Shown here: piece after piece, positions 1-42,491 of the stretch | How positions within the stretch are numbered: the stretch's first letter is position 1 | Layout: each line of letters starts with the position of its first letter | Source: a virus | IMG/VR virus record: IMGVR_UViG_3300045988_020338 | Span: 1 to 42,491 of that record | Strand: one strand, 5' to 3' | DNA length: 42,491 nucleotides | Program-made: the position numbers and the translations under genes | Notes under the pieces: model-generated | What the model saw: the letters and a program-made list of their open reading frames with translations, nothing else | What the model was told of the DNA's origin: nothing | Databases searched by the model: none

Positions 1-55
1 CAGAACTGAGCAAAGTCCATCTGCCAGAAGTTAGCGCCGAGGTTATGAATACCGC
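1..55. repeat. Terminal direct repeat, left copy (identical to 42437..42491). Assembly overlap of a circular or circularly permuted molecule.
   Basis: Bases 1-55 (CAGAACTGAGCAAAGTCCATCTGCCAGAAGTTAGCGCCGAGGTTATGAATACCGC) recur exactly as the last 55 bases. A minus-strand reading frame passes through the junction without interruption. Confidence 0.95.
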
Positions 56-1220
56 TGCGCGCCTGGCTTTTCGTGATGTTTACCTGCTGTGCGGCTCCCG
101 TGGTGGACTTGTAGCCGTTGACGCAGTGGTAACGGCCGATGTAGGAGTAGCTAAGCTCGCCAAGGCCGTCCCCGCGGTCGCGGTTGACCGGGTCAACGAA
201 GAAGCCCTCCACAGGCCCGTCCGCGATCTGAAGCTTCAGCTTCTTGCCGTTCTTCGTCCATTTGAACCAATACTTCGGCTCCTTGACCTCAATGCCGCCT
301 GCGCGATTTTCTCGCACCATGTCGCACCACGGGTACAAATCATCAAACGGTGAGCTACCCGTACCATTGCTTACTGCGGGATTCGGCTCGGGGAAGTTGG
401 CGGCTTCGTCCGTTCGCACACCGCGCGTCGCGCCGCTGCTCGTCCAGTCCCATTCAACACCGTAGATGTGCACAGGCTGCTTAAACGTGATATCATACCC
501 CGTGCCGTCAATCAGCGTCCTGCCCTTGAGGATGTTGTACACCGTGCCGTTTACCATGCACTTGCCGCCCTTGATGGTGTAGGCCGTGCCGTTGATGAGC
601 GTCTTGTGAGCGGTGAGGTCGGGCTTAGTCTCTGGCCCCGCCGTAAATGCTCCCGTGCCTACGTTAGTGTAAAACTGGCCGTTGACGTCGTCCCACATAC
701 CAACAACGCCGAATGCGTTTTTGCATGGGATGAAGTCGCGGGTTGGGTTGCTGCCGGACGCATTGAGGTATATTTTAGCTCCGTATAATTTCGCAGAAGC
801 CCCCAGCAGCCCTCCTGCGTAGTGGAGTGCAAATAGATATACACTTAAGGACGATCTTTTTGCCGACGGCGCGATATCCCCAATGTAATATGACATCCCG
901 TCTATTTTGGCGAAGATATCACCGCTGATCGTGCAAACATCTATGCTGTATTTTCTCCCTGTCGTTATGGCTCCAAATGTCGCTACGCCGTAAGCGCCAA
1001 GTTCCCAATTCCCTGCGCTATTTGCCGCAAGATAATTTCGATAATATGGATCGGCTGCATCATGTGACCCAAATAACATGTTTAGCCCGCTGCGCAGACT
1101 TGTAAATTCAGCCTGACATTCTACTCTCATCCCCTCGGGTGCGGAAACACCCGTATTAATGTACTGCGTCCCTGTGCTCTCGATATACTCAAGCTTTATG
1201 TATCCGCTTGGTAATGCCAT
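1..1220 (-). CDS. Tail fibre / receptor-binding protein, N-terminal ~406 codons. The gene wraps the window ends and continues at 42436..41875.
   Basis: Hand translation starts at ATG 1220, with GGAGG 7 nt upstream. It gives MALPSGYIKLEYIESTGTQYINTGVSAPEG...FIPCKNAFGVVGMWDDVNGQFYTNVGTGAFTAG...SPFDDLYPWCDM... The frame has no stop down to base 1 and reads ...GANFWQ-MDFAQFW, joining ORF 41875..42456 in frame (593 aa total). I recognise the LPxGY..LEYIESTGTQYI and DxVNGxFYxNxGTGxF motifs from Firmicute prophage fibre proteins. Confidence 0.8.
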   Translation of the reverse strand, partial: MALPSGYIKLEYIESTGTQYINTGVSAPEGMRVECQAEFTSLRSGLNMLFGSHDAADPYYRNYLAANSAGNWELGAYGVATFGAITTGRKYSIDVCTISGDIFAKIDGMSYYIGDIAPSAKRSSLSVYLFALHYAGGLLGASAKLYGAKIYLNASGSNPTRDFIPCKNAFGVVGMWDDVNGQFYTNVGTGAFTAGPETKPDLTAHKTLINGTAYTIKGGKCMVNGTVYNILKGRTLIDGTGYDITFKQPVHIYGVEWDWTSSGATRGVRTDEAANFPEPNPAVSNGTGSSPFDDLYPWCDMVRENRAGGIEVKEPKYWFKWTKNGKKLKLQIADGPVEGFFVDPVNRDRGDGLGELSYSYIGRYHCVNGYKSTTGAAQQVNITKSQARSGIHNLGANFWQMDFAQF

Positions 1221-1232
1221 CCTCTCGCCTCC

Positions 1233-2564
1233 TTAGCCGTACAGCCAGTTGATGGAGTAGTTCTCGGTCGGCGTGGTCTCAACTTTCATAAGCGTCTGCT
1301 TGACGATGTTGCCGGATGCGATGTAGTCGCTGCCGCGCGTCGCGGCCACGATACCGCCGCTGCCGTTGCCCTTGAGGAGGGAGGTGGTGGAGGGAACGGA
1401 CGGAATGACCGTCGTGTTTGGGAGCGCGCCTACCTCAGAGGCCGTGTAACTCGGCTTGGTCGCCGCTTTCGCCCACTCAGGCACGGTCGGATCGCTCTCC
1501 GTGTAGCTCTGCAATGCGCTGTCAGCCTTGCCCAAACTTGTCTGCACGTCGTCTGCAAGGTCAGTCTTAGCAACTTTGTCCTTGAATGCAAGAGCTTTGA
1601 GGTCGCCTAACCACTTGGCAATCTTACCAAGCAGTACCGACAGTTTCTCGCCGGTTGCGATGTTGATGCGGGTGCTCGCCGCAGTGAACGCTGCCGTGAC
1701 ATTACTGCCGTCGCCGGTCTTGCCCAGCTTATTGGCAAGCGCCGAGTACACGCCACCAGACTGCACAGGATTGGTGCTGCCCTGCGTAGGCGTTGCGTCA
1801 GTAGTTACCTTGACGTCCTTGATGGCATTGTCAATGTATTCAAAGATGTCCTGGTGCTTGTTGTTAGGGTCATACACAGACGCCAGCATATCACCCGTAC
1901 CAGCACCGGAAGCGCCTCGGCAATAGCCCGCGTCGTAGCTCGTGCCGTCCGACATCGTCACGATAAGGTGATAGTCGCTCTGCCGGATGGTGATGCCTGT
2001 GATGGTTGGTGCATCCGTGCCGGGATTGCCCTGCGGGCCTTGGATGCCCTGTTTACCCTGCGGGCCGGTGTCACCTGTCGCCCCTTTTTCGCCTGTCTCA
2101 CCCTTGTCACCCTTTTCGAGCACAAGGTTGAGCACCTGATTCGGGGCTTCTCCGGTAATAGTCGCGCTCGCCACCTTGCCGGACGTGACCGAGCCGATAG
2201 TCAGCACGTTTGCGGGGCCTGCGGGGCCTTGCGGGCCGGTCGCGCCTGTTGCGCCAGTCTCACCTTGCACGCCCTGCTCCCCCTGCGGGCCAGTCGCACC
2301 CGTCGCGCCTGTCGCGCCGGTGTCGCCTTTGCTGCCCTGCGGGATACCGAGTGCCAGCGTACCGGTCGACTTGTCGTAGGTCGCCGTTGCCGAGCTTCCT
2401 GCGGGCAGCGTTGTCACCGTAACCGATACAACACTCAGCGTGACGAAGTCCAGCAGCGTTGCACCTTTCAGTTTTTTCGCCTCGCCGCTCTGCTCAAGCA
2501 CGAAAAGGTCTTCGCTCGTGATCTGTAACGCTTGGGTAAGGTCGGAAATTGCTTTATCAGCCAT
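1233..2564 (-). CDS. Collagen-like repeat tail fibre protein
   Basis: 443-aa ORF with two Gly-X-Y blocks (GDTGATGATGATGPQGEQGVQGETGATGATGPQGPAGP and GDKGETGEKGATGDTGPQGKQGIQGPQGNPG). GAGG lies upstream of the ATG. It sits between the tail-tip genes and the receptor-binding fibre. Confidence 0.85.
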   Translation of the reverse strand: MADKAISDLTQALQITSEDLFVLEQSGEAKKLKGATLLDFVTLSVVSVTVTTLPAGSSATATYDKSTGTLALGIPQGSKGDTGATGATGATGPQGEQGVQGETGATGATGPQGPAGPANVLTIGSVTSGKVASATITGEAPNQVLNLVLEKGDKGETGEKGATGDTGPQGKQGIQGPQGNPGTDAPTITGITIRQSDYHLIVTMSDGTSYDAGYCRGASGAGTGDMLASVYDPNNKHQDIFEYIDNAIKDVKVTTDATPTQGSTNPVQSGGVYSALANKLGKTGDGSNVTAAFTAASTRINIATGEKLSVLLGKIAKWLGDLKALAFKDKVAKTDLADDVQTSLGKADSALQSYTESDPTVPEWAKAATKPSYTASEVGALPNTTVIPSVPSTTSLLKGNGSGGIVAATRGSDYIASGNIVKQTLMKVETTPTENYSINWLYG

Positions 2565-2766
2565 CGGTTACCTCGCTTTTCTTCTCGAGCTTCGTCTTAC
2601 CCTCTTTGGCGGGCGGCTCGTCCGGCTTGTCCAACTCGGCAAAGGCATTTTCGATGTTCTGCATTGCCATTGCCATGCGCTTAGCCTCGCTGCCCTTAAC
2701 ATAGATGCCGGTAATCATGGCATATGCACTGTTGATCTGCTCCCGCAGTTTGTTTTTGTCCATCAT
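2557..2766 (-). CDS. Small hypothetical protein in the tail fibre module
   Basis: ORF 2557..2793 trimmed to ATG 2766, which is preceded by AGGAGTGATA. Its 3' end overlaps the next start by 8 nt. Confidence 0.55.
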   Translation of the reverse strand: MMDKNKLREQINSAYAMITGIYVKGSEAKRMAMAMQNIENAFAELDKPDEPPAKEGKTKLEKKSEVTDG

Positions 2767-2774
2767 TATCACTC

Positions 2775-3200
2775 CTATCCTGATACGTTCCAACTGCCGG
2801 TATAGACGTATGCGTCGTATGCGTCCCAGCCGTTGGTGTAAATGTATGGGGTGTATGCTTGATTGTTGATATATACGGCATTGCTTGAGCTGTCGCTATA
2901 CGTTGTGGCTGTGCCCTCGTCGCTGTAATCGGAGACTGTCCAATCGCCGTTCCAGTAGAAGAGATTGCAGACCCACTCGTACTGCTCGCCAGGGGAAAGC
3001 CCTGTGATATAGCCCGAAAACGTACTCGTGCCGCCGCCCGTTTCCGCTGACGTAAACTCAAATGTTCCAACGCCGATGACGCGCACGTCAATAGAGCGCT
3101 TATAGCTGTAATCATCTGCGCCTCCCGTGAATTTGGCATAGACTTCGAGCTTCGTTCCGTCTCCATCCACCGGTGAGAGCGTGCAGTAAAATCGTGCCAT
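2775..3200 (-). CDS. Hypothetical tail-associated protein (beta-rich, Tyr/Trp/Gly-rich)
   Basis: ORF 2775..3209 trimmed to ATG 3200 with GAGGTG 6 nt upstream. It lies within the tail-tip/fibre gene run. Confidence 0.55.
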   Translation of the reverse strand: MARFYCTLSPVDGDGTKLEVYAKFTGGADDYSYKRSIDVRVIGVGTFEFTSAETGGGTSTFSGYITGLSPGEQYEWVCNLFYWNGDWTVSDYSDEGTATTYSDSSSNAVYINNQAYTPYIYTNGWDAYDAYVYTGSWNVSG

Positions 3201-3210
3201 GTGTGTCACC

Positions 3211-4278
3211 TCACTGCAAAAGGAAGAACAGTTGACCGTACTGTGGGTTGCTTGGGAGCTTTGAGCCGTACATCTTCGAACCTACCAGCAGCGGCCCGCC
3301 GCCGAGGGATACAACATCGCTTAGCGTAATAAATGCGCCTTCATAGGCAGAAAGATAAATCTTGCCTCCGGAATTGAGCTGAATGCCGCCATACGTCGTG
3401 TTGATGGCAATACCATAGCCGGTCGTCGTGTAGGCCAGCTCGATAGAGCCGATGGATTGGTTGCTGCTTGCCAACAATTCGACTGTGCGACCCCTGAGCT
3501 TTTCCGCTGTGATGCTCGTCTCGTCGATGTACGTTGCGATAGCGCTGTCGACCTCGCTTGCACTCAATCCCGCGTTGTTGTCGACATAGGTCTTCGTTGC
3601 GTAGTTCGAGCCGTCCTTGAGATCGCCGACGCGGATGCTGCCGGTTTGGATTTTGTCGGCCGTCAGCGTACCCGTGATATTCGCCGCATCGACGTACAGA
3701 TTGTCCGTCTTGATGCTGCTGCCGTTGATTTTGGTCGTGCCGCTCGCGTCCGTCACCGTCAGGCCGTCCAGCGTGGTCTTGACCTCGGTGTACTTGCCGT
3801 CGATGCCCTCGACCTTGAGCATGATTTCCTCGCTGGTCTTGGTGATGAGGGAGCGAGTTTGAGAAATCTTTCGGTCAAATTCCTGTTTGATATAACCGCC
3901 GGATGGGTATTCGTCATCCATCTCCAACTCGCCAGGGGAGGCAATATCTGCGTATCCTCGCCCATCATCAGAAAGTTTAGACAGCGGCGAATAAATGCCA
4001 CCAACCGTCACGCCGTCGCCCAGCTCTGCCGCTGGATCGATGTTTGCTGCGCCTGCTTCGTACGCCTGATACTGGTAGCCTTTCATGGTTTGCAGTAAAG
4101 CATTTACCATTGGCTGCGTGGCGTGAGGGCAACTTGCAATGACCTCCATTCCGGTATCGTCGCCCGCCGTCAGGCTATTTTCGTCGTCCACAAGCAACGT
4201 CACACGGGAAATAGGCTTATACTTGCCATTGTCGGAAAAGCTTGTAATGTCGCCGCCGACGTAATATTTATCAGACAA
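3211..4278 (-). CDS. Tail-tip / fibre-anchoring structural protein
   Basis: 355-aa ORF, third gene downstream of the tape measure gene. The C-terminal half has repetitive beta-type segments (TDASGTTKINGSSIKTDNLYVDAANITGTLTADKIQTGSIRVGDL). Confidence 0.6.
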   Translation of the reverse strand: MSDKYYVGGDITSFSDNGKYKPISRVTLLVDDENSLTAGDDTGMEVIASCPHATQPMVNALLQTMKGYQYQAYEAGAANIDPAAELGDGVTVGGIYSPLSKLSDDGRGYADIASPGELEMDDEYPSGGYIKQEFDRKISQTRSLITKTSEEIMLKVEGIDGKYTEVKTTLDGLTVTDASGTTKINGSSIKTDNLYVDAANITGTLTADKIQTGSIRVGDLKDGSNYATKTYVDNNAGLSASEVDSAIATYIDETSITAEKLRGRTVELLASSNQSIGSIELAYTTTGYGIAINTTYGGIQLNSGGKIYLSAYEGAFITLSDVVSLGGGPLLVGSKMYGSKLPSNPQYGQLFFLLQ

Positions 4279-4948
4279 GGATCCTCACCCCTCCAAATGT
4301 AATAGCGTTGCCCGCTTCTGTAATAAGATAGTTCGTCTCAGCAGGCATAGACAACAGAGGAATAAGCAATAGTTTCCCTGCATCGGTCATAATCCAGTTC
4401 CCACCGTGCGCCGCTGCGATAAAACATAGCTCATTGCGGATAGTGTAGTCGTTTGCAGGATAGTCGATGGTGTATGAGCTGTTGAGCACTGTTCGGTTGT
4501 CAAGCTCCACGCCCATCAACTGGCAAAAGATGTTTACAGCGTCAGGCATAGTCATCGGGAAGTTAAGCGACTGGTCTGGCTCCCACACAACGTCAGCCTT
4601 TCTCATAGCGTCGTATGCTTCGAGTTCCCAATAATCCCCATCGCAGGAACGGCGGTTAGTAAAAAACACGCCTTTGGGAATCCAGTCTGTCGCCTGACTT
4701 CCATTAACAAGCCTGAGATACCGCTTGATCGTAGCGGCGCGCGGCACGTTGTCCGCATACAGCGCCAGTTTTAATGTTGCGCAGCAGGCGTTTCCAATGC
4801 CGAATTCTTCAAACAACTGCGATTCGACAGAATGCGACACTTCCGCGTCTTTGCCATATTCTGTGCCCGCAACATCAAATTTGTACTCTCGTTCTGTGCC
4901 CGGCTTGTGGAGCAGCTCACGCCACAGCGCACTTGTTGTCTGCCCCAT
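4271..4948 (-). CDS. Tail-tip (baseplate hub-like) protein
   Basis: ORF 4271..4960 trimmed to ATG 4948 (GAGGTGTGAT upstream, TGATATG junction with the preceding gene). Assigned by position after the tape measure and distal tail genes. Confidence 0.55.
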   Translation of the reverse strand: MGQTTSALWRELLHKPGTEREYKFDVAGTEYGKDAEVSHSVESQLFEEFGIGNACCATLKLALYADNVPRAATIKRYLRLVNGSQATDWIPKGVFFTNRRSCDGDYWELEAYDAMRKADVVWEPDQSLNFPMTMPDAVNIFCQLMGVELDNRTVLNSSYTIDYPANDYTIRNELCFIAAAHGGNWIMTDAGKLLLIPLLSMPAETNYLITEAGNAITFGGVRILV

Positions 4949-4949
4949 A

Positions 4950-5309
4950 TCACACCTCAATCAAGTTAAACGTCGCGCCGCCCCACACCTCATTGTCGTC
5001 CGCCGCTTCTTCAAGCGTGCATTCCATCGACGAGCAGTAAAACGTGCTGGTTCGAACGCCATGCAAGTCAAGATACTTGACCGTGCACGTTGTCTTATTG
5101 AGGTCATCATCGAGTTTTGCCAGCTTATCGCGAGGCATAGAGCGCGTTGTATAGCTTAGTTTCCGCTTGGTGGTAATCTTGTCGCGGCGCATTTTCCCGT
5201 CTTTGGTGCGGGTGGTCTTGTCGCTGTCAAGGTCGTTTCTGCTCCACCCATACCCTTTCGTTGCAATTGCGGACGAGTAATCCGTGCCGTTGATAATAAG
5301 GACTTCCAT
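4950..5309 (-). CDS. Distal tail protein-like (short)
   Basis: 119-aa ORF immediately downstream of the tape measure gene, with GGAGGG upstream. The assignment is positional only. Confidence 0.5.
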   Translation of the reverse strand: MEVLIINGTDYSSAIATKGYGWSRNDLDSDKTTRTKDGKMRRDKITTKRKLSYTTRSMPRDKLAKLDDDLNKTTCTVKYLDLHGVRTSTFYCSSMECTLEEAADDNEVWGGATFNLIEV

Positions 5310-5321
5310 GTTTGACCCTCC

Positions 5322-7283
5322 TTAGTACAGCAGCACGGGCTTACCCGCTGCGCGTGTCATGTTGTTGATATTCTTTACGGTGCTGCGTGCGATCTCCTTA
5401 CCGTCGAGCTGGATAACGACCGTAGTCGTACCGTTGCCGGATTCCGACATAGCCTGTTTAAATGCTTCGACCATCGTTGCAAGCGGCGTTTCGATGTTCG
5501 TTCCGCTCTTCTGGTCGCCCAGTACGGCAAGAAATTCCTTGTTGGGTGGAATGACTGCGCCGGTTGCCAGACGCGGAAGATGTACTTCGGAAAGCGAGGA
5601 AAGATGCCCGCCGATGCTTTTACCGCCAACACCCGGAACCCAGCTTGGGACGGTAAACTTAATCGTGTTGATCTTGCTGATAAGCCAATTTAATCCCTTG
5701 ATAATGGCATTAACCGCGCTTTCGGCAATAATGACGATGCTGTTCCAGATGCCTTTAAATACCTTTTTGACACCACCCCATGCAGAATTCCAGTCACCAG
5801 TGAACACTCCCTTGATAAACTGGATAATACCGCCAAGGATGTTATCTTTAAGGTTTCTCGCAAACTCGGTCAGATTGCCAGTCAGCGCAAGTACAGCGGT
5901 AACTACCGTAGCAATTCCCGCAATCACAAGTGGGATGACGCTACCGGTCAAGAAGAAGAACCCCAGCCCCGTTGCCACAATGCCAGCAATCAATAACAGC
6001 GTATTTTGGAGATTTGCACCGTTATCACAAATGTCCTTAAACGCTGTGATAATCATTGCTGCGCCAGCCACTACAAGGCCGATGCCCGCCCCAACTTTGC
6101 CGAATGCGATTGCAAGCCCCACGGCAAGCGCCGCTGTGCCTGCAAGCATTTCGAGCAGATTCCCCCAGTTAACGCCGTTATTCCATGCGTCGGATAAGCC
6201 GTCCCACAGAAGAATCAATCCGCCGACCGCGATGAGGATACCGCCGAGTTTGGTTAGAATCTTTCCCAATTCTCCGGGAAGCGAACTGCCGATCTTCCAC
6301 AGTGCAAGCCCTGCGGCAATAAGCATGACTGCATCAGCGATTTTCTTTAAGCGGTCGCTGATGTCATCCATGTAGCTAAAGTCCGGAGTGATTGCGTCAG
6401 CGGATGCGCCACCGCCCGCATCGTTTGCGGTATCGGTGGAAATCTGGTTGATCTCATCAAACGCCGCAAGCTGGCTTGCCGCTTTCTTCGCGGCACTGCC
6501 CGTTCCCTTTAATGCGCTGGTTTCTTTGTTTAGCGCCTTTGCCGAGTTAGCAGTTGCCTTGACACTCTTGCCGGAGATAAGCGCTACAAGACGAGTGATC
6601 TGTGAGACTACTGCCGTGATAACTTTTACAAGCAGTGTAAAAGCGGGGACAATTACACTTACAAGAGGCTGTGCCAGCGTCAAAAGCGCTCCTTTAAGCT
6701 GCGCAATGGATTCTCTTGCATCGGAGTTTACCATTACGACATTTTTTACCCAGTCGCGCACTTTTGTTAATGCTTGGGTAATAACTGTAAAAACAAGTGC
6801 ACTTCGGACAACAGATTTTAAGCGCTGTCCAAATACTTTCATGGAATCTGCCGCCGCTTCGGTTGCATTGCGCAGTCCTGCGCCTTTGGCTCTGCCCTCG
6901 ATCTGCTGTGTTAGCTCGACTGCCTGCGTTTTCGCGTCGGAAATTTTATCGCCGGTTTTTTTGAGCTTTTCGTTGAGCTTATCAATGCTATTTGCAGTTT
7001 TATTAAATTCGCTTTGCAGCATTCGCACGCGCTCGGCCTGCTCGGACACGTCGATTTTCTCATACGTGCCTTTTGGCGCTGTGCGCATATCGGCAAGCAC
7101 CTGTTTTGCCGCATCCAGCTCTGCGCCAATGTTACGCAGCCGGTCTTCCATCGGCGTTTTCTGGTCGCCGAGCCGGTTGAACTCCTTTTGTAGGGATTCG
7201 ATATTGCTTTTTACTTTGTTCAACTCCTGATGGAGTTTTTTGTCGCTAATAGTCGCTTCAAATACGACTTCGCCGTCAGCCAT
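5322..7283 (-). CDS. Tail tape measure protein
   Basis: The track ORF 5322..7457 is trimmed to ATG 7283 (MADGEVVFEATISDKK), which has AAGGTGA upstream. The longer form would overlap the plus-strand gene at 7362. The 653-aa product has an N-terminal coiled coil, a long Gly/Ala/Ile/Leu-rich hydrophobic core and a conserved C-terminal part. It follows the chaperone genes. Confidence 0.9.
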   Translation of the reverse strand: MADGEVVFEATISDKKLHQELNKVKSNIESLQKEFNRLGDQKTPMEDRLRNIGAELDAAKQVLADMRTAPKGTYEKIDVSEQAERVRMLQSEFNKTANSIDKLNEKLKKTGDKISDAKTQAVELTQQIEGRAKGAGLRNATEAAADSMKVFGQRLKSVVRSALVFTVITQALTKVRDWVKNVVMVNSDARESIAQLKGALLTLAQPLVSVIVPAFTLLVKVITAVVSQITRLVALISGKSVKATANSAKALNKETSALKGTGSAAKKAASQLAAFDEINQISTDTANDAGGGASADAITPDFSYMDDISDRLKKIADAVMLIAAGLALWKIGSSLPGELGKILTKLGGILIAVGGLILLWDGLSDAWNNGVNWGNLLEMLAGTAALAVGLAIAFGKVGAGIGLVVAGAAMIITAFKDICDNGANLQNTLLLIAGIVATGLGFFFLTGSVIPLVIAGIATVVTAVLALTGNLTEFARNLKDNILGGIIQFIKGVFTGDWNSAWGGVKKVFKGIWNSIVIIAESAVNAIIKGLNWLISKINTIKFTVPSWVPGVGGKSIGGHLSSLSEVHLPRLATGAVIPPNKEFLAVLGDQKSGTNIETPLATMVEAFKQAMSESGNGTTTVVIQLDGKEIARSTVKNINNMTRAAGKPVLLY

Positions 7284-7361
7284 AATATCACCTTCTTGCT
7301 TTTTGGTTTTTTGCGTGATATCATCCAAGAAGCCATAAATAATGGCAAGGAGGAATGAAAA

Positions 7362-7940
7362 ATGGATAAGATGACTACTTGCAAGGTATGCGGGGCATCT
7401 ATCGCAAAATCCGCTACCACTTGCCCGCAGTGTGGAGCCAAGCAGAAAAAGCGCCACCCAGTGCTGGGGATTATCATTGCTATTTTCGGCATTTGCATGA
7501 TCGCCGCCGCATTAAACGACATGGGCGATGCCCCTGGCGCGGAGAAACAAACATTTGGCGTTGGAGAAACCTCCGAGTTAAATGGGATCAGCGTAAAGTT
7601 TGATTCCTGCAACGAAAGCAATGGATCGCAGTTCAACACGCCTGATGATGGAAATGTGTTTCTGCTTTGCGAATTCTCAATTGATAACCAGTCGGATAAA
7701 GATATTGCCGTTAGTTCTATCGCATCGTTCAACGCCTATGTTGATGACTACTCGACAAATCTGAGCATTTCAGCCACCATCGCAACCGATAAAACTCAGT
7801 TGGACGGGGCTATTGCTGCCGGTAAGAAAATGACCGGCGTTGTCGGATACGAAGTCCCCAAAGACTGGAAAGAAATTGAAATTCGCTTCACTCCCGACTT
7901 TTGGTCTGGAAACGAAATTACATTCATTGCAGACAAGTAA
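7362..7940 (+). CDS. Zn-ribbon / single-TM / DUF4352-like extracytoplasmic protein (moron on the opposite strand)
   Basis: 192 aa. Order of elements: CKVCGASIAKSATTCPQCG zinc ribbon, TM helix (VLGIIIAIFGICMIAAAL), then a beta-rich domain with DUF4352-type signature (GNVFLLCEFSIDNQSDKDIAVSS...GVVGYEVPKDWKEIEIRF). AAGGAGGA lies 7 nt upstream of the ATG. This is the only plus-strand gene in the structural region. Confidence 0.8.
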   Translation: MDKMTTCKVCGASIAKSATTCPQCGAKQKKRHPVLGIIIAIFGICMIAAALNDMGDAPGAEKQTFGVGETSELNGISVKFDSCNESNGSQFNTPDDGNVFLLCEFSIDNQSDKDIAVSSIASFNAYVDDYSTNLSISATIATDKTQLDGAIAAGKKMTGVVGYEVPKDWKEIEIRFTPDFWSGNEITFIADK

Positions 7941-7947
7941 CCACCCT

Positions 7948-7980
7948 CGCCCGATGCTATTTTGCGTCGGGCGTTTTTTT
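7948..7980 (+). terminator. Rho-independent terminator of the plus-strand moron
   Basis: CGCCCGA (7948-7954) pairs with TCGGGCG (7967-7973) and is followed by T7 (7974-7980). It begins 8 nt after the stop at 7940. Confidence 0.7.
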
Positions 7981-8526
7981 GCCCAACCATGCATTTATCG
8001 TGTCGTTTTCTTCTTCCGTCATCGGCTTTTTTAGATCGACAAGCCGCCTGTTTTCTCGGTAAAATTCTCGATCCGATTTGTCAAGCGTTTTCCCCTTTGC
8101 TTTTAAGCTGCGAATCCGCACGATGTTTGCAAACAGGCAATCCCCGATTTCGTAGTATGCAGATACAAATGACCACCAGTGAAAATAAGGCATTGCGCGC
8201 ACTTCATGTCCCACAACGTGGTTGATGGGAGCCACGATGTATTGAAAGTCTTGCTCCCAGTCCATCAACTTAGGGCGCTTTTGATTATCGCCATCGTCAC
8301 CGCAGTCGAGAAACCATGTCATCTGCTTCACAGCTTCTGGAATGTGCTCATCCGGCATTTTTAAGAAGTCCGGATAAAAGATATCCAGAGCTGCAAGCGC
8401 TTTCTGCTCGTTGGTCAGATCGGCCGCAGCAAATACCGCTAGCACGTCCAGTGCCGCGCGATAGTCTGAGCGGATTTTATAGTCAACGCCGCAGACGTTC
8501 AGCGACGTTGGAAGATCGTACATCAT
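7957..8526 (-). CDS. Phage Gp15-family protein (tail assembly chaperone position)
   Basis: 189 aa. MMYDLPTSLNVCGVDYKIRSDYRAALDVLAVF...EQKALAALDIFYPDF matches my memory of the Gp15 family. ATGA overlap with the upstream gene. It lies directly upstream of the tape measure gene. Confidence 0.75.
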   Translation of the reverse strand: MMYDLPTSLNVCGVDYKIRSDYRAALDVLAVFAAADLTNEQKALAALDIFYPDFLKMPDEHIPEAVKQMTWFLDCGDDGDNQKRPKLMDWEQDFQYIVAPINHVVGHEVRAMPYFHWWSFVSAYYEIGDCLFANIVRIRSLKAKGKTLDKSDREFYRENRRLVDLKKPMTEEENDTINAWLGKKTPDAK

Positions 8527-8948
8527 TTACGGTATTTCTGCGTATACTTGCGGATTTTCTCATCGGCAAGCTCCTGTTCGCGCTTTACTGCCTCATCAAA
8601 CTGCTCGATGATGGCGGTCATAAAGTTTTGCCAAACCGGAGCACCGTTGGCCGCGGAATAGGCGTTGACGCTGCCAAAAAGCGTATCGGCAATGTCCTGT
8701 CCAAACAAATCATTGATGATGCTACGCATTTCCTTGTCAAGAGAATCAACCATGTCGAAAAGCTCATCATCGGGGATATCCTTTTCGAGTGTCTTTGCGC
8801 GGGTCTCCTGCTTTTTGCGCAGGTCATCAAAGGTTTTATATGCTTTCTTTGCAAAGTTAACATCCGCAGGGTTGAAGTACACCGTCACGATGCCGTTCAC
8901 GCCGCGAATGGTATATTCCTTTACACCGGAATCAAAAGTAAGTTCCAT
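8523..8948 (-). CDS. Tail assembly chaperone
   Basis: ORF trimmed to ATG 8948 (GGAGGAATAT upstream). A 141-aa acidic protein between the major tail and Gp15-like genes. Confidence 0.65.
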   Translation of the reverse strand: MELTFDSGVKEYTIRGVNGIVTVYFNPADVNFAKKAYKTFDDLRKKQETRAKTLEKDIPDDELFDMVDSLDKEMRSIINDLFGQDIADTLFGSVNAYSAANGAPVWQNFMTAIIEQFDEAVKREQELADEKIRKYTQKYRK

Positions 8949-8958
8949 ATATTCCTCC

Positions 8959-8987
8959 AAAATGAGGGCTGACAGATGCCAGCCCTC
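8959..8987 (-). terminator. Hairpin plus short U-run after the major tail gene (attenuator or terminator)
   Basis: GAGGGCTG (8964-8971) pairs with CAGCCCTC (8980-8987). On the minus strand this is followed by AUUUU. Confidence 0.45.
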
Positions 8988-8993
8988 TATGGT

Positions 8994-9518
8994 TTATTCG
9001 CCCTCGGTAAAAGTAACCGTATTGCCAGAGATAGCGGCAGTGCCGACCGTGCGCGTGCCGCCAAGCGTCACGTCGATAGGCATACCGATAAAGCCGCCAC
9101 CCTCGCCGCCGAGGGAAGAGGGCTTAACCATGCAGGACGAATAACGCTCCGCAAATACTGCGGTCTTTGCCGTGCCTGCATAAGCGTGGACAATCAGCAC
9201 GTCCTGATTCGCCAGCGCCGCCGCGTTCTGCTCCTTGACCGCAAGATTCCAAACCTTGACGATGGCAGGATCGCCAGCGTCCAGATCAGACGGATCAAAG
9301 GTCTGCGTGATGATGGGTTTCTTCATGGTCGTGCGCGTCGTGCCGAGAATATCCTTCGAGGAATCCTCCTGCCAGTCGTATTCCATGCTGGAATCCGTAA
9401 CGCGCGTACCGAGGGGAGACCACGTGGGGGTTCCGGTTTCGCCCGTGTTCAGATACGCGATCAGAAGTTCTCGATCTACGGTCTGCCCCGCCGTGGTGTT
9501 AAAGGTCGTATCAGCCAT
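8994..9518 (-). CDS. Major tail protein
   Basis: 174 aa. MADTTFNTTAGQTVDRELLIAYLNTGETGTPTWSPLGTRVTDSSMEYDWQEDSSKDILG is a typical siphovirus major tail N-terminus. It sits between the tail terminator-like and chaperone genes. Confidence 0.8.
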   Translation of the reverse strand: MADTTFNTTAGQTVDRELLIAYLNTGETGTPTWSPLGTRVTDSSMEYDWQEDSSKDILGTTRTTMKKPIITQTFDPSDLDAGDPAIVKVWNLAVKEQNAAALANQDVLIVHAYAGTAKTAVFAERYSSCMVKPSSLGGEGGGFIGMPIDVTLGGTRTVGTAAISGNTVTFTEGE

Positions 9519-9867
9519 TTTTAATCACCTCGTAGTTCATTTTCATAAGGATTTGGTGATCTTCGTCGCCGTTTTCATACACGGCGAAAAGCGAGGATCG
9601 CGTTGTTGGCTCAATGCGAATGACGCGGCGACCGTCGCCAATGTCAGGCGGCGTTTCGCTTGCTGCCCAATCGCCCAATGCGTTAAGCAGCTCGTCAGCT
9701 TTGAGCCGTTTGTCATTGCTATTCCCCGGCTTCATGCGGTAGATAACCTTGAATTGGTATTCCGCCTGATACCCGCCGAGAATGTATTTTTTGACAATGT
9801 ATGCCGCCTGAATCGTGGACAGGGCCATCGCCGGAGTATCGGCGGGGAGAAATTCGAATCGAATCAA
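9511..9867 (-). CDS. Head-tail joining protein (tail terminator / minor-capsid-family); true start probably upstream
   Basis: The track ORF starts at TTG 9867 with no RBS. The frame stays open to 9972 and encodes ...SAAEEDQVSRKLLAWLNTFPNKPVD, which looks like a genuine N-terminus. See the finding on the ATT codon at 9957. Confidence 0.6.
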   Translation of the reverse strand: MIRFEFLPADTPAMALSTIQAAYIVKKYILGGYQAEYQFKVIYRMKPGNSNDKRLKADELLNALGDWAASETPPDIGDGRRVIRIEPTTRSSLFAVYENGDEDHQILMKMNYEVIKNG

Positions 9868-9952
9868 ATCAACCGGCTTATTGGGAAACGTGTTCAGCCA
9901 CGCAAGCAGTTTTCGCGATACTTGATCTTCTTCCGCTGCCGATACCGTCTTT

Positions 9953-10378
9953 TTAATCTGTTCCGTACTTCTTCACCGCCTTTCCTGCTACACGCGCCCA
10001 CTTGCCAAGATTCTGTGCTTTCGATGCTTCACACCAATGGGCTTGTGCCTGAGGATTAACATCTGTTCTAAACACCAAATTCCGGTCCGTCACTACCTTG
10101 TGTTCGCCTTTTCGCACCCAAGAGCTGCCAGTTTCAGGGTCTACCATCAGCTTTCCGCGGTAGAGGTATCCGGCATAAGGTCCCGGATATACAATACTGT
10201 TTCCGATGACACGCGTCCTGTTTATAAGCCCTGCGGCAGCCCCAGAGGACGGCACAAATGGTTGAGTGTCTTTCTCCATCTGCTCGGCTAAAACGTGCTC
10301 AGAGCGCGTACACGCCCTTGCAATGGCAGTCCTTACAGCGTCCATTCCATCGGTATGCACGGAAAACTTGATGCCCAT
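9953..10378 (-). CDS. Tail completion protein (HK97 gp10-like / minor capsid family)
   Basis: 141 aa in the head-tail joining gene run. Shares one nucleotide (10378) with the preceding gene's stop codon. Confidence 0.55.
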   Translation of the reverse strand: MGIKFSVHTDGMDAVRTAIARACTRSEHVLAEQMEKDTQPFVPSSGAAAGLINRTRVIGNSIVYPGPYAGYLYRGKLMVDPETGSSWVRKGEHKVVTDRNLVFRTDVNPQAQAHWCEASKAQNLGKWARVAGKAVKKYGTD

Positions 10379-10833
10379 TACGCACCTCCGACTTCCCAGT
10401 GCTGCATATCGGGGCTACCGTAGTCCATCGCATCAACCTTGGTCACGTTGTAGCAATCGTCGTGATAGCGAACGACGTTTAGATTCGCGCCATTAAACAC
10501 AAACTCGCCCTTGATAAACAACGTTTCGCCGCCGTTCCCGTCATAAGAAAGCGTCCATAGCCCGCTGCGATCTGTAGCTTTAACAAACTCTTGCGGCTTT
10601 GCATAGGTCTTCGCCGCGCCCGTATTTCCGTCAACGGCTTCCGCCGCAAATGGAATGTACAGGTTTGCCGCATCAGCCCCCTCAAGTCCGCTTTCACGCA
10701 CGTTCGCGCCCTTGCTTGCTTGCAGCATCACGCCGCGCAGAATAGTAATATAAACGTGCGTGACCTCGTCCAGCGTTGCCGGGTCGGTCTCCTGCACGAT
10801 GTTGTAAATTGTCACAGTGTGGGGAGCGTACAT
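10378..10833 (-). CDS. Head closure / minor capsid family protein
   Basis: 151 aa. The MYAPHTVTIYN... N-terminus is typical of this position in Firmicute siphoviruses. Confidence 0.5.
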   Translation of the reverse strand: MYAPHTVTIYNIVQETDPATLDEVTHVYITILRGVMLQASKGANVRESGLEGADAANLYIPFAAEAVDGNTGAAKTYAKPQEFVKATDRSGLWTLSYDGNGGETLFIKGEFVFNGANLNVVRYHDDCYNVTKVDAMDYGSPDMQHWEVGGA

Positions 10834-11249
10834 CTACAACCACCTCCGCGATACAGCAGTCCGGTATGTGCAAGGTATTCCATGCACGTTTCTGCCAGCA
10901 GTTTCTTCGCACCGTCCGTTGCACTGAGCGCAGACAGGGCGGATTCCCCGCCCGTTGCAAGCGTTCTGGAATAGCTGCCTACCGTTTCGCTTTTGACTTC
11001 TGCGTCACCGTCGGCAGCGTTGGCAAGATTCTTCTGGGCCATCGCCTGTGCCGCTTCAATGACCGCGTACTTGTCCACAAGGGCACAGCAGCACATTTTG
11101 ATTGCATCAAGAGTGGCGTTATCCGCCGCCTTGTTGCGCGTGTAATAGTCGAGGAAAGAGCTGGCGCGGACAACAAGACGCGGGAAGTCATTTTCACTCA
11201 CAGCGCCCATATAGGTACCGGTGTAGTATGTATAATCAGCGTATGTCAT
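10812..11249 (-). CDS. Head-tail connector (gp6/gp15-like adaptor)
   Basis: 145 aa, first gene after the major capsid gene. MTYADYTYYTGTYMG...DFPRLVVRASSFLDYYT matches the connector-type N-terminus. Confidence 0.55.
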   Translation of the reverse strand: MTYADYTYYTGTYMGAVSENDFPRLVVRASSFLDYYTRNKAADNATLDAIKMCCCALVDKYAVIEAAQAMAQKNLANAADGDAEVKSETVGSYSRTLATGGESALSALSATDGAKKLLAETCMEYLAHTGLLYRGGGCRCTLPTL

Positions 11250-11269
11250 ACGGGTCAGCTCCTTTCAAA

Positions 11270-12487
11270 TCAGGCAGAAACGGTAACGGTGGCCGTGCCG
11301 GTCTTGGCTCCGTCCTGCTTAGACTTCGCGGTAACGGTGATGCTGCTCTTGGTTTCGGTAGCGGAAACGGTCAGAACACCCTCATCGCTGATCTTGCTCT
11401 TCGTACCGTCCTGAGACCATTCGACTTCGCCGTTGATAATGCCCTCGCCGTCAACCTTGGCGGTAAACAGCTTGCTCTCGCCCTTCTTTACGGTGGCGGT
11501 AGCAGGGGTCACAACGACGGTGGAAATTGCACCGCCCTTGCCGTAAACAGAGAACGGGAAGGGATTCGCCTTTTCCGCATTGTAGGCGTTGATGGGGTTC
11601 GCGATCTCCCAGCCGAGACGCATGACGGCACGCAGCGCGACCATATCGTTCTGCATGAGGTTGTAGGTGATTGCCTTGGTAGCAGGATCCTGAATAACGC
11701 CCTCGGTGAAGATCTTGAAGGTCATGTCCTGACGAATGGCATAGACAAGCTGGCTCCAATCGCCGACGATCATCTGCGCCTGCGCAGGGTCGAACGCGCC
11801 GTTCATGGGGAAGTACATGTCCATGCCGTCCAGACCGTAGCGGGTAGCGCCCTGCATATCGGTCTTGAAAAGCGGCTGACCGGAAGTGTCGCGGAGACCG
11901 CGCAGCTTGCCGCGCATCTGAATTGCGGACATGACGCCATTGGGGTTGAAGCCGTCCAGCTCGACCTTAGAGATCAGGCCGCCATCGCCCATCACATCGG
12001 CGTAGATGTCAGAACTGATGGGGACGCCATTACCGGCAGAAATAGCGGAAGGAACAACACCTTCGCGCCAAGTGCCCGGCTTGTTCGTGCCAAACAGAAT
12101 AGCCGCGTCAATGACCTTGCCGAAAGCCTCGGTCAGACGGGGCTTGACCTCGCCCCAAATGTCATAGTCCGCATCATCGAGAGCGGCCTCGGGAATGGGG
12201 ACGATGACCGCGATCTCCTCGGCGTACAGTTTCTTCTTGTCCCACGCCATCTTCGTGGTCTGCTTGAATGCCTCGCCTGCGCCACTGTCAGTGGCTTCGC
12301 CATTGACAAAGTACGCAGAGGGAAGTGCGTCAAGCACGTTGATGGTCTGCGTCTTGCTGGACATATTCGCCAGACGACGGCCCATGCGCAGGACAGCGGA
12401 TTCCGCGATAGCGCCCTGCATGATCTCGCGGGTTACGGGTTCCGGAATAAGACCGGAAAGTGCGCTTCTGTCGATGATGTTTGCCAT
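11270..12487 (-). CDS. Major capsid protein (HK97 fold) with C-terminal Ig-like (Big_2-type) domain
   Basis: 405 aa, immediately after the scaffold gene. The core resembles the phage capsid family. The last ~85 aa (VVVTPATATVKKGESKLFTAKVDGEG...VTAKSKQDGAKTGTATVTVSA) look like a bacterial Ig-like domain. Confidence 0.9.
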   Translation of the reverse strand: MANIIDRSALSGLIPEPVTREIMQGAIAESAVLRMGRRLANMSSKTQTINVLDALPSAYFVNGEATDSGAGEAFKQTTKMAWDKKKLYAEEIAVIVPIPEAALDDADYDIWGEVKPRLTEAFGKVIDAAILFGTNKPGTWREGVVPSAISAGNGVPISSDIYADVMGDGGLISKVELDGFNPNGVMSAIQMRGKLRGLRDTSGQPLFKTDMQGATRYGLDGMDMYFPMNGAFDPAQAQMIVGDWSQLVYAIRQDMTFKIFTEGVIQDPATKAITYNLMQNDMVALRAVMRLGWEIANPINAYNAEKANPFPFSVYGKGGAISTVVVTPATATVKKGESKLFTAKVDGEGIINGEVEWSQDGTKSKISDEGVLTVSATETKSSITVTAKSKQDGAKTGTATVTVSA

Positions 12488-12490
12488 GTG

Positions 12491-13003
12491 TTAAATCTTC
12501 CTTTCTTCCTTAAGTGCGCCGCGAATAAGAGAGTTCATCGCAGCATTGACGTTGTTTTTCTCGCTGCCGCCACCAGTGGGGGCAGTCCAATCAAATTTGA
12601 CCTTCTGCCGGTTTTCGGTAAGTTTATCCACGGCCTGTTCAAAGGTGGTCTTGTCATCCACCATCTTTTCAGCCTTGAAGGAGATAAACTCCGCTTCCTC
12701 GCCGGTTAGCCCCTTGGAAAGCACATACTTCTCGCGCTTGAGCTGCTGAACTTCGGCCTGCGCTGCGGTCAGGGCGGACTTGTTATCCGCAAACTCCTTT
12801 TCGCGCTTTGCCTGCCGCTCCTGCTCGGTCTGCTGACTGTCTTTCCATGTGCGATACGCGGTCATCTCGTCCTCGCTGGGGTACTTCTTCCGTTCTCTGT
12901 CAAGCCTCGCCTGAATCATTTTGTCAACGTCAGCCTGAGTGAACGTCTTTTCCTGCTCTTGCGCAGTTGTTCCCGTGCTCTGCACGGTGGTTTCTTCTGC
13001 CAT
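12491..13003 (-). CDS. Capsid scaffolding protein (DUF4355-like)
   Basis: 170 aa, charged, coiled coil. FTQADVDKMIQARLDRERKK motif. Lies directly upstream of the capsid gene. Confidence 0.8.
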   Translation of the reverse strand: MAEETTVQSTGTTAQEQEKTFTQADVDKMIQARLDRERKKYPSEDEMTAYRTWKDSQQTEQERQAKREKEFADNKSALTAAQAEVQQLKREKYVLSKGLTGEEAEFISFKAEKMVDDKTTFEQAVDKLTENRQKVKFDWTAPTGGGSEKNNVNAAMNSLIRGALKEERKI

Positions 13004-13043
13004 AAAAATCTCCTTGTTTAACGACCTGTCGGTCAGTGTTGAT

Positions 13044-13087
13044 AAAACAAAAGAGCCAACCTGTAAGCGTTCCTTACAAGTTGGCTC
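13044..13087 (-). terminator. Strong rho-independent terminator (minus strand)
   Basis: 15-bp stem 13053-13067 / 13073-13087. On the minus-sense RNA it has one G-U pair; on the plus sense that position is a C-A mismatch. 5-nt loop, followed on the minus strand by UUUUGUUUU (13052-13044). Confidence 0.8.
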
Positions 13088-13107
13088 CTATTGCCCTTTC
13101 CCGCGCC

Positions 13108-13245
13108 CTATTGCGCGGAAGTGCTGTATTTGATTGTTTTCTTGACTTCTAAAACGACGTACCCGTCACCCTTTCGGCGAATTTCCGCATCGTTTCCGCG
13201 CTTCAAAATTGCATCAATTTCCTTTTTGACTTCTTCCCAGCTCAA
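13108..13245 (-). CDS. Small hypothetical protein (45 aa, TTG start)
   Basis: Not in the ORF track (<60 aa). TTG 13245 overlaps the TGA of the minor head gene (TTGA). Hand translation: SWEEVKKEIDAILKRGNDAEIRRKGDGYVVLEVKKTIKYSTSAQ*. Confidence 0.4.
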   Translation of the reverse strand: MSWEEVKKEIDAILKRGNDAEIRRKGDGYVVLEVKKTIKYSTSAQ

Positions 13246-14414
13246 TACAGCACCTTCATTCTTTCCCTCTGCTCCGGCAGCCCTGCCGCCGCGCTGAACG
13301 CCTTGTATTTTGCGTTTAACCGCCGCAGCCTTATATTTACCGCAGTCTCATCTCCATGCAATCCTGCGGCCTTGTAAGCGGCTTTTTCGCGCTTTAGTTT
13401 GCGCACTTCTCGCTCAACGCGCCGTTGCATCTGTGTCGCTTCGTATGCGGTGTATGATTTCCCGTCAAAGGTGCAGCCAAGCCCATCATCGATACGCTCT
13501 AACTGCTCATCGGTATAGGTGCGCTCCGACACGCCCTCAACCCATGGGAACCGCCTATGGCGGCAATTTGCTCCTTCCAGCCCGTCAACAGCTCCCAGAC
13601 CGCACACCTCATAGATGTTCGGATAGATGTCCCCGGCACGGACGCTGTAAACACGGCCTTGCCAATCCTTATGGCTTGACCACGGTGATGGTCCCGGCTT
13701 ATCACGAGCGCCGGAATGCGCGGAAACCTCAAAATAAGGGGTTTCAAGATACTCTGCGGACTGCTCCGTATACTTAGCGCAGATCTGATTCACGCCCGTC
13801 ATAACTGCGCGGCGGGCGGCTACGTCGATCTGGTCACGGTGCCCGCTCTCATAGTCAACTACCTTCAATCCGCTGTCTGCAAGTTGCTTTACTGCCGTCT
13901 TGATGGCCTGATTGTAGTTGATAGCGCCGCTCTGGATTTGCATTGTGGCGTTATCAAGCGCCCATTGGTAGGCATTTGCAGGCGGCAGCATCGTCCGCCC
14001 AGCATCCACCAAGAACCCCATAGACCGCGTAAGGTTGCGCATGATCTGCTTTGTCTGCTCGTATATTGCCCAGGTATCCTCAATGCTCACCAGCGTTTCC
14101 GGCTGCGTGATATGGGCAATGTCAATAAGGTCGGTGTAATACTTCTGATTCCGCTCTACTACATCGTCAAGCAACTCTTTCAGCTTCTTCTCGCTGATGC
14201 CCGCAGTCTTGCGGATTGCCTTTTCGATGTCTTTTAGGTCGATGCCATGCGACTGAAGCGCCCGAATATCCTGTACTGTGACCTCGTTAAGCTGATCTGC
14301 CAGCTTCAAGCGGCTGCATATCTCGTCAAGCAGCGTATCTTCAAGGGTGCGAAACAGTTCTGCCAGTTCTTCCGGCAGCGCGTCAAGGATTTCCGGCTGA
14401 AACGGATATTTCAT
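13242..14414 (-). CDS. Minor head / head morphogenesis protein (SPP1 gp7 / Mu F-like)
   Basis: 390 aa with GGAGGAAAGCAA upstream. Conserved central segment (AINYNQAIKTAVKQLADSGLKVVDYESGHRDQIDVAARRAVMTGVNQ) and C-terminal NCRHRRFP motif. Confidence 0.85.
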   Translation of the reverse strand: MKYPFQPEILDALPEELAELFRTLEDTLLDEICSRLKLADQLNEVTVQDIRALQSHGIDLKDIEKAIRKTAGISEKKLKELLDDVVERNQKYYTDLIDIAHITQPETLVSIEDTWAIYEQTKQIMRNLTRSMGFLVDAGRTMLPPANAYQWALDNATMQIQSGAINYNQAIKTAVKQLADSGLKVVDYESGHRDQIDVAARRAVMTGVNQICAKYTEQSAEYLETPYFEVSAHSGARDKPGPSPWSSHKDWQGRVYSVRAGDIYPNIYEVCGLGAVDGLEGANCRHRRFPWVEGVSERTYTDEQLERIDDGLGCTFDGKSYTAYEATQMQRRVEREVRKLKREKAAYKAAGLHGDETAVNIRLRRLNAKYKAFSAAAGLPEQRERMKVLY

Positions 14415-15030
14415 TTGCTTTCCTCCGTTTCACAATATCATCATAGTGCGGTTTTACGCGAATTACATTCCAGTCGCATTCCTCTGGTACTTTTCCATAA
14501 AAGATAACCCATTCCGGCGACAGCCGTTTCATCATTTCCTCGTAGCCGCGCAGAAACAGCCGCTTGCTTTCCTTGTTCTGCTGTGTGCCTACCGAACTAA
14601 CCGCAACTATCCCGCCGACAGGCTCGCCATCAAAGCACCAATCATAGCTTTGTTCGTCGCTCCATGAGATCGTTGGATAAACCGTCATGCCGTGGAGCTG
14701 CCAATATGCCGCCAACCAATGCTTGCGGTAATGGTTGTATATCTGCATCGCCAGCGGCATATCTGTGTAGGTGGAAAAGTCCGGTGCACACACGGCCGCA
14801 AACTGCGACAGTTTCGGAATGTACTTGTCAGGCGTATTCCAATATCGAATGAATTGATAATCGTCCACAAAGAAATGCACCATCTTGCTTTTCGTGTTTT
14901 TCGCGGTGTAATGGTAATTCACGGGGATAAACTCACCTTGTGGGTATGCCTTGACCGGCTCGATTTGTGGGATATCGTACTTCCCAACACCAAAGAATGT
15001 GAACTTGTCGAGATTTTCAAAGTTAATCAT
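14383..15030 (-). CDS. DUF4417-like protein
   Basis: 215 aa. VHFFVDDYQFIRYWNTPDKYIPKL...VCAPDFSTYTDMPLAMQIYNHYRKHWLAAYWQLHGMTVYPTISWSDEQSY matches my memory of the DUF4417 signature. Confidence 0.65.
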   Translation of the reverse strand: MINFENLDKFTFFGVGKYDIPQIEPVKAYPQGEFIPVNYHYTAKNTKSKMVHFFVDDYQFIRYWNTPDKYIPKLSQFAAVCAPDFSTYTDMPLAMQIYNHYRKHWLAAYWQLHGMTVYPTISWSDEQSYDWCFDGEPVGGIVAVSSVGTQQNKESKRLFLRGYEEMMKRLSPEWVIFYGKVPEECDWNVIRVKPHYDDIVKRRKANEISVSAGNP

Positions 15031-15072
15031 AACTCTTCATGCTCATTCATCTGCTTGCTCCGTGTCCGACCA

Positions 15073-15414
15073 TTATTTTCTCCTGCGCGGTTCTCTCCCG
15101 CGTTTAATTATCCGTTCCTCTTTGCTCGATTTCCCTTTTCTCAAAAGGCCATCTTTTCCGATTGTCCCAGTAAAAACAGTTTTCCGTTCCACAATATCGT
15201 TTTTCTCTTCCGACTGCATTTTACCGCCGTGAACGTGAGCATAATTCCGCGTTTCTGTGTATGTATATTCCACAATTCCATCAGAGCGCAACTTAAATTT
15301 TGGCGCGGTTTTATGCACATCTTCGGAAATGGCCGCGCTCATATTCCCCATAATCCTGCGCTGCTCTGATGTTGCCCGTCCAAGTCCGCCACCGGCTCCA
15401 CCTCTGCCGCCCAT
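15073..15414 (-). CDS. Basic Gly/Arg-rich hypothetical protein
   Basis: ORF 15073..15501 trimmed to ATG 15414 (TGATG junction with the portal stop). 113 aa: MGGRGGAGGGLGRATSEQRR...KGKSSKEERIIKRGREPRRRK. Confidence 0.5.
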   Translation of the reverse strand: MGGRGGAGGGLGRATSEQRRIMGNMSAAISEDVHKTAPKFKLRSDGIVEYTYTETRNYAHVHGGKMQSEEKNDIVERKTVFTGTIGKDGLLRKGKSSKEERIIKRGREPRRRK

Positions 15415-16844
15415 CACTCTACCTCCTCTTGTCCTTCGGTTGTCATGTCCTGCATCTTCGGGAGCGCCGCCTTTGCGGTGTCTTCGTCCTCTCCGTACCA
15501 CTTCATGCGGTATTCAAGTACGCTCATAACGCCCATATTCACGTCTTGCCGGTCTTGCGCCCGCTGGCTTTCGGTATCAACAATGATTGAATCGTCAAAG
15601 TCAATCGACACTTTCACGTTTTCGTCAAGCCCTACGTTCATGGCCGTGTTCCCAAGTCGCAACAGGATTCTGCAAAGTTCCTCAATAACTGAGAAAAGAA
15701 TCACTTCATGCTTCTTGATTGTGCGGAACATGGTGCTGTTCTCGCTGATGACCTGCGTAGCCGTGGCCACGCTGCTACCGTCAAAGCGATAATAGGTTTC
15801 TCCGAATCCGCACTTGCTGGACAGGATATTGAGCTGGTCTTGAATACCAGTATTGTGTTCCGCCGTCCTAAGCGTCATATCAATAGGGGTGATAATCGCG
15901 CCATCGCTCACGTCCTCCGGCAGAACATAGAACGCCACATCGGATGGGTCGAATACCGGCTCACCGTCAAGATACTTTGCCGCAGAGGGCTTGACCATGA
16001 TGCGCTTTTTCCCGAGCCGGAACTCGTTGACATAGCTGTCATAGGCAATGTCAACACCTTGCAGCACGTCGATAGCGTTTGCATAAACCGCAATGCCGGT
16101 CGGCAGCAGATAGTTAAAATTGTTGGCAATGTTCAGCCGGTCAATGACAAACTGACGCTTATCGTTTCCGGTATGCACCACGGGCGGAATGTTCTCGAAG
16201 CCCTTGACGTTTGTAAGGCGTTCGTCAGACAACATCTCGTTGTCATAGCGGTAAATGCGGTTGTCGATGATATAGCTGCCGCCTTCGTCCTTGTGGTGGA
16301 TTTGGAGATACAGATAATCATGGCCATTGCGCGTCACAACGGAAGAAAACGCGCACTCGCTGATAAAGCCGTTCTGCCATGCCAGCGGGTAAATGTTCTC
16401 AATGGTCACATAGTCCAGAATGATACCGGAAGCATTTCCGGGGACGATCTCACCGCCCTCGTTGATCTCCTGCCCGATTACGCGGGGGATATATGCCACT
16501 GTGCCAAGCGCAGATTTCATCTCCTGCATCTCGTTTGCCTTGACCGTGAAATTATTCTCGGTTAAAACCCGGTCGATGAACTCCTGTTCCTTCTGGCCTT
16601 CAAGGGTGATTTGAACTTTCTCATTCATCAGCAGATTGGCCCAGTCCTCGCACAGCTTCTTTCCCATGCCGAGGGAGTACCGCTTGCAGTTAACCATGCT
16701 CTCGCCGTTGCGCACGCGGTAGCCATGAAAGCCTTTCACGTTGCCCTGATACCAGCTTTTCCACTCCGCCACCTTACTGTAAAACGCTTCGGGGATGGTG
16801 GAATAGCCTAATTCATTCAGTTTTTGGATTACTGCATTACTCAT
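15414..16844 (-). CDS. Portal protein (SPP1 Gp6-like)
   Basis: 476 aa, directly downstream of terL with a 4-nt overlap. Typical portal N-terminus (AEWKSWYQGNVKGFHGYRVRNG...) and acidic C-terminus. Confidence 0.9.
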   Translation of the reverse strand: MSNAVIQKLNELGYSTIPEAFYSKVAEWKSWYQGNVKGFHGYRVRNGESMVNCKRYSLGMGKKLCEDWANLLMNEKVQITLEGQKEQEFIDRVLTENNFTVKANEMQEMKSALGTVAYIPRVIGQEINEGGEIVPGNASGIILDYVTIENIYPLAWQNGFISECAFSSVVTRNGHDYLYLQIHHKDEGGSYIIDNRIYRYDNEMLSDERLTNVKGFENIPPVVHTGNDKRQFVIDRLNIANNFNYLLPTGIAVYANAIDVLQGVDIAYDSYVNEFRLGKKRIMVKPSAAKYLDGEPVFDPSDVAFYVLPEDVSDGAIITPIDMTLRTAEHNTGIQDQLNILSSKCGFGETYYRFDGSSVATATQVISENSTMFRTIKKHEVILFSVIEELCRILLRLGNTAMNVGLDENVKVSIDFDDSIIVDTESQRAQDRQDVNMGVMSVLEYRMKWYGEDEDTAKAALPKMQDMTTEGQEEVE

Positions 16845-18079
16845 GCGATAACTCCCATTCTGCGGCTAATTGGCTCAACTGCATAGCGCAGTGCGTCTAT
16901 CAAATGGTTCTTCTCGTCTGGGTAGCCGCTGATAAAGTTTCCGTCTTTGTCACGGTCGTATTCGTAGTTTACAAACTCGTCATAGGCGTGCGGCGTGCGT
17001 CTACGGTCAATAACAATCTTCCGGCGTTGCAGCCACTTCATGCCGTAAGCCACGCTGTCTGGTCCCTTTACGGCAGCTTTGGCAGGCAATCCCATAGCCC
17101 GGAAGTCGGCTACGCTTTTAGGCTCTGCGCTGTCGCAGATGATATAGGCGCTGGCGTATCCTTTTGCCTTAATCATGCCCGCGCTCTGCTCGTTGGAAAG
17201 TTTGTTTTGATATATCTCATCTATCAGGTAAATTGTCTCCCGCGCCTTGTCGTAGTGCACGCGGATAAATGCAAACGGGTCAGGGAACCACCCATAGTCC
17301 ACGCCCTGATAAATCCTATCAAAGTGGCTGATTTCCTCGTCTGTAATCTCCCTCAGTTCCAAATTGTCAAACACGTTCCCGCCGGTGCCGACCGGGATAC
17401 CGAGATATTCGTGCTGATACGCGCGCTCGTCTGTCTCTTTGAGGTGTTCCGCTTCTTCAAGAAACTGTTCGCCCAACCATTCAGGCGGTGCTTGCAGGTA
17501 CGTTGACTTGTGGCACAGCCGGTCAGCCCGTTCCTCCAAACTGTCCTTGTTTGCCCAGTTGTCCCGGCTGATCGGCGGGTTATAGCTTTCAAAATTCCAG
17601 AAAACCGAACCGCCGCGCATGGTCGACTGCAAAATGTTTCGTATCTCCGCGCGTCCGGCAAACTGATCTTTCTCTTCAAAGTGCGTCACGGCGATATAAC
17701 CAAACGGCACCTTGATAGACTTGATCTTCATGGGGTCATCCGCGCCGCGGAACATGATCTTCTGCCCGGTAGGCTTGTAGATCAGCTCCATCGGGGAAAC
17801 CTTGGCTTCCCAGTACGCCGCCATTCCCAGCTCACCGATTGCCCAGATATACTGTGCATAGACGCTATCGCGGATCGTGGTTGCCACCTTGCGCAGCACA
17901 AGCGCGTGTGTTCCCGGATTGGCAACCAGTAAAAGCGGAACAATAATTGATACCGTGGAGGACTTCAGTGAGCCGCGCCCACCGCTGAAATCGTAGTGCG
18001 TGTGACCGTGGCAGAACACGTCATGCGCCACGCCGTAGAACGCCGGTCCGATTTTCTCTGACAGAAGAATATCAGACAT
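16841..18079 (-). CDS. terL: Terminase large subunit (PBSX-type)
   Basis: 412 aa. Walker-A-like GGRGSLKSS near the N-terminus, nuclease-half acidic motifs, and an 8-nt overlap with terS. Confidence 0.9.
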   Translation of the reverse strand: MSDILLSEKIGPAFYGVAHDVFCHGHTHYDFSGGRGSLKSSTVSIIVPLLLVANPGTHALVLRKVATTIRDSVYAQYIWAIGELGMAAYWEAKVSPMELIYKPTGQKIMFRGADDPMKIKSIKVPFGYIAVTHFEEKDQFAGRAEIRNILQSTMRGGSVFWNFESYNPPISRDNWANKDSLEERADRLCHKSTYLQAPPEWLGEQFLEEAEHLKETDERAYQHEYLGIPVGTGGNVFDNLELREITDEEISHFDRIYQGVDYGWFPDPFAFIRVHYDKARETIYLIDEIYQNKLSNEQSAGMIKAKGYASAYIICDSAEPKSVADFRAMGLPAKAAVKGPDSVAYGMKWLQRRKIVIDRRRTPHAYDEFVNYEYDRDKDGNFISGYPDEKNHLIDALRYAVEPISRRMGVIA

Positions 18080-18443
18080 CGATAATCACCTTAACGACGG
18101 AATCAGCGGTAGAATTGTCTTGCTTGTCAAACACTCCTGTATGTTTTGCAAGCATTTCGAGTGCCTTTAGCTTGTTCGCATATTTCAGGTCGCTTTCTGT
18201 GCAATCAGACGCAGGTTTGTCTGCTATTTCTTTGAGCTTTTCGATCACATAATCCTGTGTTACTTCCGTCCGTTTCTGTCTTTCCGCCTTTGCTTTTTGG
18301 ATAGCGGCCGAAACGTTACTATTCGTAACTAACTGCCTACCTTTCTCGGCGTTCTTATACCCTGCTCTCGCGGCGGCTTGAGTGGCATTTAAATCCACAA
18401 GATACTCTTGAACAAATCGCTCTTGTTTTGCTGTTAATGGCAC
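18072..18443 (-). CDS. terS: Terminase small subunit (Terminase_2-like)
   Basis: 123 aa. GTG start with GAGGTG upstream. PLTAKQERFVQEYLVDLNATQAAARAGYKNAEKGRQLVTNSNVSAAI is the classic small-terminase HTH. Confidence 0.85.
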   Translation of the reverse strand: MPLTAKQERFVQEYLVDLNATQAAARAGYKNAEKGRQLVTNSNVSAAIQKAKAERQKRTEVTQDYVIEKLKEIADKPASDCTESDLKYANKLKALEMLAKHTGVFDKQDNSTADSVVKVIIDV

Positions 18444-19086
18444 TCGTCACCACCTCTCTTGTCACAATTTTGCTACCAGCCCCCACCCCTTGGCCTTACA
18501 TAGCAGACTTTACCCGCCCCGAAGGGCTTCAACGCCGCACTCAAAGCAGCGGCTCTCCTCTTTTGGTACGGCATTGCAGTCCTGTCCTGCTTTAGCGATT
18601 CGGGAAAGTCCCCGTCACTCGCTGTGGTCTCCCCTTACGGGACACCTATGCCGCATATGTCCGCAACGAGCCGGTCGGCGCTTCGGCATCTCCAACAGCA
18701 TGAGCATTTGCATCCTCACGTCCGGGCGGCAGCTGCCTGTTCTGCCCTTCGTTGCGGTGCTGCCGTCTAAAACTGCTATCACCATGCGCAATCACGGTGA
18801 CGTGCTGGAACTCCGGTAGCATAGTAGTTTGTAAGCATGTCCCCGCTGGGCCACATCGTTGAGAGGTGCGCGGGGTCCTGTGCCGCATGAAAGGTGCGAC
18901 CTCTCGGCCCTGATCGTGGGCTGCATCGTGCGTGCGGCATGTTGCGGGGGGCGGTGTGAAAAGATGAAAAGCACCGCGCCCCGCTATGCCGCAGGAGGTG
19001 GACGCCATAAATGAGAGAACCGCAAAGGCTTTTACACCTCTGCGATTCTATTATCTCATAAGCAAATGGCTTTTTAAGGCCAACTT
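18444..19086 (-). ncRNA. Candidate large structured non-coding RNA (class unknown)
   Basis: 643 nt between the late activator and terS, with no RBS-led ORF. Helices found by eye:
- 18661-18669/18749-18757: 9 bp, perfect.
- 18934-18940/18986-18992 plus 18944-18956/18972-18984: 7+13 bp with one mismatch.
- 18861-18867/18899-18905, nested in 18848-18852/18906-18910.
A C(UUCG)G tetraloop (18516-18527) and a GUAA loop (18632-18641) exist only in the minus sense. Confidence 0.45.
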
Positions 19087-19398
19087 TTAATCATCAAGCA
19101 GCCCATAGTTTCGTGCTACGCACTTGATGAAATCGGTATGCCATCGTCTCGCCGTCCGGTCGGAACAGTTGACTGCCATCGCTGCCCCTTCAAGCGTGTG
19201 GGTCTTGTCCCAGAACACAAGGCGGATAAATTTCAAGCGCTCTTCGCCGTCTTGCATTGACTTTGTTTCGCTCACCGCTTTTCGCACAGCGTTGTTTTCT
19301 AACAAAGGGACGCCATGCAACTCCTGCTCTCGGTCGGGGGCATAGCGGCGAATAATGGCTTTTACATAGCCCCACCAGCTGTAACGAGGTTTACTCAT
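19087..19398 (-). CDS. RinA/ArpU-like late transcriptional activator
   Basis: 103 aa, last gene before the packaging module. The C-terminal HTH AAMAVNCSDRTARRWHTDFIKCVARNYG resembles the RinA-family C-terminus (region-4-like). Confidence 0.6.
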   Translation of the reverse strand: MSKPRYSWWGYVKAIIRRYAPDREQELHGVPLLENNAVRKAVSETKSMQDGEERLKFIRLVFWDKTHTLEGAAMAVNCSDRTARRWHTDFIKCVARNYGLLDD

Positions 19399-19870
19399 GG
19401 CGCACCAACTTTCTCTTCACCCACGCCCACAGGTTTCTCCACGGGTGGGATTCTGCGTAATCGGCGCGCCTACACTCAAAAGCGGCTCTATCCACCATTT
19501 TAGTTACGTAATTCCGCAGCGTGTTCTTTTCTGCGACAGAACGCGTCAACTCTGCATTTACCCGCCCAAGCGCCGCCTCGGTGTCAGCAAGCTTGTTTTT
19601 CAAGTCGGCAACTTCTCGCTTCGATGCCTGCCACGCTCTCCAATACTGTTGCCCCTGATCGTTCAAATGCTGAGCCGAGTTTTTGGCTGAATCAAAGTCC
19701 GCTTTCAGCTTCTCGATCTCGTTGGCATTGTTGATGGCTTCGCCGTTCATCTGGCTGATCCGCTCGGTCAGGGTGGCGTTTACCCGCTTTAATTCCTGCA
19801 CTTCCGCCTGTGCGTCCTCCACCATCTTCGCCATCTGGTCTTTGGTGTACTTTTTGATGTTAATGCTCAT
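19391..19870 (-). CDS. Coiled-coil hypothetical protein
   Basis: 159 aa, heptad-rich, with 4- and 8-nt overlaps to its neighbours. Confidence 0.6.
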   Translation of the reverse strand: MSINIKKYTKDQMAKMVEDAQAEVQELKRVNATLTERISQMNGEAINNANEIEKLKADFDSAKNSAQHLNDQGQQYWRAWQASKREVADLKNKLADTEAALGRVNAELTRSVAEKNTLRNYVTKMVDRAAFECRRADYAESHPWRNLWAWVKRKLVRHE

Positions 19871-20334
19871 TCTGCCACCGCTTCCCCGACGATCATCCAG
19901 TCATCAGCCAGCATGTCGGCCTGCGAGGCCAGCCAGCCGAGCTGCACGCCGGACGTGCCGACAAAGGCAAGCGCTTTGTTTCCGATGGCCTCGTGCTTGG
20001 CGTTAATTAACTCGTGCGCAGCGTTCTCGTAGCTGATACGCTCCGCAAGCTCGACGTACTGGTTCTTACCATTCCAGCCGCGGCGTGCGATCTTCATGCC
20101 CTTCTTCACTGCCTCGATAGCAAGTCCAAAGCTCAGCCCGTCAGTCGGTCGATACGCCTCTTCAAAAACCTGCTTCGGGCTGAAAGATTCGTATCCGTCA
20201 GAGTAGCGGACTTTGTAACCGTCTTCCTCGGGCTCCATGCTTCTCGGGATGGGCTGGGTCTTCTCGTAAACTTTGCCGCCCTTGCGGATAGCCGGTGCCG
20301 CCTCGATAAGTTTCGTTCCGATGTACTGTTTCAT
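19867..20334 (-). CDS. DUF2829-domain protein (Tad2-like candidate)
   Basis: 155 aa. C-terminal half: LSFGLAIEAVKKGMKIARRGWNGKNQYVEL...GWLASQADMLADDWMIV, which carries the DUF2829 hallmarks (GWNGK ... W.ASQ.D.LA.DW). Confidence 0.7.
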   Translation of the reverse strand: MKQYIGTKLIEAAPAIRKGGKVYEKTQPIPRSMEPEEDGYKVRYSDGYESFSPKQVFEEAYRPTDGLSFGLAIEAVKKGMKIARRGWNGKNQYVELAERISYENAAHELINAKHEAIGNKALAFVGTSGVQLGWLASQADMLADDWMIVGEAVAE

Positions 20335-20366
20335 AGTAAAATTCCTTTCTTTTTCGCCCGCAGGCG

Positions 20367-20519
20367 TTATTTCATTCGTAATTGTTCCTCGCTCCCTCTA
20401 TCGCTTACGATGCTCACGACCTTGCAATCCCCGTATCTCTCAATGTCCATGGCGATTCGCTCCTTGATGCCCTGCGCATCAGCAGCGGGGACGTTGGCTT
20501 TAATCGTAATTGTCAGCAT
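20367..20519 (-). CDS. Small hypothetical protein (50 aa)
   Basis: ORF trimmed to ATG 20519 with AAAGGAGAGGACAC upstream. Product: MLTITIKANVPAADAQGIKERIAMDIERYGDCKVV... Confidence 0.5.
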   Translation of the reverse strand: MLTITIKANVPAADAQGIKERIAMDIERYGDCKVVSIVSDRGSEEQLRMK

Positions 20520-20775
20520 GTGTCCTCTCCTTTGGTTCGCCGTGGCTGCAAAAGTCATCTGCGCACATTGTTTCAAATGATTTCATACATTTGCCTTTCG
20601 GGCCGTCATCTGTCCCATAAGTATCGGGGTCATCATCCCAATGTACGCAGTCCTTGCACCGCGTCACGACCACGGCGTCTACGATAGGGATGGCCCTAAT
20701 ATCTGCTGCCGTAGCGTAAAGCTCCCAATTTTCATTTGGTCGCCAATGAATAACATCCCTGTCAATCAGCCGCAT
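20500..20775 (-). CDS. Hypothetical Cys/His-containing protein
   Basis: Track ORF 20500..21015 trimmed to ATG 20775, which lies inside the end of the upstream gene (14-nt overlap). Contains an RCKDCVHW motif. Confidence 0.5.
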   Translation of the reverse strand: MRLIDRDVIHWRPNENWELYATAADIRAIPIVDAVVVTRCKDCVHWDDDPDTYGTDDGPKGKCMKSFETMCADDFCSHGEPKERTHADNYD

Positions 20776-21163
20776 CGCTGTCACCTCCGTCCATCTTGGC
20801 CCCGCAATCCTCGCAGTACTTTTTGGTAGGCTTGTCCCAACTGCCCTCGGTGGCAATGACAAAGCCGCACACAGGGCAACACCACTCATCCCCGCCAAGA
20901 TGCGCCCAGCGGGTGTGCACCACCGGCGCAACGTCGGCGGCGGGAGCATCTTCAATTTCAAACTCTTCTGAGAGCCACTTAAATACGTACTCAAGGCAAT
21001 ATGAACTGAACCCAACGTGATAATCTTGATCTACCGGGTCAAAATACAAAATGTTGAAATACGGCCTGTCAGGCGTCCCGGAAACAAAAATTTTTGCAAA
21101 GCTGGTCTTTATTTTGTCCTTGTGGGTGCAAACATCTGCACTCTGCATTTCTTTTTCACCCAT
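20762..21163 (-). CDS. Hypothetical protein with C-terminal zinc ribbon
   Basis: 133 aa, AGGAGGG upstream. CPVCG...CEDCG pair near the C-terminus. Confidence 0.6.
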   Translation of the reverse strand: MGEKEMQSADVCTHKDKIKTSFAKIFVSGTPDRPYFNILYFDPVDQDYHVGFSSYCLEYVFKWLSEEFEIEDAPAADVAPVVHTRWAHLGGDEWCCPVCGFVIATEGSWDKPTKKYCEDCGAKMDGGDSDAAD

Positions 21164-21368
21164 TGTCCGCCCTCCTGTTCCATGCTTTGATTGCTTCTTC
21201 TTTGCTCGGCAATCCAGATACCTTCATCTGCTTTGTGTGTATCCCGTCACCAGCTCTATATCTCCCGCAACCGGCACTCCATCCAAAATCGGCTCTATCG
21301 TAGGTATCGTACATATTGATGACGGTTGCAACTCCACCGCACTCAGGGCAAGGTTTCAATTCAGCCAT
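21156..21368 (-). CDS. Lar-family restriction alleviation-like protein
   Basis: Trimmed to ATG 21368 (ATGGCTGA overlap with the ASCH gene). MAELKPCPECGGVATV...SAGCGRY...EEAIKAWNRRA matches the Lar-type pattern (LKPCPFCGG ... eA...WNrR). Confidence 0.65.
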   Translation of the reverse strand: MAELKPCPECGGVATVINMYDTYDRADFGWSAGCGRYRAGDGIHTKQMKVSGLPSKEEAIKAWNRRADNG

Positions 21369-21897
21369 TGTCCATCGCCTCCACATAGCACCAGCTCTGG
21401 GGCGGGCGTTCAAGCGTCCTCCCACACTCGACAAGATTGATGCTCCCGTCAGGGTTGTAGTCATATTTTTGATATGAGCAAGCAACCCTGCGCGACGGGC
21501 ACGATTTATCATCATTTTTATACCTGCACACAGGAAAAAACTCGCCCAGATCTCGCGGCTTGTCGTAGATTTTCAGTTCGACGATATGCCAGCCATATCC
21601 GGTTCCCTTTAGGTAGTTCACAATTTCTTCCCGCGTCAGGCAGGCTTGCTTTTCTACGTCATCCGGTGCATGGTTGATAGGCGCAAGCTCATAAATCCGG
21701 TCACAGGTAAACTCGCCGATAACCTTGCCCCATGAGCCGCGCAGTCTGCGTGCGTCGTTGCCCTGTGAGCAATAGATATAGGCCTTAAACGGCGTTTCCA
21801 ACTTCGGCCGCGTCTTGCGCACCTCAATCGTTTTATCGCCATTGATGATCTTCTCGCACCACTTCGGGCGGACGCTCAGCATAACAGCCTTGCTCAT
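21361..21897 (-). CDS. ASCH-domain protein
   Basis: 178 aa. The N-terminus AVMLSVRPKWCEKIINGDKTIEVRKTRPK matches the ASCH/PUA-like beta-barrel signature. Confidence 0.7.
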   Translation of the reverse strand: MSKAVMLSVRPKWCEKIINGDKTIEVRKTRPKLETPFKAYIYCSQGNDARRLRGSWGKVIGEFTCDRIYELAPINHAPDDVEKQACLTREEIVNYLKGTGYGWHIVELKIYDKPRDLGEFFPVCRYKNDDKSCPSRRVACSYQKYDYNPDGSINLVECGRTLERPPQSWCYVEAMDNG

Positions 21898-22402
21898 TTC
21901 TTCATCGCCTCCAATGCTTTCTTTTGGTGCTCATATTTATTTAAACTTACACGTTCAAAAAGAGCACGTTCTGGCGGCCATCCAGCCCTCAGCCTATCAT
22001 ATAACGTATACGGGTTTATACCTAAAAAGTCAGCCCACTCATGCAACGTCTTTTCGGTATCTATTACTTTAATTTTCACAGTCACTTCCAAATTGTTCGC
22101 CTGAGTTTTTCTGTCAACCCAACGACAATTTTCTGGGCAATAATCCCCATTATTATCTATCCTGTCAATGGTAAGGCCTTCTTTATACCCGTTCTCATTC
22201 GCCCACTGTTTAAACGCTAAAAACTTTGCCAATCTTCGCATACCGAGATACCTCGGCCCCCGTATCGCTTATAATGCGCATCAGTCTTAAGGGAGCATCT
22301 TTTACGCATAGCGCGCCAGACGTTGTATAGTTTTGTTCCTTTCCCACCATGCTTATAGTTGCCATTATGCTCGCCAGACTGACTTGCGCTACCATGCGGC
22401 AT
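21894..22402 (-). pseudogene. HNH-like (degenerate DRID...N) phage endonuclease-family gene split by a frameshift
   Basis: ORF 22217..22402 ends ...[18 protein letters not shown] 21894..22241 continues in the +1 frame with ...[43 protein letters not shown]. The break is at a 5-nt homopolymer (A5 on the plus strand, 22219-22223). One extra base would fuse the two ORFs. Confidence 0.7.
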
Positions 22403-22403
22403 A

Positions 22404-22946
22404 TTACCCCTCCTTTGTTTTTAAGGCTTTCTCCGCCTCCTCGCGGGTGAGGAATACGGTCTTGCCAACGTCTGCGCCATCATTACGCAGGCGATACGCG
22501 CAGAACCCGTCCGGCTTGCGATTGCACGTTGACATACACAGATTATCCTCATCCGTGCAAACAGCTCTGATGTCCGGGGCTTCAAGTTTCATTTTTCGCG
22601 GCACATTGTCACGGCCAGTCACCCATAGCGTATCGCCCGCCTTGCACGGCAGGACCACCAGCCGCCCGTCCTTGTCGGCTTCGGCCAGTTCGCGCAAGCG
22701 GGAAACGCCCTCCTGCTCCGCATCACGCATTACGATGTACCGTCCTTCCGCGTCTGCTCGCGCAAATTCGGCACAGCGTTCCGGCGTCAGCCTCGTGTCC
22801 TCGTAGGCGGCAAGACGCTCCACACCCGTCTGTCTGTACGCGCTTTTTGCCACACGGTCATTGCTATCATCGCCACTGTAGCAATCCGCCGGATAATTGT
22901 AATCCGCTGCGCCGCTTGCGAGATATTTTGTCAATCTCTCCATCAC
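22404..22946 (-). CDS. Hypothetical protein
   Basis: 180-aa ORF packed tightly in the early operon. Confidence 0.6.
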
Positions 22947-22964
22947 TCCATCTCCTGCATCTTA

Positions 22965-23096
22965 CTAATCGCGGTGTTCCTCGTTGATGTAGACGACGCG
23001 CCCGTGCGCAGTCGTCTCTTTCGTGGTAACGCTCATAATGCCGGTACTGCCCTCAAATGCGGCAGGCTTCCAGCTAAATGGTTCTCCGCTGTACAT
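22965..23096 (-). CDS. Small hypothetical protein (43 aa)
   Basis: TAATG junction with the upstream gene. Hand translation: MYSGEPFSWKPAAFEGSTGIMSVTTKETTAHGRVVYINEEHRD*. Confidence 0.35.
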   Translation of the reverse strand: MYSGEPFSWKPAAFEGSTGIMSVTTKETTAHGRVVYINEEHRD

Positions 23097-23341
23097 TAGC
23101 GTCTCCCCTCGCATTCCCCGAACAGCTCGCGGAACGACTTCCCAGTCAAATCCTCCAACGCGAGGAACGCCCGCACGGTCACATCCACGTCGCCCTTGAC
23201 GTAGCGGCTCACGTTGGTCGCCGAAATGCCGGTCACCTCTGCAAGCGTTGCCTGGTTGTAGTCGGTCTTTTCCAGCGCCGCTTTGAGGCCCGGATACGGG
23301 CAGCGCTCCCACGGCGTTTTTGACATTACAAATCTCGGCAT
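23096..23341 (-). CDS. XRE-type HTH protein
   Basis: 81 aa. YNQATLAEVTGISATNVSRYVKGD is a helix-turn-helix. An alternative start is MSKTPW. Confidence 0.6.
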   Translation of the reverse strand: MPRFVMSKTPWERCPYPGLKAALEKTDYNQATLAEVTGISATNVSRYVKGDVDVTVRAFLALEDLTGKSFRELFGECEGRR

Positions 23342-23577
23342 TATCTCTTTCTCCCCCTCCCAAAATACGATTGGTACTCCTCATCACTCCACCGTGTCCA
23401 GACGCAAGCGTAAAGCGTTCTGGCGCGGGGGTTCTTTCTCTGCTTCGCAAGGCTGTGTGAGATCGTCGACAGCCCAACGCCGCAAAGCGCGGCGAGCTCG
23501 GTCGGCGAATCTGCGATGTACTCAGGGATTCCGGCGTGGGCATAATCGATCTTCATGTAGACCGGTCGCCATTTCAT
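23341..23577 (-). CDS. Small DNA-binding-like protein
   Basis: Trimmed to ATG 23577 (ATGA overlap with the upstream stop). 78 aa with a possible HTH: LAALCGVGLSTISHSLAKQR. Confidence 0.5.
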   Translation of the reverse strand: MKWRPVYMKIDYAHAGIPEYIADSPTELAALCGVGLSTISHSLAKQRKNPRARTLYACVWTRWSDEEYQSYFGRGRKR

Positions 23578-23783
23578 CTTTTTTGCCTCCTCATATCTCG
23601 CCCGCGCCGCGTCTTGAATCCGCGTGCGGTCAAAAAATCGTCGCCTGCATGGTATTCGGCCTCTTTTTGCGCCGCGTATTCCTTGACTTTTGCCAAGTCC
23701 TCCTGATAGTACGAGCACTCACTGTGACATCCCGGATGCCGCACAGGAGGCTTGCAATGCAGGCAATGCTCAAAGGTCGCCAT
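23574..23783 (-). CDS. Cys/His-rich small protein
   Basis: 69 aa. HCLHCKPPVRHPGCHSEC metal-binding-like cluster. Confidence 0.55.
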   Translation of the reverse strand: MATFEHCLHCKPPVRHPGCHSECSYYQEDLAKVKEYAAQKEAEYHAGDDFLTARGFKTRRGRDMRRQKR

Positions 23784-24246
23784 AGCCCACCTCGCGGATC
23801 GTAATTCCGTGCCGCTCCTGCATCAGCTTTTTCTTCAAGAGATAATCCTTAGTCCGCATCCCCTTGAAGTCCTCCACCTCGCGCAGCCAGCGTACAGCCC
23901 CGACGTAGTCAGGCTCGGTTGGACGCTCGTAGACAAAATCCGCCTTGTAAACGGTAGGCTTTACGACGTTGCCGTCGCTGTCGGTAAACCCCTCGACCAG
24001 CGTAAATCCCACCTGCATTCGCAGATTTCGAATCCGCCCCGCCGCAAGCAGTGTTTTCAATTGGTCATAGCGCTTTGCCTCGCCCTCGCTGTCAAACTTC
24101 TGCTTCCTTCCGTTCGGCATCACGCGGTAAGCCTTGCGGTTCCCGTACTTGCTTTTCTTCGGCTTTTGCGTGCCTGCCAGCTTGTCAAGCACCTGCTTCT
24201 GCGCCTGCGGCCCGAGCCTCGCAAGGTCAGCTGACGTCAGCGCCAT
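23770..24246 (-). CDS. DUF1064-family protein (resolvase/endonuclease-like)
   Basis: 158 aa. SKYGNRKA...FDSEGEAKRYDQLKTLLAAGRIRNLRMQV...YKADFVY...VEDFKGMRTKDYLLKKKLM is the DUF1064 pattern. Confidence 0.75.
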   Translation of the reverse strand: MALTSADLARLGPQAQKQVLDKLAGTQKPKKSKYGNRKAYRVMPNGRKQKFDSEGEAKRYDQLKTLLAAGRIRNLRMQVGFTLVEGFTDSDGNVVKPTVYKADFVYERPTEPDYVGAVRWLREVEDFKGMRTKDYLLKKKLMQERHGITIREVGYGDL

Positions 24247-24715
24247 CGTGTGCCTCCCGTAAATCGCCCTGAGACGCGCTCTGCGCGTTTTTATCCTCCG
24301 GCGGTGTCATTTCACATTTTTCGTATTCCAAGCGCTCCTGCGCGCTCTCAGGGACATTCCCAGCAGCTTCCCGCTTTCTGTCCGCAGGATCGTCACGCAA
24401 ACCGACGCCGATGATGTACTGCTCCCCGTCGCGGCGGGCATGCACTTCGTACTTGCGGTAGATTTCCCTCGCGTCAAACTTCGGCAGCGTCATGCGCTTG
24501 CCGATGACCGCCCCCGTGTCGGGGTCTACTGCGTCCTCGCCGTAGGTGATCGCCACCTGCGCCAGCAGCGCGTCGGTTGCAATGCTGATCTCGGCAACGC
24601 CGGCGGCGCGGCGGGCGAGCTGCGCATTCGCTTTCATCAGCTCGCCGACTTTTTTCTGATATCTGCCGAGCTCGTGCTCAAGCCGTTTTACCTTGTCTCT
24701 GTTTCTTTCGCTCAT
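24227..24715 (-). CDS. Coiled-coil hypothetical protein
   Basis: Trimmed to ATG 24715 (ATGA overlap). 162 aa starting MSERNRDKVKRLEHELGRYQKK. Confidence 0.55.
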   Translation of the reverse strand: MSERNRDKVKRLEHELGRYQKKVGELMKANAQLARRAAGVAEISIATDALLAQVAITYGEDAVDPDTGAVIGKRMTLPKFDAREIYRKYEVHARRDGEQYIIGVGLRDDPADRKREAAGNVPESAQERLEYEKCEMTPPEDKNAQSASQGDLREAHDGADVS

Positions 24716-24918
24716 CGGTTCTTCGTCCTTTCGTAGTGCAGCGTCAGTGCCCGGGCGATCGGGCAGTGTCGCCATTCTTCGTTGGCGCAGTAGCGCCGCG
24801 TATATTCGTCCAGCTCTTCTTTCGGCAGTTTGACTTGGGCGCCCTCGCAGTTGAGATAGTCGCGGTAGTCCCGCGAGTAAAACGGGCACTTGAAAATGCC
24901 CCCGCGATACCCGCTCAC
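24712..24918 (-). CDS. Small Cys-rich protein
   Basis: Trimmed to GTG 24918 (GTGA overlap). 68 aa with C..C...C...HC spacing (FKCPFY...NCEG...YCANEEWRHCP). Confidence 0.45.
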   Translation of the reverse strand: MSGYRGGIFKCPFYSRDYRDYLNCEGAQVKLPKEELDEYTRRYCANEEWRHCPIARALTLHYERTKNR

Positions 24919-25298
24919 GGCGCACCGCCTGCCATTTCGGCAGCCGCCGCTTCCCACGTTAGCCCGTGTTCTCTCGCATAACGCGATATGCTCGGCATGA
25001 ACGCCTCCTGTTCGGCTGTCCGCTCGATGTATGGCTTCATCCACGCCACCGAGACGTGCGGGAAAACTGCGCCCCTGATCTTTGCAAGCACTTGGCCGAC
25101 CTTCGGGGGGAACCCCTTCGTATCCTCGGCGATTAGCGCATTTACTGCGTCCTTTGCCGCGGCAGGGTCTTCACTGCTCAGCATATCCAGCCAGAGGGAC
25201 ACCAGTTCTTCGGCTTCCGCACGGGTCATCTTGGCGTAGGCCTGCGGATAAGCCTGTTTTAATCGCCCCAAAAGGCTAATTACGTCAGCTCTTTCCAC
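24915..25298 (-). CDS. Replication loader / replisome-organiser C-terminal-like protein (putative)
   Basis: Trimmed to GTG 25298 with GGAGGAGGAAAAAAACC upstream. 127 aa: ...LKQAYPQAYAKMTRAEAEELVSLWLDMLSSEDP...FPPKVGQVL. Follows the DUF4373 gene. Confidence 0.4.
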   Translation of the reverse strand: MERADVISLLGRLKQAYPQAYAKMTRAEAEELVSLWLDMLSSEDPAAAKDAVNALIAEDTKGFPPKVGQVLAKIRGAVFPHVSVAWMKPYIERTAEQEAFMPSISRYAREHGLTWEAAAAEMAGGAP

Positions 25299-26115
25299 GG
25301 TTTTTTTCCTCCTCCAACATCTCGGCGAATACATCGCCGCCGACAAACGGCTTATTTTGCGGCGCTTTGCCGCCCTTGTCCTGCTCTCTGGCAAGCCAAG
25401 CGGTGATGAAACGCTTAATCCCTCCGCGTGTCTTTCGCTTGGTAGGGTTCGCGTCGCACCATCCTGCCATGTTTCTAAGCTGCTGCAGAACGTCAACGTT
25501 CGGATAGAGCTGCGACCATTTGGCCCTGTCATTCTCCGAAACGTCGAAAAAAGTCCCGTCATTCAGCGGCAAAGAAATCACCGGCGGCGCGCCATCCGCT
25601 TGCGGCTCAGCGCATAATATGTACTCTTCTTTACTCTTCTCTACTCTACTTTTCTCTACTTTACTTTGTCGTTCGATGTCAGCATTTTTTGAAAAAATGT
25701 TTACATTTTTCGCAGAAATGTAAACATTGGGCAAAATTTGGGCAACATCAACCAGAAGGATGTTGTAATCGACTTCGAGAGTTTTACGGCGGCTGACTGC
25801 CTCAAAGTACCTTTCCTGTATGCCTTTAGAGGTCAATACGTGGTACTTGTCATACTTCTCTTTGTCGAACATCCCTCGTCTGATAGAAGCCTCTATTATT
25901 TCGGAAACGACGCTCCCACCCAACCCGACCTTGCGGGCGAACAAAAGCGCAACCTCCTCTGTCCATTCAATGTAGTAACCCGCCTTGCCGTAAATCTCTT
26001 GCAGCAAGTGAACGACTACACCAAATCCTGTCAAGCCAAATTCTGCTTCTATCAGTTCAAACTTTGCGTTCAATGTGACATCAAGCGGAAAGTAATCGAT
26101 CCCGCTCTTTGCCAT
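25285..26115 (-). CDS. DUF4373-domain replication initiation / organiser protein
   Basis: 276 aa. N-terminus: MAKSGIDYFPLDVTLNAKFELIEAEFGLTGFGVVVHLLQEIYGKAGYYIEW (Lin1244-type domain). The C-terminal part ends in ...KRFITAWLAREQDK. Confidence 0.75.
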   Translation of the reverse strand: MAKSGIDYFPLDVTLNAKFELIEAEFGLTGFGVVVHLLQEIYGKAGYYIEWTEEVALLFARKVGLGGSVVSEIIEASIRRGMFDKEKYDKYHVLTSKGIQERYFEAVSRRKTLEVDYNILLVDVAQILPNVYISAKNVNIFSKNADIERQSKVEKSRVEKSKEEYILCAEPQADGAPPVISLPLNDGTFFDVSENDRAKWSQLYPNVDVLQQLRNMAGWCDANPTKRKTRGGIKRFITAWLAREQDKGGKAPQNKPFVGGDVFAEMLEEEKNRGKS

Positions 26116-26126
26116 AGACTACTCCC

Positions 26127-26537
26127 TTAAAACGGCAGCTCGCCGTCGTCCTCGCTGACCTCTGCAAAGCCGCCTGCGGCGCTCTCTACGGCGTATTGCG
26201 GCGCGGCGGTGTTGTTATCCTCCGAGCGCCTGTTGTCTGCGAAATACACGTTGTCAGCCTGCACCTCGTAGCTCCTGCGCTTGTTGCCGTTCTTGTCCGT
26301 CCAGTCGCGCATCTGTAAGCGCCCCTCGACGGCGATCAACCGCCCGCGTCCGGCGTAGTTGCAGAGCACTTCTGCCGTGCCGCGCCATGCGACAACATCG
26401 ATCCAGTCCGTGCCGCCCTCTTTGCCGTTGCGATCAACGGCAAGAGGGAACGACACAACGGATACGCCGCTGTTCGTCTTTTTCAGCTCCAAGTCACGCC
26501 CGATGCGGCCCATCAGGCACACGCGATTCATGCTCAC
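26127..26537 (-). CDS. ssb: Single-stranded DNA-binding protein
   Basis: 136 aa. OB-fold N-terminus (NRVCLMGRIGRDLELKKTNSGVSVVSFPLAV) and acidic tail DDGELPF. Confidence 0.9.
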   Translation of the reverse strand: MSMNRVCLMGRIGRDLELKKTNSGVSVVSFPLAVDRNGKEGGTDWIDVVAWRGTAEVLCNYAGRGRLIAVEGRLQMRDWTDKNGNKRRSYEVQADNVYFADNRRSEDNNTAAPQYAVESAAGGFAEVSEDDGELPF

Positions 26538-27352
26538 TGTGCGTCACCGTCGCTTTCGATGACCTCACCGGTCGTCTCGTCCACGGTGAAGTTCTCCGTC
26601 TCGATGACCGTGTCATCGCTCACGGAATACATGTCCTCGCTGATCTTCGTTTTGATGGTCTCGTCCTGCGCCACCGCGCGCACAAAGTCGCTCTTGAGCG
26701 GCGCATACTTGAGCACGCGCTTGAGCACGGTTTTCTTCGCCATCTCCTCGAAGTTCGTTTGCCACGGTCCGTTGCTGTAGGCCTTGGAAAAGCGCTTCGC
26801 GTGGTTACGAACATCCTCAACGCTCATCACGTCGTAGCCAAAGCCGCCGTCTTTCGTGCGGAACATTGCGTAGATGAATTTCGGCTCGCCGCGCTCGCCG
26901 CAGGCGGGCTTGTGGTTGAGTTTCGGCTCAAGGCCGAAGGAATATTCAAACTCGTCATTCTCGTAAACGACCTGCGCCTGAATGATGCTGACCTCACCGC
27001 TGCGGTACGCAAGGTCAATGAGCCCCTTGTACCCCAGTTGGAATTGGCATTCCAGCTGACCGTGGTTGCGATACGGAATCAGGTACGCCTGCCCAAGCGG
27101 CGTGTTCGGCTCCATGCCGAGCTGTGCTGCCGTCATCATCGCGCCGAGGAAACTTTGCGGCGTGGTCTGCGCAAGCTGCTTGTTTGCGCTCAACGCGGAA
27201 AGCGTGATGCGCGTGAAACGCTCCGGCGTGATGACGCTCGGAAGGGCCTTAGCGATCTCGCCCTCCATCTGCTTGATGTACTGCTGCATCGTGGGGTTGC
27301 CTTTCTTTGCGGCCTGCGCGCCCTGCGCGTTCTGAATCAATCCTTCCTTCAT
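26534..27352 (-). CDS. recT: RecT-family single-strand annealing recombinase
   Basis: 272 aa. ...FLGAMMTAAQLGMEPNTPLGQAYLIPYRNHGQLECQFQLGYKGLIDLAYRSGEV... Confidence 0.9.
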   Translation of the reverse strand: MKEGLIQNAQGAQAAKKGNPTMQQYIKQMEGEIAKALPSVITPERFTRITLSALSANKQLAQTTPQSFLGAMMTAAQLGMEPNTPLGQAYLIPYRNHGQLECQFQLGYKGLIDLAYRSGEVSIIQAQVVYENDEFEYSFGLEPKLNHKPACGERGEPKFIYAMFRTKDGGFGYDVMSVEDVRNHAKRFSKAYSNGPWQTNFEEMAKKTVLKRVLKYAPLKSDFVRAVAQDETIKTKISEDMYSVSDDTVIETENFTVDETTGEVIESDGDAQ

Positions 27353-28335
27353 CTTTCTTTGTCCTCCTTCACCGCAAATTTGCGGAAATTTGTCGTTTTG
27401 TAGTAGCCGCTCAAGTCCACCTCGGGGTGATCCTTGGCAAACGCCTTTGCGTCAAAGGTCTGCCGCGACTGCCCTTTCCAGTCGACCGTGTATTTCCCGC
27501 AGTAGCCGCGCTCGTTGTCGCCGAGGTCGGTCATCAACTGCTGCTTGATGGCGTCCGCGTCCTTCTCGATGGCCTTTTTGCGGCTCATCAGGTATTGATA
27601 CTGCTCGATCAGGCTTTCGCGTCCGAATAGCTCAACTTCTCCGCCGCCGCCCTCGTAGATGCTTTCAAGCGCCTCAGTCGTGCTCGCGTCGCCGTCCATC
27701 GGCGGCGGGCTGTCAGCCTCCACGTAGTCGTGCCAGAAGTCCGCGGCGCAGCGTTTCAGCGCCTCGATCTCATCCGGGCTGACATACACGCTGCTCTCGC
27801 ACCATTCCGGCACGTCATCGTCGGGGACGGTCGTGATCTGGTAACAATAGAACCCCTTGCCCAGCACCAGCGCCGCCAAATACCAGCGCTGCCAGCCGGT
27901 CACGGCAAGATACGTCACGCACTGTGCGTAATAGCTCGCGGGGAACTCACCGCCCGCGTAGCGCTTCATGTTCAGTGCGTTCGCGGTCTTGCATTCAAGG
28001 CCCGCGTCTCGCCCGATGACCCTGCGGTCGATGTTCGCGTGCAGGCACGGGCAGTCCCAATTGCGCAGGATGTAATTCATCCGGCGCACCGGCATGCGGC
28101 TCGCTTCTTCAAAGCGGCTCGCGACGTACTGCTCGAGGTCTCTCCCGATTCGCATCGCCTCGTTTTCCGGCTCTTCGCCGATCCTGCCGGTCTTCTCCGC
28201 CCATACGACCCACGGCGAGCGGTATTTGTTCATCCCCAGCACCGCGCCCATGTCGCTGCCGCCGAGGCTCTTCTTGCGCTCTTTAAGCCACTCCTCGCGG
28301 CTCATCCCGAGCGTCGATATCTTCTGCATCTTCAT
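27349..28335 (-). CDS. YqaJ-type (lambda Exo-like) exonuclease
   Basis: 328 aa. SREEWLKERKKSLGGSDMGAVLGMNKYRSPWVVWAEKTG is the YqaJ signature. Paired with recT by a 4-nt overlap. Confidence 0.85.
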   Translation of the reverse strand: MKMQKISTLGMSREEWLKERKKSLGGSDMGAVLGMNKYRSPWVVWAEKTGRIGEEPENEAMRIGRDLEQYVASRFEEASRMPVRRMNYILRNWDCPCLHANIDRRVIGRDAGLECKTANALNMKRYAGGEFPASYYAQCVTYLAVTGWQRWYLAALVLGKGFYCYQITTVPDDDVPEWCESSVYVSPDEIEALKRCAADFWHDYVEADSPPPMDGDASTTEALESIYEGGGGEVELFGRESLIEQYQYLMSRKKAIEKDADAIKQQLMTDLGDNERGYCGKYTVDWKGQSRQTFDAKAFAKDHPEVDLSGYYKTTNFRKFAVKEDKER

Positions 28336-28501
28336 CTTCTTCTCCCCTGTAAGTTTCGAAATAGGCTTCCTCCGCGCCGCAGTCCGGGCAGAACTTTTCC
28401 GTCACGAAGACATAGCCACGCTCTCCGTCGAGATTTTCGCGCCGCCGCATAACGTCCGGCTCGTCGAAAATGAGGTGGCAGCAGGTGCAGCGGTAGATCA
28501 T
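28283..28501 (-). CDS. Zinc-ribbon small acidic protein
   Basis: 72 aa. CTCCH...CPDCG pairs, acidic C-terminus. Confidence 0.55.
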   Translation of the reverse strand: MIYRCTCCHLIFDEPDVMRRRENLDGERGYVFVTEKFCPDCGAEEAYFETYRGEEDEDAEDIDARDEPRGVA

Positions 28502-29031
28502 TCCTCCACCTCCAAATACGCCATTGCGCTCTGCACGCCGAAGATGCGCGCCGCCTGATGGCTGTTAAAAAACACGTCGATGTGGTTTCCGTTGACACCG
28601 CCGCCGCAATCCTCGGCGATATAGCTGTGCTGCGTGCCGTCCGGCCAGATGAGCAGGACGCGCGTCCCGTAAGGGATCACCTTGGGGTCGACTGCGATCG
28701 TGCGGCCCTCGGTTGCCAGCGTGCCGGTCGCGGTGTAGCCGCTTGCCCACTTTCCGCAGCAGCATCGCCCGGGGCAATAGGCCGTCAGCGTAAACTCGCT
28801 GAGAAACACGTCGTTGCACATGGCGCTCTCCGTCGCGGGCTTGTCCCACGCGGGATCATACTCCTCAACGACTACCGAGGATTCCTCGGGACTTGCTTCG
28901 ACCGCCTGCGCGCTGGTGGCGAGGATTGAGATCACGATCAAAAGGATCGTCGCGCCCAGGCACACCGCCGCGAACAGCGCCGATTCATCGGCTTTGCGCT
29001 GCTCTCTCGTGCGCTTGTCGTGCCATCTCAT
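28498..29031 (-). CDS. Membrane-anchored 3D-domain protein (MltA/RlpA-like wall hydrolase fold)
   Basis: 177 aa. TM helix (LFAAVCLGATILLIVISILA), then FTLTAYCPGRCCCGKWASGYTATGTLATEGRTIAVDPKVIPYGTRV...YIAEDCGGGVNGNHIDVFF, which is the 3D-domain signature. Confidence 0.75.
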   Translation of the reverse strand: MRWHDKRTREQRKADESALFAAVCLGATILLIVISILATSAQAVEASPEESSVVVEEYDPAWDKPATESAMCNDVFLSEFTLTAYCPGRCCCGKWASGYTATGTLATEGRTIAVDPKVIPYGTRVLLIWPDGTQHSYIAEDCGGGVNGNHIDVFFNSHQAARIFGVQSAMAYLEVEE

Positions 29032-29855
29032 CGCGTCACCTCTTCCATCGTGATTTGTGTGGGCTTTTCAAACAGCGGGGCAAGCATTTGTTCCTGCGCT
29101 GCCCTGTAGAAATTCTTGTCGATCTCAAATCCGTAAGCATTGCGGCCCAGCTCATACGCCGCGCGAAGTGTGGTCGCGCTTCCCGCACATGGGTCGATTA
29201 CAACATCGCTGGGGTCGGTAAAAACCTCAATCAATCGTTTCAACACGTTCACCGGCTTCTGCGTGGGGTGGATTTTTGGAATGTCCTTCCCGTCGCGCTC
29301 CCACTTCTGCCAGTCAAAAACCATCTTTCCCGTGCCACGAATTGGTTTCCCATCTTCGCCGATCTCGCGCCCGTTGTTGAATTTCGGCAGCTTGTCGCGG
29401 TAAAGAACCACCGCGAACTCCGTCGCGCTTACCACTCGCATGTTGGCTTTAAGCACCTGCGCGGAATAGTTTTTGCAGAAAAACATCGGGTAGCTGTTCT
29501 TAAATCCGTACCGCTTGCCGTACTCCACGACGGTCTGCATCTGGTCAAACGCGCAGAAAACAAGCATTGCCGGGGCTTGCCCTTTCTCTTTCGGCTCTTT
29601 CTTCAAAAGGCGGTTGCAGAAGTGCATATATTCTGCAATCTTGAAATAGCCATCGGAATTGAAGAAACTTCTCTTTGCCTTTTTGCTCTCGCCGTTTTTG
29701 TTGTCGCCGCCGATGTACCACGTCGGATTGCTTCCGTAAGCGTCAGCGCCGATGTTGTAGGGAATGTCCGCGATCACGAGCTGCGCCTTTGGGATTCCGT
29801 ATTTCTTAAAATTCTGGAAATTGTCATGGTACAGCTCGCATTTCATCGTCTGCAC
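29028..29855 (-). CDS. DNA methyltransferase (N6-adenine/N4-cytosine, beta class; no cognate nuclease seen)
   Basis: 275 aa. Motif IV LVIADIPYNIG is near the N-terminus and motif I VIDPCAGSATTLRAAYELGRNAYGFEID near the C-terminus. Confidence 0.85.
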   Translation of the reverse strand: MQTMKCELYHDNFQNFKKYGIPKAQLVIADIPYNIGADAYGSNPTWYIGGDNKNGESKKAKRSFFNSDGYFKIAEYMHFCNRLLKKEPKEKGQAPAMLVFCAFDQMQTVVEYGKRYGFKNSYPMFFCKNYSAQVLKANMRVVSATEFAVVLYRDKLPKFNNGREIGEDGKPIRGTGKMVFDWQKWERDGKDIPKIHPTQKPVNVLKRLIEVFTDPSDVVIDPCAGSATTLRAAYELGRNAYGFEIDKNFYRAAQEQMLAPLFEKPTQITMEEVTR

Positions 29856-29998
29856 CCCCTGTCGATATACGGCAGCAGCTCATACAGCACCTTGCACGCC
29901 GCGCACGCGCCGATGACGGCGAGGCTCGTGGCGAAGTCGCAGCCGTTGAGCGCGATCACCGCAGCGGCGATGCCGCCGAAAAACAACGTGTCAGCCAT
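29843..29998 (-). CDS. Small membrane protein (51 aa)
   Basis: Trimmed to ATG 29998 (ATGGCTGA overlap with the upstream mini-ORF). MADTLFFGGIAAAVIALNGCDFATSLAVIGACAACKVLY is hydrophobic. Confidence 0.45.
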   Translation of the reverse strand: MADTLFFGGIAAAVIALNGCDFATSLAVIGACAACKVLYELLPYIDRGCRR

Positions 29999-30143
29999 GC
30001 TTTTCTCCCTTCTTCTCGTTCGGCACAAAACCGACAAACTCAAGGCCGCGACCGCGTGCGTAAATCTCGCCCATGATCGTCCCCAGCTTTACAGGGTCAG
30101 GGGGCGTGACCCAGATAATCTTGTACTCCGGCTTTTTTCTCAT
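29991..30143 (-). CDS. Small hypothetical protein (50 aa)
   Basis: Not in the ORF track. ATG 30143 is preceded by GGAAGAAAGGAAAAGGCA. Hand translation: MRKKPEYKIIWVTPPDPVKLGTIMGEIYARGRGLEFVGFVPNEKKGEKHG*. Confidence 0.4.
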   Translation of the reverse strand: MRKKPEYKIIWVTPPDPVKLGTIMGEIYARGRGLEFVGFVPNEKKGEKHG

Positions 30144-30177
30144 TGCCTTTTCCTTTCTTCCGTGCTACAATAAGCAC

Positions 30178-30250
30178 GGACACAATATCTTGTGGTGAGA
30201 TTTGTCCCACCCGCCCCGCTCGATGCTGCAACATTGGGCGGGGCATTTTT
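30178..30250 (+). ncRNA. Candidate ~70-nt antisense sRNA (OOP-like) with its own promoter and terminator
   Basis: Plus-strand TTGCCT (30143-30148), 17-nt spacer, TACAAT (30166-30171). Downstream, a 7-bp all-GC stem (30210-30216 / 30236-30242) is followed by GCATTTTT (30243-30250). There is no plus-strand gene here, so the transcript would be antisense to the early operon. Confidence 0.3.
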
Positions 30251-30299
30251 ACGCTTTGCGTTGCGAATCGGTCCCATGCCACAGCGTAGCATCGAAACT

Positions 30300-30735
30300 C
30301 CACACAATTCCGCTGCATCCCTTCGCTGAACTATTCCGCTGCGTTGCTATGCCTTGCTTTGCCTTGCTATGCCATCGCTAGTCACTGCTTTTCGCTGCTT
30401 TTCGCTGCCATGCCGCTGCTTATCTAGTCGGGGCGGCTCTATTCCATAGCTGTGCAAGTCTAAGCATTTCCACCGCTTATCGTGTCATTGCCATGCCGCT
30501 GCGAAACCCCACCTTGCTAAACCATTGCGTTGCCCTCCAATGCTGTACAGCTCACATCATTGCTGTGCCAATGCGCCGTTGCCATGCCCTGCCACGCCCG
30601 GCTAAGCGCTTCCATTGCTGTTCGGTTCCGCGCCTCGCGTATCCTTTGCTGTGCCGGTCTCGTCATTGCTACGCAGGTCCCTTCCATTGCAACACGTTAC
30701 CAAGCTAAGCTTTACCATCGCAATGCTGTGCTACG
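30300..30735. repeat. Degenerate short-repeat (iteron-like) field in a ~620-nt non-coding gap
   Basis: - CATTGC occurs exactly at 30486, 30523, 30568, 30613, 30664 and 30685, each within YCATTGCNNTGCC-like 13-mers.
- CTGCTTTTCG is in tandem at 30385-30404.
- GCCATGCCGCTGC occurs at 30407 and 30490.
- ATTCCGCTGC occurs at 30307 and 30333.
- The plus strand is A-poor. Confidence 0.8.
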
Positions 30736-30765
30736 CTTCGCACTGCAAAGCAATTCCTTCGCGTG

Positions 30766-31359
30766 TTACTCGATTTCCTCCCAGCGGAATCTGCCTTTCC
30801 CACTGTTTCGCCACTGGCCAATGCCGGAGAATCTACCGTAATCCAGCCAGTCGCGCACAACGTCGATGTGGTCGTCGCACAGGCAGACCACCGTAAATTC
30901 GCACGTTGCCCCGGCGGGGATTTCCTCGCTCATTGCAAGGCTGACGCGCTCGCCCTGCGCCGTTTGCGCTCTCAGCGGGCGCTGGCACTCCTTGATCTCG
31001 CCGTCAAAGAGAATTGGAATGGTGCGCGGCTCGGGGAAAATCAGCTTGTCGATTTCCTTCTTGTAAGCCTTGATTTTGCTGCTGGACGAATCCTTGACCT
31101 TGCGAAGCCCGCCGCAGGTGTCCTTGAAAAAGCCCTTGATCTGGTAGTCGTACAAAAACGGCGTGCCATCGTCCAAACGCGGAAAAATGGTCATGGACTT
31201 CTCGGCTACCGCGTCAGCGCCGAGCGCTGCCACCTCGTCCTCCACGCTCGCCGCATCCGGCGCGTGGCTGCCGATAAACTCGCGGTAGATATCAGGGTTT
31301 GCGGGGCTGGTACCGAGAATCGGCTCGATAAACGTTAATTTAACTTTAAGTTCTTTCAT
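30766..31359 (-). CDS. Hypothetical early protein with C-terminal glycine-rich loop
   Basis: 197 aa, second gene of the early operon. No family recognised. The C-terminus is GRFSGIGQWRNSGKGRFRWEEIE. Confidence 0.7.
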   Translation of the reverse strand: MKELKVKLTFIEPILGTSPANPDIYREFIGSHAPDAASVEDEVAALGADAVAEKSMTIFPRLDDGTPFLYDYQIKGFFKDTCGGLRKVKDSSSSKIKAYKKEIDKLIFPEPRTIPILFDGEIKECQRPLRAQTAQGERVSLAMSEEIPAGATCEFTVVCLCDDHIDVVRDWLDYGRFSGIGQWRNSGKGRFRWEEIE

Positions 31360-31382
31360 CTTTCATTTCCTCCTGTTGTGTG

Positions 31383-31622
31383 TTAGTTCTCTTCGTTGGG
31401 CCTCATTGCCTTTTCTACTCTTGCAGCCTGTACGGCTTCCGATGCTTCTCGAATCTCCGCTTCGGTCACGCCATATAAGCGGGTCAGCGGTCTAATGTAC
31501 TTGCTTGCGATACCATTCACACCGCGTTCCCAGTTCGACACCGCAGAAACTCTTACACGGAGTTTCTTTGCTACGTCTTCCTGACGCAAACCGGCGTTCT
31601 CTCGGATTGCCTTTAATTCCAA
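31383..31622 (-). CDS. Cro-like XRE-family HTH regulator (first early gene)
   Basis: 79 aa. TTG start with AAGGAGGGG upstream. LRQEDVAKKLRVRVSAVSNWERGVNGIASKYIRPLTRLYGV is an HTH_3-type motif. Confidence 0.8.
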   Translation of the reverse strand: MELKAIRENAGLRQEDVAKKLRVRVSAVSNWERGVNGIASKYIRPLTRLYGVTEAEIREASEAVQAARVEKAMRPNEEN

Positions 31623-31637
31623 GCGTTCTCCCCTCCT

Positions 31638-31658
31638 TATAAAGTTCAGAACTTTATA
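31638..31658. promoter_or_regulatory. 21-bp perfect palindrome (operator candidate)
   Basis: TATAAAGTTC-A-GAACTTTATA. It abuts the -35 of the plus-strand promoter and lies just upstream of the cro RBS. A related half-site, TAATTAAGTTC, is at 31766-31776. Confidence 0.6.
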
Positions 31659-31687
31659 TTGACAAACGCAACCAACGCCGCTATTAT
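31659..31687 (+). promoter_or_regulatory. Rightward (lysogeny-side) sigma-A-type promoter
   Basis: TTGACA (31659-31664), 17-nt spacer, TATTAT (31682-31687). Confidence 0.6.
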
Positions 31688-31785
31688 GTAAGTGTCAGCC
31701 AACAAAATATCGGTTATAAGTCCGCAAAACGGGAAATCCGTTGGGGGCTTGGGTTTTTGTTGCCTTAATTAAGTTCTGTAAGACT

Positions 31786-31839
31786 ATTATAGCCGATGTT
31801 TCATCGGCTGTCAATCGGTTATCCGGCGAAACATCGGAT
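31786..31839 (-). promoter_or_regulatory. Leftward early promoter with perfect consensus and embedded operators
   Basis: On the minus strand: TTGACA (31814-31809), 17-nt spacer, TATAAT (31791-31786). The entire spacer is the palindrome GCCGATG-AAA-CATCGGC (31792-31808). A second imperfect palindrome, ATCCG-N9-CGGAT, which contains GAAACATCGG, is at 31821-31839. Confidence 0.7.
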
Positions 31840-31886
31840 TTTACGCTTTGCACAATTTTTTCTTTCTCCTTTGTGAGGGTTTGTCA

Positions 31887-32699
31887 ATGGCGCTATTTGA
31901 TAAGCAAATAAAAAAATACGTCGAAGAAAACTTTTCTGAAAAAGAAAAAGCACTCGCAGAAACCGAGCGCTCTGTCCAGCGGCATTTTGCTAAAAGCCGC
32001 GAATATAGAATTATGCTGCAAGATTATCAGAAGGAATTGCGTGAGCGTGATAGAGCCATTTCTGAAAAAGAAGCCAAACTATCTAAACGCAAAGAGGATT
32101 TGGACGAATTCGAATCCACATTAAAGGCGCGAGTAAAAGAAGATGTTGTGCGAGAGGCCAAAGAAGAAAAAGCTACGTTAAAAGCGGATTCTATAAAGCT
32201 GCAAGAGGAAATAAAATCCTTATCGGCGAAAAAAGCCGGCCTTATGGCTGCGGAATACAAAATTATAGACTGGGTCTCTCGGATGGAGAAAAAAGAAAGC
32301 GAAGTATTCGACGAAATACTTGCCGACGCAAACAAATTCCAAAAGTTCAAACTGTCTATTGATGGGTATGAGTTTGAAAGCTACGTTGCCGATCTGCTTA
32401 TAAAAAACGGCTATGAGAAGGTCGAGGTAACAAAAAAGTCGCAGGATTTCGGAGCAGATATTCTTGCCGAGAAAACAGATGTGCGATATGCGTTTCAATG
32501 CAAATACTACTCAGGACAAGTTGGAATTGAAGCGGTGCAGCAAATTTACGCAGCAAAAGAGCATTACGATTCTCATGTTGCAGTTGTCGTTACAAACAGC
32601 GTGTATACAAAAGCCGCTAAGATTTTGGCAGAAGAATTAAACGTAGTCCTGTGGGACTGCGAAGACCTCACGGTTTTGTCACAAAACAAGGATATGTAA
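31887..32699 (+). CDS. Coiled-coil protein with C-terminal Mrr-cat-type (PD-(D/E)xK) restriction endonuclease domain
   Basis: Trimmed to ATG 31887 (GAGGG upstream). 270 aa. The N-terminal ~150 aa are a Lys/Glu heptad-rich coiled coil. The C-terminus is GYEFESYVADLLIKNGYEKVEVTKKSQDFGADILAEK...YAFQCKYYSGQVGIEAVQQIY...VAVVVTNSVYTKAAKILAEELNVVLWDCEDL. Confidence 0.75.
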   Translation: MALFDKQIKKYVEENFSEKEKALAETERSVQRHFAKSREYRIMLQDYQKELRERDRAISEKEAKLSKRKEDLDEFESTLKARVKEDVVREAKEEKATLKADSIKLQEEIKSLSAKKAGLMAAEYKIIDWVSRMEKKESEVFDEILADANKFQKFKLSIDGYEFESYVADLLIKNGYEKVEVTKKSQDFGADILAEKTDVRYAFQCKYYSGQVGIEAVQQIYAAKEHYDSHVAVVVTNSVYTKAAKILAEELNVVLWDCEDLTVLSQNKDM

Positions 32700-32701
32700 T
32701 T

Positions 32702-33145
32702 ATGCCTAAGAAATTAGATAGTGTAAGCCTTAACACAAGCTGCGTAAATTTAATTGTAAATTACTGTGAAAAAGCGGATATAAGCGAAGCGGCGTTTTCG
32801 AGAAAATTCAAGAAAAATAACGGTTGGGTAACTGACTTACGCAGAAGCAAAAATTTGAATTTGCCGTCAAAAGAACTTGCTGTGCAAATGTGCTTGACGC
32901 TCAACGTCTCCCCCGATGACATCCTCTTGCACGAGGGGAAGACCCCGGAAGAAACCGCCAAGTGCTTAGAGGATATCGAGACGGTGCGGAAACTGGTCGA
33001 GGCCGAGAGCGCAAAAAAAGCCCCCGCCACAGAGGGCGAGGGCGAAAAGGACGCGCTTATTAAAGCTGTCAGGGAAATAACCGATAAAGATACGGCGCTG
33101 GCTGTTTTCGATGAGCTTAGTAAAAAAATGCGGGAGCTAATGTAA
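32702..33145 (+). CDS. XRE-like HTH protein (CI-type repressor candidate)
   Basis: Trimmed to ATG 32702 (TAATTATG junction, AAGGA upstream). 147 aa. ADISEAAFSRKFKKNNGWVTDLRRSKNLNLPSKELAVQMCLTLNVSPDDILL is HTH_3-like. The C-terminus is charged and helical. Confidence 0.6.
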   Translation: MPKKLDSVSLNTSCVNLIVNYCEKADISEAAFSRKFKKNNGWVTDLRRSKNLNLPSKELAVQMCLTLNVSPDDILLHEGKTPEETAKCLEDIETVRKLVEAESAKKAPATEGEGEKDALIKAVREITDKDTALAVFDELSKKMRELM

Positions 33146-33336
33146 TGCCTACTTTCTACCCATCAAATTCGCAAGACCGAATAAAAACCGAAGCAGAGCG
33201 GAAAGACCATGAGCGGCAGCAAAAAGAACAAGCAGAAAAAGAACACCGCGAGAAAATGCGGTTTATTATTACTGCTGTTCTTTCTGGCATTGCGGCGCTC
33301 GCTGCTGTTGCAGGAGTGATAATTCAACTTGCTTGA
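33145..33336 (+). CDS. Small tail-anchored membrane peptide
   Basis: 63 aa. TAATG overlap with the upstream gene. Charged N-terminal half, then C-terminal TM FIITAVLSGIAALAAVAGVIIQLA. Confidence 0.55.
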   Translation: MPTFYPSNSQDRIKTEAERKDHERQQKEQAEKEHREKMRFIITAVLSGIAALAAVAGVIIQLA

Positions 33337-33460
33337 GCGCGATTAGCGTGTCAATCTTGTCAGAGATTTCCTTCAATCCAAATACAACGTCGTTGATCTG
33401 GCCTTTCATGATGATGCTGTTCTCTGCCAGTTTGGAAATGTCAAACTCATAGCCCTTCAT
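33269..33460 (-). CDS. Small hypothetical protein (63 aa), second gene of a convergent pair
   Basis: Trimmed to ATG 33460 (AAGAGGTG upstream, ATGA overlap with the upstream gene). Its 3' end overlaps the plus-strand gene 33145..33336 by 68 nt. Confidence 0.5.
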   Translation of the reverse strand: MKGYEFDISKLAENSIIMKGQINDVVFGLKEISDKIDTLIALKQVELSLLQQQRAPQCQKEQQ

Positions 33461-33645
33461 AGCACACCTCTTTCTTTTAATTTTGAAAATACTTCTGCGC
33501 AATCCGCAGGGGTTAACTGGTCTATCATTTCAAGGATTTGTTTGCGCAAGCTCTCAAGGCAATTTTGATCGTTCGTACTGGGTTTATAGCCTTTCCGCAT
33601 AATCTGTTTTTTTATTGTACCATCTTTTGCACTATTACACAACAT
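33457..33645 (-). CDS. Small hypothetical protein (62 aa), first gene of a convergent pair
   Basis: Trimmed to ATG 33645 (GGAGGG 8 nt upstream). A TATAAT box lies on the minus strand at 33669-33664. Confidence 0.5.
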   Translation of the reverse strand: MLCNSAKDGTIKKQIMRKGYKPSTNDQNCLESLRKQILEMIDQLTPADCAEVFSKLKERGVL

Positions 33646-33730
33646 TTTGTGTCCCTCCAAGTAATTATAGTAACGGGCCTATATGTCGATTGTCGCACAT
33701 AGCGGTGCAAGCATCAATATTTCGAAGTAA

Positions 33731-33770
33731 AGGCCCCGCCGCCCTCTGCAACAAACGGCGGGGCCTTTTT
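33731..33770 (+). terminator. Rho-independent terminator (plus strand)
   Basis: 11-bp stem AGGCCCCGCCG (33731-33741) / CGGCGGGGCCT (33756-33766), 14-nt loop, T-run to 33770. Confidence 0.7.
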
Positions 33771-33934
33771 GCAGCCAGCGGGAAGCGGTCGCCGCTGCAT
33801 GTCTTGACCATACTCCGCTTTACCTTGGTAATTCAACACCGAAACATTGCAATAAGACAGCGCTCGACGCAGTTCGACAAGCCCTCATCTTGCGACTTCG
33901 CGGCGCAAAAATCGGAAAAATTAAGGTGGCATAA

Positions 33935-34306
33935 ATGAACATTCAAGAAGTGTGTAAATCCCGTAAAGAAGAACTGAAACTAACCTATCAGGACATTTCC
34001 GATGCTTCCGGCGTGCCGCTGTCCACTGTGCAGAACTTCTTTTCCAAGTTTTCTAAAGCTCCGTCTATCTACACCGTTGCGCCGATCTGCAAAGCGCTTG
34101 GAATTTCGCTTGATGAAGCGTTCGGAATTTCCGAACACTTGACACCAACCGAGGAAACCTTGCAAGCGCGGAATGATGAGCTGGAACGCCACGTGGACGC
34201 AAAGGCCGATACCATCGAGATCATGCGGCGCGGTGTCCGTATCCGAAACGGCGTGATTGCTATAATGTTTGTCATTATCGTTCTACTGGCTGTATGGTGC
34301 TTGTAG
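33935..34306 (+). CDS. Membrane-anchored XRE-family HTH regulator
   Basis: 123 aa. LTYQDISDASGVPLSTVQNFFSKFSKAPSIYTVAPICKALGISLDEAFG (HTH_3-like), a short coiled coil, then C-terminal TM VIAIMFVIIVLLAVWCL. Lies 20 nt upstream of the integrase start. Confidence 0.7.
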   Translation: MNIQEVCKSRKEELKLTYQDISDASGVPLSTVQNFFSKFSKAPSIYTVAPICKALGISLDEAFGISEHLTPTEETLQARNDELERHVDAKADTIEIMRRGVRIRNGVIAIMFVIIVLLAVWCL

Positions 34307-34326
34307 ATTGATTGGAGGGGGATTTG

Positions 34327-35625
34327 ATGAGAGCGGCACTATATATCCGCGTTTCCAGCGAGGAACAAGCGCGGCATGGTCTATCATTACAAGAGCAGCG
34401 GGATGCGCTGGCAAGATATGCCAAAGCGAATAAAATGACCGTGGTGGGCATATATGAGGACGCGGGCATATCCGCGCGAAAGCCGTACAAAAAGCGCCCC
34501 GCGCTCCTGCGGCTGCTGGACGATTGCAAGGCGGGAAAGGTGGACACGATCCTGTTTATTAAACTCGACCGATGGTTTCGAAATGTTGCTGGATATTACG
34601 ATGTGCAGACGCAGCTCGACCGGTACGGCGTAACGTGGCAAGCGACGGAAGAGGACTACGAGACGCGCACCGCATCAGGGCGATTGAAGGTCAATATCAT
34701 GTTATCCGTCGCGCAGGACGAAGCCGACCGCACGAGCGAGCGAATCAAATTTATCAACGATGGCAAAAGGGCAAAAGGGCAACCGGCAGGCTCAAAAGCG
34801 CCTTTAGGGTATATTATCAAGGACAGGCAATACCAAATTGATAACGACACAGCAGACGCGGCGCGAGATATGTTTGCCGCATATATCCGCCTGAAAAGCG
34901 TCCTTGCTGTAAAACGATATATGCTCGACACATGGGGAATTGACCGAGCATATAACAAGTATGTCAACTATTTCCACAACCGGCTTTACATTGGCGAGGT
35001 GTACGGCATCGAAAACGCTTGCCCCTCGTTGGTGAGCAAGCAAGACTTTGACCTTGTAACTGATGTTTCCCGCCAGCGGTCACAGCGCTGTGCCGGAGTT
35101 GATGTGGATCGCGTGTATCTGTTCTCGGGGCTTTTGCATTGCAAGGAATGCGGAAGGACAATGCAGTCGGAAACCGCAAAACAGATATATACATATTACC
35201 GTTGCCGGACGCGGATGCTTGACAACTCCGCTTGCCTGCACATGAAGAGGATCAGGGAAGACTTGCTGGAAGAATACCTATTGCACGAGCTTGTTGGGAT
35301 TGCGGAGCGGAACAATCGGTATTACAAAAAGGCCAAAAAAAAGCCCACGCAGAGCGCGGACGCGATACGAAAGAAAATAGGCAAGCTGAAAACGCTGTAT
35401 CTAAATGATTTGATCGAGCTGGACGATTACAAGGCAGAATACGCGAGCCTGAAAAAGTCCCTTGAGACCGTGGAAGAAAAGCCAAAGACAGACCTTGATG
35501 CCTTGAGAAACGGGCTGGGCGAATATGATACATACTCGAGGGAAGAAAAAAAGGAATTCTGGACGCGCTTCATCAGGAGGATTGATGCAGACAACGATGG
35601 CGCGTTTTTCGTAACGCCGCGTTAG
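34327..35625 (+). CDS. int: Large serine recombinase (integrase)
   Basis: Trimmed to ATG 34327 (GGAGGGGG upstream). MRAALYIRVSSEEQARHGLSLQEQRDAL...GISARKPYKKRPALLRLL...VDTILFIKLDRWFRN is the resolvase catalytic domain. It is followed by the recombinase domain and a Zn ribbon (CKECGRTM...YYRC). Confidence 0.9.
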   Translation: MRAALYIRVSSEEQARHGLSLQEQRDALARYAKANKMTVVGIYEDAGISARKPYKKRPALLRLLDDCKAGKVDTILFIKLDRWFRNVAGYYDVQTQLDRYGVTWQATEEDYETRTASGRLKVNIMLSVAQDEADRTSERIKFINDGKRAKGQPAGSKAPLGYIIKDRQYQIDNDTADAARDMFAAYIRLKSVLAVKRYMLDTWGIDRAYNKYVNYFHNRLYIGEVYGIENACPSLVSKQDFDLVTDVSRQRSQRCAGVDVDRVYLFSGLLHCKECGRTMQSETAKQIYTYYRCRTRMLDNSACLHMKRIREDLLEEYLLHELVGIAERNNRYYKKAKKKPTQSADAIRKKIGKLKTLYLNDLIELDDYKAEYASLKKSLETVEEKPKTDLDALRNGLGEYDTYSREEKKEFWTRFIRRIDADNDGAFFVTPR

Positions 35626-35669
35626 GTATATTTTACTTTCACGTTCGCAAAGGTAAAGTATGCCTAAAA

Positions 35670-35698
35670 GATACCCCCGCCTTTGTGACGGGGGTATC
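35670..35698. terminator. Bidirectional GC hairpin between convergent int and the cargo cluster (also an attP-core candidate)
   Basis: GATACCCCCG (35670-35679) / CGGGGGTATC (35689-35698) with a 9-nt loop. T-runs follow on both strands (CTCATTTTT on plus, CTTTTAGG on minus). Confidence 0.65.
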
Positions 35699-35699
35699 C

Positions 35700-36020
35700 T
35701 CATTTTTCGAGCTTCCGCATGACGCTATTATAGACGCGCTCGTTTACAATTTTCAAGCTGTCCATCAGTTCGTCCATGATCTCCCACGCTTTGTCCGGCG
35801 AAACATCTGCCACTGCGCGCAAAAAATCGCTGTCGCCGTATGTTTCGACGTTGACCGGCGCGGGTGCTGCGGAGTATGCCATTGGCAAAGCCATCTCTCT
35901 GCTGCCGCTTTGCTGGTCACGGATGGCATACAGCACGGCAAGGCGCTCATAGTTTGTCCAACTCGATTCCTCTGTTTCAAGGCGAGCTATCCAGCGATTG
36001 ACCTCATTCTCGTCGACCAT
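35700..36020 (-). CDS. Hypothetical protein (cargo cluster, last gene)
   Basis: 106 aa, AAGGGGGTG upstream. Confidence 0.6.
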   Translation of the reverse strand: MVDENEVNRWIARLETEESSWTNYERLAVLYAIRDQQSGSREMALPMAYSAAPAPVNVETYGDSDFLRAVADVSPDKAWEIMDELMDSLKIVNERVYNSVMRKLEK

Positions 36021-36035
36021 AGGGGCGCACCCCCT

Positions 36036-36443
36036 TTAGCCCTCAATCGTGTCCATGCAGCGCTGGATGGCTCTGCGGATGCTTTCATCGTCGGCGTTGT
36101 CCAACATTTCCTGCAACTGGCGTTTCATGTTGTCGATGCCGCCGTCACGGGAATAGTGGCCGCGCACATAGTGCGTACCGCGTCTCGCGTTGGACATATC
36201 ACGGTCATAAACGCCGCGCATACCCGACTGCCAGTCTCCGCCGCGGGAATAGCGGCGAGAATAGTCTTCATCGCGGGAATAGCCGTCGTCCTCCAACATC
36301 TCAATCTTATCGATGTTCTTGATGGTGTCCGTCAGCTTGTGCGCAATTTCGAGATCGCCCGCGCCAAGCTCGCCCTTACGTGCCAGCTCGTCGAGTTCGT
36401 CGCACAGCATATTGCGCAGATCATACATTGCTTTCTTGCTCAT
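36036..36443 (-). CDS. Hypothetical protein with Arg/Tyr/Asp/Gly-rich linker (cargo cluster)
   Basis: Trimmed to ATG 36443 (AGGAGC-ATG-GAC-ATG). MSKKAMYDLRNMLCDELDELARKGELGAGDLEIAHKLTDTIKNIDKIEMLEDDGYSRDEDYSRRYSRGGDW... Confidence 0.55.
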   Translation of the reverse strand: MSKKAMYDLRNMLCDELDELARKGELGAGDLEIAHKLTDTIKNIDKIEMLEDDGYSRDEDYSRRYSRGGDWQSGMRGVYDRDMSNARRGTHYVRGHYSRDGGIDNMKRQLQEMLDNADDESIRRAIQRCMDTIEG

Positions 36444-36456
36444 GTCCATGCTCCTT

Positions 36457-36879
36457 TCATGCGATTCTCTCAACCGTGAGATTGCTGTTAGCAAAATTCA
36501 CGGCCTGAGCGCTTGTGTTTTTCATCGCGACAGTTACGCAGCAGCCCTTCGGGACGCTCACTTGCGCGCTGACATACACGTTGAAATAGTTCTCCACCGC
36601 AGCAGGGGTAACGGTCGCCGTAGCGCTGTTGAGTGCCTCGCCGTTGACGGCAAGCGCCGCCGTGATGGCCTCGACCGTGCCCCCGGTAGGGATGGCGATG
36701 TTCCCACCATAAGAAATTTTGTAGAGAGCGCGGCACTGGTTAGTCAGCCCGCGCAAAGTTACCAAACCGGCCCCGGCACGGTGAACGATACACGGCTTGC
36801 TATTGACCGCCGTTTCGGTCAGTGGGACGTTCTGTCCGGCAGAGACCAAAGCAATGATAGGATTACTAAACTCAGCCAT
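36457..36879 (-). CDS. Beta-rich protein, possibly TNF/C1q-like (BclA C-terminal-like) jelly roll
   Basis: Trimmed to ATG 36879. 140 aa. ...LVTLRGLTNQCRALYKISYGGNIAIPTGGTVEAITAALAVNGEALNSATATVT...VTVAMKNTSAQAVNFANSNLTVERIA resembles the alternating pattern of BclA-C-type domains. This rests on memory only. Confidence 0.5.
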   Translation of the reverse strand: MAEFSNPIIALVSAGQNVPLTETAVNSKPCIVHRAGAGLVTLRGLTNQCRALYKISYGGNIAIPTGGTVEAITAALAVNGEALNSATATVTPAAVENYFNVYVSAQVSVPKGCCVTVAMKNTSAQAVNFANSNLTVERIA

Positions 36880-36886
36880 ACTGGTA

Positions 36887-37084
36887 TCACTCCTTCCTCT
36901 GATTTGCCCCAAAAGGGGCAAACGCACCATTTGCAATCATTTCCGCGTAGCTGGGTGCAAATAATTCGTCCGCTTTACGTAAAAGATCGGCATAATTGCT
37001 AAGCTCGTACATGCTCATTTTACTCTTGTCCAGAGTTGCAATGTGATCGACAAATTCCTGCTTGAGTTCGTCAACCGTTTTCAC
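36887..37084 (-). CDS. Small helical hypothetical protein (cargo cluster)
   Basis: 65-aa ORF. Confidence 0.5.
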   Translation of the reverse strand: MKTVDELKQEFVDHIATLDKSKMSMYELSNYADLLRKADELFAPSYAEMIANGAFAPFGANQRKE

Positions 37085-37236
37085 AAAATCATTCCTTCCT
37101 AAAGGGGTCGATTTCGACCCGGTTAAAATACAGCGGCGGAGCTATTGCCCCGCCGCGTTGTTGTAGTATCGGCACGGGGCCGACCATTTTGTTGACGTCA
37201 ACAAAATCATCAACAAAAAGCTATGCTATGCAGTTG

Positions 37237-38049
37237 TCAGCAGCCGCAACCGTTGCAGCTGTACTGATTTCCACATCCAGTGTACTGGTACGGAGCAGGG
37301 ACGCTGAACGAAGGAACGGGACGCGGATTGTAATACGCGAACTGTGCGCTAACATAGTTGCGCATATCAAGCGTCTGAGCAGACTGAGAGGCCGCGAGGT
37401 CAGCGGCAAAAAGACGCTGGTTCTGCTCGGCAATCTTGGCGTCCTTTGCCGCGATCTCCTGGGCGGTAAGGCGCTGCTCAATGCTGCGGAAACCGCAGTT
37501 CATGGCATCAATGATGTCACGGGTGTTCCCCTGAATCAGGTTGCGGGTCTCGCTCCCCTGTGTGGCGAGGTTGTAGTTGATCCCCTGAATCGCTTCGCGA
37601 AGATCGCAGCAGCAGCCGGCCATTTGTGACTGCAGGGCGCTAAACTGCTGCATAAACGCCATCTGCTGGTTACACCGGGCAACTTCCGCCTGTGAGAACC
37701 CGCTGGTCACGGTCTGCGTCACCCCGGCAAAGCCGTTGAGCATCCCGGTATTCATGGCGTAAAAGCCATCACAGATGCCTTGCTGGGTAATATCGCTCTT
37801 GCGCTCAATCGTGGACGCCGCGCTGTCAATCTGGCGCTGGAGAGTAGCAAAATCGCTGGCGAGGACGTAATTGTCCATAGCGCCACCGCCACCTCCCCAA
37901 CCGTTATTGCCCCAGCCTCCGCACACGGCAAAGATCAGGAACAACACAATGAGCCAAACACCGCTGTCACCGCCCCAGCCGAAACCGCCACCGCTGTTGG
38001 TAGGCGCAACCGGCATAGTCATCATGGGAGCACCGTCGGAAAGAGACAT
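37237..38049 (-). CDS. Gly/Trp-rich membrane protein with CCC motif and Cys-rich C-terminus
   Basis: 270 aa, AAGGAG upstream. GGGFGWGGDSGVWLIVLFLIFAVCGGWGNNGWGGGGG; central ...QMAGCCCDLREAIQGINYN...; C-terminus YQYTGCGNQYSCNGCGC. Confidence 0.7.
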   Translation of the reverse strand: MSLSDGAPMMTMPVAPTNSGGGFGWGGDSGVWLIVLFLIFAVCGGWGNNGWGGGGGAMDNYVLASDFATLQRQIDSAASTIERKSDITQQGICDGFYAMNTGMLNGFAGVTQTVTSGFSQAEVARCNQQMAFMQQFSALQSQMAGCCCDLREAIQGINYNLATQGSETRNLIQGNTRDIIDAMNCGFRSIEQRLTAQEIAAKDAKIAEQNQRLFAADLAASQSAQTLDMRNYVSAQFAYYNPRPVPSFSVPAPYQYTGCGNQYSCNGCGC

Positions 38050-38109
38050 AAAATCACTCCTTAAAAAAATTTATCAAATCGTGGCCACGATGTTGATTTG
38101 TGTTGATAA

Positions 38110-38316
38110 TTACTGCATCAGGCTTTGAAACTGCTTCGCCATCTGCTGTAGCTGGTTGAGCTGCGCCTGCGAGAGTTTGCCGCTTTGCAAGAGCTTTTCG
38201 ACCTCCGCTTTGGGGTCACCATGAAAATTTGCCTTGAATTGCTGGAACTGCTGCATCATCTGCATGAAGCCGTTCCCGCCGCCGAGCGCACCAAAAAAGG
38301 GATTATTCATCGTCAT
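38110..38316 (-). CDS. Small Gln/Met-rich protein
   Basis: 68 aa (or 66 from ATG 38310). NPFFGALGGGNGFMQMMQQFQQFKANFHGDPKAEVEKLLQSGKLSQAQLNQLQQMAKQFQSLMQ. Confidence 0.55.
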   Translation of the reverse strand: MTMNNPFFGALGGGNGFMQMMQQFQQFKANFHGDPKAEVEKLLQSGKLSQAQLNQLQQMAKQFQSLMQ

Positions 38317-38734
38317 CGTCCTCCTTGCGCTTCTTTTTGCCCTTTATTTCGCCCACAAGCGCCGCCAGCGCATCAAACTCCTCACGGGTGACAAACTTAT
38401 CATCCATTTTTTTAGTATCATGAGGTTTGTTTTCAGTTTCTTCCGTGTAATTAAACGTCCTCATTGGAATAGGCGTGCCGCTTGCGTCTCGCTCCTTGAT
38501 GTGGAAAACCATCGAGTTTGTTTCAAAGATAATTACTCGAGAATTTGGTGCGACCATAAACCCGTTTGCTTCTTCTTTTCCTCCGCTAATCCATACAACG
38601 CTTGTCTGCATTTGCTGCGGTTGAGCCGTTTGCGCAGGCATTTGTGGCTGCATCATCTGCTGTTGCCGCATCTGCATGAGATTGTCCGGCATCGGCTGAC
38701 CGTAATAGGGATTAAAATAAGGATTGTAAGCCAT
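38303..38734 (-). CDS. Protein with Gln/Met/Pro-rich N-terminus and small beta domain
   Basis: 143 aa, GGAGGAATAAGAA upstream. MAYNPYFNPYYGQPMPDNLMQMRQQQMMQPQMPAQTAQPQQMQ, then VVWISGGKEEANGFMVAPNSRVIIFE..., then a Lys/Asp-rich tail. Confidence 0.65.
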   Translation of the reverse strand: MAYNPYFNPYYGQPMPDNLMQMRQQQMMQPQMPAQTAQPQQMQTSVVWISGGKEEANGFMVAPNSRVIIFETNSMVFHIKERDASGTPIPMRTFNYTEETENKPHDTKKMDDKFVTREEFDALAALVGEIKGKKKRKEDDDDE

Positions 38735-38737
38735 TTC

Positions 38738-39121
38738 TTATTCCTCCGTTTCTTTTACCCAGTAATAAAGCGGGATTTCGTTCTCGCTGTTCCAACTGTC
38801 GTAAATTACACCATCCTGCACGCAGACCACATGACCGGAGAGGGCGAGAATATACGTTCCACGCGGGTGCTCGTCGGCAAACTTACCAACCGTGTAGCAG
38901 TCGGGGCAGGTGTCCGGCATGATATAGCGCCGATACCCAAGCGATCGCAGATACGCGCCCCAACAGGCATTTGCATTGGGAAGATCGCCGTCTAAGTATC
39001 CCTGTATGCACAGAGCCAAATAAACTTCGCCCCAGTCCTTCCCCGTCGCCTTGCAGATCGCGCGCACGGTGCAATCGGACACATTACGCCCAGTGGGATT
39101 TGGATTGAAATAGCTATACAT
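38738..39121 (-). CDS. Putative papain-like cysteine peptidase-fold protein
   Basis: Trimmed to ATG 39121. MYSYFNPNPTGRNVSDCTVRAICKATGKDWGEVY...YTVGKFADEHPRGTYILALSGHVVCVQDGVIYDSWNS. The conserved DC...GH...D spacing is reminiscent of Cys/His peptidases. This rests on memory only. Confidence 0.5.
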   Translation of the reverse strand: MYSYFNPNPTGRNVSDCTVRAICKATGKDWGEVYLALCIQGYLDGDLPNANACWGAYLRSLGYRRYIMPDTCPDCYTVGKFADEHPRGTYILALSGHVVCVQDGVIYDSWNSENEIPLYYWVKETEE

Positions 39122-39236
39122 GGAAAAGCTCCGCAAAATAGACGTAAGTGCGCAGCTCGTCGGGGTCTGGAAACAGTGTCAAAATGTCCATTGCCATCTG
39201 CTCGGTAAATCCCAAAGCTAAAAGTCGGTCGTACAT
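39114..39236 (-). CDS. Small hypothetical protein (40 aa)
   Basis: Not in the ORF track. ATG 39236 with GGGGGTG upstream. MYDRLLALGFTEQMAMDILTLFPDPDELRTYVYFAELFHV*. 8-nt overlap with the next gene. Confidence 0.4.
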   Translation of the reverse strand: MYDRLLALGFTEQMAMDILTLFPDPDELRTYVYFAELFHV

Positions 39237-39267
39237 CGCCACACCCCCTTTGTTGTTTATATGGTAC

Positions 39268-39295
39268 AAAAAAACGGGCGCTCAAAAGCGCCCGT
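39268..39295 (-). terminator. Rho-independent terminator (minus strand) after the sigma-4-like gene
   Basis: ACGGGCGC (39274-39281) / GCGCCCGT (39288-39295), 6-nt loop. On the minus strand it is followed by U7 (39274-39268). Confidence 0.75.
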
Positions 39296-39415
39296 AAAGT
39301 GTATGAAAAGTGCGTCGAAAATCGTCGAACGATTCTGCTTGTCTTTCCACATGAAACATGATATTTTAATTTTGCAGGTTCTTCCCGGCCTACTTTTTAC
39401 ACAAAAGAAATTGCC

Positions 39416-39676
39416 TCACCATTTGGTGGGGCAATTTCTTTTTTCGTGTTGGTCTGATGAAATTTTGTGGTACGCCCGCTGCCGGTATTTTTTCACCGCG
39501 TCAACGGACAAGTTATGCTCTATTGCGACCTGTACGCAGCTTTTCCGCCGCACATCGCACTCGATGATGCACGCCGTCTCGTCAGGCGGCAATTCGAGGG
39601 ATAAGATATATTCGATGGCTCGCCGGGGAGCCATCGCGGATAACTCCGCCCGGATACGCTTGTGCTGACTGTTCAT
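39416..39676 (-). CDS. Sigma-70 region-4-like small HTH protein
   Basis: 86 aa. AIEYILSLELPPDETACIIECDVRRKSCVQVAIEHNLSVDAVKKYRQRAYHKI resembles a region-4 / YlxM-type HTH. Confidence 0.55.
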   Translation of the reverse strand: MNSQHKRIRAELSAMAPRRAIEYILSLELPPDETACIIECDVRRKSCVQVAIEHNLSVDAVKKYRQRAYHKISSDQHEKRNCPTKW

Positions 39677-39760
39677 GCCCCGTGCGGGACGTTGCAGAGC
39701 GCTTGCGCGTGGCTTTCGCCGTCCGTGCTCCTTCCTTATTTTTTCAACCGCTCCAACAAA

Positions 39761-40336
39761 TTACTTAATTACGGCGAGTTTTCTAATGAGGTCATCGCCG
39801 TACTGATATTTTTCAAGGTAGTCCATTGTGCCGTCCGTCAGCCCCGCGCGCTTTTGCAGTATCGCGCGGTAGCTCTCTTCGTACTTCGGGCGATATGCGC
39901 CCACCACGAGCGAGAGCTTGCGCTTGCGGCGATACACGCCGTCTCCGTTGGACTGGCTGCCCGTGTTGCCGTTCGACGTGTTGCCCTCGATGGCCGTCAC
40001 GTACTGGCCGCCTACGCTCTCGCAGATGCCCGTATGGTCGGTCTTGACCTTCGTGTTGGGAAAGTCGTAGATCAGCACGTCGCCCGGTTGATAGCCCTTT
40101 GTGACCCACTGACCGTGCGCTTTCGCGTAGTTCATCAGCTCGCCGCAGCTCGCGGTCTTCCCGCCGCCGTAGAAGAGCCGCTTATCCACCTGCTGGAAGC
40201 ACCACCATACAAATTGCATACACCAGTACACGCCGTTCAGGCCGTAGGCTTTGCCATACTTCTGACGGTTACCCGGCTGCTCCACCGTGCCAATCTCCTT
40301 GCGTGCGATGGCAAGGATGTCAGTTGCCCGCGCCAT
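39761..40336 (-). CDS. CHAP-domain endolysin
   Basis: Trimmed to ATG 40336 (GGGAGGTG upstream). ...NRQKYGKAYGLNGVYWCMQFVWWCF... (catalytic Cys) and ...DHTGICESVGGQYVTAIEGNTS (His) form the CHAP signature. Follows the holins. Confidence 0.85.
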   Translation of the reverse strand: MARATDILAIARKEIGTVEQPGNRQKYGKAYGLNGVYWCMQFVWWCFQQVDKRLFYGGGKTASCGELMNYAKAHGQWVTKGYQPGDVLIYDFPNTKVKTDHTGICESVGGQYVTAIEGNTSNGNTGSQSNGDGVYRRKRKLSLVVGAYRPKYEESYRAILQKRAGLTDGTMDYLEKYQYGDDLIRKLAVIK

Positions 40337-40544
40337 TGTCTTCACCTCCCACCGCGTCCTGCACCTTCTGGCTCTGCGTGCCGAAGTAAAACGCGATGAT
40401 GACCGCGTAGATGGTCATAAAGTCTTGACTGATGTTGCTCGTGACCGCCATGTACGCGAATACGCCAGTCAGCACCAGTGTCACGATGCTCTTGACGCTC
40501 ATGAGGTTTGCGATACGCTTGATGATCCTTTCGTTCATAGTCAT
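40320..40544 (-). CDS. Holin (two TM helices)
   Basis: 74 aa, ATGA overlap. MSVKSIVTLVLTGVFAYMAV...MTIYAVIIAFYFG. Confidence 0.7.
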   Translation of the reverse strand: MTMNERIIKRIANLMSVKSIVTLVLTGVFAYMAVTSNISQDFMTIYAVIIAFYFGTQSQKVQDAVGGEDNGAGN

Positions 40545-40735
40545 TCGTCCTTTCCCTTAATTTTGATTCCCGCCAGTAAGCCGAGCTCTGCCGTCCACGC
40601 GGCGAACCATGCCACCGTCAGGCTGTCCGGTACGGCCTTGTCAAAGGCCGTCAGTACAAGTGCCGCGACGCAGTACCAGCAGAGATTCACGACCGCTGCG
40701 ATGAGATACTTGTCCCGCTTTCGGAGTTTCTTCAT
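40541..40735 (-). CDS. Holin-like small membrane protein (two TM helices)
   Basis: Track ORF 40541..40981 trimmed to ATG 40735 (ATGA overlap with the XhlA stop). MKKLRKRDKYLIAAVVNLCWYCVAALVLTAF...LTVAWFAAWTAELGLLAGIKIKGKDE. Confidence 0.65.
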   Translation of the reverse strand: MKKLRKRDKYLIAAVVNLCWYCVAALVLTAFDKAVPDSLTVAWFAAWTAELGLLAGIKIKGKDE

Positions 40736-41034
40736 GCCATTCCTCCCGCGATGATCCACGCCACGAACGCGCCCACCAGCGCGGCGAGCAGCTTGTCCAC
40801 GACGCTGTCCCACCGCTTCCCGGCTTTCCCCGTGATGGTCTTCACGTCCTCCTTGATCTCCTTGACGTCGCCTTCCACGGTCTCTTGTTTTGTGGTCAAG
40901 ACCTCGACCGAGGTCACCAGCCTGTCCAGCGCCACCTGATGTTCCGTGAGTTCGTTGATTCGATGCGTATTGCTCTTGCATCGGCTTTCGATCAGCGCGA
41001 TCTCTGCGTCATCGTAGTGCTTTGCATTATCCAT
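40732..41034 (-). CDS. XhlA-family (haemolysin XhlA-like) lysis-associated membrane protein
   Basis: 100 aa. IALIESRCKSNTHRINELTEHQVALDRL..., then C-terminal TM LLAALVGAFVAWIIAGG. Confidence 0.7.
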   Translation of the reverse strand: MDNAKHYDDAEIALIESRCKSNTHRINELTEHQVALDRLVTSVEVLTTKQETVEGDVKEIKEDVKTITGKAGKRWDSVVDKLLAALVGAFVAWIIAGGMA

Positions 41035-41058
41035 ATCCCGCTCCCTTTCTGCGGCGTA

Positions 41059-41859
41059 TTACGCCGCCTTGAAATAGTTCCCCACCAGCTCGTGCGGCAG
41101 ATATTGCAGCGTGATCTTCCCGCCCGCAGCCTCGCCCGTGCGCTCGCAGAGGTACACCTTGCCGTCCTCGCCGTCGAGGTAGTACTTGCCGTACTCGTAC
41201 TCCATGCCGCGGCTCGCCGGGATGGGGTCTGCCTGCGTGCCTGCGTGCTCGGCGTCGATGACCGCCCAGAGGGCCGGGGTCTTGTCCGGCGTCCAGTCGG
41301 CCTGCGAGGTATGCGCCTGACGGCACTTGTGCACCTTGCCGCCGTAGCTTCTGCGGTCGCCCTCAGCGTAATCAACGGGGTACGCCCATGCCGTGATGAG
41401 TTCCGGCACGCTTGCCGCCTCGCCGTCGCTCAGGCTGACCGCTGCCTGCTCGATAATGGGGCGCAGCTCCACCGCGCGGGCGTACGTGACCGGCTCACCC
41501 GCAAGGGCGGTGACGGTCGCTTTGGCGCTTTCCGTTTCCGTAGGCTTGCCCATCTTGATAGATACCGTGCCGTCGCGGTGGTCGGTGATTGCGCCCGACA
41601 GGCTGTACGCGCTGTTGTCCCACTCGTTGACGACCTCCTTGGTCTCGCCCGTGGGATTGCCGTCGTTGTCGAGCTTGTCCACCGTCTCGCGCTGGACGAT
41701 GCTCCACGGCGTGTTGTCTGGTAGCAGCGCCGCGACCTCGGCGGTGGTCATCGTGAGCGTGATGGTCTTGGTGTCGCGCTCACCCCACGCGCGGTCTTTG
41801 GGGTTGCCGGAGATCTCTGCGGGGTATTCGGTGTTGTTGACTTTGATGTATGTTGCCAT
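41059..41859 (-). CDS. Fibre-associated protein with CBM5/12-like carbohydrate-binding motif
   Basis: 266 aa. WAYPVDYAEGDRRSYGGKVHKCRQAHTSQADWTPDKTPALWAVI matches the W..Y..GD.V.Y.G..Y.C...H.S...W.P....LW chitin-binding-type pattern. Confidence 0.65.
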   Translation of the reverse strand: MATYIKVNNTEYPAEISGNPKDRAWGERDTKTITLTMTTAEVAALLPDNTPWSIVQRETVDKLDNDGNPTGETKEVVNEWDNSAYSLSGAITDHRDGTVSIKMGKPTETESAKATVTALAGEPVTYARAVELRPIIEQAAVSLSDGEAASVPELITAWAYPVDYAEGDRRSYGGKVHKCRQAHTSQADWTPDKTPALWAVIDAEHAGTQADPIPASRGMEYEYGKYYLDGEDGKVYLCERTGEAAGGKITLQYLPHELVGNYFKAA

Positions 41860-41874
41860 AGTTTCACTCCTTTA

Positions 41875-42491
41875 TTATTTTGGCGGGCGTTCCTGGAGGC
41901 GACAGCCGATGCTGTCGTTCGAGTTCCACGCTCTGTCGCAGTCGACGTAGAACGGACCGTGACCCTGGTACTGGTTATAGTCACCGCCATGGCGCAGGCA
42001 CGGGAAACTACCGCCGAAATTCCAGTAATCCGGGACATAGGTCGTTGTACTGCCGTTTGCAGCACTCGGATACAGCGCCCACTCAAGACCACTTGCCGTC
42101 GGGATGGCAAAGTCGCTCGGATAACCGCCCGTGGGCCTACCGACAAGCGTACCGTTCGCGTTGTCGCTGAAGTTGTTGGGATTGCTGATGACATTCAGGC
42201 CGTTATTGTTGTAATAGCAGCCATCCATCCAGTCATAAACATTGTCCCACCAGCCTTCGATGTTGCGATACTGCGTGAAGCCGTAGCTGTCGCGGCTTGC
42301 TGCGGTCGTACCGGTGTGATAGCCCATCGCGTCGGTCTGACCGTTGTTCATCTTGGAGCCGCTCGTAGAGCAGCCTCGGCCGATGCGCTCGCCATTCCAG
42401 TCGGCAAACTCCACGAGGAACAGCATATTCACATACCAGAACTGAGCAAAGTCCATCTGCCAGAAGTTAGCGCCGAGGTTATGAATACCGC
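41875..42491 (-). CDS. Tail fibre / receptor-binding protein, C-terminal part (continuation of 1..1220; the last 55 nt duplicate bases 1-55)
   Basis: ...NIEGWWDNVYDWMDGCYYNNNG...GGSFPCLRHGGDYNQYQGHGPFYV... resembles the C-type-lectin/FGE-like fold motif (GNVWEW-type). In frame with the hand-translated N-terminal part across the junction. Confidence 0.75.
   Translation of the reverse strand, partial: GIHNLGANFWQMDFAQFWYVNMLFLVEFADWNGERIGRGCSTSGSKMNNGQTDAMGYHTGTTAASRDSYGFTQYRNIEGWWDNVYDWMDGCYYNNNGLNVISNPNNFSDNANGTLVGRPTGGYPSDFAIPTASGLEWALYPSAANGSTTTYVPDYWNFGGSFPCLRHGGDYNQYQGHGPFYVDCDRAWNSNDSIGCRLQERPPK
42437..42491. repeat. Terminal direct repeat, right copy (identical to 1..55)
   Basis: Exact 55/55 identity with the first 55 bases. 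Confidence 0.95.

Follow-up and report, generated by a model that had tools for sequence, protein, structure and literature searches.

Phage PhiTE encodes a pseudo-ToxI, an RNA by which a type III toxin is neutralised. For skipping-rope RNA, a structured motif that also figures in this study, we know of no function that has been assigned since 2017. It was described with a 3' Rho-independent terminator and an associated protein gene, and it occurs only rarely in 5' UTRs (Weinberg et al. 2017, PMC5737381); the same survey finds ROOL and GOLLD RNAs often near tRNAs in prophages. The abiF-motif RNA (RCd22) has been shown experimentally to be the trans-acting antitoxin of the AbiF/Abi_2 HEPN toxin (PMC12373285). 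This antitoxin RNA is summarised as AbiFr in PMC12737573, and its inhibitory nucleotides are placed by review in a single-stranded bulge. Phage sk1 likewise has an inhibitor of AbiF, an RNA hairpin in its cos region (PMC13064643), and phage tRNAs are documented as counter-defences in three further reports (PMC10264068, PMC11555353, PMC11464382). In this article, we describe an intergenic gap in a viral genome that, as we hold with moderate confidence, is a polycistronic small-RNA gene island whose products would be processed and whose cargo may act in trans in counter-defence.

The window analysed here is a stretch of 42,491 nt (IMG/VR virus record IMGVR_UViG_3300045988_020338), and all positions refer to it. 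The gap, 643 nt long (18444-19086), lies between the start of the small terminase gene terS and the stop of a regulator-like ORF. The downstream flank, terS, occupies 18072..18443 on the minus strand with a GTG start at 18443 (Pfam Terminase_2, E 2.4e-23; phrog_51), and the upstream flank is a 103-aa ORF on the same strand (19087-19398) that matches the transcriptional regulator phrog_36 at E 4e-7 and has no Pfam match. The G+C content is 0.585-0.625 within the gap compared to 0.43-0.55 in the flanks. Two ORFs of 109 and 120 aa (18490-18819 on the plus and 18646-19008 on the minus strand) overlap each other inside the gap; neither has a Pfam or PHROG match, and we conclude that they are not genes because their frames are broken by frameshifts in relatives that are about 90% identical in DNA. 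A first-pass annotation had named the upstream ORF, putatively, the late activator and had described the gap as ORF-free, GC-rich and highly self-complementary, and the tests of composition, folding and ORFs agree with this description of the gap. Its remark that all other gaps are shorter than 90 nt is not supported: in the ORF list, one minus-strand ORF ends at 29855 and the next starts at 30766, and the roughly 900 nt that separate them hold only short plus-strand ORFs. Genes near the gap match the Pfam Tad2-like (Thoeris anti-defense 2-like) and Lar (restriction alleviation) domains, and the window ORFs that were searched yielded neither an Abi_2 nor a DUF3800 gene.

Folding of the gap gives z = -6.3 for the minus strand and z = -3.2 for the plus strand (20 shuffles each), and the functional strand is the minus strand, that is, the strand of the genes. 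An Rfam match, the fold and covariation among homologues, none of which has an intact gene here, bear out the earlier proposal that the gap is non-coding structured RNA in the minus sense. The elements follow one another in the order promoter-like site with 5' hairpin, long hairpin, module A-II, module A-III, module B, skipping-rope RNA, module C and terS leader, all on the minus strand. The modules are real: C, A-II and A-III are supported by compensatory changes, and skipping-rope RNA by a curated family model, the only one in Rfam whose curated threshold is passed in the gap. The word TGCCGCA, which had been noticed at three places, proves in each case to be one strand of a closing stem.

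The array opens with a promoter-like site (TTAAAA-16-TG-n-GATAAT, 19050..19077) that has 9/12 matches and an extended -10 element. The scan recovered it where the TTAAAA/GATAAT pair had been pointed out previously (19077-19050), although a sole site in the 1.2 kb scanned is near the chance level of 0.7 expected. The -10 part is kept in relatives that have another upstream gene, because the module begins at q26-28, and the predicted promoter may be the start of the island transcript. Directly after the -10 box stands a 14-bp hairpin (19016..19049) followed by CUCAUUUAUG; it was returned by the scan for terminator-like sites and by the MFE fold, and may serve either to stabilise the 5' end or as an attenuator/terminator-like element. 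The next element is a long GC-rich hairpin of 7+13 bp (18933..18993), replaced by another long hairpin in the "type-2" relatives. This composite, first noted at 18934-18992, is present in the MFE fold. Its inner 13 bp stand alone, but one strand of the outer 7 bp (UGCGGCAU/AUGCCGCA) is also used by the closing stem of module A-II, which covaries, so that the two pairings compete.

Module A-II (18881..18939) is a 59-nt mini-cloverleaf of three hairpins with a 7-bp closing stem (UGCCGCA/UGCGGCA). In the alignment of 28 variants (A2), 96.4% of the cells are paired compared to 32-52% with slid partners, and four pairs are changed on both sides, all of them between two lineages: CG to UA and AU to GC in the closing stem, GC to CG in hairpin 2 and AU to GC in hairpin 3. 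Covariation in A-II is essentially a matter of two lineages.

Module A-III (18840..18875) is an abiF-motif-like hairpin. It aligns with the abiF family RF03085 over the full length at 17.0 bits, below the gathering score of 37, with E 1.2 in a search of 201 nt and E 5.7 in a search of 951 nt against all families. The loop core CCUCUCAACGAUG is identical to the abiF consensus (13/13), and 9/9 model pairs are standard. When a model was built from A-III itself, bona fide abiF RNAs were its best non-self matches. The outer stem has compensatory changes in 4/6 pairs and is 97.5% paired; none of 500 shuffles reached the covariation score, the percentage paired or the number of doubly changed cells, while 5 and 75 of the 500 attained the values of two further measures based on counts. 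In the relatives, A-III always stands a few bases 5' of a tRNA, a tRNA-like RNA, another stem-closed module, or B together with skipping-rope RNA; an upstream position relative to an abiF (Abi_2) gene is not seen, the window ORFs tested having no Abi_2 match. Bona fide abiF RNAs of cultured phages, which score 50-58 bits, lie within a tRNA array in S-SZBM1, close to tRNAs in Thibault and Acj61, and in the gap 5' of terS in CGphi29. The hosts of these phages are mycobacteria, cyanobacteria, Acinetobacter and Salicola, and in none of the flanks shown is an AbiF gene annotated. By eye, complementarity can be seen between the loop of A-III (CACCUCUC) and the Shine-Dalgarno sequence of terS (GAGAGGUG).

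Module B (18759..18820) is a stem-closed, Y-shaped element with a GCUACCG/CGGCAGC stem and an inner 9-bp hairpin, and in the relatives sampled it always occurs together with skipping-rope RNA. A comparison by eye of only nine distinct sequences indicates that both helices are kept in two sequence types via G-U intermediates and, at one pair, by the repair of A-C to G-C. Neither B nor A-II has an Rfam match at E <= 10 or belongs to a known family. Skipping-rope RNA itself (RF02924, 18662-18756) covers model positions 1-80 of 80 and scores 45.6 bits, above the gathering score of 36.7, with E 9e-8 in the search of the whole window; the copies in relatives score 45-51 bits, and P1 and the central hairpin exhibit compensatory differences between two sequence types. 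A perfect 9-bp helix reported at 18661-69/18749-57 is real and is the P1 closing stem of this match. The terminator scan found no terminator-like site near 18662, where 7 nt lead directly into module C, and among the neighbouring ORFs tested neither a DUF3800-related nor another defence-like domain was found. The phage phiCD6356 was considered as a further carrier of skipping-rope RNA; its genome NC_015262 has no Rfam match to it at the gathering score.

Module C (18564..18654) is a 91-nt tRNA-like cloverleaf of three hairpins. It has the outline of a tRNA, namely a 7-bp acceptor-like stem (GCGGCAU/AUGCCGU), a discriminator followed by CCA, and a four-way cloverleaf; the 3' tail is ACCA in the window copy and NCCA in 54/68 variants. 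From the alignment of 48 variants (A1, mean column identity 91%), RNAalifold predicts 26 pairs, nine of them with a compensatory change, and 7 covarying pairs are found in the acceptor-like stem; copies that are about 91% alike imply few independent events. The helices are 98.2% paired compared to 39-47% in slid controls, none of 500 shuffles matched them on any of five measures, and the presence of 121 G-U versus 7 A-C cells fixes the strand. The boundaries are sharp when relatives are aligned. Junctions and loops are invariant, but the loop of hairpin 2 varies freely (ACUUU, GAAUGAU, CGUU). Hairpin 1 carries the GNRA-type GUAA loop that had been spotted at 18632-41, on a stem with compensatory changes, and the loop of hairpin 3 is GGCAGGA. 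A 7-nt anticodon loop and the T-loop and D-loop signatures are absent from module C, and for lack of the latter two its recognition by tRNA enzymes is not assured. ARAGORN did not report it at the default, 80% or 60% thresholds, and no Rfam family, tRNA (RF00005) included, matched it at E <= 10, while our own model (R1) gives it 106 bits. A tRNA or tmRNA of canonical form was likewise rejected for the gap: the calls that ARAGORN made with relaxed thresholds were implausible and none lay over module C.

Module C is found in at least 119 IMG/VR stretches, 5' of several unrelated first genes. A scan of contigs used a 14-base pattern that is too short, so that nearly all of the 120 matches listed are chance; the only real copy among them is in one Oscillospiraceae MAG (L263). 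A search with our own model for diverged copies in phages with 68% identical terS gave only spurious matches overlapping the terS start. The array ends with the terS leader (18444..18563), which contains two small hairpins and the terS ribosome-binding site GAGAGGUGG; the UUCG hairpin noted in the first-pass annotation is one of the two. A sub-block of this leader (~18468-18527) reappears 5' of other first genes in relatives.

To place these modules in context, we compared 55 distinct upstream regions from phages with at least 93% identical terS. In these relatives the gap is a mosaic of stem-closed modules that are independently shuffled as cassettes with recognisable breakpoints, and tRNA genes occupy the homologous slot on the same strand, where they are swapped with the non-coding RNAs. 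Module C is present in 31 of the 55 regions, tRNAs in 26 and skipping-rope RNA in 8, the latter two being mutually exclusive. In one relative (L003) the slot is taken by a second, different cloverleaf ending in ACCA. CCA is encoded by most of the distinct array tRNAs (62/71). The ends of their leaders, AUAU, AUAC or AAAU, are like that of the module C leader. The modules and the tRNA genes of the relatives thus have a common punctuation, in which an AUAU-type leader is followed by a 7-bp stem and then NCCA. In other phages, the RNA modules are found next to tRNAs and 5' of unrelated genes.

The reading that we favour, a processed island of small-RNA genes, starts from the shared slot and punctuation, and by analogy the island is probably processed like tRNA precursors. 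A single precursor transcript would run over the island in the direction of the late genes, and host tRNA-processing enzymes would cut it into separate small RNAs; the promoter, transcript ends and cleavage sites are predictions. The cut of RNase P would fall 5' of each acceptor-like stem, and the same cleavage would free the abiF-like hairpin located just upstream. A plausible role of the released cargo is action in trans against those host defences that target RNA. The AbiF HEPN RNase is blocked by its RNA antitoxin, which the abiF-like hairpin could mimic. Against defences directed at tRNAs, the tRNA mimic without an anticodon could serve as a decoy or replacement, and so could the real tRNAs of the relatives. 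Skipping-rope RNA could be an orphaned version of an RNA whose usual partner is a protein encoded nearby. The cargo of the window lacks an anticodon arm and consequently cannot decode, so that it would need a role as mimic, decoy or processing signal.

Among the alternatives, which we take in order of decreasing probability, the one that survives best interprets the gap as a long cis-acting leader of the late/packaging operon, with hairpins that steer read-through (attenuation or antitermination) or the translation of terS. We consider it unlikely. The gap does lie directly 5' of terS on its strand, a terminator-like hairpin comes right after the promoter-like site, and the stem that closes A-II is an alternative pairing to the outer helix of the long hairpin. 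The complementarity of the A-III loop to the terS Shine-Dalgarno sequence could be counted in its favour as well, but CCUCUC is already part of the abiF consensus and therefore need not have evolved for this pairing. A leader specific to this operon also fits poorly with modules that stand 5' of unrelated genes and beside tRNAs in other phages, with the substitution of tRNA genes for modules, and with the rarity of skipping-rope RNA in 5' UTRs (PMC5737381).

A second alternative sees module C and its neighbours as functionless remains, either decayed tRNA genes or scars of recombination in tRNA arrays. Decay is difficult to reconcile with a mean column identity of 91% maintained over many genomic contexts with sharp ends, with the preservation of all five module C helices by compensatory changes at 98% pairing, and with invariant junctions and loops beside a freely varying hairpin 2 loop. 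This pattern of conservation, as far as can be judged from sequences, bears signs of selection on a new fold. We regard decay as improbable even though the modules stand in tRNA slots and share the acceptor-like stem sequence GCGGCAU and CCA tails, and many array tRNAs are odd themselves (unusual anticodon loops, inserts).

The first-pass annotation suggested one large ornate RNA of the ROOL or GOLLD type. A single structured RNA of such a class that spans the gap as one working unit would be consistent with the unusually stable whole-gap fold (z = -6.3), with the retention of the entire module order in eight distinct relatives, and with the phage and tRNA context common to ROOL and GOLLD (PMC5737381). 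The analogy of context holds, as relatives have tRNA genes in the slot, but the identity does not: models of ROOL, GOLLD, raiA, HEARO and group I/II introns had no match at the gathering score in the window or at E <= 10 in 18300-19250, and the gap divides into about seven separable modules that also stand alone or recombined, with breakpoints at stem boundaries. The long-range nested helices proposed earlier (18848-52/18906-10 and 18861-67/18899-905) find no support in the comparative data either: they compete with covarying local hairpins, and one partner column varies uncompensated. We find a single large RNA very unlikely. An intron remnant was rejected, as the group I/II models gave no match even at E <= 10.

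Packaging sites are often located at or 5' of terS, for instance in pac phages such as SPP1, and the gap is rich in inverted repeats that might only resemble RNA helices. A DNA-level element, i.e., a pac/cos packaging site or an origin, is nevertheless highly improbable: the module C helices accept G-U but not A-C (121 versus 7 cells), a strand-specific pattern typical of RNA, the modules shift among phages with different terS families, and one of them is a curated RNA family. A decayed protein-coding gene, which the two ORFs of 109 and 120 aa might suggest, can practically be dismissed given that these ORFs match no family, overlap each other on opposite strands and are disrupted in close relatives, and that no relative has an intact gene at the homologous place.

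If the gap is a processed small-RNA island, a wider reading can be put forward, which we offer tentatively and with considerable doubt: an RNA-only counter-defence island that combines orphan partner RNAs of host defence nucleases with CCA-tailed, anticodon-less tRNA mimics. The orphan partners would be the AbiF-antitoxin-like hairpin and skipping-rope RNA here, and abiF and DUF3800-type motifs in other phages. The tRNA-like units might play two roles, as RNase P/Z "punctuation" through which the small RNAs beside them come free of a common precursor, and as decoys for defences that hit tRNA bodies or acceptor ends. If true, phage tRNA islands in general would be anti-defence RNA islands, which would account for part of their purpose, and a function open to testing would emerge for the orphan skipping-rope motif; its occurrence as an exchangeable cassette in a tRNA slot, beside a relative of a proven RNA antitoxin and a CCA-tailed tRNA mimic, makes this hypothesis concrete. 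The certified phage abiF RNAs without annotated AbiF suggest a general and largely unremarked disarming of type III toxin systems. Three modules (C, A-II and B) are candidate new RNA classes, common in human-gut phages and open to modelling and searching.

Compared with known systems, the gap resembles ROOL and GOLLD in its phage or prophage context near tRNAs and in having no assigned function. In contrast to these single RNAs of ~500-800 nt, it is an array of 36-95-nt units that match them neither in sequence nor in structure. The likeness to phage tRNA arrays extends to slot, strand, punctuation and the acceptor-like stem with NCCA as found in the tRNA genes of sister phages; with counter-defence tRNA arrays it also shares a neighbourhood, in the genes matching Tad2-like and Lar domains. 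It differs from them in that the window cargo lacks the anticodon arm and the T-loop and D-loop signatures. The skipping-rope copy has the 8-bp P1, the variable middle hairpin and the pair of similar 5-bp hairpins, each with a 9-nt loop, of RF02924. Unlike the RNA as described, it lacks a 3' terminator; the neighbours tested include no DUF3800-related gene, and the copy is embedded in an RNA array in which tRNAs replace it in relatives. By our own reading of the structure line, the skipping-rope consensus bears a resemblance to class I tRNA in its equal junction spacing (2/1/4/0 nt).

Module A-III shares with the abiF motif RNA (RF03085) a 6-bp outer stem, a 1-nt bulge, a 3-bp inner stem and an 11-nt loop. 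It departs from the consensus in its inner stem (CAC/GUG instead of AGC/GCU) and its 3' internal loop (GCCCA instead of CAAAUC), and it is a single copy rather than a tandem pair, with no abiF gene among the window ORFs tested. The likeness to PhiTE pseudo-ToxI and to the sk1 hairpin is one of concept, a phage RNA against a type III toxin, A-III being known from its sequence. Whereas the sk1 hairpin is described as not resembling the AbiF non-coding RNA (PMC13064643), A-III does resemble it. The sk1 cos-region element likewise adjoins packaging genes, and A-III is placed as the certified abiF copies of phages are, by tRNAs or upstream of terS.

The gap upstream of terS (18444-19086) consists of a row of RNA cassettes on the gene (minus) strand, each closed by a stem and folding separately; they include a certified skipping-rope RNA, an abiF-like hairpin and a CCA-tailed tRNA mimic and are exchangeable with tRNA genes. 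It is bordered by terS (18072-18443, minus strand, GTG start; Pfam Terminase_2, E 2.4e-23) and by the stop of a 103-aa ORF (19087-19398, minus strand) that weakly matches a PHROG family of transcriptional regulators. G+C content is 0.585-0.625 in the gap versus 0.43-0.55 in the flanks, neither ORF within 18444-19086 has a Pfam or PHROG match, and both frames are disrupted by indels in relatives with ~90% identical DNA. The minus-strand gap RNA folds at -274.7 kcal/mol (z = -6.3, 20 shuffles) and the plus-strand RNA reaches only z = -3.2 (20 shuffles). These composition, coding and folding results indicate that the gap, its G+C-rich composition, the absence of genes and the self-complementarity described in the first-pass annotation are all real. 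ARAGORN found no tRNA in the whole window.

We retrieved 80 related IMG/VR loci using terS as a handle. Wherever a fetched locus shares the upstream ORF, the gap is long without exception (486-1095 nt) and its content is a patchwork, with recombination breakpoints grouped at q26-28, 147, 203-208, 250, 330, 425 and 524, where q is the RNA-sense coordinate, 19087 minus the window position. Many relatives carry same-strand tRNA genes in the gap (Gln, Trp, Thr, Ile, Met, Ser, Ala and others, by Rfam and ARAGORN). Among 55 distinct upstream regions from phages with terS at least 93% identical, 26 contain at least one ARAGORN tRNA, 31 contain module C and 8 contain skipping-rope, which in this sample is always accompanied by module B; none of the 55 combines tRNAs with skipping-rope. 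The pair formed by B and skipping-rope occupies the exact position of the tRNAs in sister phages, between A-III and module C or the leader. CCA is encoded in 62 of the 71 distinct array tRNA genes, whose leaders finish in AUAU, AUAC or AAAU, the same punctuation as that of module C.

Odd tRNAs are frequent in the arrays of several related loci (L002, L024, L055 and others; for example L055 at -1017 to -925 relative to terS). The oddities are a ~20-nt insert within the anticodon region (in tRNAs of ~93 nt), A34 anticodons (AAU, AUC, AGA), and "anticodons" of 2 or 4 bases, for which ARAGORN gives tRNA-???. Such tRNAs may serve as decoys or to evade defences. Two loci from a phage group with 68% identical terS carry a different ncRNA cargo in the equivalent region, namely an int-alpA RNA (RF02996, 51.8 bits) ~1 kb upstream of terS (L070, 1994-2063; L073, 1876-1945, the latter also with a tRNA).

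The sole Rfam match at curated thresholds in the whole window is the skipping-rope RNA (RF02924) at 18662-18756, minus strand, which covers the full model with 45.6 bits (gathering score 36.7). Its closing stem, P1, is the perfect 9-bp helix 18661-18669/18749-18757 already recognized by eye in the first-pass annotation. The adjoining module B (18759-18820, minus strand) is closed by GCUACCG/CGGCAGC around an inner 9-bp hairpin. In a nine-sequence alignment of both cassettes, read by eye, P1 and the middle hairpin of skipping-rope show compensatory differences, and both helices of B are kept across two sequence types via wobble intermediates.

Module A-II (18881-18939, minus strand) is a 59-nt mini-cloverleaf in which a 7-bp closing stem, UGCCGCA/UGCGGCA, encloses three hairpins. 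A second sequence type in relatives alters four pairs on both sides with pairing kept (two of the closing stem, one of hairpin 2 and one of hairpin 3), and 96.4% of cells are paired versus 32-52% in slid controls; these compensatory changes divide just two lineages and thus represent few independent events. The outer 7 bp of the composite hairpin at 18933-18993 take as their 3' strand the 5' strand of the closing stem, so the two are alternative pairings: the composite hairpin of the first-pass annotation competes with A-II for one strand, and the recurring word TGCCGCA consists of closing-stem strands.

Module C (18564-18654, minus strand) is a tRNA-like cloverleaf with an ACCA tail, found in at least 119 IMG/VR stretches by an exact-pattern scan. 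Its ends are very sharp across contexts (5' GCGGCAU after an ...AUAU leader, 3' AUGCCGU-ACCA), and at least eight unrelated sequences adjoin the 3' end. An NCCA tail is present in 54 of 68 distinct variants (ACCA 48, GCCA 3, UCCA 3), the others ending in ACAA, CCAA and similar. For 48 variants RNAalifold predicts 26 pairs arranged as a four-way junction, and 9 of these pairs show compensatory change. The closing stem has 7 bp, with a first pair of G-C in 18, G-U in 15 and A-U in 12 variants; one hairpin ends in a loop of GNRA type (GUAA, GCAA and others), the long hairpin has conserved internal loops and a freely replaceable tip, and the third has 4 bp and the loop GGCAGGA. A GGCAG-type motif is common to hairpin 3 and the skipping-rope hairpin loops. 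Of all cells, 98.2% are paired (39-47% in slid-partner controls), and none of 500 shuffles reaches any of five measures. R1, a model built from the module C alignment, finds one copy in the window (106 bits), and an Oscillospiraceae MAG holds one real copy, in which an acceptor-stem change is compensated. A canonical tRNA is rejected, since module C has no Rfam tRNA match at E <= 10 and no ARAGORN call even at 60% thresholds, and its "anticodon" loop is constant in neither length nor sequence. Four related loci (L003 at -236 to -85 relative to terS; also L004, L006 and L014) hold a second, different tRNA-like cassette that is likewise non-canonical: there the abiF-like hairpin is followed by an ~85-nt RNA with closing stem GCGGCGU/...CGCCGU, three hairpins and an ACCA tail.

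Module A-III (18840-18875, minus strand) coincides with the other notable Rfam match at E <= 10, a sub-threshold one to abiF RNA (RF03085). In every relative a tRNA, module C, the L003-type module or B follows a few bases 3' of it. Four pairs of its 6-bp stem have compensatory changes (one position is CG, GC and UA), 97.5% of cells are paired, none of 500 shuffles attains the covariation score, and the 23-nt interior is nearly invariant. Aligned to the abiF model, A-III fills all 37 positions with nine of nine pairs standard, and its core CCUCUCAACGAUG is identical to the consensus. The score, 17 bits against a gathering score of 37 (E 1.2-5.7), is marginal by statistics alone and is low because the inner stem and 3' internal loop differ. 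The abiF reading is backed by the coincidence of the match with a module delimited by recombination breakpoints, by the identity of the matched stems with the covarying ones, and by R2, a model built from the A-III alignment alone, which in a search over 96 kb ranked certified abiF RNAs best among non-self matches (Thibault, 17 bits, E 0.013; loop only in S-SZBM1 and CGphi29). On these grounds A-III is taken as a divergent relative of the abiF motif, short of certified membership. The A-III loop CACCUCUC (18860-18867, minus strand) is the exact complement of the Shine-Dalgarno region of terS, GAGAGGUG (18451-18458, minus strand), ~400 nt downstream; this may be coincidence, CCUCUC being part of the abiF consensus.

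The abortive-infection toxin AbiF (Abi_2, a HEPN RNase) has the abiF-motif RNA as its antitoxin. The C. difficile ncRNA RCd22, with two abiF motifs, binds AbiF directly and neutralizes it in cis and in trans (PMC12373285), and in a cryo-EM structure summarized by a review the nuclease is blocked by the ncRNA (PMC12737573). Pfam and PADLOC detected no Abi_2 gene in the tested ORFs of the window. Against cultured phages the Rfam abiF consensus gave BLAST matches in 75 records, and the four examined hold Rfam-certified abiF RNAs (50-58 bits) with no annotated AbiF gene nearby. Their contexts mirror that of the window: the RNA lies within a tRNA array, 5 nt 5' of tRNA-Ala, in Synechococcus phage S-SZBM1, 270 nt 5' of tRNA-Gly in Mycobacterium phage Thibault, near a tRNA cluster in Acinetobacter phage Acj61, and in an 800-nt gap directly upstream of terS in Salicola phage CGphi29. 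A cyanophage abiF RNA was noted earlier without a functional reading (PMC9964418). Thibault (L323) also has, directly 5' of tRNA-Tyr (3381-3462), a sub-threshold match to DUF3800-IV RNA (42.9 bits, gathering score 60.7, E 2.4e-4), a candidate for another protein-partner RNA motif in a phage tRNA region.

Among other explanations, a purely cis-acting terS leader may account for the last 120 nt and the 5' hairpins, and leaves unexplained the cassettes found before unrelated genes and beside tRNAs. Module C lies upstream of several different terS families and of ParB-like, Tad2-like and HU-like genes; it is cargo and belongs to no single gene's leader. A leader sub-block (~18468-18527, minus strand, …GCCCUUCGGGGCGGGUAAAGUCUGCUAUGUAAGGCCAAGGGGUGGGGGCUGGUAGCA…) is found again in relatives immediately before various first genes, among them ParB-like genes and members of several terS families, with an identical translated peptide prefix; it could be a shared late promoter/operator or leader. 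Decay from tRNAs is contradicted by the conservation and compensatory changes of the cassettes. Against a DNA packaging site stands the asymmetry of G-U and A-C cells: module C has 121 G-U versus 7 A-C cells, so its helices exist on the minus strand only, which means RNA and not DNA. The single large ROOL/GOLLD-type RNA proposed in the first-pass annotation is contradicted by the mosaic gap of relatives and by Rfam, which returned nothing resembling ROOL, GOLLD, raiA, HEARO or introns at E <= 10 (18300-19250). A decayed protein gene is contradicted by the broken frames.

We hold the cassette anatomy of the island with high confidence; its function is proposed tentatively, at somewhat less than even odds. 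The array would be transcribed as one precursor, starting at the promoter-like site 19077-19050 or by read-through; host tRNA-maturation enzymes would cut at the acceptor-like stems, also freeing adjoining hairpins; and the products might work in trans against host defences that target RNA, with the abiF-like hairpin as a putative antitoxin mimic and the tRNA mimic and real tRNAs as possible decoys or replacements. Phage tRNAs are reported as counter-defences (PMC10264068, PMC11555353, PMC11464382), and a cos-region RNA hairpin of lactococcal phage sk1, reported as an AbiF inhibitor (PMC13064643), is a precedent for counter-defence by a packaging-region hairpin. A short way upstream, past the regulator-like ORF and a coiled-coil ORF, lie two genes with Pfam matches to Tad2-like (Thoeris anti-defense 2-like; E 6.6e-20) and Lar (restriction alleviation; E 1.6e-7) domains (19867-20334 and 21156-21515, minus strand), which place the island close to genes with anti-defence-type domains. 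Elsewhere an Mrr_cat nuclease and a large serine recombinase lie near each other (31848-32699 and 34312-35625, plus strand); the nuclease, which in PADLOC also matches models for ZorD, PDC-S02 and type IV restriction, is possibly a defence gene that a prophage carries in its lysogeny region. The island, which belongs with the known phage tRNA/ncRNA islands, carries a testable and potentially general counter-defence hypothesis.

With respect to known systems, modules C, A-II and B, unmatched in Rfam 15, are candidate new RNA classes common in human-gut phages; we found no description of them in literature searches that were not aimed at these three. Two cassettes relate to known families: the abiF-like hairpin as a variant, and the skipping-rope copy as a member in a new setting, without terminator or partner gene and in a tRNA slot. 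In the Rfam consensus the linkers between P1 and the three skipping-rope hairpins are 2, 1, 4 and 0 nt, the acceptor/D/anticodon/variable/T spacing of a class I tRNA.

What the first reader, a model, noticed from the sequence alone, without database searches (positions are those of the whole stretch)
30300..30765. Dense field of degenerate 10-13-nt repeats in a strand-asymmetric 620-nt non-coding gap of the early operon
Exact CATTGC occurs six times within ~205 nt (30486, 30523, 30568, 30613, 30664, 30685), each inside a YCATTGCNNTGCC-like 13-mer. There are further near-copies (CAATGCTGT at 30539 and 30721; CGTTGCCATGCC at 30587; CCTTTGCTGTGCC at 30643). Upstream are exact duplicates: ATTCCGCTGC at 30307/30333, GCCATGCCGCTGC at 30407/30490, and tandem CTGCTTTTCG at 30385-30404. 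The plus strand is almost A-free, which is why three overlapping plus-strand ORFs appear. The early (minus-sense) transcript would therefore be purine-rich with many GCAAUGG/GGA motifs.

Hypotheses:
- An iteron-type replication origin for the DUF4373 initiator or the adjacent 197-aa protein.
- A protein-sponge RNA segment, by analogy with the multi-GGA architecture of CsrB/RsmZ-type RNAs.
- A recombination or partition site.

Spacing is irregular (21-51 nt) and no AT-rich unwinding element is obvious. That weakens the simple origin model and makes the region more interesting.
Basis: partly seen in the sequence, partly recalled or inferred. Interest (0 to 1): 0.65.

Follow-up and report, generated by a model that had tools for sequence, protein, structure and literature searches.

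The report
Phage guide-RNA array beside Cas7-like gene
The "repeat field" is an array of five-base repeat units that sits next to a small Cas7-like protein gene in a gut phage, matching the VIPR RNA-guided DNA-silencing systems first described in 2026 preprints; it is not a replication origin.

Summary
On the minus (early-operon) strand, 30245-30756 is a near-perfect run of about 100 pentamers. Each has G at position 1 (90-98%), C or A at position 2, and three free positions. Hexamers of the form GCNNNG, usually GCAAnG, divide the run into 14-15 blocks of 26-51 nt.

The adjacent 197-aa gene (30766-31359, minus) encodes a Cas7-like RAMP protein:
- Foldseek's top 50 PDB hits are all CRISPR RAMP-complex chains, mostly Cas7 family.
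- A family profile matches type VII Cas7 at E=5e-6.
- hhalign against the phage SUSP1 Vipr family gives E=2.7e-5 over the full length.

Of 146 related loci, 136 carry a period-5 tract beside the gene. Phages with Vipr-like proteins at least 98% identical carry different sets of blocks.

This fits VIPR systems (bioRxiv 10.64898/2026.04.26.720920), in the alternative "YNNNG" repeat form. Three things were not shown:
- No DNA targets were found.
- No structured tail follows each guide.
- No conserved accessory gene was seen.

The origin, sponge-RNA and partition-site readings are not supported. Verdict: a new member of a recently described kind.

The parts
30766..31359 (-). vipr-like gene: a 197-aa single-domain RAMP (Cas7-like) protein with a C-terminal glycine-rich loop, SGIGQWRNSGKGRF
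   Evidence: It has no Pfam, PHROG, NCBIfam or PADLOC match. The AF2 model has pLDDT 73.8 and pTM 0.72. All of the top 50 Foldseek PDB hits are chains of CRISPR RAMP-based effector complexes, mostly Cas7 family, with the best being type VII Cas7 8z4j_J at E=1.9e-5 and TM 0.55. The family profile matches type VII Cas7 at E=5.1e-6 and Csm4 at E=6e-4. hhalign against the SUSP1 Vipr family gives E=2.7e-5 and 74.5% probability over residues 1-196 versus 1-190.
30757..30765 (-). 9-nt leader between the stop codon and the first block (CACGCGAAG)
   Evidence: Segmentation.
30245..30756 (-). Putative vrRNA array: 512 nt made of G-(C/A)-N-N-N pentamers in 15 blocks, most closed by a GCNNNG hexamer
   Evidence: Across the whole 622-nt gap, segmentation gives 94 pentamers, 13 hexamers and 3 four-mers. 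The lag-5 z-score is 9.3. The predicted RNA fold is no stronger than shuffles, z=+0.76. The same architecture appears beside the gene in 136 of 146 related loci.
30716..30756 (-). Block 1 (8 units): GAATT GCTTT GCAGT GCGAA GCGTA GCACA GCATT GCGATG
30685..30715 (-). Block 2 (6 units), ends in GCAATG. Shared, with a few substitutions, by L062 and L064.
30644..30684 (-). Block 3 (8 units), ends in GCAAAG. Shared, with a few substitutions, by L062, L064 and L066.
30613..30643 (-). Block 4 (6 units), ends in GCAATG
30574..30612 (-). Block 5, irregular. It ends in the 4-mer GGCG, which looks like a junction scar and is also present in L064.
30523..30573 (-). Block 6 (10 units), ends in GCAATG. Variants occur in L061, L063 and L144.
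30497..30522 (-). Block 7 (5 units), ends in GCAGCG
30471..30496 (-). Block 8 (5 units), ends in GCGGTG
30445..30470 (-). Block 9 (5 units), ends in GCTATG
30414..30444 (-). Block 10 (6 units), ends in GCAGCG
30373..30413 (-). Block 11 (8 units), ends in GCGATG
30337..30372 (-). Block 12 (7 units), ends in GCAGCG. It contains the 10-nt tandem repeat that TRF reported at 30340-30373.
30311..30336 (-). Block 13 (5 units), ends in GCAGCG
30280..30310 (-). Block 14 (6 units), ends in GCTGTG
30245..30279 (-). Block 15, terminal run of 7 units with no closing hexamer. It ends in the A-run that precedes the hairpin.
30213..30244 (+). GC-rich hairpin that bounds the array. On the + strand it has 13 pairs and is followed by TTTTT, so it reads as an intrinsic terminator for transcription antisense to the array. 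It probably does not belong to the guide RNAs.
   Evidence: The terminator scan found it. Compensatory changes support it across 21 distinct sequences. Non-Watson-Crick cells are mostly C.A on the minus strand, which is G.U on the + strand: 48 against 9.

Best explanation
The gap is the guide-RNA array of a VIPR-type system (Viral Interference Programmable Repeat), and the adjacent 197-aa gene encodes its Vipr protein, a minimal Cas7-like RAMP.

Shown here:
- The protein has a RAMP fold and a glycine-rich loop. It is a distant, full-length homologue of the experimentally characterised SUSP1 Vipr.
- The RNA-sense strand is a strict 5-nt register. One G is invariant, the next position is biased to C or A, and three positions are free.
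- The gene and the tract are linked across a very large family of gut-phage loci.
- Block content turns over between phages whose proteins are at least 98% identical.

Inferred by analogy with SUSP1 VIPR (bioRxiv 10.64898/2026.04.26.720920 and 10.64898/2026.04.26.720927):
- The array is co-transcribed with the gene from the early promoter.
- It is cut into short guides of 4-10 pentamers, plausibly at the G|G junction after each GCAAnG hexamer.
- One protein subunit binds each pentamer, holding the fixed G and C/A and presenting the variable bases.
- Those bases pair discontinuously with double-stranded DNA of a competing phage or prophage and block its transcription.

In the paper's frame the unit here is Y3-N4-N5-x-G2. 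In other words, the first G of GGY has become free. This fits the alignment, where the SUSP1 residues that read G1 (H17, D177) are T17 and Q182 here, while W178 and R179 are kept as W183 and R184.
For: Protein:
- All top 50 Foldseek hits are chains of CRISPR RAMP-based effector complexes, mostly Cas7 family.
- The family profile matches type VII Cas7 at E=5.1e-6.
- hhalign against the SUSP1 Vipr family gives E=2.7e-5 over 171 colinear columns.
- SUSP1 Vipr is the top hit of the family HMM among 199 SUSP1 ORFs.
- The closest viral structure match, 66% identical, is named 'Cas system-associated RAMP superfamily protein' in BFVD/UniProt.

RNA:
- The pentamer register is shown.
- Autocorrelation over 43 loci peaks at 5, 10, 15/16, 21, 26, 31, 36 and so on, meaning one extra nucleotide about every 36 nt.
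- All 64 triplets occur at the three free positions.
- The array is unstructured.

Linkage:
- 123 of 146 loci have the tract within 0.9 kb downstream of the gene, and 13 more have it upstream. Background windows reach the same score in only 0.3% of cases.
- The genes downstream of the array differ between loci.

Programmability signature:
- 24 phages with at least 98% identical protein carry 100 distinct blocks in shuffled combinations.
- L144, whose protein is 100% identical, has 20 listed blocks, none identical to the window's although some are close variants.

Literature:
- VIPR is defined by a ~20-kDa phage RAMP plus tandem pentanucleotide vrRNAs. Alternative NNNGG, YNNNG and NNNNG repeats and other array architectures, including contiguous 'staggered' arrays, are reported.
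- The SUSP1 locus was read directly: YNNGG repeats flank a 195-aa gene.
Against: - No DNA target was found. Fourteen pairing and skip rules tested on 1.6 Mb of related phage DNA gave no clear excess over shuffled guides. Four exact gapped scans of IMG/VR returned either nothing or hits that look like chance.
- There is no structured tail after each guide, unlike type II vrRNAs.
- The conserved structure after the array fits the + strand better.
- No conserved vap gene was seen. The commonest neighbours are small HTH proteins, in about 30% of loci.
- Homology to SUSP1 Vipr is distant: pairwise BLASTP E=0.012 and hhalign probability 74.5%.
- TM-scores to Cas7 are about 0.5, and parts of the model have low confidence.
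- Transcription, processing and RNA binding were not observed.
Confidence: 0.85

Rival explanations
1. The tract is a cis-acting leader RNA. The RAMP-like protein coats its own downstream transcript, much as TRAP binds spaced triplets, to control read-through or translation of the downstream early genes. It would not act as a trans-acting guide.
For: The tract lies inside the early operon, between the protein gene and the next genes. The motif is periodic and the RNA is unstructured. No trans target was found.
Against: A regulatory leader has no need for three free positions per unit, use of all 64 triplets, or wholesale block turnover between phages with at least 98% identical proteins. In 13 loci the tract lies upstream of the gene instead. 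The downstream genes differ between loci.
Confidence: 0.06
2. The tract is an iteron-type replication origin bound by the DUF4373/Lin1244 initiator or by the 197-aa protein.
For: It is a dense run of direct repeats in a non-coding gap of the early region, a few kb from the replication genes. The mean period of 5.14 nt is about half a DNA helical turn.
Against: Only one or two of every five bases are conserved, and block content differs between phages whose 197-aa protein is at least 98% identical. The tract follows the RAMP gene across phages with different downstream gene sets. The strand asymmetry always matches the direction of transcription. There is no AT-rich unwinding element. An AT-rich tandem-repeat cluster lies inside the initiator gene at 25622-25728.
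Confidence: 0.03
3. The tract is a decoy or sponge RNA. It would titrate a host RNA-binding protein of the CsrA type, or a competitor's Cas7 or Vipr subunits, as RNA anti-CRISPRs do.
For: It is purine-rich with many repeated short motifs, including 13 GGA triplets. Phage RNA anti-CRISPRs that mimic repeats are known (PMC10651486, listed).
Against: I saw no sign that the GGA triplets sit in hairpin loops, and the array is unstructured. The locus encodes its own matching RAMP protein, and the two are linked in about 93% of loci. There is no similarity to CRISPR repeats and no Rfam match. Hypervariable positions are not expected of a decoy.
Confidence: 0.03
4. The tract is a decayed remnant of a protein-coding gene, or compositional noise.
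For: ORF finders call short ORFs in it on both strands.
Against: A 5-nt period is incompatible with coding. All three minus-strand frames contain stops. The lag-5 z-score is 9.3. The architecture is conserved in 136 of 146 loci.
Confidence: 0.01

Closest known systems
VIPR type II systems (Escherichia phage SUSP1 and a Pseudomonas fulva prophage; bioRxiv 10.64898/2026.04.26.720920 and 10.64898/2026.04.26.720927)
   Same: Both are phage-encoded. Both have a protein of about 195-197 aa with a single RAMP domain and a G-(D/Q)-W-R glycine-rich loop. Both have an adjacent non-coding tract of tandem pentanucleotides with fixed and hypervariable positions, with several guides per locus and variable guide content. 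There are no cas genes and no CRISPR array.
   Different: The repeat here is (C/A)NNNG, with one fixed G, rather than YNNGG. Guides appear to be short blocks of 4-10 units joined head to tail and closed by GCAAnG, not ~100-nt RNAs of 9-16 units each with a pseudoknotted tail. No vap gene lies next to the protein gene. The protein is only distantly related (hhalign E=2.7e-5). The pairing rule and the targets are unknown here.
Other VIPR types with alternative repeats (NNNGG, YNNNG, NNNNG) and contiguous 'staggered' arrays, mentioned but not detailed in the text of the same preprint
   Same: A YNNNG-type pentamer and a contiguous array in which the end of one guide adjoins the start of the next match what is seen here.
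   Different: The figures and tables that define the seven types were not available, so I could not tell whether this Oscillospiraceae-phage clade is one of them. The preprint describes a 1-nt overlap between guides, whereas here there is one extra G per junction.
Class 1 CRISPR-Cas backbones (Csm3/Cmr4 of type III, Cas7 of type VII) with their crRNA
   Same: These are the best structural and sequence matches. In both cases a RAMP subunit is expected to polymerise along a guide RNA, with a thumb that interrupts pairing at a fixed period.
   Different: The period here is 5 nt, not 6. Specificity sits in scattered positions of a repeat rather than in a contiguous spacer. There are no CRISPR repeats, no Cas6/Cas5/Cas10/Cas1-2, and the setting is a phage early operon.
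TRAP and its (G/U)AG-NN leader in Bacillus (from my own knowledge)
   Same: A protein oligomer reads a short conserved element repeated about every 5 nt in unstructured RNA.
   Different: TRAP is not a RAMP protein. Its RNA is a fixed cis-regulatory leader with no cassette turnover.
Iteron replication origins of lambdoid and Firmicutes phages
   Same: Direct repeats in the early region.
   Different: Iterons are conserved units of about 10-20 bp matched to their initiator and sit next to AT-rich DNA. Neither is true here.

Membership tests
VIPR (Vipr protein plus vrRNA) | A small (~20 kDa) RAMP protein with a single RRM core, a glycine-rich loop and a thumb | tested here: met
   The protein is 197 aa. 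The AF2 topology is beta1, helical insert, alpha1, a beta-hairpin at 123-147 (the putative thumb), alpha2, G-loop, beta4. All top 50 Foldseek hits are CRISPR RAMP-complex chains, mostly Cas7 family. The profile matches type VII Cas7 at E=5.1e-6. G179, W183 and G189 are invariant and Q182 and R184 nearly so. The identity of the thumb is inferred from the model only.
VIPR (Vipr protein plus vrRNA) | Homology to an experimentally characterised Vipr (SUSP1) | tested here: met
   hhalign family against family gives E=2.7e-5, 74.5% probability and 171 columns over full length. The HMM's top hit among 199 SUSP1 ORFs is Vipr, at E=0.01. BLASTP gives E=0.012. The relationship is distant but colinear.
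VIPR (Vipr protein plus vrRNA) | An adjacent non-coding tract of tandem pentanucleotide repeats with conserved G(G)Y positions alternating with variable positions | tested here: met
   G is 98%, C/A is 85%, and three positions carry 0.02-0.13 bits of information across 1848 internal pentamers. The window alone gives z=9.3. The consensus is the YNNNG variant rather than YNNGG.
VIPR (Vipr protein plus vrRNA) | Variable positions and guide content are hypervariable between close relatives | tested here: met
   24 phages with at least 98% identical protein carry 100 distinct blocks. L144, with an identical protein, has a different set of blocks.
VIPR (Vipr protein plus vrRNA) | Encoded by a phage or provirus, outside any CRISPR-Cas locus | tested here: met
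   The window is a phage genome with Cro-like, YqaJ, RecT, methylase and initiator genes nearby. No CRISPR-like repeats were found. 513 relatives occur in IMG/VR. The other ORFs of the window were not all screened for cas genes.
VIPR (Vipr protein plus vrRNA) | Each vrRNA ends in an invariant, structured 3' tail | tested here: not met
   Blocks end only in a GCAAnG hexamer. The single conserved structured region after the array occurs in only 42 of 146 loci, and its base-pair pattern fits the + strand. The preprint reports other architectures, so this does not exclude membership of the wider class.
VIPR (Vipr protein plus vrRNA) | An accessory vap gene next to vipr | tested here: inconclusive
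   No neighbour is universally conserved. An upstream HTH_3 protein occurs in 40 of 124 loci, and the largest downstream ORF cluster covers 34 of 129. The Cro-like HTH gene at 31383-31622 could be either Cro or a vap.
VIPR (Vipr protein plus vrRNA) | Variable bases match natural DNA targets under a gapped (1-nt skip) rule | tested here: inconclusive
   No clear excess over shuffled guides appeared under 14 rules on 1.6 Mb of related phage DNA. Exact gapped scans of IMG/VR for blocks 3 and 6 gave 0, 0, 8 and 3 hits, consistent with chance. Short guides and exact-match-only scans give little power.
VIPR (Vipr protein plus vrRNA) | vrRNAs are expressed, processed and co-purify with Vipr, and the RNP binds and silences DNA | not testable with these tools
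   This needs small-RNA sequencing, pull-down and reporter assays.
CRISPR-Cas (class 1) | A CRISPR array of 24-40-nt repeats with unique spacers, together with other cas genes | tested here: not met
   No such repeats were found. There were no Pfam or PADLOC Cas hits for the neighbouring genes. The period is 5 nt, not 6.
Iteron replication origin | Conserved initiator-binding repeats next to an AT-rich region, co-varying with the initiator | tested here: not met
   The repeats are degenerate at 3 of 5 positions and block content varies between closely related phages. GC content is 53-58% throughout. The tract is linked to the RAMP gene, not to any one set of downstream genes.
CsrB/RsmZ-type sponge RNA | Multiple GGA motifs presented in hairpin loops, with a match to known families | tested here: not met
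   The fold z-score is +0.76. No Rfam hit was found even at E<=10.

The most novel reading that the evidence does not exclude
This very large clade of gut-phage systems may be a distinct VIPR variant with its own code. It has one anchored G per pentamer and three free bases, which might be read as triplets rather than as dinucleotides with a 1-nt skip. Its guides are tail-less, 4-10 units long, set head to tail and delimited only by a GCAAnG-G junction. If so, both guide biogenesis and the pairing rule would differ from those of the characterised type II systems.
Probability: 0.25. Interest if true: 0.75.

Novelty: new member of a known kind. Interest (0 to 1): 0.6.

Why it matters
VIPR systems were first described in 2026 preprints as a minimal, PAM-free way of recognising DNA with an RNA guide, and as a possible ancestor of CRISPR RAMP proteins. 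This locus shows that a very abundant family of human and animal gut prophages, mostly from Oscillospiraceae and other Clostridia, carries such a system in the early operon next to cro. The family has more than 8000 clusters at 90% identity and 1768 at 50%.

It uses a variant repeat, (C/A)NNNG, and a compact block-structured array whose content turns over between otherwise near-identical phages. That offers three things:
- A natural data set for working out the pairing rule of the one-G repeat variant.
- A likely marker of phage-against-phage conflict in the gut.
- An annotation for a large protein family that had no name in Pfam, PHROGs or NCBIfam.

It also explains the spurious ORFs that gene callers place in these gaps.

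Tried and rejected
- Rfam. The gathering-threshold scan of the whole window found only a skipping-rope RNA elsewhere. An E<=10 scan of 29900-31000 found nothing credible, and no hammerhead.
- Protein family libraries. Pfam, PHROGs, NCBIfam and PADLOC gave no hit for the 197-aa protein.
- Local target prediction. I searched 359-615 natural blocks and 655 adjacent block pairs against 1.6 Mb of related phage DNA with the arrays masked, under 14 combinations of paired positions and skip length. No rule clearly beat shuffled guides. Differences were about 0.1 mismatch or less and did not single out one rule. The only strong hits were unmasked arrays.
- Exact gapped scans of IMG/VR. Block 3 with NNN skip 0 and skip 1 gave 0 hits. 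Block 3 with NN plus a 1-nt skip gave 8 hits, in contigs unrelated to this phage family and within the number I estimated for chance. Block 6 gave 3 hits, also chance-like.
- Codon signature in the free triplets. TAA and TAG are depleted, but so are other TA-containing triplets, so the result is inconclusive.
- Substitution rates per position between related blocks. Only 28 pairs were available. G never changes and position 3 changes least, but there are too few data to define the paired positions.
- A generic 'terminal hairpin' search after arrays. It was not specific in GC-rich DNA.
- The conserved 117-nt region after the array as a vrRNA tail. I rejected this because its non-Watson-Crick pairs fit the + strand.
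Full report
**Setting.** The window is a complete temperate phage genome of about 42.5 kb. Genes from about 1.2 kb to 31.6 kb run on the minus strand. The early operon starts with a Cro-like HTH gene (31383-31622). Next come a 197-aa ORF (30766-31359), a 622-nt ORF-free gap (30144-30765), two small ORFs, a DNA methylase, a 3D-domain protein, YqaJ and RecT recombination genes, and a Lin1244/DUF4373 replication initiator. A lysogeny module lies on the plus strand from 31848.

**The observation.** The plus strand is A-poor (15.9% A) rather than A-free.

Read on the minus strand, the tract is in fact a strict pentamer register. Segmentation with a model learned from related loci divides the gap into 94 pentamers, 13 hexamers and 3 four-mers.
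- The pentamer is G-(C/A)-N-N-N.
- The hexamers are GCAATG, GCGATG, GCAGCG, GCAAAG and similar.
- The hexamers close blocks of 26, 31, 36 or 41 nt.
- CATTGC is simply the reverse complement of GCAATG.

Lag-5 self-identity is 0.455, against 0.268 +/- 0.020 in dinucleotide-preserving shuffles (z=9.3). The gap is the highest-scoring tile in the whole window.

**The neighbouring protein.** The 197-aa protein has no hit in Pfam, PHROGs, NCBIfam or PADLOC. Its family is nevertheless very large:
- More than 8000 clusters at 90% identity.
- 1768 clusters at 50% identity with E<=1e-3.

Several lines of evidence place it among RAMP proteins:
- An AlphaFold2 model (pLDDT 73.8, pTM 0.72) matches only chains of CRISPR RAMP-based effector complexes in the PDB, mostly Cas7 family. 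The top 50 include type VII Cas7, Csm3/Csm5-type subunits, Cmr subunits and Cas7-11. The best is 8z4j_J at E=1.9e-5 and TM 0.55.
- A 47-sequence family profile matches the type VII Cas7 sequence at E=5.1e-6 and Csm4 at E=6e-4, through the thumb-to-G-loop region.
- The C-terminal SGIGQWRNSGKGRF loop is nearly invariant.
- The closest viral structure in BFVD, 66% identical, is named 'Cas system-associated RAMP superfamily protein'.

**Linkage of gene and tract.** In eight contigs encoding 80-82% identical proteins, the gene is followed by a 360-455-nt gap. That gap has the same composition and motifs as the window's, although the genes downstream of it differ. Four of these contigs form three length classes that differ by multiples of a 36-nt unit.

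Across 43 T-poor loci the averaged autocorrelation peaks at 5, 10, 15/16, 21, 26, 31, 36, 41 and so on. The register slips by +1 about every 36 nt, which is the signature of one hexamer per block.

Over 146 loci from GTDB genomes, IMG/VR and metagenomes:
- 123 have a period-5 tract within 0.9 kb downstream of the gene.
- 13 more have it upstream.
- Only 0.3% of background windows reach the same score.

Hosts named in the records are mostly Oscillospiraceae and other Clostridia from gut samples.

**Anatomy of the repeat.** In 1848 internal pentamers:
- G is 98%.
- Position 2 is C in 52% and A in 33%.
- The remaining three positions carry 0.13, 0.04 and 0.02 bits.
- All 64 triplets occur at those three positions.

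Blocks have 4-10 units, most often 5-7. They end in G-C(86%)-A-A-N-G. They begin with G-(A/C)-A. The array RNA is predicted to be no more structured than shuffled sequence (z=+0.76).

**Cassette turnover.** Among 24 phages whose protein is at least 98% identical to the window's, I counted 100 distinct blocks. Some are shared in different orders and many are unique. L144 encodes an identical protein but has 20 listed blocks, none identical to the window's although some are close variants. Array length between the stop codon and a conserved downstream region ranges from 167 to 1052 nt.

**Identification.** A literature search found a 2026 preprint describing VIPR systems. In that account:
- The protein, Vipr, is a phage-encoded ~20-kDa ancestral RAMP.
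- The vrRNAs are built of 9-16 YNNGG pentamers, with GGY fixed and NN hypervariable.
- The NN bases pair with double-stranded DNA, skipping every third target base.
- The systems repress competing phages.
- There are seven types. Alternative NNNGG, YNNNG and NNNNG repeats are reported, as are staggered, ribozyme-interspersed and single-guide arrays.

I then read the SUSP1 genome directly. A 195-aa gene (KT454805.2, 28474-29061, minus strand) is flanked by YNNGG tracts.

The window protein aligns with it colinearly:
- BLASTP gives E=0.012.
- The family HMM picks it as the top hit of 199 SUSP1 ORFs.
- A profile-profile comparison gives E=2.7e-5, 74.5% probability and 171 columns.

The companion structural preprint assigns specific roles to SUSP1 residues: H17 and D177 read G1, W178 and R138 hold G2, and R179 forms the Y3 pocket. 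In the hhalign alignment these correspond to T17, Q182, W183 and R184 here. That fits a repeat in which G1 has become free (YNNGG to YNNNG) while G2 and the C/A position remain fixed. This last step is an inference from a moderate-confidence alignment.

**Features of the characterised type II systems not seen here.**
- No guide has its own structured tail.
- The 117 nt after the array is strongly structured (z=-4.05). It occurs in only 42 of 146 loci.
- Two of its hairpins are supported by compensatory changes: 10 of 20 pairs, with 0 of 500 shuffles reaching the same score.
- However, its non-Watson-Crick pairs are mostly C.A on the minus strand, which is G.U on the plus strand (48 against 9).
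- On the plus strand the first hairpin is a 13-bp stem followed by TTTTT, downstream of a plus-strand promoter-like site.

I therefore read this region as a separate antisense element rather than a vrRNA tail. No conserved accessory gene was found.

**Targets.** I could not find natural targets.
- Fourteen rules for paired positions and skip length, applied to hundreds of blocks and block pairs against 1.6 Mb of related phage DNA, gave no clear excess over shuffled guides.
- Four exact gapped scans of IMG/VR gave nothing convincing.
- With guides of 5-8 units and exact matching only, these tests have little power. The result is inconclusive, not negative.

**Rivals.**
- An iteron origin is contradicted by the degeneracy of the units, by block turnover, by linkage to the RAMP gene rather than to any one set of downstream genes, and by the absence of AT-rich DNA. 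AT-rich tandem repeats inside the initiator gene at 25622-25728 are a better origin candidate.
- A CsrB-like sponge is contradicted by the lack of structure and of any Rfam match.
- A cis-regulatory leader coated by the protein remains possible, but it does not explain the hypervariability.

**Verdict.** The finding is real and is best explained as a VIPR-type guide array with its Vipr gene, in a one-G repeat variant with compact, hexamer-delimited blocks. The class is already described in preprints. This locus, and the very large gut-phage clade it represents, are a new member and possibly a distinct type. Expression, processing, the pairing rule and the targets remain to be shown.

Noticed in passing
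window 30143-30250 (+ strand): There is a promoter-like site (TTGCCT, 17-nt spacer, TG-extended TACAAT) at 30143-30171. It is followed by a 13-bp GC-rich hairpin and TTTTT at 30213-30250. Together these would give a ~70-nt RNA antisense to the end of the array and to the leader of the next early gene, reminiscent of lambda OOP or P22 sar. The region is conserved in 42 loci. Compensatory changes support the hairpins, and the wobble pattern favours the + strand.
   Followed up: partly
window 25622-25728: AT-rich tandem repeats lie inside the Lin1244/DUF4373 replication-initiator gene (25285-26115, minus strand): TACTCTACTT x4.4 and a 21-nt unit x2.5. This is a more conventional candidate for the phage replication origin.
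   Followed up: no
window 18662-18756 (- strand): Rfam match to skipping-rope RNA (RF02924), 45.6 bits against a gathering score of 36.7, E=9e-8.
   Followed up: no
window 31848-32699 (+ strand): The first gene of the lysogeny-side operon encodes a 283-aa protein with a lysine/glutamate-rich N-terminal half and a C-terminal Mrr_cat restriction-endonuclease domain. It has PADLOC hits to ZorD-like and PDC-S02 models. It may be a prophage-encoded defence or exclusion gene.
   Followed up: no
window 30574-30612 / 30523-30573 (blocks 5 and 6): The pentamer register breaks once, at a 4-mer (GGCG followed by CATTG). The same break occurs in L064-L066. It looks like a scar from recombination between blocks.
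   Followed up: partly
L005-L008 (contigs encoding P0113): Four otherwise near-identical contigs form three length classes (360, 396, 432 nt) that differ by one or two copies of a 36-nt unit of the array, ACAGCAAAGGAACAGCAAGGCATCGCCCTGCTCTGA. This points to slippage or unequal recombination within arrays.
   Followed up: partly
L019, L028, L030, L037, L040, L048, L051, L138, L141, L145 and others: In 13 of 146 loci the strongest period-5 tract lies upstream of the RAMP gene rather than downstream. For most it is just upstream, as with vrRNA1 of SUSP1; for two (L023, L136) it is several kb away.
   Followed up: partly
L009 (CALDMD010000059.1) and other MAG records: Some contigs carrying close relatives are binned to Prevotella, Mailhella, Muribaculaceae or Staphylococcaceae MAGs, while most are Oscillospiraceae or other Clostridia. 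This is probably mis-binning of phage contigs.
   Followed up: no

Follow-up and report, generated by a model that had tools for sequence, protein, structure and literature searches.

What does a temperate phage keep in the space between its operators and its repressor gene, and do genes that are packed tightly together there belong to one system? The question is raised by three consecutive genes, here termed g1, g2 and g3, which the original prediction put forward as one dedicated defence system, in which a nuclease and a membrane peptide are joined by a regulatory or sensing protein. The window, by which we mean the whole 42,491-nucleotide stretch of DNA that was analysed (IMG/VR virus record IMGVR_UViG_3300045988_020338), is the complete genome of a siphovirus-type temperate phage of gut Clostridia, and the explanation towards which we lean for the region between 31.6 and 33.4 kb as a whole is that it forms the immunity cassette of this phage and not a three-gene defence system (Table 1). 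The nearest full-length homologue found inside a genome is from Oscillibacter ruminantium (41% identity), and the relatives present in the phage GenBank collection are all unannotated. The three reading frames and their junctions are as first described, apart from a single start that was placed one base too far downstream (g2 begins at 32702, not 32703), and their placement with the lysogeny genes of a temperate phage was also recognized correctly; they lie opposite a Cro-like gene. Related loci carry called genes that resemble, in size and position, the two small convergent reading frames that lie beyond the repressor region.

Table 1. Features of the immunity region and its surroundings (positions are those of the window).
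Feature	Position	Strand	Remarks
Phage DNA methyltransferase	29028-29855	-	In operon opposite to g1
Cro-like XRE HTH gene, 79 aa	31383..31622	-	Leads leftward early operon; HTH_31 and HTH_3, ~E=1e-11
Perfect 10-1-10 palindrome TATAAAGTTCaGAACTTTATA, inverted repeat I4	31638..31658		Abuts -35 of rightward promoter
Rightward sigma-70-type promoter, TTGACA-17-TATTAT	31659..31687	+	Near-consensus, 11/12 positions
Nearly invariant leader stretch GTGTCAGCCAACAAAATATCGG...	31692..31716	+	Just past predicted start of rightward transcript
Terminator-like hairpin and U-tract, conserved	31717..31761	+	Between rightward promoter and g1
Leftward promoter towards cro, TTGACA-17-TATAAT	31786..31814	-	Perfect consensus, 12/12 positions
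Palindrome O1, GCCGATGTTTCATCGGC	31792-31808		Putative operator; 17-bp spacer of leftward promoter
O2, operator-like second copy, TCCGGCGAAACATCGGA, inverted repeat I2	31822..31838		~30 bp from O1
g1, 270 aa	31887..32699	+	ATG to TAA; occupant of variable slot upstream of repressor gene
g2, 147 aa	32702..33145	+	ATG to TAA; after TAATTATG junction; divergent XRE-type HTH protein
g3, 63-aa charged peptide	33145..33336	+	C-terminal membrane helix; one-base TAATG overlap with g2
Two small convergent ORFs, 77 and 67 aa	33269..33660	-	First overlaps 3' end of g3
HTH-TM protein, membrane-anchored XRE HTH, 123 aa	33935..34306	+	Directly upstream of integrase; HTH_3 E=1e-7
Large serine recombinase (integrase)	34312..35625	+	Resolvase E=1e-30, Zn_ribbon_recom E=3e-13

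Facing promoters and a conserved leader

The two predicted promoters of the switch both recur in related phages: TTGACAA and most of TATTAT of the rightward promoter are kept in 57 distinct leader sequences, with T or C at the fourth position of the -10 element, and both hexamers of the leftward promoter are kept in nearly all loci. The spacer of the leftward promoter is the O1 site in every locus and is palindromic in most phage types, its sequence varying from type to type, and a lineage-specific second operator copy is likewise present in several other phage types. For the perfect palindrome that adjoins the rightward promoter, it is the right half alone that is conserved across other lineages. 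Palindromes in or next to the cro-side promoter are phage-specific, and they follow the HTH region of g2 as well as the neighbouring slot gene.

The leader of the rightward transcript contains a stretch of which an exact 15-mer is found in the first 28 loci and a 19-mer in 102 IMG/VR contigs (once per contig among those listed); in alignment A9 it remains invariant though the flanking proteins drop to 32–48% identity. The terminator-like hairpin that follows has a mean folding energy, over 33 distinct sequences, of -13.2 kcal/mol on the + strand versus -8.6 for the opposite strand; 29 of these sequences fold more stably as the + strand. Its inner stem varies between phages with pairing preserved, and since this variable stem was misaligned in the MAFFT leader alignment, RNAalifold returned a weak consensus, so that folding each sequence by itself told more. 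No Rfam family matched the intergenic region at the gathering or the E-value threshold. It is possible that the hairpin ends a small RNA of 65–75 nt that is antisense to the cro leader; alternatively, it may be an attenuator ahead of g1. The rightward promoter that had been proposed to feed g1–g3 is near-consensus, but because the hairpin lies within ~30 nt of its predicted start, direct feeding of g1 from this promoter is uncertain.

The probable repressor

The constant gene in the lysogeny module of this phage group is g2, whose product begins with an XRE-type HTH (about residues 1–100), which a linker connects to a short helical tail at the C terminus. The protein itself has no direct family match in Pfam, PADLOC, PHROGs or NCBIfam; 27 of 43 homologues match HTH_3 or HTH_31, and XRE-type HTH proteins make up nearly all of the top Foldseek matches to its model, each individually weak, which agrees with the XRE-like label it was first given. 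The HTH_3 homology was shown by way of these homologues because direct profile comparison is weak, with 17% and 1% probability against the Cro and HTH-TM alignments, respectively; by sequence, the XRE matches of g2 among solved structures are below significance. In fold class g2 groups with the N-terminal domain of lambda CI, with P22 C2 and with the C (controller) proteins of restriction-modification systems.

The guess that g2 is the repressor is probably right, since the operators track its HTH region and not the Cro-like protein or the HTH protein next to the integrase. The HTH recognition region of g2 and the operator co-vary (NNGW with CCGAT, NNRW with CCTAC), and where similar g2 HTH regions are found with unrelated slot genes, the operator half-sites are still common to those loci. 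In one locus (L215), a different HTH domain is joined at the same position to the same g2 C-terminal tail. The Cro-like gene is kept at the same position in all related loci and was rejected as the operator-specific repressor, the same Cro being paired with three or four different operators; the HTH-TM protein, which also matches RstR weakly, was rejected as the repressor specific for O1 and O2, given that identical HTH regions of this protein occur with three or four O1 types. It is important to stress that operator type is linked to the slot-gene subtype (adjusted mutual information 0.91) as tightly as it is to the g2 HTH region (0.86), and a statistical split of g2 from the slot gene as operator partner did not succeed, the block being inherited as a whole. 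Owing to this equally tight linkage, the case for g2 as the operator binder is built on elimination, a few informative recombinants and the fold, and g2 is most likely the CI-like immunity repressor.

In such a scheme the N-terminal HTH of g2 would bind the two lineage-specific palindromes, O1 and O2, which would switch off the early operon, and oligomerisation would probably proceed through the short helical C-terminal tail. In the repressor TP901-1 CI, an XRE HTH at the N terminus is combined with an oligomerisation region at the C terminus. Like CI-type repressors, g2 is divergent from cro and palindromic putative operators overlap the cro-side promoter; it differs from them in being too divergent for Pfam, in coming second in its operon, where a variable gene precedes it, and in having no S24 domain. 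The absence of the Peptidase_S24 domain for RecA-dependent autocleavage from this short protein does not speak against a repressor role, as many repressors of Gram-positive phages are also without it.

Two slots with exchanged genes

A slot for one gene separates the operators from the repressor gene, and its occupant here is g1. In the 79 viral IMG/VR contigs that were retrieved through g2 and that form the base of the slot counts, the upstream slot is filled by an Mrr nuclease (22 loci), by an unrelated protein of 221–367 aa (23) or by another unrelated protein of 232–259 aa (23), and more rarely by a zinc-ribbon protein (3), yet another protein (2) or an HSDR_N nuclease (1). Anchoring on the conserved leader gave the same picture, with additional new occupants; the leader and g2 flank at least seven types of cargo, and a second slot lies behind g2. 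Conserved flanks thus enclose unrelated cargo in close relatives, which is the pattern of an accessory-gene hotspot, and since related phages fill this slot with unrelated proteins, g1 is accessory and moves along with the immunity type.

The slot behind the repressor gene takes many interchangeable proteins, either DUF2513 or small membrane proteins, and g3 is one of them. It is, as first described, a charged peptide that overlaps g2 and carries a C-terminal transmembrane helix (a 23-residue hydrophobic tail), and it has no family match in Pfam, PADLOC, PHROGs or NCBIfam. A g3-like peptide is present in 10 of the 79 g2-anchored loci, and elsewhere the downstream slot is empty or contains DUF2513 proteins or different small membrane proteins. 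Superinfection-exclusion genes classically lie in this position, and g3 may be such a gene.

Upstream and downstream slot genes vary independently across the 79 loci, and it is on this point that the proposal of a single three-component system founders. The genes are indeed tightly packed and co-oriented, and the same trio is seen again in L038, but an Mrr nuclease, g2 and a g3-like peptide come together in 1 of the 79 loci. The g3-like peptide is found in just one of the 22 Mrr-type loci and mostly accompanies other upstream genes, and close homologues of g1 (89% identical) are missing g3 altogether. The slots recombine freely, and this lack of co-occurrence largely refutes the three-component proposal, to which we give very little credence. 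The refutation that the original prediction had itself foreseen, a failure of the genes to co-occur outside this phage, applies to the trio and to g1 with g3. Co-occurrence does hold for g1 with g2, although g2 also partners at least six other kinds of upstream protein.

The association of g1 with g2 can also be read as a toxin–antitoxin pair, with the nuclease toxin encoded first as in HigBA and MqsRA; g2 would then neutralise g1 and repress transcription, and the outcome would be prophage addiction or abortive infection. The two genes are co-oriented and 2 nt apart, HigA antitoxins appear among the structural matches of g2, and the many upstream partners of g2 bring to mind promiscuous antitoxin domains, where one conserved partner is likewise found with many different upstream proteins. 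However, with at least seven kinds of upstream partner, g2 does not show specific pairing, and its tail follows the downstream gene (adjusted mutual information 0.73) and not the upstream one (0.25). Identical g2 tails are found with the Mrr nuclease and with an unrelated 221-aa protein, the same nuclease is found with different g2 tails, and some g1 relatives have no adjacent HTH gene or follow unrelated HTH genes. Moreover, operators that overlap the divergent cro-operon promoter are the behaviour of a repressor, and a toxin–antitoxin pair therefore seems improbable.

The helix–Mrr nuclease and the candidates for exclusion

Judged from its sequence, g1 is apparently an active Mrr-type nuclease. 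Residues 157–262 match Mrr_cat (PF04471) with E=5.7e-27, and 35 homologues, 38–89% identical to g1, keep E164, D187, D191 and Q204-C205-K206 without exception; the earlier description of a long N-terminal helix followed by an Mrr-type core is upheld, with every quoted motif found and the catalytic residues conserved. An AlphaFold2 model (mean pLDDT 87) has a single helix from residue 3 to 153 and then a compact alpha/beta domain. K, E, R and D make up 46% of the helix and its heptad signal is just modest, so that the term coiled coil is a plausible label for the modelled helix. The GC content of the gene is 41%, versus 53% for the window. Foldseek neighbours of the model include AF1548, MspJI, AspBHI, EndoMS, Can2 and the Avs4 nuclease, with AF1548 the sole match when solved structures were searched by sequence, and a literature search found no studies on this family of helix plus Mrr nuclease proteins.

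The N-terminal helix, used as a query against 1.84 billion representative proteins, gave 17 hits, and all full-length hits that were examined also bear the Mrr nuclease domain; the idea that it is a sensor module common to other effectors was rejected, since it occurs only with this nuclease. Homologue clusters number 82 for g1 versus 825 for g2. Relatives of g1 occur alone in a chromosome with no adjacent HTH gene, and further relatives sit between unrelated CI-like HTH genes and tyrosine integrases. For these reasons, g1 is best read as a stand-alone accessory nuclease inside the immunity cassette. Membrane-anchored relatives of g1 suggest that some members of the family act at the membrane.

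Comparison with known systems points in the same direction as the original prediction, which recognized no named defence system here and placed the locus outside both classical restriction-modification and Lamassu. None of the three proteins has a full-length match to a defence system in PADLOC, PHROGs, NCBIfam or Pfam, and the PADLOC run yields domain-level matches only. The Mrr-like domain of g1 is shared with PDC-S02 (E=1e-9), with the C-terminal nuclease of ZorD (E=1.6e-14), here without ZorABC, and with the Mrr-type effector LmuA of Lamassu (E=1.8e-5), here without LmuB/SMC; these matches are confined to the nuclease domain (residues ~135–265), and there is no helicase partner. An LmuB match of E=0.017 in the charged helix (residues 11–149) is probably compositional. 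With Mrr and type IV enzymes g1 has in common the catalytic fold and the D...(Q/E)xK motif, but it carries a family-specific helix of 150 residues in place of a DNA-recognition domain, and neither an Mrr_N winged helix nor an SRA-like domain was found in it by Pfam or in the predicted structure. As had been noted, g1 has no methylase, ATPase or SMC partner: no SMC or ATPase gene lies near it in the window or in related loci, and the phage's own methyltransferase is unlinked across loci. The latter was rejected as a hidden partner of g1, being encoded in the opposite operon and having a homologue in 1 of 17 Mrr-type loci versus 3 of 21 loci of the 221-aa type.

A role for g1 in superinfection exclusion or anti-phage defence is plausible on the basis of its position, its variability and its domain family. 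Lysogens would express g1 together with the repressor, the long helix would bring two or more subunits together, and the paired Mrr-type catalytic domains would cut the DNA of superinfecting phages. The protein may thus act as a single-protein nuclease, either type IV restriction-like or serving exclusion or abortive infection. A point against such a role is that g1 shows no recognisable DNA-recognition domain through which host DNA would be spared.

It can be argued instead that g1 serves the life cycle of the phage itself, as a sensor or trigger of induction, as an anti-defence factor or as a nuclease for host-DNA degradation or recombination, in which case the slot would house alternative regulators or host-takeover genes. 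The slot does lie within the genetic switch, with operators on one side and the repressor gene on the other, its occupants are inherited with the immunity type, and most of them have neither a known function nor a defence-family match. A conserved role in the switch is nevertheless disfavoured by the unrelated folds that share the slot (Mrr, HSDR_N, zinc ribbon and several unknowns), and g1 reads in the same direction as the repressor and integrase genes, leading away from the lytic genes. In addition, restriction and defence systems typically use Mrr-type domains as effectors, and relatives of g1 in other phages hold the classical repressor–integrase position. We consider a life-cycle function unlikely, and continue with g1 as an accessory nuclease of the immunity cassette.

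Accessory or exclusion genes beside the repressor are well known in prophages, as in the case of lambda rexAB, lactococcal Sie2009, Salmonella BstA and the defence genes of cluster N mycobacteriophages. Like these genes, g1 is dispensable for the phage backbone and varies among relatives, and it lies on the lysogeny side in the same orientation as the repressor. It differs from them in that its slot is upstream of the repressor gene, between that gene and the operators, with the result that cargo and immunity specificity are passed on together. Hotspots of antiviral systems have been described in P2-like phages and P4-like satellites (Rousset et al. 2022, PMC9122126), and the present locus resembles them in having conserved flanks around unrelated genes that replace one another in close relatives. 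The differences are that the locus belongs to another phage group (gut Clostridia siphoviruses), that each slot holds one gene, and that defence-family matches are at the domain level and limited to two nuclease types, PADLOC giving none for the other slot occupants.

A bolder interpretation, which we put forward tentatively and regard as rather doubtful, is that the operator–repressor slot is an undescribed defence hotspot, that the helix–Mrr family and the families of 221–367 and 232–259 aa are new single-gene anti-phage systems, each inherited with an immunity specificity, and that the leader and terminator form a new antisense RNA of the lysis–lysogeny switch. This interpretation concerns a widespread group of phages of human-gut Clostridia, and temperate phages of gut Clostridia in general are abundant and almost unstudied. 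The locus also stands as a warning that tight packing of prophage genes need not mean one system. Overall, the analysis provides a working map of a switch with two face-to-face promoters, lineage-specific operators, a modular repressor and a conserved candidate small RNA, enclosing two slots whose genes are swapped between phages. If the slot occupants are exclusion genes, they would constitute a short and well-defined list of new candidates, namely a nuclease whose architecture PADLOC lacks, together with two sizeable protein families without a known function.

The immunity cassette and its variable slots

As a whole, the window represents a complete temperate phage of siphovirus type, and its terminase, portal, major head protein, tape measure, tail fibre, RecE/RecT and DNA methyltransferase genes all lie on the minus strand. 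On the other strand, g1 sits inside the immunity cassette, where it occupies a slot filled very differently from one phage to another. Although the three rightward ORFs g1, g2 and g3 were all found exactly where the original prediction placed them, its proposal that they make up a three-gene defence system was not borne out: the genes do not form a unit, and the window's trio occurs once in 79 g2-anchored loci.

Features of the window
Feature	Position	Strand	Remarks
Skipping-rope RNA match	18662-18756	-	Rfam RF02924; near terminase genes
DNA methyltransferase	29028-29855	-	N6/N4-type; early operon; no linked nuclease
Cro-like HTH gene	31383-31622	-	first of leftward early operon
Perfect 21-bp palindrome	31638-31658		between cro ribosome-binding site and rightward -35
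Leader element	31659-31761	+	
Rightward promoter	31659-31687	+	near-consensus; TTGACA-17-TATTAT
Hairpin and U-tract	31717-31761	+	after invariant stretch
Leftward promoter	31814-31786	-	perfect; TTGACA-17-TATAAT
Conserved TTGCAC	31848-31853		
g1	31887-32699	+	270 aa
g2	32702-33145	+	147 aa; starts two bases past g1 stop codon
g2 C-terminal tail	33016-33145	+	
g3	33145-33336	+	63 aa; one-base overlap with g2 stop codon
Two small ORFs	33269-33660	-	77 and 67 aa; converge on g3; first overlaps its final 68 nt
Terminator-like hairpin	33735-33763		bidirectional
HTH-TM protein	33935-34306	+	membrane-anchored XRE HTH; C-terminal membrane helix; directly upstream of integrase
Large serine recombinase	34312-35625	+	

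The mismatch is already apparent in the numbers of homologue clusters (825 for g2 vs 82 for g1). Contigs with an 84%-identical g2 and a g3-like peptide carry an unrelated 191-221-aa protein in place of g1, those with an 89%-identical g1 are without g3, and in those with a 99-100%-identical g1 a DUF2513 protein replaces g3. To describe the slots, 80 IMG/VR loci were gathered through g2 alone and their neighbouring genes classified, with counts taken out of 79. Upstream of g2 lay a g1-like Mrr-type gene (22 loci), unknown proteins of 221-367 aa (23) or 232-259 aa (23), a zinc-ribbon protein (3), another unknown protein (2), a 105-aa ORF (1), an HSDR_N-type nuclease (1) or no called gene (4); downstream lay a DUF2513 protein (20), a g3-like peptide (10), one of a dozen other small proteins, most of which have a membrane helix (28), or nothing (21). 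Across these loci the two slots combine freely. Apart from the HSDR_N nuclease, the alternative upstream proteins had no Pfam or PADLOC match. In sister phages g1 is replaced by sizeable families of proteins of 221-367, 232-259 or 187 aa, none with a Pfam or PADLOC match, with examples at 4324-4989 of locus L019, in the slot upstream of g2 in L110 and L069, and at 8880-9443 of L215. As for g3, a charged peptide with a hydrophobic C-terminus of 23 residues and no family match in Pfam, PADLOC, PHROGs or NCBIfam searches, it is one among many interchangeable small membrane proteins.

A stand-alone nuclease with a helical stalk

Pfam Mrr_cat matches g1 residues 157-262 (E=5.7e-27), and the nuclease is probably active, since E164, D187, G189, D191 and Q204-C205-K206 are invariant across 35 aligned full-length homologues with identities of 38-89%. 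In the AlphaFold2 model (mean pLDDT 87), residues 3-153 form a single unbroken helix followed by a compact alpha/beta domain, to which the closest solved structures are AF1548, MspJI, AspBHI, EndoMS, Can2 and the Avs4 nuclease. The modelled helix, 46% charged and with a modest heptad signal only, is likely a coiled coil. Used as a query, it retrieved just 17 of 1.84 billion representative proteins; all the full-length matches examined carry the same nuclease, three of them with N-terminal membrane helices, so helix-plus-Mrr is a fixed architecture and not a swapped module.

The family also occurs in other settings. Two relatives follow unrelated CI-like HTH genes and precede tyrosine integrases, the classical accessory position of Gram-positive prophages, and a membrane-anchored relative stands alone amid chromosomal housekeeping genes. 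In some members one or two N-terminal membrane helices precede the long helix (L029 5001-5945; proteins P0328, P0330 and P0331), one of these being a solitary chromosomal gene flanked by SHMT and transglutaminase genes. The phage DNA methyltransferase, which only a minority of related phages carry, was ruled out as a partner, having no association with g1. Overall, g1 is an accessory nuclease of Mrr type that stands alone and carries a helical stalk specific to its family. Its GC content is 41% vs 53% for the window, and its nearest full-length homologue in a named genome, that of Oscillibacter ruminantium, is 41% identical. UniProt already holds a 94%-identical protein auto-named 'restriction endonuclease'; our literature searches found no study of the family, and PADLOC gave g1 domain-level matches only (ZorD C-terminus, PDC-S02 and LmuA).

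Probable repressor, putative operators and a possible leader RNA

The 264-nt intergenic region between cro and g1 contains two face-to-face promoters, both conserved in all lineages. In most phage types the spacer within the leftward promoter, 17 bp long, forms a palindrome (GCCGATGTTTCATCGGC in the window, at 31792-31808) whose sequence varies between phages, and a second copy lies ~30 bp away (31822-31838). Which protein reads it? Cro was excluded as the binder because one Cro type accompanies up to three palindrome types, and the HTH-TM protein because its identical HTH regions accompany three or four. Palindrome type does track the recognition region of g2 (NNGW with CCGAT, NNRW with CCTAC), and half-sites are common to loci with similar g2 HTH regions but unrelated slot genes (GCCAGA...TCTGG; ACTG...GCAGT). 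However, the palindromes are linked equally tightly to slot-gene subtype and to g2, as expected of a block inherited together, so that the assignment to g2 rests on elimination, fold and a few informative recombinants. Pfam did not match g2 itself, but 27 of 43 homologues match HTH_3/HTH_31, and the g2 model (pLDDT about 80 over residues 10-100) has best structural matches that are nearly all XRE-type HTH proteins, each individually weak, including C.Esp1396I, the lambda CI N-terminal domain, P22 C2 and HigA. Most likely, then, g2 is the immunity repressor.

A role for g2 as the specific antitoxin of g1 is argued against by its tail, which shows co-variation with the downstream but not the upstream gene (adjusted mutual information 0.73 vs 0.25). 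In L215 the corresponding position is taken by a protein that joins the same C-terminal tail to a different HTH domain, which fits a modular repressor; there, at 9673-10059, an unrelated HTH_3 domain bears the tail of the L001 g2. The tail is inherited with the downstream gene and not with its own HTH domain, which suggests a recombination point in the g2 linker; the tail possibly interacts with the downstream protein. Of the 21-bp palindrome TATAAAGTTCaGAACTTTATA, which could be a Cro operator, the right half alone is conserved in other lineages.

Immediately downstream of the rightward promoter lies a nearly invariant stretch of 22-25 nt, an exact 19-mer of which occurs in 102 IMG/VR contigs. 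In the hairpin beyond it, inner-stem pairing is kept despite sequence changes, and the plus strand is the more stable in 29 of 33 distinct sequences (means of -13.2 vs -8.6 kcal/mol). Rfam had no match for the leader element, which looks like either an antisense small RNA of ~65-75 nt, complementary to the cro leader, or an attenuator preceding g1. Given this terminator-like hairpin, expression of g1 and g2 may depend on read-through or on a weaker promoter close to the conserved TTGCAC.

Phage, host and likely role

The contigs related to the window stem from gut samples of humans and animals. One of the integrated copies adjoins spo0A and ftsZ and others adjoin smpB, so the host is a spore-forming member of the Firmicutes. 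There are two attachment regions, with serine-integrase phages adjoining spo0A and tyrosine-integrase phages smpB (L005 9306-12813; L019, L023 and L026 at about 8200-9700). The HTH-TM protein, a weak match to the RstR repressor family, is conserved (40-96% identity) with either integrase and does not track operator type. Genes similar in size and position to the two small convergent ORFs were called in related loci, and the skipping-rope RNA match scores 45.6 bits against a gathering score of 36.7.

Accessory or defence genes beside the repressor are a known kind of prophage arrangement, of which the g1 case is a new variant, and the role of g1 would most likely be superinfection exclusion through DNA cleavage. 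The finding is of moderate value, in marking out a new hotspot and a set of candidate genes in phages of gut Clostridia.

Follow-up and report, generated by a model that had tools for sequence, protein, structure and literature searches.

The window, that is, the whole stretch of viral DNA that was analysed (42,491 nucleotides; IMG/VR record IMGVR_UViG_3300045988_020338), carries on its minus strand, between positions 35700 and 39236, nine open reading frames (g1 to g9; Table 1), placed by ORF calling at the same coordinates as in a preliminary description of this DNA. They are, as was said there, tightly packed, with intergenic gaps or overlaps of at most 15 nt except between g4 and g5 (60 nt) and between g5 and g6 (152 nt). 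The genes are real: their order is kept elsewhere, and dN is well below dS for each one compared with its homologues; by this measure the module genes evolve under purifying selection, g6 falling outside the dN/dS assessment because its close homologues are near-identical only (dS ≤0.08). A tenth gene, g0, found ahead of the cluster in almost all lineages and not counted before, also belongs to the module, and g0 together with g1 to g9 forms one self-contained accessory operon, common to thousands of phages of gut Clostridia.

The order g2-g3-g4-g5-(g6)-g7-g8-g9 is repeated in more than 20 independent phage or prophage loci, and the synteny persists down to 31–47% amino-acid identity; that the order has stayed fixed while divergence reached saturation speaks for a coupling of the genes. 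The preliminary description had staked its proposal on the genes co-occurring outside this genome, and there they are found together and in synteny. The operon is swapped as a cassette among the gut Clostridia phages; the block from g6 to g9 is 95–98.5% identical between phages with differing lysins and integrases, and homing endonucleases are inserted inside the module in several lineages, which suggests that DNA is shared among co-infecting phages. No copies of the module were seen outside phage or prophage DNA. Six of the nine proteins match PHROG families whose function is undescribed, and no described function for the set of nine came out of searches of Pfam, NCBIfam and PADLOC, which gave no hits; the preliminary description, too, named none for the set.

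Table 1. Features of the module and its flanks in the window, from upstream to downstream on the minus strand
Feature	Position	Strand	Description
g0	39416..39676	-	86-aa HTH of sigma-70-region-4 type; last gene after the endolysin; proposed module regulator
T1 hairpin	39403..39442	.	18-bp stem over the g0 stop codon, closing the upstream gene; bidirectional-terminator look
T2	39264..39295	-	GC-rich inverted repeat ACGGGCGC-TTTTGA-GCGCCCGT, then T7; hairpin at 39274-39295
-10-like box	39256..39266	-	TACCAT / TATAAA, with TAnnnT invariant; 20-30 nt ahead of the g1 start codon (ATG)
g1	39114-39236	-	40-aa helical peptide, UBA-like
g2	38738-39121	-	127 aa from ATG; 132 aa from upstream TTG
g3	38303-38734	-	143 aa
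g4	38110-38316	-	68-aa Gln/Met-rich helical protein; phrog_22984
g5	37237-38049	-	270 aa; single-pass membrane anchor
g5-g6 spacer	37133..37215	-	20-bp perfect palindrome TTTTGTTGACGTCAACAAAA, then terminator-like hairpin 37133-37156
g6	36887-37084	-	65-aa helical protein; GTG start
g7	36457-36879	-	140 aa; stand-alone TNF/C1q-type jelly roll of ExsFA/BxpB/BclA-C type
g8	36036-36443	-	135 aa; phrog_28802
g9	35700-36020	-	106-aa acidic helical protein; last gene of the module
Hairpin after g9	35663..35699	-	terminator-like, GATACCCCCG...CGGGGGTATC + TTTT; read directly from the sequence, missing from the terminator scan's list
attP of serine integrase	35624..35665	.	imperfect inverted repeat; crossover near 35641-35650

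Composition, folds and localization of the products

The core of the module is g5, which matches phrog_16490 (1e-45), a family of 1175 clusters at 50% identity, and has no hits in Pfam or PDB. It has one strong hydrophobic segment (residues 29-47, hydropathy 2.04) flanked by regions rich in Gly and Trp, then a helical domain in which the motif CCC(E/D)xR is conserved, a stretch rich in Pro, and GCGC as its C-terminal tail (alignment A3); the membrane segment, CCC motif and tail that had been noticed in it are thus confirmed, the segment, CC(C) and GCGC all being kept across the family. Positive charge is lacking on either side of the membrane segment, and the short N-tail is negative on balance; this charge bias, the sole basis for a topology, would probably place the N-tail outside and the large Cys-bearing helical domain inside. 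Like the spanins (Rz/Rz1), post-endolysin lysis factors, g5 adjoins holin and endolysin genes and has its membrane segment at the N-terminus, a helical domain, Cys residues that are conserved, and a Pro-rich C-terminus, but it has neither homology to them nor a lipoprotein partner, its Clostridia hosts have no outer membrane, and its family also occurs in an archaeal virus.

No signal peptide was found among the nine products, and g5 alone has a membrane segment, which makes the envelope or surface layer on the lysogen, as first proposed, unlikely; to judge from these predictions, the operon does not look like that of a cell-surface layer.

Two of the proteins, g2 and g7, have recognisable folds in their predicted models. 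g7 matches phrog_20016 (3e-54; at least 7000-8000 clusters at 90% identity), and in a Foldseek search against PDB and BFVD its AF2 model (pLDDT 90.2) has as top PDB matches ExsFA/BxpB, BclA-C and F-BclA (E about 4e-6, TM 0.66-0.75), so that the beta-rich jelly roll of BclA-C/C1q type first suspected here is borne out. With ExsFA/BxpB and the BclA C-terminal domain, which form trimers in the Bacillus exosporium, g7 shares the fold and a length of about 140 aa, and like ExsFA it is a stand-alone domain without a signal peptide. It differs from them, firstly, in sequence (identity of only 10-17%, no Pfam BclA_C hit), and secondly, in its setting, since it is encoded by phages, in a module with neither a collagen-like partner nor an ExsY/CotY-type protein, and in hosts not known to make an exosporium. 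The model also matches the TNF-like knobs of phage fibres (8ke9, 9eul and tail-fibre hits in PDB/BFVD: cyanophage A-1(L) short tail fibre, phi812 central spike, BFVD tail-fibre models), with which it shares fold and viral setting; those knobs, however, form the C-terminal ends of long structural proteins whose genes belong to the tail module, whereas g7 is free-standing and its gene lies in an operon of its own, downstream of lysis.

As for g2, it is predicted, at the level of the fold only, to be a minimal papain-like Cys-His-Asp enzyme, either a protease or of transglutaminase type, the papain-like triad being found in transglutaminases too. It matches phrog_3754 (6e-36), its residues N11, N13, P14, C22, H102 and D113 are invariant, and its AF2 model (pLDDT 92.8) has the Cys at the N-terminus of a helix and the His and Asp on adjacent strands. 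The Asn/Cys/His/Asp order and this layout are shared with papain-like (clan CA) peptidases, C39, Josephin-type deubiquitinases and transglutaminases, although there is no significant match in sequence or structure to any of these, the 127 aa of g2 are below the size of any papain-like member compared, and neither an ABC transporter nor a double-glycine precursor is evident here. The model has no significant hit in PDB; its weak top matches are the deubiquitinases TssM, Josephin-2 and a tegument DUB, all non-significant (E 0.76 or worse). Thus, of the “DC...GH cysteine-peptidase-like protein” the invariant triad and the papain-like layout stand, and the membership of a known peptidase family does not: an assignment to C39 or to any other known peptidase is not demonstrable with no significant sequence or structure match. 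The preceding peptide, g1, bears the NCBI TPA name “UBA-like domain protein”, and its exact sequence is present on at least 1000 contigs; candidate divergent counterparts in lineages L001, L002 and L022, judged visually by their place and by a motif in common, were not recovered by a profile search.

The biased composition that had been read in g3, g4 and g8 holds. g3 (phrog_21718) passes from a disordered N-terminus rich in Gln, Met, Pro and Tyr to a small beta domain, in which Lys80 is invariant, then to a helix and finally to a tail that is Lys-rich/acidic, the Gln-rich N-terminus and the Lys-rich tail being conserved (alignment A8). g4, with 21% Gln, is named “DUF2680” in NCBI TPA, and Met/Gln-rich helices are present in both g3 and g4. 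In g8, which has no hit in PDB, helical ends surround a low-complexity centre rich in Arg, Ser, Tyr, Gly and Asp (alignment A6). g6 is a lineage-specific addition, restricted to the closest relatives (98-100% identity), with the exact protein on 343 contigs.

The upstream regulatory region

g0 matches Sigma70_r4_2 (E 1.9e-4), and among g0-type proteins of eight lineages Sigma70_r4 is matched by six, one of them above the gathering score, while one has a weak Mor hit. Homologues or analogues are the immediate upstream neighbours of the module in L001-L004, L007-L011, L013, L017, L022, L023, L026 and L033; in L005, L006 and L014 a divergent gene pair stands between g0 and g1. The strong terminator that had been seen ahead of the cluster is confirmed in the T2 hairpin with its T-run, whose position is kept, with compensatory changes, in L003, L005, L006, L009, L013 and L033, and which may in addition be a dyad to which g0 binds. 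In the -10-like box, T205, A206 and T210 are invariant (alignment A2), and the box is present in L015, L016, L023 and L033 as well; it is a candidate promoter, weak by sigma-70 rules, as there is no convincing -35 at this box and the promoter scan is blank there. The upstream hairpins could be no more than terminators, the module being transcribed by read-through from the late operon.

In its type and size (an HTH of 65-86 aa), and in standing before a promoter-like site where a dyad takes the place of the -35, g0 resembles the Mu Mor/C-type and sigma-region-4-type phage activators. This predicted regulator differs in that its matches are mostly below Pfam thresholds, and in that its candidate dyad also resembles an intrinsic terminator.

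Position of the operon and its possible roles

In every Clostridia locus the module lies on the late-gene strand and follows holin and endolysin directly, and it is always the final block before the att site. Its position between the lysis genes and attP, as originally described, is confirmed by the prophage-host junction, which marks the end of the cluster at attP: prophage L005 is identical to the window until about 35643, where host DNA begins, and the integrase gene ends at 35625.

The reading that we place first, tentatively and at somewhat short of an even chance, is that of a late, self-contained operon, gated by g0, whose products would assemble into a complex that g5 anchors to the inner side of the membrane. 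g0, a small sigma-region-4/Mor-like HTH made at the end of the late/lysis transcript, would act on the inverted repeat that replaces the -35, ahead of the conserved -10-like box, and would thereby switch on g1 to g9 as a separate, late transcript. All the products would be cytoplasmic except g5, which would be inserted through its single N-terminal hydrophobic segment and serve as the anchor; ExsFA/BxpB-like trimers of g7 would be the docking hubs, the low-complexity g3, g4 and g8, together with g9, the flexible partners, and g2, paired with the UBA-like g1, would mature the complex by cleaving or cross-linking its Gln/Lys-rich partners. The complex could serve the lytic programme, either in lysis or release, or in the loading of proteins onto virions, and would not decorate the lysogen surface. 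In favour of this reading count: (i) the late-gene strand and the place right after holin and endolysin; (ii) the conservation of the hairpin, the TAnnnT box and g0 upstream of the module in many lineages; (iii) the occurrence of g5 in an archaeal virus and in phages of virulent type, and of the module without an integrase; (iv) the synteny, the purifying selection, the cassette-like exchange and the sharing of DNA that the homing endonucleases suggest; (v) and finally, the fold of g7, the triad of g2 and the predicted localization of the products. Against it count the weak promoter, the terminator-like hairpins, the slot itself, the XRE/antirepressor pair of Ceridwen (below), the solitary g2 and g5 of other phages, and a g5 topology read from charge bias.

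The att-adjacent slot is the classic moron site, and an alternative, unlikely but deserving of weight, is that the operon is transcribed from the prophage and acts on its host at the inner side of the membrane, through superinfection exclusion or a block of DNA entry for instance, the variable alleles of g3 and g5 setting the specificity. Like the moron cassettes found between lysin and att in Gram-positive phages, the module directly adjoins attP at the prophage end, is flanked by terminators and possibly has a promoter of its own; relatives carry TA-like, CPBP/Abi-like, AAA_5 and defence-like inserts in the same hotspot, and g3 (segment 38396-38645) and g5 exist as divergent alleles within otherwise near-identical modules. 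Unlike those cassettes, it comprises ten genes in an order kept across whole, deeply diverged phage lineages, where defence morons are patchy, it contains no toxin, defence or surface-protein domains (nor any PADLOC hit), it has not been seen outside phage or prophage DNA, and it occurs in phages without an integrase in the annotated or fetched DNA. Butyrivibrio virus Ceridwen, which carries the module, was observed in the lytic cycle only and its paper names no integrase; none is among its fetched genes, and it retains an XRE/antirepressor pair and may be an ex-temperate phage. Rumen relatives with the module (one-strand contigs) have no integrase-family hit within 7 kb. These cases, and further the g5 homologues that stand by themselves in crAss-like phages, in a Bacteroides phage that was isolated from plaques and cultured, and in an archaeal virus, weaken the lysogenic conversion that the preliminary description had proposed.

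The surroundings of those solitary homologues bear on an improbable alternative, that of a virion-associated set in which the TNF-like g7 would serve for adhesion or decoration, g5 would be an ejected membrane-active protein, and the low-complexity proteins, such as g3 and g4 with their Met/Gln-rich helices, would be chaperones keeping g5 soluble until packaged. TNF-like knobs are common as fibre tips, and g5 homologues lie among tail/virion genes in the crAss-like cr52_1 and beside the phrog_5302 tail protein in the archaeal virus vir335; in Bacteroides phage C3_41T2LP, however, the homologue is among replication genes, g7 has neither stalk nor attachment domain, and the module stands outside the morphogenesis block, behind terminators.

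A self-assembling layer resembling an exosporium, as was earlier suggested, or a spore coat is very unlikely. In it, a transglutaminase-like g2 would cross-link the ExsFA-like g7 with g5, rich in Cys, and with g3 and g4, rich in Gln and Lys, whether on lysogen spores in the mother cell or in another covalently linked structure within the cell. The exosporium proteins to which g7 is structurally closest, the lack of signal peptides, which would fit mother-cell assembly, the triad of g2 and the conserved Gln-rich and Lys-rich ends of g3 agree with it, but spore-coat and exosporium families are unmatched in Pfam and NCBIfam, no sporulation-sigma promoter is recognisable upstream of the module, g5 has homologues in viruses of Bacteroides and of archaea, and the hosts include Butyrivibrio fibrisolvens and Vescimonas, described as non-spore-forming. 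No better are the prospects of an anti-defence or host-takeover island, in which g1 and g2 would be a split UBA-plus-protease deconjugase (deubiquitinase-like) against ubiquitin-like or other host defences and the rest unrelated small inhibitors joined by linkage only: the UBA-like name of g1, the non-significant deubiquitinase matches of g2, and the g2 homologues of Bacillus phage Tsamsa, close to an ocr-like anti-restriction gene, and of phage GBK2, in front of the recombination genes, are set against the poor E values of those matches, a fixed gene order that argues for coupling, and a membrane anchor and jelly roll atypical of anti-defence proteins.

Culturable systems exist in Vescimonas fastidiosa MM35 and Butyrivibrio phage Ceridwen. 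As a separate observation, g2, like g5, is found alone in other phages (those of Bacillus and Geobacillus, and Lak phages), so the parts of the module need not act together.

The gene array, its recurrence and its position

The 55-bp direct repeat at its ends shows the phage genome to be complete and circularly closed, with 42,436 unique bases. Its late genes lie on the minus strand, and the nine small genes studied here (g1 to g9), together with a helix-turn-helix gene ahead of them (g0), are placed between the late block and the block of integrase and XRE-type regulator (table). The nine minus-strand reading frames announced in the preliminary description are all there, with matching lengths and compositions, as are their tight packing, broken only by 60 nt ahead of g5 and by a structured stretch of 152 nt behind it, and the terminator, a hairpin with a T-run; a second hairpin closes the gene preceding the module. 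Against homologues, dN is far below dS for each gene compared, a statement from which g6 is exempt because its sole close homologues are nearly identical, and six of the nine genes match PHROG families, all six of unknown function. Elsewhere in the genome, the lysogeny region encodes a 283-aa protein with matches to PHROG families of two kinds, and a skipping-rope RNA lies on the minus strand (table).

Positions of the features (window coordinates unless a locus is named)
Feature	Position	Strand	Remark
Terminal direct repeat	1-55 and 42437-42491
Skipping-rope RNA (RF02924)	18662-18756	minus	45.6 bits; gathering score 36.7
283-aa protein	31848-32699	plus	restriction-endonuclease and RusA-like PHROG families
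Large serine integrase	34312-35625	plus
XRE-type regulator		plus	same block as the serine integrase
Imperfect inverted repeat	35624-35665		attP
g1 to g9	35700-39236	minus
Terminator-like hairpin, g5-g6 spacer	37133-37156
20-bp palindrome, g5-g6 spacer	~37196-37215
Terminator hairpin	39274-39295		with T-run
Second hairpin	39403-39442
g0	39416-39676	minus	86 aa
Late block		minus	phrog_5302 tail protein, CBM-like protein, XhlA-type 'hemolysin', small holin-like protein, endolysin
Endolysin	39761-40345	minus
Module in the Vescimonas fastidiosa MM35 prophage	L033 = NZ_AP023416.1, ~250.9-254.5 kb
HNH/homing endonuclease genes in the module	L001 9127-9921; L002 7280-7831
Divergent pair between g0 and g1	L005 6793-7690; L006 6628-7525; L014
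Genes after g9	L006 11189-15015
Genes beside the g5 homologue of cr52_1	L029 3379-3993, 6077-6643

As regards RNA structure, no Rfam family reaches its threshold in the module region, where a sub-threshold PhrS match proved to be just the terminator, and the leader of g1 shows no unusual degree of structure (z -1.4). Within the g5-g6 spacer lies a perfect palindrome, TTTTGTTGACGTCAACAAAA, and after it come several hairpins, one of them terminator-like.

The same gene order was recovered in other phages and prophages. In the six loci fetched around the exact g7 protein, which occurs on 358 contigs, the same array is found (40, 127, ~145, 66, ~240, 65, 140, 135 and 106 aa) behind endolysins of three different types, and it precedes tyrosine integrases or abuts host genes. 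Profile searches (30 fetched loci) extended the order g2-g3-g4-g5-g7-g8-g9 to Butyrivibrio virus Ceridwen, at 31-47% identity, to Dulem virus 33 and to many Oscillospiraceae- or Clostridiales-assigned contigs; rumen contigs keep it too. In the cultured Vescimonas fastidiosa MM35, a prophage has the full module, g0-g5 and g7-g9, with the host genes ldh, miaB and mutL after it. This prophage offers an experimental system, and Ceridwen (on B. fibrisolvens DSM 3071) a second culturable one. Only the closest relatives have g6. Peptides that are candidate counterparts of g1, picked out visually by where they lie and by a motif in common, stand ahead of g2 in three loci (L001, L002, L022), and no g1-like partner was found beside g2 in Bacillus and Geobacillus phages. 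With the exact g1 sequence on at least 1000 contigs and at least 7000-8000 clusters at 90% identity for the g7 family alone, the cassette is among the commonest unassigned gene blocks of human and animal gut phages, and the assignment of a role to it would name thousands of 'hypothetical' genes.

The position of the array is equally constant. From g6 to ~35643 the window and prophage L005 share 98.5% identity; from there on L005 is host DNA, and this break falls within the imperfect inverted repeat that abuts the stop codon of the serine integrase and that is attP; in another locus (L003) the module ends at the 3′ end of a tRNA, the att site of a tyrosine integrase. The module is thus always the last block before att, with host genes after g9 in the L005 and MM35 prophages, and the slot between lysis genes and att that had been proposed for it is borne out by the L005 and L003 junctions. 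It may be classed as an autonomous accessory cassette placed where the lysis genes meet att.

The putative control region and the proteins

The gene g0 is the tenth member of the unit, since almost all lineages, the most divergent included, have a g0-type protein of 65-86 aa ahead of the module, and directly so except in L005, L006 and L014, where a divergent gene pair intervenes. The window copy scores 21.4 bits against the Pfam family of sigma-70 region 4, whose cutoff is 25.7, and the copy in L004 passes it with 32.6 bits; across eight lineages tested, six match Sigma70_r4, mostly weakly and one above the cutoff, and there is one weak match to Mor. Between g0 and g1, a GC-rich inverted repeat with a T-run holds its position with compensating changes across lineages, and next comes a TAnnnT box, invariant and 20-30 nt ahead of the start codon, upstream of which no acceptable -35 element was found. 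From this we infer a terminator of the late transcript combined with an activator-dependent promoter without a -35 element, the alternative being that transcription simply runs on through a leaky terminator. Direct repeats ahead of the hairpin were considered as activator boxes and dropped, being clear in L004 alone and undetected in the window. No recognisable sigma-E or sigma-K box accompanies the module.

For g7, the suggestion of a jelly roll of the BclA-C/C1q type is sustained by the structural model. The TNF/C1q-like fold is taken as a ten-strand jelly roll of about 130-150 residues; the AlphaFold2 model of g7 (models cover g7 and g2) has 11 strands and a pLDDT of 90.2, and Foldseek aligns it with probability 1.00 and TM 0.66-0.75 to 9h3d, 7r1m, 8d02, 1wck and 9h38. 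The top PDB matches are ExsFA, BxpB, BclA-C and F-BclA; EDA/TNF and C1q domains come next, along with some knobs of phage fibres. Among viral models g7 matches many free-standing proteins of 130-145 aa from uncultured phages, some of them labelled 'BclA protein'. By sequence g7 belongs neither to Pfam BclA_C nor to C1q, there being no Pfam or NCBIfam match at E up to 0.1, and no PDB sequence match either.

The second protein, g2, had been described as like a cysteine peptidase. Clan CA is recognised by an invariant Cys, His and third Asp/Asn in that order, with the Cys at the N-terminus of a helix, and in the g2 model (pLDDT 92.8) C22 opens a helix (22-31), with H102 and D113 on adjacent strands (102-107, 110-113); all three residues are invariant in alignments of 12 and of 92 sequences, as are N11, N13 and P14 in the 92 homologues (49-95% identity). 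This layout stands, and similarity to any known member does not: Foldseek against the PDB gave nothing significant (best E 0.76, the weak matches being deubiquitinases and Tae4), and the PDB profile search and Pfam were both empty. Since there is no significant PDB match, g2 would be, on its model, a papain-fold enzyme by layout only, and as a confidently folded papain-like orphan without a structural neighbour it is worth study. As to peptidase C39, g2 has no match to the domain and the module no transporter, and the GG motifs in g4 and g5, judged by eye, do not seem to fit the leader consensus. Outside the module, the g2 family turns up by itself in Tsamsa-like phages of Bacillus (close to an ocr-like gene), in the Geobacillus phage GBK2 and in Lak megaphages.

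Among the nine proteins, only g5 has a membrane segment. Its family comprises 1175 clusters at 50% identity, which keep the Gly/Trp-rich flanks, CCC(E/D)xR, TRDII..QNA, AASQ.AQN, a Pro-rich stretch and a GCGC tail, and a Pfam scan of 65 diverse homologues gave scattered coiled-coil matches only. Homologues without other module genes come from crAss-like Suoliviridae, from Bacteroides phage C3_41T2LP, a plaque isolate, and from a virus of Methanomassiliicoccales; a family that spans phages of Firmicutes and Bacteroidota as well as archaeal viruses merits study. In the crAss-like phage cr52_1, profile comparison of g7 and g8 with the neighbours of the g5 homologue was negative, and g5 is therefore the only element common to this phage and the module. 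The genes beside that homologue hold seven in-frame stops under code 11, which suggests stop-codon recoding in cr52_1, and one neighbour, gp22, combines DUF7841 with a tail rich in Arg, Ser, Tyr and Asp. A spanin would adjoin holin and endolysin, be a membrane-anchored coiled-coil protein with an outer-membrane lipoprotein partner, and act in a diderm host; the adjacency and an anchor-plus-helix architecture are seen for g5, a lipoprotein and homology are not, and the hosts are monoderm.

Of the remaining proteins, g3 has a conserved build, from an N-terminus rich in aromatic residues, Gln and Pro through a small beta domain that contains an invariant lysine, and a helix, to an acidic tail rich in Lys; third-party annotation at NCBI calls g1 'UBA-like' and g4 'DUF2680'. 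Scans of all ten proteins against Pfam, NCBIfam and PADLOC gave nothing significant except for g0, and PDB sequence and profile searches with g2, g3, g5, g7 and g8 returned at most coiled-coil noise (for example HA2, ATP synthase b and topoisomerase I linker).

Possible roles of the module

Both the g7 and g0 folds and the g2 layout belong to known kinds, and the slot itself is the classic one for accessory genes. As a combination, the ten genes have no match among described phage modules, defence systems, lysis systems or spore structures, and literature searches found no description of the cluster. There is a small chance that the module is categorically new. The reading we tentatively favour is that of a late, self-contained operon, gated by g0, whose products would assemble into a complex anchored by g5 on the inner face of the membrane. 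Predicted trimers of g7 would form the hubs of this complex, the low-complexity proteins would be its partners and g2 its maturation enzyme, and its purpose could be lysis or release, the loading of virions, or exclusion. The cassette may point to an unrecognised stage in the life cycle of phages that infect anaerobic Gram-positive bacteria, be it a step after the endolysin, a virion-loading step or an exclusion device.

A moron expressed in the lysogen and conferring exclusion is possible, if on the whole doubtful. By the ends of the module, tested as those of a moron, terminators are present and the conserved TAnnnT box lacks a -35 element. The preliminary description had placed the genes in the lysogenic-conversion slot; the location at the prophage end holds, by the att junctions, and restriction to temperate phages is not borne out. 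Ceridwen carries the module, only a lytic cycle has been observed for it, and no integrase is named in its paper or found among the genes fetched; one-strand rumen phages carry it with no integrase-family match within 7 kb. These phages, in which no integrase is annotated or matched in the DNA fetched, speak against the exclusion moron, and together with g5 in virulent-type phages they weaken a pure role in lysogenic conversion. A surface layer on the lysogen, also proposed, is unlikely because the products are cytoplasmic; none of the nine proteins has a signal peptide.

That the set is associated with the virion is unlikely. Slightly less credence still is due to a phage-made, covalently stabilised, exosporium-like assembly of a new kind inside infected, non-sporulating cells, in which an ExsFA-type TNF trimer of g7 would be the hub, g2 would cross-link or trim the Gln/Lys-rich low-complexity g3, g4 and g8, the pan-gut-virome protein g5 would tether the whole to the membrane, and g0, as a dedicated sigma-region-4 activator, would switch it on. 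An exosporium-like cross-linked assembly, as in a spore coat, is very improbable, for the module contains no ExsY/CotY, collagen-like BclA or other such families, has no sporulation-sigma box and occurs in phages of Butyrivibrio and Vescimonas; an anti-defence island is just as improbable. A defence system was rejected as the main reading because none of the ten proteins matches PADLOC and conservation is lineage-wide, and a bacteriocin or RiPP cluster because the module lacks a transporter, a modifying enzyme and a leader.

Exchange, alleles and inserts

The block g6-g9 shows 95-98.5% DNA identity among phages that are 78-92% identical or unrelated elsewhere; unlike it, the central part of g3 and the greater part of g5 have been swapped for divergent alleles. 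HNH or homing endonuclease genes lie within the module in several lineages, as in Ceridwen, with an insert (phrog_374) between g7 and g8, and in Dulem virus 33, with one between g4 and g5; gaps of ~1 kb interrupt it in L013, L014 and L017, and g5 is split in L026. The edges of the module are occupied in relatives by a divergent TA-like pair or by genes of the CPBP and AAA_5 types.

The divergent pair between g0 and g1, which encodes one protein of 142 aa and an XRE-HTH protein of 151 aa, looks like a toxin-antitoxin-type insert, and the perfect palindrome ATACCATATATGGTAT lies in its promoter (TTGACA-17-TATATT). After g9, L006 has a gene for an Rce1/CPBP-like membrane protease and an oppositely oriented pair of AAA_5 and 583-aa proteins, possibly McrBC-like; these genes suggest a defence hotspot at the prophage end.
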